A stretch of 41,501 nucleotides of DNA from Octopus bimaculoides (taxonomy: Eukaryota), in NCBI RefSeq assembly GCF_001194135.2, contig NC_068981.1, forward strand, positions 15,655,094 to 15,696,594, written 5' to 3'. Under the pieces are notes generated by a model. It worked only from the letters and a program-made list of their open reading frames with translations, was not told the origin of the DNA and did no database searches. Below, one piece after another: positions 1 through 41,501 of this stretch (position 1 is the stretch's first letter; every line of letters begins with the position of its first letter). The translations under genes were made by a program, and so were the position numbers.

Positions 1-44
1 CTATGAAAAAGTGGGGCGCCGGGAAAAAAGGTTGGGAAACACTG
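1..44. mobile_element. Right end of a hAT (Charlie-like) DNA transposon/MITE, truncated by the window edge
   Basis: 29-44 AGGTTGGGAAACACTG is the reverse complement of a typical hAT terminus CAGTGTTTCCCAACCT. It is followed by CTCTAACT (45-52), which resembles the nTCTAGAn target preference of Charlie-type hATs. The other end lies outside the window. Confidence 0.55.
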
Positions 45-249
45 CTCTAACTGTTTTGGGATTTTCTGGTGTGCCTACATTCTGAAAACGCAAGACCATT
101 TGATTTACGAAATACGTTCTGTCGTGATGCTCTTATGCAATATGGAATTAATTGCACTTGCCTATATATATATGTGTGCGTGTGTGTGTGTATGTTTTTG
201 TGCGTGCGTACACATTTGTATATATATATATATATGTCTCTAGTAGAAG

Positions 250-530
250 GTAAATCTGATATAAAATCAGACATGTTAGGATTGCCATTGATGAATTTAG
301 GGATCTTTACTTGCTCTTGAGATCATGGCGCTCCCACATTCTGGAGCGTACGATCCTCCTTTGACAATGGATATCTTCCCGTTTGTTGCCTGTGGATCAT
401 GTTTGTAGGGTGGAGAAGACGTAGGAGGCGCTGCGTTAGCCTTATAGGACTTAAATTATTAGGCTGTGCAATCATTGGCGATTTTCCGATACCCTGTCCA
501 GTAGCTGGGAGCTGCGGCAATAACTCCATG
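250..530 (-). pseudogene. Possible decayed Tc1-like transposase N-terminal (HTH) fragment
   Basis: The region is locally GC-richer. Joining minus-strand frames gives ELLPQLPATGQG/YRKIAN and ECGSAMISRASKDP, resembling the Tc1 motifs xxHxxGxGYRKIAK and RxIxRxSxxDP. This needs frameshifts, and no TIR was seen. Confidence 0.3.
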
Positions 531-3500
531 TGTATTGTTAGTATTTTGCATTGACAATTATCAGTGATGATCTGTCTCGGTCGCGAGTGGACAGCCATCA
601 TAATCATGTATGCATATATGTATGCTTGCATAAACTTTTAGGACCAATTTAATAATTTTTTTCTGATAATGTATTGGTAAACTAAAAGATCATTGGTTAT
701 TTTTGCTGAGCGGTAGGAGAGAAGTAGGAAAAGAAATTATTGCCAATCGAATTTTCTAATACACAGCTATTCTTGCTTATACAAATAATATGTAAAATGT
801 TATTACAATTGTTATCTAGTGAAGATGATACCTGAAAAGAAAAATGTTTGCTACATAATTACGGCATCAATACCAATGCTACAATGAGGTGTAGACAGCA
901 ATACATTATTTCGATGATGCTTCTATAGTCTTCATAGGACATTCAAGCGCCAGATGCTTCTCATTTGGAACTTGAACACGCTATTTTGAACTATATTATG
1001 TTGCACATACTTAAATCTTCATTACATATGTGGTGTATGTGCGAGTATGTGTGTGTATATGTGTGTATGTGTATATGTGTGTGTGTGCACGTGTGTTCAC
1101 GTGTGTGTCTGTGGTGTGTTTGTATGCAGTTCCTGTAAGATGTTCATATATACTAAACGAATCGATGTCATATACATTCAAGCTCTCAACACATTTTTCT
1201 AATTTCTTTTTTCAGCACACATTTACCAGATAAACTCGACGTAGAGTTTCCTATCTAGATTAAGACTTTACTAATGAGTTGTTCTGCCTGCTATCTATAG
1301 TTAATTGAATTATTTCTAAAGTTGCGTAATATGTTACTTGATTTATAAATATAATTGGGAAGATAGGAAAATCGAGTACAAGTCATGTGTGCTGTATTTC
1401 GGTGTAGATAGTAATAAAGATCTTTAAAAAAACGTAGGAAAACATCTGATAAATGGAGCATAAGAAATAGTAAAGAGCAGGATACTTTTTTCTTACAGCG
1501 TGATATAGATTGCTCCAATTAATTCATTGATTTTTATTAACGGAACAATTGATTTGCATTTAGCGATATTTTTTTATGAGTTCACGGGGGATATATCAAT
1601 ATTATTGGTAATAATCTCAATATAATTTAATGTCGCCAGTTAGAGAAGCCGTAGCGTTATAGGTCTTTAGAAGTGTGTAGATCACAGGAAATGCATTAGT
1701 TGATAAAAATTGCGTCTAATGTAAAGAGTACGGTAGCATAATGATAAGTTTATGGGTGAAAATGATCGTTACTATTACACGGATTTATCAATCTTAAATT
1801 TATGCAGCTAGAATGACTGGAGGAAATTACCAAGAGACATTTGTTTCAACGAATGTTAGAGTGTCTGCTAACAAACTTCATGCAAGAATCAAAAAGAAAG
1901 AAGTCTGATAATGATTAAAATGACTCTTTTATGGAGGGAAAACAACATTACGTAAATTAATAATTTTCGGCAGGAAAGGTAGGGAGAAGACGCTGAAGGT
2001 TTTAACAATTGAAACTAAATAAACATAGAAAGAAAGTTTGCAGTATGTAAAGAGTCTTGTTTTGCAAATACATTTCAAGACTTGTTTTTATTAGACAGAT
2101 GCAATGAATCATACTTTCTTGATCAGTACTTTCCAGTCGTCAGAAGGATGTGATATAATTATTTTGATTGAATACAAATTGGTGAGAGTGAAAACGTAAA
2201 ATAATGAGTCCTGTTAATCTACTCGGGGTTGCCTTTATCATAGACGTATCTGACCACTAATTGTATGACTGCTTTCAGTATTTTTATTATACTTTGGTCA
2301 TTGAAATATCGCCTTTGCCTCCTTGAATTTTGTGCACACGATTATACATTATGTTTAATGCTTAATAAATATTGATATTTCTACTGCCTTACGGGAGCAG
2401 TTTCAATAAATAAAATAGTGTATTTTGGGCTCATTTTATTAAATATGCTTATTCTTATTTTACAATAACACAGTAGAGTTTTGTGGTAGATTTCAAAATT
2501 GGATAAATTCAAATCATTAATAAAAGTTTGACAATAAAAACAGGTAGGATTTAGTTGGCTTCGTTATTTCAAAATAAAAATTGAGTACCGTGGGTTACTG
2601 ATTCTGTAATTTAGCAAGTAGGTTGAGATGTACGATAAGGCTGTAATCCTATTAATCATCTTCAAAGCAAAAATCTCACTAGTTCTGGCCTGACGAAATT
2701 AAAAAGAAAAACCAGACGAAACTAAAAAAAAAAAAAAAACAATTGTTCCTCTTTCTAAGGTTATTTACTTAAGCATTCTATACGCAAACAGTCAGTACTT
2801 TAAACGCATCCTCATATTAGTAGCACCTACACAACATCCCAAAAAGATATAAATAAATACTATTTCACGAGTTAGGTATGTTAAATGAGATTTGTGTTAA
2901 AGATTGTTCCAAGATAATTTCAAGAAAACATTTTCTTTTGGAATTGTTTTTGACTTCTAGATTAAGATACAGTTACCAGAATATCCATTTATCGACTAAA
3001 TTACATGGCGGCGTCGTATTTATTTGTTCACTAATAAATGTCATGCAGATAAATATAGTTGTATAATTGAAATGAAATGGTGAAACATGCTAATACTTAA
3101 ACTTCATTCAGATTTGTTTAATCTCTCCCATTTTATGGCATTATTTAAAGTTGGGTCATTGAATTACTCCTCTGAGGCTAAATACTCTGTCGTTAAAACA
3201 TTCTGGCAATGTTTCAACTTGTGAAATGTACTTGATCTACTTTCAATATCATGACGTATTTTGGCATCCATTCAAAAACAATGAATATGTACCAGAAAAG
3301 CACAGACGGATTGTAAAATGTTAACTCGATTAGAATATCAGTAGTATTTGTCTGAGATGATATCGTCAGGGAATATAACAAAATTAAATAACTCAATATA
3401 TTCTGTATAACTTATTTTTATTGTTACCTTCTTTAAAATTGCCTACATATAACTTCTTGAACAAATATTGCTACAATTCGTTCGATTATATGTTCTGTTA

Positions 3501-3868
3501 TCTTTTTTCAACTTAAGTAGTTGTGTAACGTATTAAATTGTAACTACAAAAAGGAAATAAAAGAAATGACACACAAACTTTTTCACATGTACACAAATAG
3601 ATGGATACATACACAAACATATTCACACATCTATATATGTTTATGTCCATATGAATACATATATGTATGTGTGCGTGTGTTTGAGCGTCTGTGCATCTTT
3701 GCGTTTCTGTGTGTATATGTCTATATGCAGGAATACTAGAAATATACACCATGAAATGACTTTGAAAACGTATGTAGAGTTTTAAATAAGATTTACATAA
3801 ATCTTCTAAAGAACACCAGGTGCATTCTAAATTTCTTTTCTTTCTTTTTCTTTACACAAACACCCTCC

Positions 3869-3920
<52 letters not shown>

Positions 3921-4007
3921 TATATATGTATATATACATACATATATATAATTGTTAAACAGGACGTCAATCATTAAGGCAAGGCAAACATCTCAAGTCA
4001 TATACAA

Positions 4008-4066
4008 TATCATTACAGCTGTTTCTGGGATATCCTCGAGTACGGGATATTCCGTCATCAGAGACA
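4008..4066 (-). ncRNA. Minimal type I hammerhead ribozyme motif, slightly decayed
   Basis: Minus strand reads TGTCT-CTGATGA-CGGAATATCC(cgtactcga)GGATATCCCA-GAAAC(agct)GTA-A(t)GATA. Core CUGAUGA at 4061-4055, stem II 8/10 paired, GAAA at 4025-4022, palindromic stem III ACAGCTGT, GUA cleavage triplet (predicted cut 4014/4013), and stem I of 5 bp with one bulge. Confidence 0.7.
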
Positions 4067-4807
4067 AATTAGGGGAAAAAATATGGAACATGAGAATGGT
4101 ATATATCAATAAGATGACAACATAGAGGAAAGGAGTAAAAAAATTAGGAGATGGAAAGAGAAAAGAAAAAAGAGGCATCAAAGTTCACAGTTCAACTTTC
4201 TGAAGTTATAGAAACCTAATCGTTTAGATCACCTGTGAACTAAACCTCCATACTTTGTATATAANNNNNNNNNNNNNNNNNNNNNNNNNNNNNNNNNNNN
4301 NNNNNNNNNNNNNNNNNNNNNNNNNNNNNNNNNNNNNNNNNNNNNNNNNNNNNNNNNATATATATATATATATATATACATATATATAAGGATTTAGTTT
4401 TCGTAATGAAATAAAAAAAAACCAAGGTTGTGTACATTATAGAACATTTATGAATAGAAGGTCTTACATCTGTTTACAGCATATTTATTATATCGCTTCA
4501 TCTATATACATGGTAGGAGAGAGGCGAAATGCTGGAGGGACTATATGTGTGTGCGTGTGTCTATGGGTGTGTGTATTTACATGCACATACACATGCATAT
4601 TCATATACACACACATATATATAGATTTTTTTAATCTCATTACGAAAAATAAATCCTTATATTCACACGCTGATATATTACATAAGTTGGACCCCTTATT
4701 CGCATAATCACCGAACCTGGAGCTTAACTATGGTCTATCCGTAGCACTTACGCAGCATTACCTAAAACCTCTGGGTCTAATTGACACCACTATCGCCCAT
4801 AACTTCC

Positions 4808-4846
<39 letters not shown>

Positions 4847-5017
4847 AGGTGTATATTAAAGTGCGATCCGTAATCAAAAAATCGTTCTCAGTAGTGGGTT
4901 CCACATTCTACTCCAGTGTCTAGTGTAGTACGACGTAGAGTATCAACCGAGGTATAGGCTAGTATAGCGAATACGAACCAATTAAAAGAAAAATAATAAC
5001 AGGTGTTTCATCTAAAT

Positions 5018-5035
5018 CAGTGTTTCCAAACGTTT
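5018..5035 (+). mobile_element. hAT-like left terminal inverted repeat (MITE relic)
   Basis: CAGTGTTTCCAAACGTTT is preceded by ATCTAAAT (5010-5017, nTCTAnAn-like). Only a very degenerate candidate partner end exists near 5112-5129. Confidence 0.35.
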
Positions 5036-7295
5036 TTTTTTTAGAAACAAGACGTAAGTGAACCACTCAGTAATTTAGTTTTGTCTTATACTCCGCATCA
5101 TTTATTTGTCTAAACGCTTGGTAACGTACAAAACAATCTGCTTAGCTTCTCTTTTCTTCCTAGCTTTTTGTTTTACACTTATACATGTTCTAAGCAAAGT
5201 TCAAACCCTTGAAATCGCATGCATGTATGCTTGGAACAGCTATCAAAAGACGAAAACATATCGTTTGTTTTTCCCAATGACCTTTATTCCATGTATTATT
5301 TGAAAAACATCTGCAGGAAGCTTTATAGGATCTTTACTGATTTATTCATAAAGAGGAATATTATGTTAAATTTATCAGATGCTAATCGCCCTTCAATTCT
5401 GAGCAACTCGATTTAAAGAAAACTTTTAACACATGATAAAATATTTTTACTTATGACTGCCTGTAAAAGAAACAGAAAAGATATCATACTTACGCACACT
5501 CTTCTCAATATGTTGCTATCTTATGAATCTAAATTATTCGGCAGAGGGAATACATTCATTATACAAGCTCTTGCTAATTTTATGACATGTATGGAGAGTT
5601 TAATCTCATTTCAATACGAACATATCAATTTAAATTCAAATAAATGTGGAGTGATGTATTTGTTCGGTTGGAAAAACAGAACTTCCTGAATTATAAATAT
5701 TTTCAAGTAAGCAAATGAATGAGACGCGCGTGTAAATAAGCATTGGTTTGTATTTGAGAGTAATTAATTGCTTGGCAAGTAGTTTTAGTTTTCATGACGA
5801 AATATTGTGAAATATTTAACAAGTAACACATAACACTGCATTCACTTATGTTTTCTTTCCAAAGTAGTATCCTCCGTCGAAGATTTTTCACCTTTTATCG
5901 TATTCGGTACTGTTAAGTAATATAAGGAATGTGAATCTAATGTTAAATGGTCTAATTGATGATTATCATTATTCCTCCATAATTTTATTGTTCCTGCTTT
6001 ATTGTCACTTCATAATTTTTTTTTTTTTTTAGTGCTTAAACCATCCATACCAAAATCGGCTCTGGACTCTTACACCTATTCTGAAATGCTATTCTAAACA
6101 TGAAAAAACATCGTCGAAATCACGATGCTACGAGATAATACCTGGATAATTTTTTTTTTATGTTTTACATTTGACAGCGTAATCTGAATGTAAAAGTGTT
6201 AGTAAACGTTCTAGATGTTATCAATGGTAAATAAATTTTAACCTAGTTCCTTCTCAACGGGTTCATTTCCATAATGATGTTTCTATTCACTATTATGCTT
6301 CACACCATAAAATAAGTTCTAATCTCGATATCAAAGTCTTGAATGTCGATACTATGTATAAACGATAAATAAAATATGCGTGTCTACTGGGAGTCTACAA
6401 AGAAACAAACACATGCATATTTACTGCAACAAATATAAAATAAAAAATCTTGTATAATTATTATGACTAATTGCTTCACGAATAAACAGATGAGTCTGAG
6501 AAATTTCTCATATTTTTCACTGCAAGTACAACTAATATTCAATTATATTTCAAAGTGGTATTTCATTTCTATTTCTTTTTAACATTTAGTTTTCCTTTGA
6601 AAATTGAATTATCATGGGATATATCACATTAGTAAATATTGGAGATGTGATTAAAAACTGGAATCGTTTTTGGCATTTATTCAACTATTTTGAATCAAGA
6701 GATTAGAATTTATATTGCACTGTCTGCATAAAATTATACATCAATATTCCTCAATTGTTTAATTAATTACAGTTTATGTTGCTACATTTGAAACTGTTCT
6801 TATTTTAATGTAATAACGAATAAGAAACATAAATATCTGAATGATTTCCTTGTCTTTTTTTCACACAATCCTCATTTTTAATAGCTTTATATGATGTGAC
6901 ATTCTCTTGTATATTTTCATATCTCTACAGATGACTTACTTCGCTGTCAGAATTTCAGATTTGAAACATAAATAACTTAGCAACTGACAGTAAATACTAA
7001 ACAGCTAAAACAATGCGATAGAAACTCAATGTGTTTCACTTGATATGGTATTTCAGAATATTTAATCAGGCACGGATTATTAAATTCACACATTGTTTTC
7101 TTTTGGCTGGACATATACAGAAATTAAATTATCATTTCAACCGTCACGGCGTAATGACCTTTAGAAGAAATGAGGATATCACAAAATTGAAGGAGAACAT
7201 ATCTTAATTTTCATCTTTATTTGTTCTCTCAATAATATTTGTATGCATGAACATATTTATATATTCTTTTGTTTTTCTTTCTCACTCTCTTTTTG

Positions 7296-7345
7296 TATGT
7301 ATGTATGTATGTATGTATGTATGTATCGATGTAAGTATGTATGTC
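7296..7345. repeat. (TATG)n microsatellite
   Basis: Seen directly in the sequence. Confidence 0.9.
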
Positions 7346-8286
7346 TATTTGTGTTTGTTTTCACCTCTATCTCTTTCTCACCCTCTTTCACATTTTGTAC
7401 TCTCTCACTCTCTTTGTTTTTCTCTTTCTCGCTTTTGTTATTATTATACCAGCGTACTTGTTTCTAATCACTTTTGCATATTACAAATTAATGGCTACAT
7501 TGTTTATATTTAAAACATATTCACGTTCCCGGTTAACTTATATAAATATATAACAATAATCAGAACAAAACAATTGAGACAGCCTGCCAGGACAGAAACC
7601 CAAATATAGGTCTTCTTAATTAGTCATGCGTGACTGAAGTTATTGTCCGTGAGACTGGCATCACGGCCAACATATCAAGCATTCATGCACGAAATCTATT
7701 TCGGTAGTTTGTGAGTTAAATTTAACCAAAATAGTTAAACCTGATCTGCTATGCCAGAATAGGAACGCAACAAAACTGCATAACTAGTTTTGGGAAGGCA
7801 ATATTGCAATCTGATTAAATAAGAGAAATTACGATAAGTAATTTTGTTTAAAGGTCATTACACCATGATGTTTGAGATGATAATAATTTCATTTCTCTAA
7901 GTGTTCAACCAAAAGTAAACTATCTGTGAATTTAATAACCCATGAGTCATTAAATCCGAAATGTCATAACAAATAAATTTCATTGAGTTTCTATCTATTG
8001 TTGATGAATTTCAGTATTTGCGCAACGTTTCTATGATATTTATCTTTTAAATCTCACATTTTGACGGTGAAGTTACTCAACTGTGGAGATATGAAAATAA
8101 ATGAGAAAATGTCACGTTATAAAAAAGTAAATATTACAAATGATGAGGATGATGTGAGAAAACAGAAGGAATTCATTTAAATATTTACGCCTCTTATTTG
8201 TTGCTACATGTTCCTGTAGTATACATATACATACAAGCTTACGGACATATACACACGTAAATGTTATAGATGTGTGTATATATATA

Positions 8287-9150
8287 CAGGGTACGATGTG
8301 TAAATTGTCACCATTTTATATTTTTAATTTCGCGCATGCGCATTGTCTGATTTAAATTGTGTCGACTACACAGTGTAATAGGGTGAGCTGGGCACCGTCT
8401 CCGAGAAACAGAGCACCATGACGCAATTCAGTCTGCCAGAAATTTGCAAATGACATGCCGTACAGTTTGGCATTCACACTGGGTGCTCCAATACGAACGT
8501 TTCAGAGTGTGTGCGGGAGTGAATCTGAGGACATGTACTGAGAGCGATAAAGATCAAGCACCCAGACGACATCATGGCGTTTGGAGTGGTTACTTGTGAT
8601 AGTGACGTTATGCCTCCAATTATCTTCCCACACGACCTCAGACACAACTACCTGGAGGAGGAAGTGCTGCCCTGGGTCAAAGGGGTGGCTACTGGAAGAC
8701 CCTATCTCTGGCAAAAAGACTCTGCACCACGCCACACCAGCAAGAGAAACCAGTCATGGCTATCAGACAATTTCTGTGACCACATCACTCCTAAAATCTG
8801 GCCAAACAACTCCTCAGATTGCAATATACTTCATTATTATATGTGAGGCGCAGTTGAGCGAGAGACCAACAAATCTCCTTGTAACAACAAAAATGAACTG
8901 AACTGAAGGCAAGAATTATAGCAGTATTCACCAACATAAATATTACCGTCCAGAAAAGTTACAGGAGATTCCGAAGTAGTCTGGAAGCAGTGGGTGAAGC
9001 CGAATGCGATTTTATCGAATAAATTAACTCATGATTATTTCAAGATTTTTTTTATATATATAATTTTGGTAAATATATCTATTAAAATAGAATGTCAGTG
9101 TTAGTTTCATTTTTGCGTAAGTTAGACGACATGCAATTCACCGCAGCCTG
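8287..9150 (+). mobile_element. Internally deleted Tc1/mariner element of the maT (DD37D) group
   Basis: TA dinucleotides flank both ends (8285-8286, 9151-9152). Imperfect TIRs are CAGGGTACGATG... and ...CACCGCAGCCTG, with transposase remnants inside. Confidence 0.9.
8418..9022 (+). pseudogene. maT/DD37D transposase pseudogene (N-terminus fused to C-terminal catalytic region)
   Basis: ATG at 8418 (MTQFSLPEICK*), then a jump near 8545 to KHPDDIMAFGVVTCDSDVMPP...WQKDSAPRHTS...WPNNSSDCNILHYY...EAECDFIE* (TAA 9020-9022). There are 37 residues between the second D and the third catalytic position, which is now H. Stops and frameshifts are present. Confidence 0.9.
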
Positions 9151-9164
9151 TATATGTATGTACG

Positions 9165-9222
<58 letters not shown>

Positions 9223-12200
9223 NNNNNNNNNNNNNNNNNNNNNNNNNNNNNNNNNNNNNNNNNNNNNNNNNNNNNNNNNNNNNNNNNNNNNNNNNNNNNN
9301 NNNNNNNNNNNNNNNNNNNNNNNNNNNNNNNNNNNNNNNNNNNNNNNNNNNNNNNNNNNNNNNNNNNNNNNNNNNNNNNNNNNNNNNNNNNNNNNNNNNN
9401 NNNNNNNNNNNNNNNNNNNNNNNNNNNNNNNNNNNNNNNNNNNNNNNNNNNNNNNNNNNNNNNNNNNNNNNNNNNNNNNNNNNNNNNNNNNNNNNNNNNN
9501 NNNNNNNNNNNNNNNNNNNNNNNNNNNNNNNNNNNNNNNNNNNNNNNNNNNNNNNNNNNNNNNNNNNNNNNNNNNNNNNNNNNNNNNNNNNNNNNNNNNN
9601 NNNNNNNNNNNNNNNNNNNNNNNNNNNNNNNNNNNNNNNNNNNNNNNNNNNNNNNNNNNNNNNNNNNNNNNNNNNNNNNNNNNNNNNNNNNNNNNNNNNN
9701 NNNNNNNNNNNNNNNNNNNNNNNNNNNNNNNNNNNNNNNNNNNNNNNNNNNNNNNNNNNNNNNNNNNNNNNNNNNNNNNNNNNNNNNNNNNNNNNNNNNN
9801 NNNNNNNNNNNNNNNNNNNNNNNNNNNNNNNNNNNNNNNNNNNNNNNNNNNNNNNNNNNNNNNNNNNNNNNNNNNNNNNNNNNNNNNNNNNNNNNNNNNN
9901 NNNNNNNNNNNNNNNNNNNNNNNNNNNNNNNNNNNNNNNNNNNNNNNNNNNNNNNNNNNNNNNNNNNNNNNNNNNNNNNNNNNNNNNNNNNNNNNNNNNN
10001 NNNNNNNNNNNNNNNNNNNNNNNNNNNNNNNNNNNNNNNNNNNNNNNNNNNNNNNNNNNNNNTATATATATATATATATATGTACACATATAAAGGCAAT
10101 GAGAGGGAGAAAGAGCAGCTAAAGCCGAACTCCAACGTGTTGAATGGTCGATGAAGAAGTATGTTTGTTTCCCTATCTTTCATTTTTCAATATACTGAAT
10201 ACCATGGGTTATGAATCGATGTCGATAGATGAATGTATATCTATTTTATAATATTTATAGTAAATAAAACTGAAGATCGGAAAATGTGCTTCTAAATTAA
10301 GTTGGATGTTTTGTTATAGCAACTTGTTACAAAATAATACAAATTATGTTTATATTTATATCACAGTACTTTTGATGAAATTTTGTATCGACGTAGGAAC
10401 AATTTAATAATGAAGAGGTGTCTATATATCATTATATATGTCTATATGTCTATATAATTACTATTTTATTACACCCACAAGAAAATTTAAATAACTGAAT
10501 TTGAAATCGTGGATCGATAATTGCATATACCTATATCTCTTTTAACAAATTCAGGTCTTTAAATTGCAACAACTTCATAGGAATTTAATCGCCTAAACAA
10601 GATCACAACTGATTTTATTCTCACAATTGTTTTGGTACGGCTTGGCATCAAGATTTTTCTGTTTCTACGGTGTACATTCGCCAATATTTCTCTCTGATTT
10701 TATATACAGTAACTAAGTCAAATGTGAATATTATTATAATAAATATAATATTTAACAGGAATGATGCATCTTGAATTATTTGTATAAATGCGTTTAAAGA
10801 GGCACTGTATTTCTTTTCATTAAATGAAAACCTAAATATATTTCGCGTTTTGGAGGGTTATTTTCTCGTAATATGGAGGCATTATTTTTCAATTACATTG
10901 CCTTCAAAGGAATATCACTTTCATTGACATTTCTCGGTCTTCATTAAACAATAAACGGTTTAAAGCAAGAAGGCGTACGAGAACGTTCATACATATAAAT
11001 AGAATTTAATTCAGCTTTCCTATGAAGAGGAGACGTATTCCGAAACAATGTTTCACAGAATTCACTGAGGAAAAGCGAACAAGCTATGTGTGAATGGCTG
11101 CTTGGTGTGACGAAACTAATTAATTTCTATACAATGTCTTCATTTAAATTCTTATTTTTAAATTTCTGTATACATCTGGATAAAATTGTGTGACGATTTC
11201 TGATATGATTGTAAATCGTTATTTTAAGCTACATGTACCAAGATATATTTGATTTTGACATTCAATCTAATGTAAGAATGAGATTTATTAGTTATCAGAT
11301 CTATACAGTAATATTCGTTCCGATATTAAAGTTTGTCAGACACTGAAAGTTTAGTATAGATCAAATCATATAGTCATTCTGAAGCTCCTCTGAAGATCAC
11401 TGGACATACTTGAAAACTGTTTAAGATATAAAATCTCACAATCATTATTATTATTATTGTTGTTATTATTATTCAGCTGAATAGTTTGGTGCAGACAAAG
11501 ACGGAAATAAAAACTAGGTGGATTTCTCTAAAATCTACAAGCTATTTATTAAATAAAGTGCAGTGATATGTAGAAGTAATCACGTGGGAAATTTCTTTGC
11601 ATAATTCACTGCATCTGTCAGGAGAGATAAGACAATGTGCGGATAATAATTGTGTGTGATAAATTATGTAAAAGTATAATATTCATTCTTCTTTCGTTAT
11701 ATAAACGCATAACGATTAAATTTCAAATATTTTATTCCGTAAACGAATCATAATTGTGGCTTTTGAATTACACTGTTAATGATGTACTTCGTCAGATTGC
11801 ATGTAATCATTTTTTTATTGAATTAATTAGTGTAAGTGTACGCTAGCAGTAAAATTAATTTGTTTGTCCTTAAATGTGTTCTGTTAGATTTATTGCTAAA
11901 GTTTCCGGCCTATCATTATTTGGAAATGGCTGCTATTTTCGCCTGTTAATTGTTGATAATAGACTGCGATCGCACTTTCTGAATGAAATAAAACAGTTTC
12001 GAACTCTTTTCCGTCTCAGACACATTGTATTATTTCTAGTTATACACATACGCGATTACTTGCTCTTAATACAAAAAACAAAACAGCATTTTAGTGATAT
12101 ATGAGAATTGTGTAATATTGTGATTCTCCTTTCAAATATATGAAAGTGATAACTTTATTTAAAATGAAAGTATGAGTCATTATTTCAGTTTTGCGATATG

Positions 12201-12917
12201 AAGAATTATCGATTTTATTTAATGTCTTCTGTTTATATATACAAACATAATGTATTAATTCTAGTATTGTGGGTCTCTTAATATCTTCTCATTTGTATCA
12301 GAATTAAGAGACAGAAGAATACAGCGATGATGTATACTTGTAGCTAAACCGGTACATTCAAAATGATAGCTGGTGAAAAGACTCAATAACATAATTCCCT
12401 TTATTCTAAAACATAATACAATGAGCATACATATATAGACAGGTCTACAAATGTTCAGAGAAACGGAGAATTGTTCACCACTCCTTAACATAGCAGGTTA
12501 CATCGCTTTATGGATGCATCTTTCCTCTGTCATCCTCTGTTAGAAACAAATGAGATGTTATAAAAGAGTGTTGCAACTAACTCTACTTGACACAATAACA
12601 TCATCCATACATTCTCAAATGAGAAATGTCTTTTCTCTAACTGCAACATTACCATGTAATATGCAATCTCTACCACAAAAGCAAAGCAATCGGGCTAATT
12701 GAAAATGAAAGTAGAAATTTGCACAATACAGATTGTAGAGCACAATACAGACCACTGGCGATAGAAACAAGTGTACTTATATACATCAAATGCCCATATG
12801 CGATGATGTCTCCTAGTAACTATCGCAGCATTTTGTGTTCTGAAGCAACATCTACATTTTAAGTGGTGATAAATATTACCTTTGGTATTAATAACAATAA
12901 CATATGTATGTGTGTGT

Positions 12918-13130
12918 AAGGCGGCGAGCTGGCAGTAACGTTACAATTCCGGGCGAAAAGATTAGCGGTGTTTCGTCTGTCTTTATGTTCTGAGTTTAAA
13001 TTCAACCGAGGTCGACATAGCCTTTCACTCTTCGGGGTCGATAAATTAAGTACGAGTTGCGTTTTGGGTTCGATCTGATCGACTGGCCCCCTCTGCAGAA
13101 AGTTCGGGCCTTGTACCTAGAATAGAAAAA
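12918..13130 (+). mobile_element. tRNA-derived SINE (abundant octopus-type family), full length with 16-bp TSD
   Basis: Head GGCGGCGAGCTGGCAG, B-box-like GAGTTTAAATTC, and body GTCGAC...TTTCA...GGGGTCGATAAATTAAGTAC shared with other copies here. The exact direct repeat ATATGTATGTGTGTGT sits at 12902-12917 and 13131-13146. Confidence 0.9.
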
Positions 13131-13133
13131 ATA

Positions 13134-13164
<31 letters not shown>

Positions 13165-13466
13165 CAGTGTGTGTGTGTTTGGGTGTTAGTGACAATTAAA
13201 TACATTCTCACTAGTTTACTGATATAAACAAGATTTGTTAGGGTATTCATATATTTTGAAAGATATATGCCTGATGTGTGCGTGCGTGTTCTTGTGGGTG
13301 TGTTTGTGTGTCTCTATATAATCCGGTATTTAAATATATTACGACTTTAATAAAATATTTCAAATCTCGATAAGATGCTAATGTATTTTCAATATACACA
13401 CACATATGCACACACACACACACATACATATATATAAAGAGAGTGAGAGACGTACATACACACACA

Positions 13467-13504
<38 letters not shown>

Positions 13505-14139
13505 NNNNNNNNNNNNNNNNNNNNNNNNNNNNNNNNNNNNNNNNNNNNNNNNNNNNNNNNNNNNNNNNNNNNNNNNNNNNNNNNNNNNNNNNNNNNNNNN
13601 NNNNNNNNNNNNNNNNNNNNNNNNNNNNNNNGAAATATAACTAATAAATTATTTATATGTGGAATTATTGCGTAGGTCAACCTTTCTGAAATTATCTTTT
13701 GTTGGCGTTAAAGAAAAGAATTGGAAGAATTATTGTCCTGGTTGTTAAATGCAAATATATTTTTTTTCTTCTCTTGCCGGATTCACTAATAGCTATTTGA
13801 AAGTAAATTTATCGTATAATTATGCAGAAAAATATTTGCTTCGTAATTATTTTCATAACCTCGTAGGTCTTTTTTTGAAAAATTATTATTATCGTTGTTG
13901 TTTTTCTCGTCTTATTGTTGTAGTAGTCGTAGCAGTAGTAGCAGTAGTAGTAGCAATATAATGATTGTTGTTATTATCGGTATTAGAATATGTTTGATTT
14001 CGTTTTATGTTAAATTCGAGTCAGTATTGTTTTCCGACATTATAATAATTTTGAAAGAGATTTATTTCAGAAGACTTTTGAATTAAAAAGTTATAAATAT
14101 ATATGAAATAATAAATACATATATATATATATGTGTGTG

Positions 14140-14184
<45 letters not shown>

Positions 14185-14254
14185 NNNNNNNNNNNNNNNN
14201 NNNNNNNNNNNNNNNNNNNNNNNNNNNNNNNNNNNNNNNNNNNNNNNNNNNNNN

Positions 14255-14303
<49 letters not shown>

Positions 14304-14694
14304 CGCGCGCACAAACGCACAAATATACACATGTTTTATTAGCTGGTATTAGAAGAAAATATGAATATTATTATATACGTTTATTTAATAAAGATTTGGT
14401 GAGTTTAAAGTAATATGACTATGATGGCTTTGACAAAGACAGTTGATGAGAAACGATATGTGCAGGTACTGTAGAGATGACAGAACCCGAAATGATAACG
14501 ACACGATGAAGGAAATCGTTACTAAATATAGATGGTTTCTATTTCAATACGACTGTGTAATATCCTGTGTTGTTCCTTCTGTTATTTCTCCGTGTTACAA
14601 ATGTAATTTGTCAGGAATCTGTGTAGTTCAGTGTAGTTAACAGTACGTTGACTATTTAGAGGACATCTTCCAATGAATAAGTCATATATATAAA

Positions 14695-14874
14695 GAAGAA
14701 GAAGAAGAAGAAGAAGAAGAAGAAGAAGAAGAAGAAGAAGAAGAAGAAGAAGAAGAAGAAGAAGAAGAAAAAGAAGAAGAAGAAGAAGAAGAAGAAGAAG
14801 AAGAAGAAAAAGAAGAAGAAGAAGAAGAAGAAGAAGAAGAAGAAGAAGAAGAAGAAGAAGAAGAAGAAGAAGAA
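14695..14874 (+). repeat. (GAA)60 trinucleotide microsatellite
   Basis: 180 bp of GAA units with two G>A interruptions at 14770 and 14809. This explains the poly-L/F/S ORFs in the track. Confidence 0.97.
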
Positions 14875-16184
14875 ACACAATGTGTGTTTTTGCTAATATT
14901 AGATTCATGTACTGAGAGCATGCCAGATATAATTTTTACACGTCTGGTGTCCTAATACTATCATCAGGCACTGCCCATTTGGCATAACAAGCTGAAAGTC
15001 GGTTGACAGGTTAGAGGAAAAACGAGAAAAGGCTGCAAAGAACTAAATATAAATTCGGGAACGTTGAAAAATCGGAAAGGGAAATGGAAATCAGAAAGAA
15101 GCAAAAGGTGATAATTAGAATAATTAGAGTAATATATTTGATGATCTAAGGAGACTCAGATCGTAAAATATAACGCTTAAAAATAGTGGCTTAGAGTCTC
15201 TCCTATAGCTGTTCAATCCAGTCAGAATGGCACTTTGCAATTCGTCAACAGGAACTTGGCCATATTCTTACAAACCCTGACAATTTAGGATCTAGAATTC
15301 AGCATTGTGTTAAAGTTCTTAGATGCGAAAAGTATCTGAGTTCTTTCAGCTACGAATATCTTACATTTATTTTTTGATGTTAATATACAGTGTGGATTTT
15401 TCAACTATTTCCCACTTTATTTTAATGCGATGTGACTTCAACCCTCATACGTATCTAAACAGCGTAGTAGCTTTACTTTCCTCCCTGTGTTGGAAGAAAG
15501 ATATGTGATTAACCTCGCGATATTTCAATTCGCCTTCACATAGCCCGATATAGCTTTTTTCTCATCTTTTGTGATATTATCAAGTATTACTGCAACTTCT
15601 GCCTCATATATGACGCATTTTATCATACATCCCTGGTCGAGTGTATGTAATCATACATCCCCGAGTCTTGACAGTTACAACTGGGGATAGGCTCTTTGTT
15701 TTCTTCTCGTCTAATGATGCTTTTCATATCGGCGCAGCAGCTACATGATAATTTCACTGAGCGCCTATTAAATATTTTCCTGCACCTATGATTTTCTAGA
15801 CAATGTTTGTCTAAGTTTATCTGTTTGTTCCCATGTCCATATCTTTCTATATATGTGTATAGAAAGGCATATATATTTATTCATATCTGTTTGTATATGT
15901 ATGTTTCATATGTACATTAATAATTATGCAACGTCTGTTACATGAATCTTCAACATAATGAAACACCTGCAAACGTATAGAATAAATATCTACTCTCGGT
16001 GTCCAGTTTCTTTTTATCTATCCTATTTACTTTTATACATTCTCTCCATTGTACTTCCTCGATTTTCAAAAGCACGTTAAATTTTACACTAACCTCTACA
16101 ACGGTAATTTTTTGACATGCAATTGGCAATGAGCTTCATGTGAAAAATGTTACGATCTTTGATTCTCTATTACTGATATGCATG

Positions 16185-16196
16185 TATGTATGCATG

Positions 16197-16230
<34 letters not shown>

Positions 16231-16265
16231 TGTGTGTGTATGTATGTATGTATGTATGTATGCAT
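16185..16265. repeat. (TATG)n microsatellite abutting the MULE left end
   Basis: Seen directly in the sequence. Confidence 0.9.
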
Positions 16266-16281
16266 GTACGCATGGATGACT

Positions 16282-16388
16282 GGATAGTTGCGTACTGGAT
16301 ATTTGCGTCCCGGACAACTGCGTACCGACAATCGCGTCCCGGGAGATTTGGATCCCTAAGCAAATGCATCCCTGGACAAATGCGTACC
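16282..16388 (+). repeat. Seven ~15-bp subterminal tandem repeats of the MULE element
   Basis: Units GGATAGTTGCGTACT, GGATATTTGCGTCCC, GGACAACTGCGTACC, GACAATCGCGTCCC, GGGAGATTTGGATCCC, TAAGCAAATGCATCCCT and GGACAAATGCGTACC lie about 260 bp upstream of the transposase ATG. Confidence 0.8.
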
Positions 16389-16651
16389 GCTGGTACATTT
16401 TAATCATAAAAAATTTTTATGTTTACTTTTTTTAAAGCAATTATTTTTTCGGGAGAACACTTTCCAGCATTTGCTCGTTATAACTCATTAATCAAATAGA
16501 TAGTTACCATAAGTGTACACCAACACCAAATGTATATTCCTATTTAAAGCAAAAGAAATTTAAGCTAGCAATTTCATTTAACTCGAGCAGTGCAAACTGT
16601 GAACATCTAATACATTCTGAATTTTATAATTCAGAATTTTATTTGAAACAC

Positions 16652-17969
16652 ATGGCTAAGTTTACAAATTATAACACTGGTGGAAAGATATTTGACGAGG
16701 ATAATTACAGCTACCGTTATCATAAGAAAACCGCCGATGAAACAAAAACATACCGGAGATGTGTAGAGTGATCCTGTAAAGTAAGGATACATAGAGTGAA
16801 TGACTCAGTCTCGACACGATCTAATGAACATAACCATGGATCCTCAGCTACTAAAGTTAGCACACATGAAATTATGTCCGAGTTAAAATCTCTTTCAATT
16901 TCAGTATGTGAACCATTAAGAACTTTTATTGGAGCTTCAATCATTAATGATGATCGCTTTCCAATTGCCAATATGCCTTCTTTATCATCAATGTGAAGAA
17001 ATGTACGTTGATGGAGGTACAATCACAATACGCACCACCAAATCCACAGCAAAGGAATAATTTCGAAATACCGGAATCCTATTCTTTTCTGCCACTGGAG
17101 AATTGTTCTTTGCATTTGATTCTAGCATCGGTGACGAGAATAGAATACTAATATTTGTGATGGAAGATGGCTTAGAAGATTTGATAAATTTTCTTAACTG
17201 GACAGCAGATGCTACCTTTAAAATTAGTCCATCAATATATTATCAGCTATATTGTATCCATATCCAAGTAGGTATATTTAGTATACCCAGTGTTATTTCC
17301 CTTCCTCTAGGTAAGACAAAGGAAACATATCTTCGCCTCTTCGCATATTTGTTGCAGCTGAAACCGTGACTTAATCCAAAATCTTTATTGGCAAACTTTG
17401 AAATAGGAGCTCAGAAAAGTTTTGTTTCCAGAGGTAACAATGAATTCATATATCTTTCATTTATCTACATCTATTTTTAACACAATATGTGACATGGGGT
17501 TAAGAAAACCCCATGTCACATATAGAGAAGATGAAGTATTCAATTTCAAAATTAGATATTTTTCCGAATTATTATTGCTTTCTTTAATTGACGTTATCGA
17601 CGGTTTGATTGAGTTTTCCGATTACTTTGATTTGCCTCCAGAATTTACCGCCTATTCTTTTTTTAATGACATGCATTGGCCAAGCAAGAGGCCAGAGAGG
17701 GATAATGATGGAGCCATTTTTTCTATCGAGTCTTGGAATGCTCGAGGAAGGGTTAAAAATCAGCTATCTAGATCTAATAACAGCTTAGAGGAAGTGCACA
17801 GTGCTTTGCAATATTCTTTATCGTGTCAACACCCCTCTATTTGGAAATTAATTGAGGCACTGAAAGAGGAGTAGGCTATTACCTTAAAAATAAAGGAACC
17901 TTGAATGAGGAATTCTAGTACGGCAAAAGAATAAAACTGCAACTAAGAGAATCATGGCATTATTAGATA
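16652..17969 (+). pseudogene. FLYWCH-MULE (Mutator-like) transposase pseudogene; 3' end lost in N-gap
   Basis: ATG at 16652. FLYWCH-like YSYRYHKK...YRRCVE*SCKVRIH...NEHNH is followed by MULE motifs WTADATFKISPSIYYQLYCIH, LANFEIGA (D>N), SYIFHL (CxxH C>Y), WNARGRV, RSNNSLE and HPSIWKLIEALKEE. It has at least two frameshifts and several stops. Confidence 0.92.
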
Positions 17970-19236
17970 NNNNNNNNNNNNNNNNNNNNNNNNNNNNNNN
18001 NNNNNNNNNNNNNNNNNNNNNNNNNNNNNNNNNNNNNNNNNNNNNNNNNNNNNNNNNNNNNNNNNNNNNNNNNNNNNNNNNNNNNNNNNNNNNNNNNNNN
18101 NNNNNNNNNNNNNNNNNNNNNNNNNNNNNNNNNNNNNNNNNNNNNNNNNNNNNNNNNNNNNNNNNNNNNNNNNNNNNNNNNNNNNNNNNNNNNNNNNNNN
18201 NNNNNNNNNNNNNNNNNNNNNNNNNNNNNNNNNNNNNNNNNNNNNNNNNNNNNNNNNNNNNNNNNNNNNNNNNNNNNNNNNNNNNNNNNNNNNNNNNNNN
18301 NNNNNNNNNNNNNNNNNNNNNNNNNNNNNNNNNNNNNNNNNNNNNNNNNNNNNNNNNNNNNNNNNNNNNNNNNNNNNNNNNNNNNNNNNNNNNNNNNNNN
18401 NNNNNNNNNNNNNNNNNNNNNNNNNNNNNNNNNNNNNNNNNNNNNNNNNNNNNNNNNNNNNNNNNNNNNNNNNNNNNNNNNNNNNNNNNNNNNNNNNNNN
18501 NNNNNNNNNNNNNNNNNNNNNNNNNNNNNNNNNNNNNNNNNNNNNNNNNNNNNNNNNNNNNNNNNNNNNNNNNNNNNNNNNNNNNNNNNNNNNNNNNNNN
18601 NNNNNNNNNNNNNNNNNNNNNNNNNNNNNNNNNNNNNNNNNNNNNNNNNNNNNNNNNNNNNNNNNNNNNNNNNNNNNNNNNNNNNNNNNNNNNNNNNNNN
18701 NNNNNNNNNNNNNNNNNNNNNNNNNNNNNNNNNNNNNNNNNNNNNNNNNNNNNNNNNNNNNNNNNNNNNNNNNNNNNNNNNNNNNNNNNNNNNNNNNNNN
18801 NNNNNNNNNNNNNNNNNNNNNNNNNNNNNNNNNNNNNNNNNNNNNNNNNNNNNNNNNNNNNNNNNNNNNNNNNNNNNNNNNNNNNNNNNNNNNNNNNNNN
18901 NNNNNNNNNNNNNNNNATATATTTATTTATATATATATATAACTTTTCAAAGTAAAATCTGTAATCGTTACCAATATAGCATAAGATTTCACCTCAAAGG
19001 TTCATTGACTAGATTCCTTAAGGATCGTTCTCATTGTTTATATTTCCAAAGTTTCAAATTTATACATTTAAAAAAGAGAGAAATTCAACACCGGAGATTT
19101 ATCCATTATTTTTCATTCAACGTAAACATTTCTGTGTTTGACTATATTCAACCATCAATAAGTTAAATATATTAATCGTCTCACACGTCATCAGGAATGA
19201 TTTTCATTAGAATATATATATATTACTTTTTGTCAA

Positions 19237-19571
19237 GGCGCATGGCTAAATGGTTAGAGCGTCGAGCTTATGATCGTGAGGTTGTGAGTTCGATTCCAGG
19301 ACCGCGCTGCGTGTTGTGTTCTTGAGCAAAACACTTTATTTCACGTTGCTCCAGTTCACTCAGCTGTAGAAATGAGTTGCCACGTTACTGGTGCCAAGCT
19401 GTATCGGCGTTTTTTGCCGTGCCCTTGGATAACATCGGTAGTGTGGAGAGGGGAGGCTGGTATGCATGAGCGGATGCTGGCCTTTCACAAAACAACCTTT
19501 CCCGGACTTATGCCTCGGAGGTTAACTTTGTAGGTGCAATCCCATGGTCATTTATGACCGAAGGAGGTCTC
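19237..19571 (+). mobile_element. tRNA-derived SINE with CORE-like central domain
   Basis: A box TGGCTAAATGG (19243-19253), B box GTTCGATTCC (19288-19297), and CORE-like GTGTTCTTGAGCAAAACACTT...GTTGCTCC. A candidate TSD ATATTACTTT lies at 19220-19229 and 19575-19584. Confidence 0.85.
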
Positions 19572-21621
19572 CTCATATTACTTTCAAATGCTTTCTTGAG
19601 CTATAGTTATTCTCTTTAAATTCCGTAATGTTTTGACAAGATCAGTCGGAAAGTCATCTGTAACATAGTGAACTTGAACTACTTTCTATAGACATTATTG
19701 ATAGCTATTCTTTAAAGTGCGAATGAACCATATCCATGTTCAAAAATTAGTACTTAGACCTCAAAAATAATATTAACCTAATTTTGTAAACAATGTACCA
19801 ATAATGAGAATTAACTTTTATATGCTAATAAAATTATATAATATTGCTTAATGAATAATTTATCTAAAAAAATATGGGTCACACCTATATTACATCCGTT
19901 ACATTATTATTGGAAATCCTACAAATCATCGAGACGAAGGAATATTTATTGATTTCTGTCCATTTATAGTACGTCTAAAGCGAAAGTAATCAATAGTAAC
20001 TTTTCCTCTCCTATCACCTATTTTTTCGTCTAGGAAAAAAAAATGTATTTCTTGTAAATTATTATTTCTATTTCGACAGATTTATGGTATTTTTTTAGTT
20101 GCATCTTCTTATTGAAATATATAAACCCTCAGGGTGATAGTTCCAGGGAAAGAAATAGGATCATTCATTTGTCTAGCTCTAAGATATTGTACAGGGATAT
20201 TTTAATATGTCTCTATTATTTCTGGTAGTATTTAATTTCTGACATCGAGAAAAATGTGCAATTATTAAACTTGTGTATCTGTAACATAAGCTGGAAATTA
20301 GGTTTTTAGTTGTGATATTAGATGTCCGGTATCTTCCAGTTAAGGAGTTAACAGGCGCACAGACACAGAGACACACACACTTATACACATACACCACTAT
20401 ATATAGGGGTAAGTATGTGTGTGAGTGTGTCTGTGTGTGTATGTGTGTGTACGTAGATCGTGTGTGTGTGTGGAGGAGGGTGTTATTTGGAATCATGTTT
20501 GAAAAGTTGTTTTAAGTCACTATGTAGAAATGAAAAGCCCATGGAAACATTTAGAGAAAATGAGACTGTTAGAACTTATCTCCAATGCTGAGACACGAAC
20601 ACACATCGATGTTTAGATTTTAAGCCCTGTCACTTTAAAAATATCCCATTTAATATTGCAAGACATATGTGTTGAATAGTTACAAACTGATATAGTCGAG
20701 AGAGATGGCTGGTAGAATTTAAAAACCAAATATTCTTCCAGAATCAAAAATACGAAAAGAAAATCTTAGGGAAGCAAAAGAAAAAATTCGCAGTACCTGC
20801 CATACGGAGAAACCCTTACGATGAAGGGAAGACACACCATATTTCATAAGTGTTACTTCTCATGCTAGCTGTGCTATGAGACATATCCTAGCCATGAATG
20901 ATCAAAATTATGCATAGGGCTAGTGTATATAAGTAACAAATCAAAGATTAATTTCTTAGAAATTGTCCAAGCATTGCACATCGCCACATTTGAGGAAATG
21001 GGAAATTTGAAAATATTACTTTTATTCACAATAAAGGAAGCAATGATCGACTTTGAAAAGTAAATGTAGACTATTTTATAGGAATTCTAAATCTGAAACT
21101 TAACAGGAAATATTGAACATCGCTACAACAAACAACCACCTGCATGCTGATTAATTTATACTCCGTGTGTATGTGGAAAGCGGAAAGAGTAAAATACTTA
21201 CACAGGCGCTTCCTTCAATAGAGTACATGCCTGTCTGTGTTTTGACGATTTCTGATATTAATAATTACTAAATTAAGAAACTCCTCCAACAAATATTTTA
21301 AGTGTATGAAGTTAAAATTCTTCCCTAAAGGAATTTCAACAATGTGTGTTTGTGTATTTATGTGTGTGTTTGTTTGTATGAGCGAGAGTGTGTTTGTGTG
21401 TGTATGTTCTCTTCTTCCTTATAATTTAGAATACATTTTAACAGTAACTTGCTTGACAGCAAGGTTGTGAATTTTATCTTCTTGCAGATTGTTATTGTTC
21501 TAGACATCGTGACCATGTGTAATGCATGAATTAAAGATTTGTTTTCTCTGTCAAAAGAGAACCGAAGTTCGGCTATACTCTGCTCCAAACGAGTTGGTAT
21601 GTCTCCTCTTACTGCAATAAT

Positions 21622-21835
21622 GATTTCAAATTTTTCCACAAGGGCAGCTTGGGAGAGGAGATTAAGTCAATTACATCGACCCCAGTACGTGTCTGGTACT
21701 TATTTAATCGACCTCGAAATGATGAAAGGACAAGTCGACCTCGGGGGAATTTGAACTCAGAACGTAAAGACAGACAAAATACCGCTAAGCATTTCGCCCG
21801 GAGTGCTCATGATTCTATCGACTCGCCGCCTTCCT
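21622..21835 (-). mobile_element. tRNA-derived SINE (same family as 12918-13130) with 15-bp TSD
   Basis: The reverse complement matches the head and body of the 12918 copy. The exact direct repeat TCTTACTGCAATAAT sits at 21607-21621 and 21836-21850. Confidence 0.92.
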
Positions 21836-22299
21836 TCTTACTGCAATAATATTAGCTATGACGCTGAATGAGTATCTTGGGTACTACATTTGTAAACCCC
21901 TTATCAATGGTCCATAGATGCCCTCTTTCTCTTGTAATTTTCTAACCACATTGGTGTATATAGGATAACTGATTCCCACAACAGAACAAACATATCTGGT
22001 CGGTTGTGTTATAATTTGGTATGTTTTAATTTTTAAGTTCTACTAATATTTTCGATCTCAATATAGTCAACTTCGTATGCAGGTGTTTATTATTATTATT
22101 CAGTAGTTTTATTTTTATAGCGTGCTTTCACTTCACTACCGAGCGCAGCTCTGTGTGCCTTGTTATTATTATTAATTAATTAATTTTATTCTGTTCCGAT
22201 CGTTGTAGCCATCGCATTCATGCCTCACTTGTTCTTGAATTGCATGGAGCTAGCCTTCTAAATACCATGTAAGTATTATATACGCATGTATACTATCCC

Positions 22300-22375
22300 T
22301 GGTAGGTAGGTAGGTAGGTAGGTAGGTAGGTAGGTAGGTATAGGTAGGTATGTATGTATGTATGTATGTATGCAT
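22300..22375. repeat. (GGTA)n-(TGTA)n compound microsatellite
   Basis: Seen directly in the sequence. Confidence 0.9.
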
Positions 22376-22574
22376 GTACGCATGCGTGCTTGTATGGCAG
22401 GCAGGTGGGCCGGCAAGCAGGCTGACTCATTCGTTGGCTATCCTGTGAAGATGGAATCGTAGAGGTAACGTGGAAATGTACGGTATTTTGTTTGAATTTT
22501 TGTTCTGATGAAGTGACCCCATTCAATTTCTTTCAGGCCGAGAAGAAGAGATGCACAAAATAAAGAACTACAAA

Positions 22575-22725
22575 ACGTAATGGATCGACTCTAACACTGA
22601 AATGGTAACTTATGTTATCCAATTCGATAGAATGAAATAGTAAGTTAACCTACGATGGATTCGAACTCAGAATCTCGAATCACATTTTGCAAAGCGAATT
22701 ATCAGTTGTTCTAACGACTCTGCTA
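22575..22725 (-). mobile_element. Old, highly diverged copy of the same SINE family
   Basis: Colinear degenerate matches (ATCGACTC, TGGTAACTTAT, GAATGAAA, TTCGAACTCAGAA, CTAACGACTCTGC) to the better copies. No TSD seen. Confidence 0.55.
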
Positions 22726-22909
22726 ATGTGTATGCAAGGGATGAGTATACCTATGTATATTCTTAAGAAACAGCGTCCGCCTTGCACAGATTTATAAAAT
22801 CTATCAGAAAATGACACTAAGCCTCTGAACTTTACGTTTCACCTGCAAATTTCAGTATGCTAGCAGACACACTGTGGCCCTTAATGTGGGATATCCATTG
22901 TTTATACAT

Positions 22910-23015
22910 ACATGCATACATACATACACACAGACACACACACACACTCACACATAGACACACACACATATACATATACATATACATGTATATGTGTTTG
23001 TCTATACATATATAG

Positions 23016-23102
<87 letters not shown>

Positions 23103-23125
23103 TTATGTATGTATATATACACACA
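22910..23125. repeat. Compound (CA)n/(TA)n microsatellite
   Basis: Seen directly in the sequence. Confidence 0.9.
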
Positions 23126-25972
23126 CGCTCATATACAGGATATCTAGTTGAAGTTGTCACAGCTATTCTATGGAGGCATCAATTTCTTGAATGAGTTATA
23201 ACTTAATCATAAAATGGAAAGTAATTATGGCCAGACTTTTACGATACTATGTAGAACATCTTTAATGAACTAGATTTTCAGCGCTGGCGAGTTCAGATCG
23301 CAATGAAAGGATGTGGTAATCTCATTTTAATTTTCTTTCATACTGAAATTAAATATTCTTTCTAGCGGTCTTGCGAATTATATCACTGCTTATATGATTT
23401 AAACGCCTTTAGAATTCTTCACATCTTTAATATAATTCTGTATATCCAATTTGTTGCATAGTGTCTCCGATGAAACAGCCACCTGACAGTCTGAATCGTT
23501 CTATGCAGAATTGGCTTAATGTTCTATGTGGATTAATATGCTACAGTGGATTTTTTCTTTGTTTTTTTTTATGATAATTCATTGAATATCATTATTAAAC
23601 ATAAGTTAATACACATATATCATATATATGTATATATAATAATATTCATATATTATTGTTTTATGATACATTCTGCTGACTTCATCGCTGTTTCTCATAC
23701 TTCCGTCATCGCTAAAATTAAGCATCTGTAAGCACTGATATAGACGTATAAAACCTCTCATTTCAAAACTGCTGGCCTTGTGTTAAAATTTCTTACTAAT
23801 GTAATTGCTAATGTGTACGCTAACTTCATTACTGAACGCATTGTGAACATTAAACATGGTTTAGTTTAACCACCGATTAAACCTAATCATATCTGACATA
23901 TCCTCAAAAGCTTTTCAACTTGATATATTCCATAATTAAATACCATGCAGAGCATCTAGTATCACACGATCCCGTTTATCCTTTTCAGAAAAGACTTTTG
24001 TGCGTGTGATTTTAGAAAAACTTAACTGCTATTTTTAGCAAACTCGAATGCTATGCAATGTATTGCTTTATATTCATTTTCGATTTTACTGAAATTACAT
24101 TGCGTGCCTTATGTGTGCAGCATAGACTTGTATTATTTTCACTATATTTCGTAAATGAGTAAGTGATAGAACACTTGCTTACATATTCTTCTGCATCTGT
24201 TTTAGTTATTCCCAAAGCACCAATTTCTTCCGAATTTTCTGTCTCAGGTACCTCGTTGTTATCTTTATTTTCAAATTGTGTTTCGATAATTTTCCATTCC
24301 TTGTAGAGATGTTAGTGACGCTTCAGTTGGGAAGTATTTTCTTTCCACTCGCCCTTGACAACAATCTTCGTTCGATTTCCCTTGATATCTCTGTCTCTAA
24401 GGTGTGTGTGTANNNNNNNNNNNNNNNNNNNNNNNNNNNNNNNNNNNNNNNNNNNNNNNNNNNNNNNNNTATATATATATATATGTTTTTGCCCAAGAAT
24501 GTTTACACTCCACTTATCTATAATTATTCCATAATTCTCACATTATTTATGTTCTGTGGAATCTCCCGCCCTTCTGTCCTACCGACGGGTATCGTTTGTC
24601 TTGCTTAAGTGTTATATTTGTACATTTCCAACCTTCAAACATATTGCATATCATTTCTATATTGTTTTTCAGAACACGTTGAGATAGTTTCTAATGGTCT
24701 CTTGAACGACAACTGAGACGTTTATATTCCAATCTTAGAGGCATACAATTCTCAACTAGTGATTTGCCGTTTTCTGTTAACATCGTGTACAAATTTTTTT
24801 GTGTGGTATTGACCATGCAACGATTTGCTTTGAAGGGTTTTGTCATTTTTTCGTAGTTCCATAATTTAGATTTTTGCTTTTTCACTTCTGTTTTATATCC
24901 TCCTTATCCTAAAAGGTGTCACTGACCTCGACGTCAGCTGCGTATTTTGTTTGTGTCGCCATGAAGGCAGGAAACAGTTGTCCTTTAGATGTTTAACTAT
25001 TTGTTTTGATATCATTTCATTTATTACAAGTTGCTTTTGTAGGCCCACAATAGAGATGTTATAACAATGATGATCTTGCTCTCCTACAGCAGATATTGCT
25101 TGATAGTTGTCTGCTTGGAGAAATGACTTAATTCCTTGTATTCATAGTAACAATAATCATTCGATGTAGGAGTTTTGATCATGTTTTCTAAAGAGCAGAC
25201 ATTATTATTTGTTTGTATTAATTTTTCTGTCTAGTCTTATTAATTCATTTTGTGTCTAGTTGCGAATATTAATAGTATAAATTACTCCTAGGATAGCTAG
25301 CTTTTCTGGAAGCTTTTTAGCTATTTATTTATATACAATGAGGTCTGTTTATTATAAATTTAATGCGTTTCTAATATTCATTCCTAAACTTTTCTTTCAA
25401 TCGTGCACGGTGTAACCTGAACAGTAGCTGATTCTTAATTATTTTTTATGTCTGTGTTATTTCTAATTATTTTATCTCTGTTTCTTTATGATGTTGTTTT
25501 ACTAATTAACTTTCTAAATTAATTTCTCTCTATTCAATATAACTCTGGTTCATTTTTCTAACTCAGATCAGATATCACATTACCAAAACTGCGTATAGAC
25601 CATAATTGAGTTTGCATCTTTTTCTTATCTACAATTCACAAATTGACAACCTCCTCCACCATCATATTTGGAACGGAGTTCAGCTTGGTTTAATTTTCAC
25701 GCGAAAGGATTTAGGGCCACACAGATAAAAAAAAAACACAATGGGCAGAATATCTCACTTTAAAATATTTATCTTATAATGCAGATAGGGTGAGGTTTAA
25801 TAATTCATTCCTTTTTATTTCTACAATTGATTGGCATTTATTGCTGGATGTTTTAAATTATTTTCTTATATATGGAGCTACATTATTCATCGACTATGCC
25901 AAAATGATAAACGTATGTGAACACCGTTAGAAAGCTTCTTGTAGTCATCCCATCACATACACATACATTTCT

Positions 25973-26206
25973 TATTTCTTTACTGACCACAAGGGACTAC
26001 ACACAGAGGGAACACACAAGGACAGACAAACGGATTAAGTCGATTATGTCGACCTCAGTGCGTAACTGGTACTTAGTTAATCGACCCCGTAAGGATGAAA
26101 GGCAAAGTGGACCTCGGCGGAATTTGAACTCAGAACGTAGCGGCAGACAAAATACCGCTAAGCACTTCGCTCGGCGTGCTAACGTTTCTGCCAGCTCACC
26201 GCTTTG
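25973..26206 (-). mobile_element. tRNA-derived SINE (same head/body, different tail) with 16-bp TSD
   Basis: Head and body match the other copies. The TSD is ATACACATACATTTCT (25957-25972) vs ATACACGTACATTTCT (26207-26222), 15/16 identical. Confidence 0.92.
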
Positions 26207-26462
26207 ATACACGTACATTTCTGCCTCCCAGTGCACTTCGGATAACGTTTCGATGTTCTAAAATTGTTGCTTAAAATATATTCAACTATACTTTCTTATT
26301 CCCACTCTTCTACAAATAAGCAATGCTTCATATATATGTTTATAAATACGCTGTGTTAAAGTTTCGTAAATTCTATGAACGGTTATAGCTCTTTAGTTTC
26401 CCTTTTGTTTTGATTTTATTTTTGTTACGGAGTATCATGTTGAGCTCCGTGACTATTATTTT

Positions 26463-26860
26463 CTTTCATTCTTTTACTTGTTTCAATCATCTCCCTGTGG
26501 CCATACCGGAGCACCGTCTTAAAGGGATTTTAGTCGAAAGAAATTGACCCCACGACTGAACTTATTTCTTTAGCCTAGTACTTATAATATTGATTATTTT
26601 GCTGAACCGCTAGATTATAGGGACCTAACCACACCAGCACCAATTATCAACTGGTTAAGAGGGGACAATCACAGACAGAAAGACACACACGAATGTATAT
26701 TCACAGATATGTGTGAGTATATGTGTATACGACAGGCTTCTTTCAGTTTCCGCCTACCAACTCCACTCACAAGCCTATAGTAGAAGACGCCTGCCCAAGG
26801 TACCACACAGTGGGACTGAACCAAGAACCATGTGGTTGGTAAGCAAATTACCACACAGCC
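26463..26860 (-). mobile_element. tRNA-derived CORE-type SINE (second family), decayed
   Basis: Plus-strand GAAGACGCCTGCCCAAGGTACCACACAGTGGGACTGAACC...ACCACACAGCC is the reverse complement of a tRNA-like head (B box GGTTCAGTCCC) followed by a CORE-like CCTTGGGCA(A/G)G motif. No clear TSD. Confidence 0.75.
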
Positions 26861-27955
26861 AATATTGACAAAATATATTTTACCTTTTCTCATTATTCAC
26901 GTTATTCCTTTGTTTTAGCGTATTGATTTGACATAGACTCCCACAGTCATTCAGTTACTAGGTTCATTGAATGGTGGCACATGCTTTGTAGCAATATCAT
27001 AAGCAAACACAATTCCAAGTATTTTCAAAAGCAAGGTGTCAAAAATTTGGTTCCGTCTCCAAGCTACAAAAGAGTAACAACTAGATTACTAAAATGGAAT
27101 GTACCTAATGATAAGTAATGTAAGATAATGACAACAACAACAACATGATGCCATTTTTTGCAAACACTGTGCGCAAAAGGTGGATGGCAGCACAAGGAAA
27201 TCGAGGGAAAGACAATGAACGACAGAATGACATTGTGATCTTGCTTCACTAATTTATCCAAGAAAGGCTGAGAAACGAGGTGAAATACACCTGTTTTATA
27301 ATGACTGATATATGTTTTGTATATCCTCGAAAGAAGAGTCAAATAAATCCAGGGGTGATGTGTATCTGTATGGGTGTTTCACGGTCAGTGTTTATAGGAA
27401 AGTGTGTGTGATTTTGAAGACCGAAAACCCGACAGAGAAATCTCTCCACTGGTCGCTTAAATTGAGAACAGTCTTTTTTTTTTCTTTTGCATTTATTTGT
27501 CGTTGAAATTACTCTTATTGAAAATCTTTCTCTCTCTCGGTGGCTCAGTCGATGCTTCTAGCTGTATGCATCTGATTCTATTTCCTCTGCATACTATCTT
27601 TTTTCCAAATCAAAAATCGTAGCAACGAAGCTGTCGTCTGCATTTTAAAACTGTTTACTTCCGTGCATGATAAATAGAGCCCAATCATTTTACTTTAAGA
27701 GTGTTGTGCGATATGCACGGAGAACAGGTTCCTAGTTTCATGCAATAATTCTAACCTATAATTTTATCTTTGTCCCCAAGAAAAAGTAAGCAAAATAACG
27801 CAACACCGAAATATCCTTCACATTGATTTCGTGAATATTGGCTCCATTCAGAGTTGATTCAAGCACCTTCTTAAATATTCTCTTGGGTTGTCTGGAGACT
27901 TCATTTCAACACACTGCATTACTTGTATCTTTGATTCATTTTCAGTGGCCTAATG

Positions 27956-27969
27956 ATATCATCACCATT

Positions 27970-28034
<65 letters not shown>

Positions 28035-28200
28035 CGTCATCATCATCATCATCATCAACATCATCATCATCGTCATCATCATCATAATCATAACCATCAT
28101 CATCGTCGTCATCATCATCGTCATCATCATCATCATAATCATCATCATCATCATCATTATCATTATCATCACCATCAACAGCAGCAACGATAGCAGCAGT
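27956..28200 (+). repeat. Imperfect (ATC)n microsatellite grading into AGC units
   Basis: Visible ATC array with ACC/GTC/ATT/ATA variants. It explains the poly-I and poly-M ORFs. Confidence 0.95.
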
Positions 28201-28646
28201 ATTGGTGTTAATATTTCCAATATTATTAAAAATTATTTATTTTGTTGTTGCTGTTGGTGTACTGCATTGTTAGAAAATGGTTTTATCATAAGAAAGAGAA
28301 TGCGGTTATCAATTTCAGAAATCTCTGCCACGGTGTTACAGTACTGTTTTCTGTTTTAGTATTTTGAGTTGCCTGAGATTTGGAAGGTTCCTTGGGTTTG
28401 CCATAATGTCCCTATACCAAAACACCCATCACTATAGACATACATGTATATATACATACATATAAACATACCTCTATATATGCATGCTCATATCGAACAG
28501 TATCAACGAGTGGTCAACATCGCTCTGCTGGATAAACTGAACGTTTGTATTACAACGCGTACCAGCTTTCAGCGTGGCAGGCTTGATAATTGAGAGATTC
28601 CTCTCGTCATGAAACTAATGGTAGCCTTATTAACTGAGAAATATGC

Positions 28647-28670
28647 AGACAGACAGAAAGACAGACAGAC

Positions 28671-28742
<72 letters not shown>
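28647..28742 (+). repeat. (GACA)n-(GATA)n compound microsatellite
   Basis: Seen directly in the sequence. Confidence 0.95.
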
Positions 28743-28766
28743 GCGTGTATGCAAATATTCCAGTTA

Positions 28767-28985
28767 TGTTGGTTTCAAATTTTTGAACAAGGTTACAATG
28801 TTCACAGGAGTGGATAAGTCGATTACGTCGACCTCAGTGCTCGACTGGTCTTCATGTTATCGACTCCGAAGTGATCTAAGGCAAAGTCAACCTCGGTGAA
28901 ATTTGAGCTCAGAACGTAAAGATGAACGAAATGTCGCAAACCAATTTGCCTGGTCTACTAACGACTCTGCCAGTTCACCACCTTG
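28767..28985 (-). mobile_element. tRNA-derived SINE (same family), diverged, with 13-bp TSD
   Basis: Degenerate match to head and body. The exact direct repeat AATATTCCAGTTA sits at 28754-28766 and 28986-28998. Confidence 0.88.
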
Positions 28986-30969
28986 AATATTCCAGTTACA
29001 ATAAAGCCCGTAAATTGCATTCAATTAAAACGAGGCGCAAAGTCAAAAGTGATATTTAAGTTCAACCAAGCATATTTAAATATTAATCGAGATATTTTGA
29101 CAATACATGGAATTAACTCCAATCCTTTGAAATTATTAGTTACTATATTTACATTTCCAACTGTTATCTGCAAAGGTCACAGTGCTTCAGAAATCTTAGT
29201 GATTCGGAAATGTAACATATACTTAAATGAGAGTGAAAAGACTTCTAAACTATTTTATTATGTCTAATAAATAAGAAATGTCAAAGCATTTTGTATTTCG
29301 TATTACTATTTCTGGAAACGTTTAAGAATTCATTTAAAATGCACAGAAGAAAATCTACAAGACTTTGAAAACGCCTTGTGCAACAATAGTGTTACTTTCA
29401 TTGAAATTTAATGAAGATATTTACCATTTATGCTAATAAGTCACGAGTTATTGACAAATTGTTGTGTATAAAAGAATAACTAGGAAATGGAGCAGCAACA
29501 TCAATAGTAATTTTCATAATAGGAAAGCTGCATTTTTTTCGATAAAATCGATATTTATCAATTTTGATTTTAAGGCCTTTCTATTGTTAAAATATATCCG
29601 CATTAATGCATTCTATTCTTTCTATATTAGAAGGGATCAAAGAATACATTATTCAAAGAAGGGTAAGTATTTCCCAAGAATTTCAATTATCAGTTCACTT
29701 TTGATTTTTAATGAATATCAATACTTTCATTGATTGACAATGTGACGCTTGATCTATCAAATGTTTTCAACTTAGAAATCATTATAGCTGTTCAAATCAT
29801 CAGAATATCATGGCTTCATACTTGCATATTAAACATATATAGAGATCAATGAACTGATTTTAAAATATAATTCGTTCAAGTACCAGTTAAATTCAGAAAT
29901 GGTGCATGTACCTTTCATTTTATCTTAACCTTCCTGCATGAGAAAGATATTTGTAGAGAGGGACAATCAATGAAGTAACTCAAACATTAACTACTAATAA
30001 TACCCACTAAAACTTGCATCAGGCCATATATTTTAGGTGGGAATAAAAGCCGATTAAGTTGAACCTATTGTTATACGGCCATTTTTTTCTTCTTATAAAT
30101 CAAGTGGATTACAAAAACAGATACGAGCAAGTAAACTTCTGACTGAAAAGGAACGTGACTAAATGCTTCGGTTGTATGTTCTCCAATAATTTACCGTTCC
30201 TACTAACCCACAGACCCATAATTGCACTAGACAAAAATTACTGTAAAACTTAAAGAAATATTCTGCTTTGTATATTTAAATAAATTCAAACTGTTCAGTG
30301 ATGTTTCAGTGGTTCAAAAATAATATATATTAGATTTTTTTTTAAACATTGTCCAGTTTACTAGAGACGGCCAAACATCTCAAACACTGCGTTGTATTTA
30401 TATGAGCTCATAACGTCGAACAATATCAGCATTTACTACGTCATTTGACTCAGCTAACTGTCTCTGTTAAATGCTTCACTGTTTCTAATCAGTGTTAACC
30501 AGAAGTAGGTAATTAGCTTAGTTGAATTGTGAGAACGTTAAATGTGCTTAAGACGTAAATGTCATTCTAGAATGACGCAACAGAAATGAAACACCTATAA
30601 TTGGATATCCGAAGTAGGCTGTGGTGCCAATTATACATGTGCGAAGCGTATTCTATCAACTTGCAGCTACTGCAGAGAATGTCGTATCAGATAAAATATA
30701 AAGACGTTTACGATAATCACAAATGAACAAACCAACTAAAATCAGTTTCACCTGCATTGCAAACCTTACAAAATTACTTAATTTGTTCGACACACTAAAG
30801 TAGGTTAGGTAATGAAATTGCGTGTGGTTCGATGGAATCTATTAATTATGATCATATGTATCACGGACGAAACGCAAAAATATCACGCAATACCACTTCC
30901 AACGCTTCTTGAATAGAAATTAGCAAAATATTTAAATGCTTTCTTAATTGTTGTATTAAAAATGTTTTT

Positions 30970-32200
30970 CTTATGATTTCTCCATGTTCGTTTTTATTAG
31001 ATGCTGTCAGGTCTTCAACTATACTAAAGGCACTCGGCATTTCTCATTCTTTTGTTTTGCTTGTAAAATTCATTCGGGATCTAAATTTTTATGCTACCTG
31101 TACTGTGTCTTCTACGTTCAGTAATGCATCTGCTCCCTCATCATTCACTTCCAAGAAACTTTTATCGCTTATTGAATACCATTTCACCTCTCTGCTGAAA
31201 CTGCAATATTCAGATATTTCCACTTTAATTCTCAGACTTTCAGCAATTCGTTTTGTTGCTTTCGTTCCTCAGTATTAACCTCTCTTTTATCCGAAATCCA
31301 TTTCCTTCTTTTTATCTTTCTTCAATCCAGAACACCTTTGGCTACATAGCACTTTACTTCCTTTACATTCTACTCCACATCATTGATGTCTATATCTTCG
31401 TCTACATATTCAAACAATACAAATCGATTTCGCCATTCACTTACAAATTCAAGTTTATTTCTATCACATCATCCTTCAGTATCTCTGAATGAGACATGTT
31501 GCAGATACCTGGCTATTTTTCGCCTTGGCCTTCAGTTTTATCTGAATTGTCCTTACTTCTAACTGATGGTCACTTCCGATATCTGCATCTCGGCATGTTC
31601 AAACATTAAACATTGATGTGTTATGCTACAAATATATCAAAATATTAGCGAAGTCATTACGATACATTCTTTTTATCTGGAGATTTCCAAGTACATCTTT
31701 GAAAGTATTTACCAGCACAGAAGCACATCAATATCACACAATTTTCACTCCATGTCCATTGTCCATTCTAGGCCATCTATGATTCTATCTACAATATTTT
31801 GCAGTTACGTTCCCAATCAGAGTTTTCATACCACCTAGTGGTAAACTGAGAATTCCCTTTAGCGACTATTCGTGCAGTCCCTATCGTTTGCATGATTTAT
31901 AATTATGGAACAATCAATATTATTGAAGTTACATTGCATAGTTTTACGTTCTATTAAAAAATTAGGAATTGTGGTAAAGGTGTCTTTTCAGTCCATGCTC
32001 TCAGACCTTTTGTTTTCAGGATCAATCTGAATCCATCGCTTCCCTTGTTATTTTCACTTCTAAAAGTCAAAACTGTAGTGTCACCCGTTCCAAAATCCAA
32101 TCCACCATTATGAATATAATTTCATTCAGATTAACTTTTCAGTTTTGTTCTGTTGGCTCTCTGTCCGCTTTATATGATCAATGTTACCATTTAGTTACAG
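30970..32200 (-). pseudogene. RTE-clade LINE fragment: APE endonuclease plus EN-RT linker, RT absent
   Basis: Minus-strand remnants include LIGNVTAK (GDFNAK-like), TWKSPD, RDADIGSDHQL (SDH at 31574-31566), EWRNRFVLF, RRKWISD and NKNEHGEII. Many stops and frameshifts. Confidence 0.8.
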
Positions 32201-34439
32201 ATAATTACTTCAATACCTATTCTGATATTTCTATTTAAAACGCAAGATATTCGTATCACCCCAATTTTCTCGGATTAAGGAGTAACTCTTTATTCAAAGG
32301 TTGCAATGTTCTCTTTATAAATCCGTACAAATATAGTTCGTACTTTACCTCATTGATTGTGACGTTATTGCACGAGGAGCATTCCGAGCTTTCCGCAGTT
32401 GATCTGTAATATAGGGAACAGAATCTCTCGTCAAACATGCAGCTGTTGCTTATCGGTGTTACCTATATCAATCTTAACATTGTACCAGAGACGCTAACGT
32501 GATTTGTTTAGTGAACCACACTAAACTGATACCAGGGTTATCACCCCGTTATAATAATTTGATAGAGAATCTGTATATCGTGCAATTTCATTCATGTTAA
32601 GAGAGGCTAGCAACCATGGGGATGTTCTCTCATATCATTCCACTTGCATCGTTATTTCTCACAGCTCTTCGTGTTCTAATAAATTACGACATAAAGCAAG
32701 CAAGCGGAAACGGAAGATAAGTTGTTCTATGTATTTGGCCTATTTGCAATACGCTAGTTATTGTTTTACCATGTCTTGAAACATCCAAAAGGAAAAGACT
32801 GATGCCCAAGCTTGATGAAATAAGAAAACGTGTGTGGTTAAATGCAGACACCGACAGATCTACAATAATGAAGTATCCGTAACCAGTTTGAGGAAATGCA
32901 TTGTGGTATGAATTCACAATAGAAGAACTTCATAAGCAAAAATATCCTAGAATTTTATTGAAACTAATTGGGGTTTTAAAACTGAATTTAATGAAAAACT
33001 TAAGAAAGCAAATAAAGCAACACGAATGCTTTGAAACTCTTGGAAATCACAGAGATTAATCTAGATATACATCACTAGTAAGAAGGGATTTTATATATTA
33101 AATTGAGTCATGGAATAGGAGTTAGATTATATTTAATCGCTTTAGAGAATTTCCATAGAAAGCATTATGAAAACCTTGCGGATCAAATAGTATTAATTTG
33201 TGAGAAAGGAAGCGGTTGGAGGTATGAAGCAAGTACTATTAATAAATCTAGGAATAATATACAAATATATTGATGCTGGGTCTTGTGACTCCAGTGCAAA
33301 ACGAAAGCAGGCTAATGCATTTAGCACAACGGAGAGAAGACAAAAACTAGGCCTACTTGGCAGTAATCAATTCTGTGAGAAAGCGGTGATTGATAACAAG
33401 ACATAGAACAAACTTCAGAGAGAATAGGTGGTGGGGGATGAGTACAGTACTGCTTTTGAAGTAGCGATAGTAACTGTATGAATTTAGATATATATATTTG
33501 CAATGTTTCGAGCAATTACTGACAAATTACTTCAGTAACAGTCTTGTAAAGCAAAGTTTTATAAATCTGTGCAGGACAGAAATAATGGTAAACTGAAATT
33601 ACAAGCCATAGATATGTATGTGCACGAGCAAGTGTGCGTATGTGTGTGTATTTGTGTGTGTGTGTGTGTGTGTGTGCGTATGTGTGGGTCTGTGCATGGG
33701 TGTGATTGCGTGTGTGTACGATATATGAGTAAAACCATGCAGATAATATTAATGTAATATTAAAGTGATGATATTAATGTAAAAAATATAAATATGAATA
33801 TACAGAAAGAGATATATATGGTAACAAGCATAATGTAAAAAGTCTCCTGTGTCTCAGTTCGGGACAGCTGTTGTTTTATGGGTGAGAATTAAGCGCTGGA
33901 AAACATGCAGAAACATACACAAATGTCTATAACTATATTTGTATTTCTGTCTACTTGTTCGTCTGTTTCTTTCCAGTTAAAGTATATATGTCACTACGTG
34001 TATGTGTGTAATAATATAATCAAGAAAAAACGAGGAAAATTTATTTAATAATTTAGCGTGATATGATGACTTCCGTGGCTTTTAGACAACTACATCCCCG
34101 GGGTAATTAACTTCCAGTAATTTCATGTTATCTTTCTCTTTCATATGATTATCTTCATAGCACAGAAGTAAGCATGGAAAGTTTTATTGTTTCAAAAAAA
34201 ATTACCTCATTTTCTTTGATTATTTAATCATTATGCATACTCTATGAATTTTATAGCCTATGGATTTGTGTCATAGGATTACGTGTATACTTGCACGAAA
34301 CAACTTTCGCTAAGAACTTAGGTTTCAAATGAATTCTATAGAATGCTTAAGTACGCAGTACTCACAGACTTTCTCTCTTCCACATCCACACGCAGATTCT
34401 GGTAGTATATACGAATAGTAGGCTTATATTTGTGCATGT

Positions 34440-34531
34440 CTTTCAATATGTAAATGTATATATTCACATATATATACATATACAAACACATATACATGCA
34501 TATATATTTATATATAAAATATACATGTATA

Positions 34532-34566
<35 letters not shown>

Positions 34567-34666
34567 ATGCGCGTGTATATATATATATATATATGCCTAT
34601 ATACATATACATATTTATAAAGAGAGAAGAGAGAACGAGAGACAGACAGACATACAGACAGAAATT

Positions 34667-34710
<44 letters not shown>

Positions 34711-34740
34711 TACACACGCATACACATACACACACGCGAA
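34440..34740. repeat. Compound (TA)/(TG)/(GA)/(CA) microsatellite
   Basis: Seen directly in the sequence. Confidence 0.9.
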
Positions 34741-36092
34741 TGAGGGAGAGAATAGCAGAAAGACAGTATTGAAGATAATTCGTATTTACCAATCATTTCG
34801 GAAGTACATACACGAGCCTTCTCGCCGCTTTTGTTAATTATTTCTGAGCCATCCATCTTATTTAATGACACTGTACGGTAGATTCCTATTTAATTAATAC
34901 CTCACCACGATCGGGAAATGATAACAATGTACTATTAGAAGATAGTGACAGTGCTGAATGAAAAGTGCTGATGTATCATTTGATGTTAATACGTCCAGCA
35001 ACATTAAATTCATCCATGCCGAAAAAAATCGTGTTGCTTTGAACATTGGCAAGTGAATTTTACTGTATGAAGAGAACGAGTAGATATGAATGTAGCGTGA
35101 TAAATAGCATTAGGTCCATAAAAATATTCCAGTATTGGAGGTTAATGCAAAATAGAAATGACCTACTATGATCGCACTCAGTGTATATTCATACAGTTTG
35201 AAAAATAATTGTATGTGTATATTAAAAGAACAATTGAACAATTTCTTATACGATGAAGATCTTGAAAACACATATTTTTGCAACACCTATACTGAAACCC
35301 CAAGAAAAACTTCCACAAGGTGTGTGTATATATAAAAGTTTATATATTTGATTATTTTGAAATATCGATAATTAAGATAAGGTAATAAAAACATTAGTAA
35401 AATATAAGAACTACGTAAAATAAAAAAGAAACAGAATTATCTATTGAATTAAGGAAGTTGAATAAAAATTGTAGTAATATATATAAAGTAAAAAGTTTGG
35501 AATTTTGAAGATTAAATAAATAACAGCGATAAAAGGAAATAGTATATGATATTGTTGCTGATAAATTATAATAGAGTTAAAAATTCATGAAGATATACCA
35601 CCTTCAACGTCTCAAAAATTATTTAATACGATTGTTAGAAGAAGGATATTGTAAATCATATTCACCATCTAAATGTTTTCTGAGAACTAAAGGATGTGAT
35701 AAAAAGGAAGTAAGAACTAATTTATTGTATATCTTAACAAAAAAGTGAGGCATGTGAAGAGACATTAGAATCAACATTTTGATGACGTTAGGAAAAAAAT
35801 TGTGCGATAATGTCACGACAATTTTTTTTAAATACTAAAATATTTCAATACTGTAAGTTAATTTTTTAAAAACAGAATATCACATTACTTGGAACTCAGC
35901 CAACTTCTTACTTTCAGTCAAAAATTGACTGTCAGCAGTAACGGAATTTTAATTTATTTTTCCGATTTATCTCGCTTTATCGCAGAATTCTTCTTCTAGC
36001 GTTTTTGAAGTGTTGAAGCTAATCACTGTTAACATTCCTTCTACAGTATTAAGGCTTCTTTTGTAAATTATTGCCTACATACTTATATATAA

Positions 36093-36094
<2 letters not shown>

Positions 36095-36171
<77 letters not shown>
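36095..36171. repeat. (TG)n microsatellite
   Basis: Seen directly. Similar TG/TA tracts occur at about 164-236, 1030-1115, 3870-3950, 4808-4842, 13132-13180, 33625-33720 and 37870-37930. Confidence 0.95.
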
Positions 36172-36174
<3 letters not shown>

Positions 36175-36280
36175 CAACGGCCTAATTATAATACACTAAA
36201 GAGTAAAAACCGAATATAATTCCAGTTTAGAATTTGCGAAATAAATTGCATCTCAAATTCAACATTCGGTTTCATATGTA

Positions 36281-37867
36281 CTAGGTGGCGTACCCGGCGT
36301 TGCCCTGGGCTGTATATTAAGTATACCTGTTTAGTTATTACAACATTGACGGATGCACCTCTGAAATGAATGAAAGAAATCATAATGACGGATGTTCCCC
36401 ACGTTGTTTGATTTATTTATCGCAATAGTGAACATGCAGAGTCATGTACCCACACCATTGTCATTGTTTTCCATTTGGACAGTAGGGCGATCTGTAAAAA
36501 ACCGGCAGTAATTGATTTTATTCTCCTTACCACATAACTGCTGACATGTTCTCTTTAGCAGATGGAAAGAGGGACCCTAAATGTGTGACATAAAGAGAAA
36601 TATTATGTTTACCTGCAGTTTCGCTGTATTGCACATACAACATTTTCTGAACAAAAAATTTGACGCGTATCTTGTGCAAAAAGGATGAAAAGTGTAGTAT
36701 CTGTTGCCTACCTCACGATTGGGGGGTACTTAACGGAGAGCATACTGTGAAGATTACGCTAATGAAATAAATAAGATGACAAGAGTATGGTTACCTGATG
36801 TTTTCCTGTTCACAGCATAGCGCAACATCCGTTGTTGTCTTTCCCCTATAGTCTCCGTAGCGCGGGCAGCAGCAGTTGCTGCAGCATCATTTGTAAGTCG
36901 ATCTGTGCATTGTACTGCAGTCTCTGCAACTCGTGCAACAGCAGTTGAGGAAGCATTTCTTATAAGTTGATCTATACGTTGTACTGCAGTCTCTGCAGCT
37001 CGTGCAACAGCAGTTAAGGAAGCATCTCTTGTAAGTCGAACTGCACGTTGTGCTGCAATATCTAAAGCTTGTGAAACAGCACTAGATGTAACATTTCTTG
37101 TTCGGCGTGCTGAACTTTGCTCGTTGCTCTGGGCGCACGTTGCGCAGCAATACGTGCTATCTGATCACTACGCTGCTCTTCACTTTCCCTTTTTTTGCGC
37201 TGAAGCCATCCTAAGTGCATTGAGAGTGTTCCTCCTGGTTGCGTCCTCGGTTGATTCCTTTGCACTCGTACAATTGCTTTTCTTTGCAACATTTGTTTAC
37301 CGACCTATATTGGATCTTCTGCGTCGAGGAATGGTGGAAAATTATCAGTTTACGCAATAGAAAAAGTCCTAAGGGAAAAGCGGTGAACGTATATCACCCA
37401 GAAATAGTTAAATGTAGTTGGCAAAAATGTTAATCAAACAGAAAAAATTAAGTATATTTTAAAATTTTGGGTAAGAGTTTTGAAGTGGCTAGTTTCAGTT
37501 GGAATAATTATATGAAAAAGAGCGCTCACGTGAAAACAGGCAAATCATAACTCGCATATGAATACTGCTGGCAGTACTGTGCAAGCAGTCGATAAGAGCT
37601 CGCCACAGCTGACAAAGTAAAGTATTGATATTTTTCCAGCTGGTTGTGTGTCAAGTTTTATCGCTGGCTCAAGCCAAATCCTAGACGAATTGAGAGTAGT
37701 CTATTTATGTTGGAGGCGCGGATTTTCGAGGAAAAAATTATAAGAAATAGCGTCCTAAGTCAAAGAGAGCCCACATGTCAAATTTGGTGAAATTCGGTTG
37801 AAAAATGTAGGAGTAGAAGCGGTTCACACAACACACAGACAGCCAGTTTGCCTTTTAATATATATAA
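36281..37867 (-). mobile_element. Internally deleted Helitron (~1.6 kb) with both termini
   Basis: The 3' end on the minus strand is the hairpin CCCAGGGCAACGCCGGG (36309-36293), 8 nt, then CTAG (36284-36281) and a host T. The 5' end is TATATATTAAAAGGC-like near 37867, and a RepHel-type N-terminus lies inside. Confidence 0.8.
36780..37332 (-). pseudogene. Helitron RepHel N-terminal fragment with 23-aa tandem repeats
   Basis: CCACC-ATT (start codon mutated, 37332-37330) leads to PRRRRSNIGR*, then RESEEQRSDQIARIAAQR and repeats TAVARAAETAVQRIDQLIRNASS / TAVARVAETAVQCTDRLTNDAAA. The DNA period is 69 bp (36911, 36980, 37049). No Rep or helicase motifs are securely visible. Confidence 0.72.
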
Positions 37868-37882
37868 TATATGTGTGTGTGG

Positions 37883-37933
<51 letters not shown>

Positions 37934-38742
37934 TGTATAGCGAGTGAGAAAGAGAGAGACAAGTATAGGTATAAGGGAATTTTCTAACATACTTTATTAA
38001 TCTCCGTCATCCACTGATTTAGTACCTTAGTGCCATTCCCTTTTCTCACTATCTCAACCATTAATTCCATAGCTTCATACAAACGAGATACAAGACTACA
38101 ATTCTGATACTCCCTACCCCACCTTCCCTTCATCCTCCTACTTTTTCCCTCTACTACTATTACTCTCAACTTGTGTCTTTATTAACCCCGACTCTTGAAC
38201 TATTTTTACTCCTCTCACCATTCCCTATCTAACGACACCCCCGCTAGTTCCGAACTCTAATACACTTAGCTCTCGACATTGGATCATTCCATCTTTGAAG
38301 TTAGGTCCTTCAACATCTCAAATGTAAGATATCTTCCCTGAAGACGGAGGCTCCCATATAGAAACATTATTATGGACCACCAAGCCCGCAGGAACGGTTA
38401 TTGGATTTGTATTACTTTTCCACCACCCCTTTAATTCTCTATATCCTATCAAATCTCTGTAAGTTGGATCATTTTATATGTATACATATATACATATTTT
38501 GTATTTCAAGTTTTTAATACACTTTATATATTGATCTGTATACTTCGCTAATCCCTACATTTACATCCCAGGTTCACATCCCTATATGTTTACACATCAA
38601 GTCTAAATCTCTTGAGCACTACTAAGTCTATTCTATACGGAGAATTTTTGGATCTCATCTATGAACTATATATGTAACATACGGTAGAATTATAAACGGC
38701 ATATTTTAGTAATTTCTCCCCAGACGGAAAAAATTATGAACA

Positions 38743-38785
38743 ACCTTAATCGATTTTCGAACCTTATTGGGTTCTCATCAGAGGC
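38743..38785 (-). ncRNA. Minimal type I hammerhead ribozyme with intact catalytic core
   Basis: Minus strand reads GCCT-CTGATGA-GAACC(caataa)GGTTC-GAAAA(tcga)TTA-AGGT. Core at 38781-38775, perfect 5-bp stem II, GAAA at 38758-38755, palindromic stem III AATCGATT, UUA cleavage triplet (predicted cut 38747/38746), and stem I of 3 Watson-Crick pairs plus 1 G-U. Confidence 0.85.
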
Positions 38786-38831
38786 GTCCACATCATTCTG
38801 ACAATCTCCAGAGAAACAAGCAGCCAATCTG

Positions 38832-38839
38832 TTTATATA
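38832..38839 (-). promoter_or_regulatory. Candidate TATA box upstream of the hammerhead
   Basis: TATATAAA on the minus strand, about 50 nt 5' of the ribozyme core. The AT-rich background weakens this evidence. Confidence 0.3.
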
Positions 38840-38859
38840 CTCAACAAGTGCAGCAGTTA

Positions 38860-39637
38860 CTCTATGAAGGCGTCCCTAATTTGCTTCGGGAAATGCTGTA
38901 GAGCTTCGTCGGCATCCAACCACTGAGCGGAGCGTCGCCAATTGTAAAAAATCCACTTTTCATCGCAAGTCACAATCCGGTCGAGAAATGGGTCGTTCTT
39001 GTTGCACAAAAGAAGGGAAGATNNNNNNNNNNNNNNNNNNNNNNNNNNNNNNNNNNNNNNNNNNNNNNNNNNNNNNNNNNNNNNNNNNNNNNNNNNNNNN
39101 NNNNNNNNNNNNNNNNNNNNNNNNNNNNNNNNNNNNNNNNNNNNNNNNNNNNNNNNNNNCGTTACGTCTAATTCAGAAGCAAGTTCTCGAATAGTTGTGC
39201 GTGGATTGGCTTCCACTAAGGCTCTTAGTTGATCGTTGTCAACATCGGATGGCCGACTACTAAACTTATCATCTTCAAGACTCTCGTCACCGCTACGAAA
39301 TTTCTTGAAACACCATTGTGCTGTACGTTCATTAGTGGTTCCGAGGCCAAATGCATCGTTGATTCGTTGATATTGTCAGCTGTTTCAGCAGCTTCTCGGC
39401 CTAACTTGAACTGAAATAGAAAATTTTGCGAATTTGCTTTTTGTCCATGTTGTATTCAACGTTCAGGAAAAAATGGCCTAACTATTCAAAAAAAAAAAGA
39501 ATAACACGATTAGATAGAGCGAAAAACGGGCTTTAAAATGATATATAAAGTCAATGTAATTTAACGGAAATTAATTTGAATTTACATCATTTAAAACCAA
39601 AATTTAAAATTCCGCAATAACTATTTTGACAACCTAA
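38860..39637 (-). mobile_element. mariner element relic (5' TIR plus truncated transposase pseudogene)
   Basis: TA (39638-39639) plus TTAGGTTGTCAAAATAGTTATTGCGG TIR. ATG at 39448 gives MDKKQIRKIF...FKLGREAAETA...FRSGDESLED...VEANPRTTIRELASELDV...FLDRIVTCDEKWIFY...WLD...HFPK. The second and third catalytic D regions and the 3' TIR are missing, so the left boundary is uncertain (38860-38884). An N-gap lies inside. Confidence 0.92.
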
Positions 39638-39680
39638 TAGATTGTTCCGAATATTATGAATATTAAAACTTTCTGTTACA

Positions 39681-40067
39681 CGTATAACCAACTATTCTTT
39701 CACTGAGTGATAGCGTCCATTTATTGAGTAGATGTTATAACATCTCATGTTTAATGCATTACGATATTATAGTCGCTTTATAAAAATAAAGGCAACAGAA
39801 TTGTTGCCTTGCTTTTTATAAATCAAAACCTAAGGCCTTCTTTGCTAGCCGTTAAAATTATCGTTTCACAGATGGTTACCCGTATAACCATTTATTCTTT
39901 CACTGCATTATAGCATCTATTCATTGAGTAGATATTATGTGTCATGTTTAATGCATTACGATATTATAATCGCTTTATAAAAATCAAGGCAACATAAATG
40001 TTGCCTTGGTTTTTATATATTAAAATATAAGGCTTTCTTTGCTAGCCGTTAAAATTATCGTTTCACA
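39681..40067. repeat. Two-copy 200-bp tandem repeat, each unit with a long hairpin
   Basis: CGTATAACCA at 39681 and 39881. Both copies end GCTAGCCGTTAAAATTATCGTTTCACA. The inverted repeats are at 39779-39820 and 39976-40017. Confidence 0.9.
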
Positions 40068-40775
40068 CAACCGAGATTACACATACACCATTTGTGTTTG
40101 TATTTTATTTATTATCTGAATATTCAACCATAGCTACGATTTTTGAGTTGCCCCACATTTGTTTCCATCATTCTATTTATGTAACAATTTTTTTTATTAT
40201 ATTAGAATCTGTTGAGTTCCTATCGTGGAATCACTACAAACACTGTCGATCTTCTAGTTATTTAAATAAACTGAAGACTAAATAGCGATGATTTTATATA
40301 CACAAAATATTGACTATCCAGAGAACAATATACCCAGCATATTTTGTATAATAGTTAGGCTAGATAAATTGAGTTCTCAAACAATTCGCTAGCATAAGAA
40401 ATGAAAATACACCTCACTAAGTAATCATATATAAGGGGTTATTTTCATAGATTACTTTCATCTCCAGGGACTTCTTCAGTTCATTCACTTTTCCGCCTTA
40501 TTGAAAGCAGTATATTATCAAAGATACTGATGTGAAGAGAAACTTATACTTGTTCGTTCTAAAAGCTTTGTTAGAGTAAATATTCGGTCTATCATTCTGT
40601 AGATATTGTGACAGCTTGTTTGCTCCCTCGATGGTTAAACTTCGAGATAATTCAATAGCTTGTCATTTTGTTCTGTATAAACACCTTCCTAGAGTATCCT
40701 GATATAGATGTTCTTTCACCGACTTTCCAAAACGGGAAGAATGGCACTGAAAGAGATACTATCTCTCCAAAATGA

Positions 40776-41271
40776 TTAAATCATATGTCTCTTTTGAAGA
40801 TTGAATTAAATGATCAATTCCCTAGGGTTAGTGGGGGGTTGTATAGAGACGACTGCCTGTCATATGTTAGGAATTGCTCAAACCAGGAACTACAGAGAAT
40901 TAAGGGTAGGCTGGCTAGATTTTTCAGCAGAATGGGGATGGGTATAGTTTACGAAAATGATGTCTCAGTAGCAAATTTCCTAGACGTAACATTAGATATT
41001 AAGAATAAAACATATAGACCATACCACAAACCCCTAACAAACCTACAGTATATAAGTAAATCAAGTAACCATCCTAGGGCTATAATAGAGAATCTAGTAA
41101 AAAATATATCTTTAAGACTCTCCAAATTATCTGCTAACAATAGGGTATTTAATAATGAAGCTAATTTATATAATCCAGCACTAAATAAGGCAGGATATAA
41201 AGAAAGGGTCTCCTATATTGAAAATGGTAGCAAAGGAATTGAAACAACTGACAATAATAATAATAATAATG

Positions 41272-41313
<42 letters not shown>

Positions 41314-41501
41314 GGAATAAACACAAAGTAAATAAACTAAATAAACCAAAGTACCCTCATAAAAACAACATAGGTAACTTAAAATTCTTTAAAAACAATA
41401 TTAATAACCATGAGGATAATAATAAGGATAATAAAATCTGGCTCATAATCCCATTTGGGAGGAATATCAAGAGTAATCTGATAGCTAAGTTTAGAGAAGT
41501 G
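40776..41501 (+). CDS. Penelope-like element reverse transcriptase, partial (5'-truncated, open to the window end)
   Basis: Hand translation gives 242 stop-free codons after TGA 40773-40775: ...QFPRVSGGLYRDDCL (YRDD at 40842-40853)...NFLDVTLD...YRPYHKP...YISKSSNHP...NISLRLSKLS...ALNKAGY...N6-D-N13...KIWLIIPF. The ORF track misses it because it has no stop codon. Confidence 0.9.

Follow-up and report, generated by a model that had tools for sequence, protein, structure and literature searches.

A type I hammerhead motif with a palindromic helix III beside a broken mariner in Octopus bimaculoides, the probable remnant of a truncated retroelement insertion

Near the right-hand end of the window, by which we mean the whole 41,501-nt stretch of Octopus bimaculoides DNA that was analysed, lie a candidate hammerhead ribozyme motif and the 5' half of a mariner transposon, both of them minus-strand features, and, on the plus strand, a reverse transcriptase (RT) fragment of the kind found in Penelope-like elements (PLEs). 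The coordinates of these features and of the individual parts of the hammerhead are collected in Table 1.

The extent of the mariner was determined by DNA alignment with three full-length relatives, from a Logan contig, an ENA contig and O. sinensis, all of which align to 39637..38884 and part abruptly from the window after ...CCCGAAGC, at ~38882-38884. The window copy is 77-85% identical to these relatives and broken: an 8-bp insertion near 39365 disrupts its frame, and the N gap 39023-39159 lies inside the element. Positions 724-1276 of the three full-length mariners had no match anywhere in 38000-38883, and the mariner 3' half and 3' ITR are absent from the entire window, including the part beyond the putative insertion. 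A look-alike of an ITR, 'TTAAGGTTGT', which directly follows the cleavage site, was considered as a second ITR and rejected. The stretch between the mariner breakpoint and the hammerhead is presumed to be the 5'-truncated body of the hammerhead-bearing element. The window stems from a draft scaffold with seven N runs that add up to 2271 N (4265-4357, 9223-10062, 13505-13631, 14185-14254, 17970-18916, 24413-24469, and 39023-39159) and are often bordered by TA/TG microsatellites, and we therefore allow for misassembly at junctions such as 38882.

Table 1. Features of the hammerhead locus, in window coordinates.
Feature	Coordinates	Strand	Basis
Mariner (SETMAR/Hsmar1-like), 5' half, transposase residues ~1-178	38884..39637	-	homology, DNA alignment
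Mariner 5' ITR	39637..39612	-	
Non-mariner stretch of ~90 nt, mariner breakpoint to hammerhead	38793..38881	-	no match in mariners or in the rest of the window
Helix I, 5' strand UGUGGACGCCU (U2.1 = 38782)	38782..38792	-	ViennaRNA MFE and hammerhead-constrained fold
Catalytic box C3 U4 G5 A6 U7 G8 A9 (CUGAUGA)	38775..38781	-	direct read
Helix II, GAACC/GGUUC	38774..38770 with 38763..38759	-	direct read, scan and fold
Loop 2, CAAUAA	38769..38764	-	direct read
G12 A13 A14	38756..38758	-	direct read
Helix III, A15.1-U16.1 and A15.2-U16.2, closed by UCGA, perfect 8-nt palindrome AAUCGAUU	38748..38755	-	direct read
Cleavage triplet UUA, and position 1.1 after it	A17, 38747; position 1.1, 38746	-	direct read
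Predicted cleavage site, 3' of A17 (38747), with 5'-OH on A1.1 (38746)	38746..38747	-	hammerhead numbering
Helix I, 3' strand AGGUUGUUCAUA, with a bulged U (38743 or 38742)	38735..38746	-	folding
Penelope-like RT fragment (YRDD...FLDV...YRPYHKP...SNHP)	40776..41501	+	homologues and motifs recognised by eye

Comparison with other loci confirms that the window is octopus DNA: it has 11 repeat HSPs in common with the O. sinensis locus L010 and nine with a second O. bimaculoides locus (L012). Beyond the mariner 5' ITR, ~37 nt (39638-39674) are also similar to the flank of the O. sinensis mariner copy, and adjoining this flank there are two tandem repeats of ~200 bp (39675-40067) that are 84-90% identical, each of which holds a 20-nt hairpin (TATAAAAAT.AAGGCAACA / TGTTGCCTT..TTTTTATA) without a hammerhead core. 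On the minus strand at 36757-37164, a 136-aa open frame of 23-residue repeats includes a 69-nt tandem repeat (36850-37056); its similarity to STPR (PF21107) is sub-threshold (E=3.8e-5, 24.4 bits with a cut-off of 27), and the frame is possibly an exon or a DNA-binding domain carried by a transposable element. A dispersed repeat of ~173 nt occurs at 21660-21832, 26033-26205, and 28812-28984 with 72-83% identity and is also present in L010; it is likely a SINE-type family. Finally, 8369-8857 and 9075-9215 have 76-79% DNA identity to a stretch of L010, and the plus-strand ORF 8529-8843 within this region is transposase-like (...VTCDSDV...WQKDSAPRHTS...), with no Pfam match.

Read directly, the minus strand at 38785..38743 is GCCU CUGAUGA GAACC CAAUAA GGUUC GAA A-A-UCGA-U-U A AGGU, and the full motif at 38793..38735 is 5'-A UGUGGACGCCU CUGAUGA GAACC CAAUAA GGUUC GAA AAUCGAUU A AGGUUGUUCAUA-3'. 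Every position of the conserved type I core (C3-A9, G12-A14, A15.1-U16.1, and H17) is present within 38781..38747. The three-helix layout is complete as well, with an open-ended helix I of 11 bp plus a bulge, a perfect helix II of 5 bp with a 6-nt loop, and a helix III of 2 bp with a 4-nt loop. The closing pair of helix II is G10.1-C11.1 (G38774-C38759). In helix I, 38792..38782 pairs with 38746..38735 over 11 bp, both in the ViennaRNA MFE structure and in the constrained fold, and its sole irregularity is the bulged U, which is separated from the core by 4 bp. The RF00163 consensus has CAAAUA at loop 2, to which the CAAUAA of the candidate is similar. A contact of loop 2 with a loop or bulge of helix I is required for fast cleavage by hammerheads at physiological Mg2+. 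As helix I of the candidate is formed without a loop 1, the usual contact between loops 1 and 2 is not evident. The sequence-only reading that drew attention to this locus had listed the core elements, a 5-bp stem II, a 2-bp stem III inside a palindrome, and the UUA triplet, and all of these are indeed present and in order. The stem I of 4 bp that it described, however, is just the inner part of a helix that folding extends to 11 bp and a bulged U. By its sequence, the motif is a perfect and genuine type I hammerhead.

We scanned both strands of the 41.5-kb window with a descriptor of our own, and 38785..38743 was the single match, even with loose settings (at least 3 bp in helix I, at least 3 bp in helix II, and at least 1 bp in helix III). 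Among the CTGANGA boxes of the window, only the one in the candidate has compatible stems, and neither the scan nor a box search nor a covariance model found a second hammerhead in the window.

Transcription of the minus strand would allow 38792..38735 to fold into a three-way junction in which, going by the family, the 2'-OH of A17 would attack its own 3' phosphate and leave a 5'-OH at 38746 together with a 2',3'-cyclic phosphate. A monomer would probably be a poor ribozyme, with a 2-bp helix III that is too weak and a core that is predicted to be locked into a competing pairing. In the ViennaRNA MFE structure of the monomeric 59-mer (-17.0 kcal/mol), U4-U7 pair with the 3' portion of the palindrome, which buries the core, whereas the hammerhead fold of the monomer reaches only -10.1 kcal/mol. 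Through the palindrome AAUCGAUU, two copies could share an 8-bp helix III, and this double hammerhead would be the active form. The predicted homodimer has exactly this form, its two copies being joined by an intermolecular helix III of 8 bp as in the classical double hammerhead; its MFE is -36.5 kcal/mol, compared with -34.0 kcal/mol for two separate monomers, and the palindrome duplex alone has -6.1 kcal/mol. The earlier remark that hammerheads of this kind are reported to cleave best as dimers is matched by the predicted folds, with an inactive, trapped monomer and a double-hammerhead dimer. The same monomer-off, dimer-on logic applies to newt and axolotl repeats and has been proposed for PLE hammerheads (PMC4209133, PMC7229834). 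Single motifs of this design show little or no cleavage, and PLE dimers are weak in vitro (PMC4209133, PMC7229834). As there is one copy at the locus, there is no partner in cis for a dimer, and cleavage would need transcripts of sister copies. On the folding model, cis activity of this copy is unlikely.

The sequence-only reading had proposed Rfam Hammerhead_1 (RF00163) as a check, and on this point it found no support. No hammerhead match was obtained for the whole window at the gathering score, and with E<=10 no hammerhead family appeared in a 501-nt slice or even in an 81-nt slice. As a control, the motif of comparison locus L011, described below, was recognised by RF00163 with 23 bits (E=0.0014), below the gathering score of 34 bits. 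In comparison to the RF00163 consensus (aUccag CUGAcGA GUCC CAAAUA GGAC GAA ACGc..gCGU C cuggAu), the candidate has a helix II that is one base pair longer, A17 where the model has C17, mismatches to helix I of the model (positions 5-6), as the bulge puts the pairing out of register there, and AU-rich helix III pairs where those of the model are GC-rich. The failure of Rfam weakens the view that the motif is a member of RF00163 as curated, but not the presence of every hammerhead element.

Among known systems, the candidate shares the core, the topology, and G10.1-C11.1 with the metazoan type I hammerheads of retrozymes and SINE-like elements from Schistosoma, coral, and mussel (RF00163; PMC7229834). 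In invertebrate type I hammerheads, helix III consists of a 2-bp stem with a palindromic tetraloop (PMC7229834), and the candidate has the 2-bp palindromic helix III of the retrozyme type, a near-consensus loop 2, and low-GC surroundings. It differs from this type in a helix II of 5 bp instead of 4, in A17 instead of C17, and in a near-continuous helix I of 11 bp with a bulged U, where the retrozyme type has 6 bp and then loop 1. Unlike non-LTR retrozymes, it is not surrounded by a tandem array of 150-450 bp and is the lone hammerhead of the window. With the minimal hammerheads of PLEs (PMC4209133), it has in common G10.1-C11.1, the palindromic 15.2-16.2/loop 3 region, and the single, dispersed occurrence, and a PLE-like RT lies in the same window. 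PLE minimal hammerheads are usually single motifs from truncated copies and typically have an extra nucleotide after A9, a helix II of 6-8 bp, and a helix I of 4-5 bp (PMC4209133), whereas the candidate has no extra nucleotide between A9 and 10.1, a helix II of 5 bp, and a helix I of 11 bp. Also in contrast to PLE hammerheads, it is not accompanied by RT and GIY-YIG on the same strand; ~100 nt upstream there is the mariner instead. However, a heavily 5'-truncated PLE copy, like the one at comparison locus L008 (see below), would look like the candidate, which is thus compatible with PLE descent. The satellite 2 hammerhead of newts and salamanders resembles the candidate in its weak helix III, its palindromic loop, and a dimer with an extended, shared helix III, but the amphibian motifs are arranged in huge tandem arrays that provide a partner in cis, whereas the octopus copy is alone. 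The term "minimal", used for the motif before, fits only in part, as the extra nucleotide after A9 and the long helix II of PLE minimal hammerheads are missing. Altogether, the build of the candidate looks more like the canonical retrozyme type than the "minimal" hammerheads of PLEs.

Relatives of the candidate were looked for at several levels. The interval 37950-38890 (940 nt) has neither a second copy nor a direct repeat elsewhere in the window, and within the window the hammerhead strand carries no tandem partner, flanking repeat, pseudo-LTR, or PLE ORF. The peptides of three ORFs spanning the motif had no match among 5.8e9 proteins, and an exact-sequence lookup of ten window ORFs in a contig index gave no match either. 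In JGI metagenomes, the pattern CTGATGAG...CGAAAATCGATTA was matched four times, which is about the chance number estimated by hand, and none of the four has the stems. A covariance model built from the single sequence recovered no sequence but its own from the ~194 kb of loci that were sampled, with or without filters; ~118 kb of this sample are octopus DNA, namely the window and the loci L010 (O. sinensis) and L012 (O. bimaculoides), both of which were reached through mariner homologues. No tRNA that could represent a SINE head was found in the window or in L011, where ARAGORN was used. In the literature searched, we found no description of a hammerhead from a cephalopod.

PLEs are a major order of transposable elements in octopus (PMC13282606). 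The RT fragment of the window comprises 242 open codons with an internal expanded (AAT)n tract and continues past the window end; it lies 2 kb from the hammerhead, on the opposite strand. Pfam gave no match for the fragment itself, and its assignment to PLEs thus rests on the homologues and on motifs recognised by eye. At the homologue loci, an RT (RVT_1, E=1.3e-4), a Cys-rich CxC linker, and a weak GIY-YIG-like ORF (E=0.53) come one after the other, an order that reads as a Penelope-like layout. Within the window, a bare box on the minus strand (40456-40479; CUGAAGA A GUCCCUGGAGAU GAAA) has no convincing helices I-III. Upstream of the plus-strand PLE fragment by 300 nt and inverted to it, the box occupies a position like that of an inverted PLE 3' end at L008, and it is probably a chance occurrence or a decayed relic.

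Hammerhead-like motifs were found at PLE 3' ends of the comparison loci, 34-40 nt before (TA)n, at +9445 in L001 and at +5712 in L007, the latter with the 10-nt palindrome AUAAAUUUAU. At L008, a 165-nt 5'-truncated and inverted PLE 3' end with a hammerhead-like motif is located on the minus strand at ~3360-3610, just upstream of a plus-strand PLE, and a related 3' end occurs at 9365-9533 of L001; the point at which the L008 and L001 copies diverge (...TTACCGTCACG) was taken as the PLE 3' terminus. An inverted, truncated PLE copy upstream of a PLE is an arrangement that was described by Craig et al. (PMC8557442). The geometry of L008 is that of the window, with a minus-strand hammerhead and a plus-strand PLE RT to its right, except that in the window 2 kb of mariner and 200-bp tandem repeat intervene. 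The L008/L001 motif has a U-U at the base of helix II, and the motifs of L001/L008 and L007 are of another design, with a different helix II base and no sequence similarity to the candidate. Judged by sequence, they are analogies to the candidate and not relatives.

A cleaner analogue than these motifs, and a clear type I hammerhead, was seen in L011 (ENA assembly ERZ21867824), where the minus strand at 8769..8722 is CCACA CUGAGGA GUUC-UGAUA-GAAC GAA ACAGAUCUGU C UGUGG. Like the candidate, it has type I architecture and a palindromic helix III (10 nt in L011) and is solitary; a TA-rich tract comes after it, and a full-length mariner belonging to the family of the window mariner is 1 kb away. 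It differs from the candidate in its stem sequences, in C17, in having no similarity in the flanks, and in being seen by RF00163. On the minus strand of L011 (8722-8870), the ~100 nt before the hammerhead hold a tRNA-like T-arm box (GGGTTTCGATCCC), and the arrangement is reminiscent, by analogy, of SINE-like hammerhead carriers. The source of L011 is probably not Octopus.

In our view, the motif is probably the remnant of a 5'-truncated insertion that carried a hammerhead, either the 3' end of a PLE or a retrozyme/SINE-type non-autonomous derivative, and the locus is probably a structurally intact yet idle relic. What we infer from the data is that the motif stems from a retroelement, that it requires a dimer, and that it is a relic. 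The inverted, truncated PLE 3' end of L008, with its motif, provides a precedent for such a remnant. The origin from a PLE or retrozyme that had been suggested before is favoured by the retroelement-type design and by the PLE-like RT 2 kb away, while the pseudo-LTR, the array, and the same-strand PLE ORF that would accompany such an element are missing. We also count against the remnant that Rfam is silent although RF00163 gives 23 bits to the comparable motif of L011, that the extra nucleotide after A9 and a helix II of 6-8 bp are lacking, that no relative was found in the 194 kb sampled and no PLE ORF or repeat on the strand of the motif, that the PLE relatives (L001/L008 and L007) carry differently built motifs, and that the mariner 3' half is missing beyond the putative insertion.

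A more active role, which is the stronger half of what the sequence-only reading had proposed, would follow if the motif came from an octopus family of PLEs or retrozymes that is transcribed at present, and whose RNA would self-cleave by pairing in trans with sister transcripts and may circularise. The core and the helices are free of mutations next to a mariner that is broken and has drifted to 77-85% identity, the dimer fold is the predicted MFE structure, O. vulgaris has 336 PLE insertions with <=2% divergence (PMC13282606), and invertebrate retrozymes are highly expressed (PMC7229834). We nevertheless consider a living element unlikely, as the copy is single, with neither a tandem partner nor a recognisable pseudo-LTR bearing a promoter, no sister copy was found in the ~118 kb of octopus DNA, and PLE hammerheads cleave poorly in vitro, even as dimers (PMC4209133). 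Quite unlikely, in our estimate, is a more specific scenario in which the motif marks an undescribed family of non-autonomous octopus retroelements, retrozyme/SINE-like and mobilised by PLEs, that would still be transcribed and would yield self-cleaved or circular RNAs; a related thought is that the abrupt mariner junction at ~38882, with both sequences on one strand, could be a chimera formed by template switching of a PLE RT. Abundant retrozyme circRNAs are known from other invertebrates, and transposons with neural expression are unusually numerous in octopus genomes.

The ribozyme could instead have been kept for a role in the host, for example in the processing of an intron or UTR of a nearby gene, for which the intronic hammerheads of amniotes would be the model. 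That a perfect motif has persisted amid decayed transposon surroundings would fit such an exaptation. It is distinctly improbable, however, as no gene model or conserved exon could be linked to the motif, the nearest ORF-like feature (the STPR-like repeats) is 1.6 kb away, and the palindromic, dimer-dependent helix III is a design of mobile elements.

As bare CUGANGA...GAAA boxes are frequent (11 in the window), AT-rich genomic sequence might satisfy a hammerhead descriptor by accident. First-order Markov sequence (20 Mb) with the composition of the window gave 1.2 matches per window for the loose descriptor with long loops and none for the strict one. Analytically, and with compact loops, the features listed in the sequence-only reading are expected 5.8e-5 times per window or ~3.8 times per 2.7-Gb genome; with about four such matches per genome, these features alone would fail in a genome-wide scan. 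The silence of the Rfam models and the lack of relatives in the peptide search and in the sampled loci would also fit an accidental match. G10.1-C11.1 and the palindromic helix III, however, stood outside the descriptor, and when they are included together with the 11-bp helix I, the analytic expectation falls to 1.3e-9 per window or ~8e-5 per genome, values that are optimistic by perhaps 10-100 fold because these three features were noticed post hoc. Loop 2 is, moreover, near the canonical CAAAUA. G10.1-C11.1 and the palindromic 15.2-16.2 pair have been used before to argue against a random origin of PLE hammerheads (Cervera & de la Pena, PMC4209133). Real type I hammerheads number in the thousands per invertebrate genome (PMC4209133, PMC7229834), which, in a PLE-rich animal such as Octopus, shifts the prior odds strongly towards a real hammerhead. 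Even after the post hoc discount, a chance origin of the motif is very unlikely.

We give virtually no credence to the view that the motif is part of the mariner, as a chance motif in the region encoding the transposase C-terminus or within an internally deleted copy: although it lies on the strand of the mariner ORF, only ~100 nt downstream, and a weak tblastn match recurred in which DENPIRFENRLR aligned with the DEKWILYDNRRR region (E about 1-5), the DNA alignment with the three full-length mariners, which match nothing downstream of the breakpoint, the lack of a 3' ITR in the window, and the real DEKW region already at ~38950 refute such an origin and show the peptide similarity to be noise.

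The hammerhead of the window is thus best regarded as the probable remnant of a truncated retroelement insertion. Hammerheads of PLEs and retrozymes are known from cnidarians to amphibians, with thousands of copies per genome, and another copy, from an octopus, lengthens the list of taxa without introducing a new principle. A practical reminder is that a sequence-perfect hammerhead motif goes unreported by the hammerhead models of Rfam. If it is true that the copy represents an active cephalopod family, the finding would be of modest importance.
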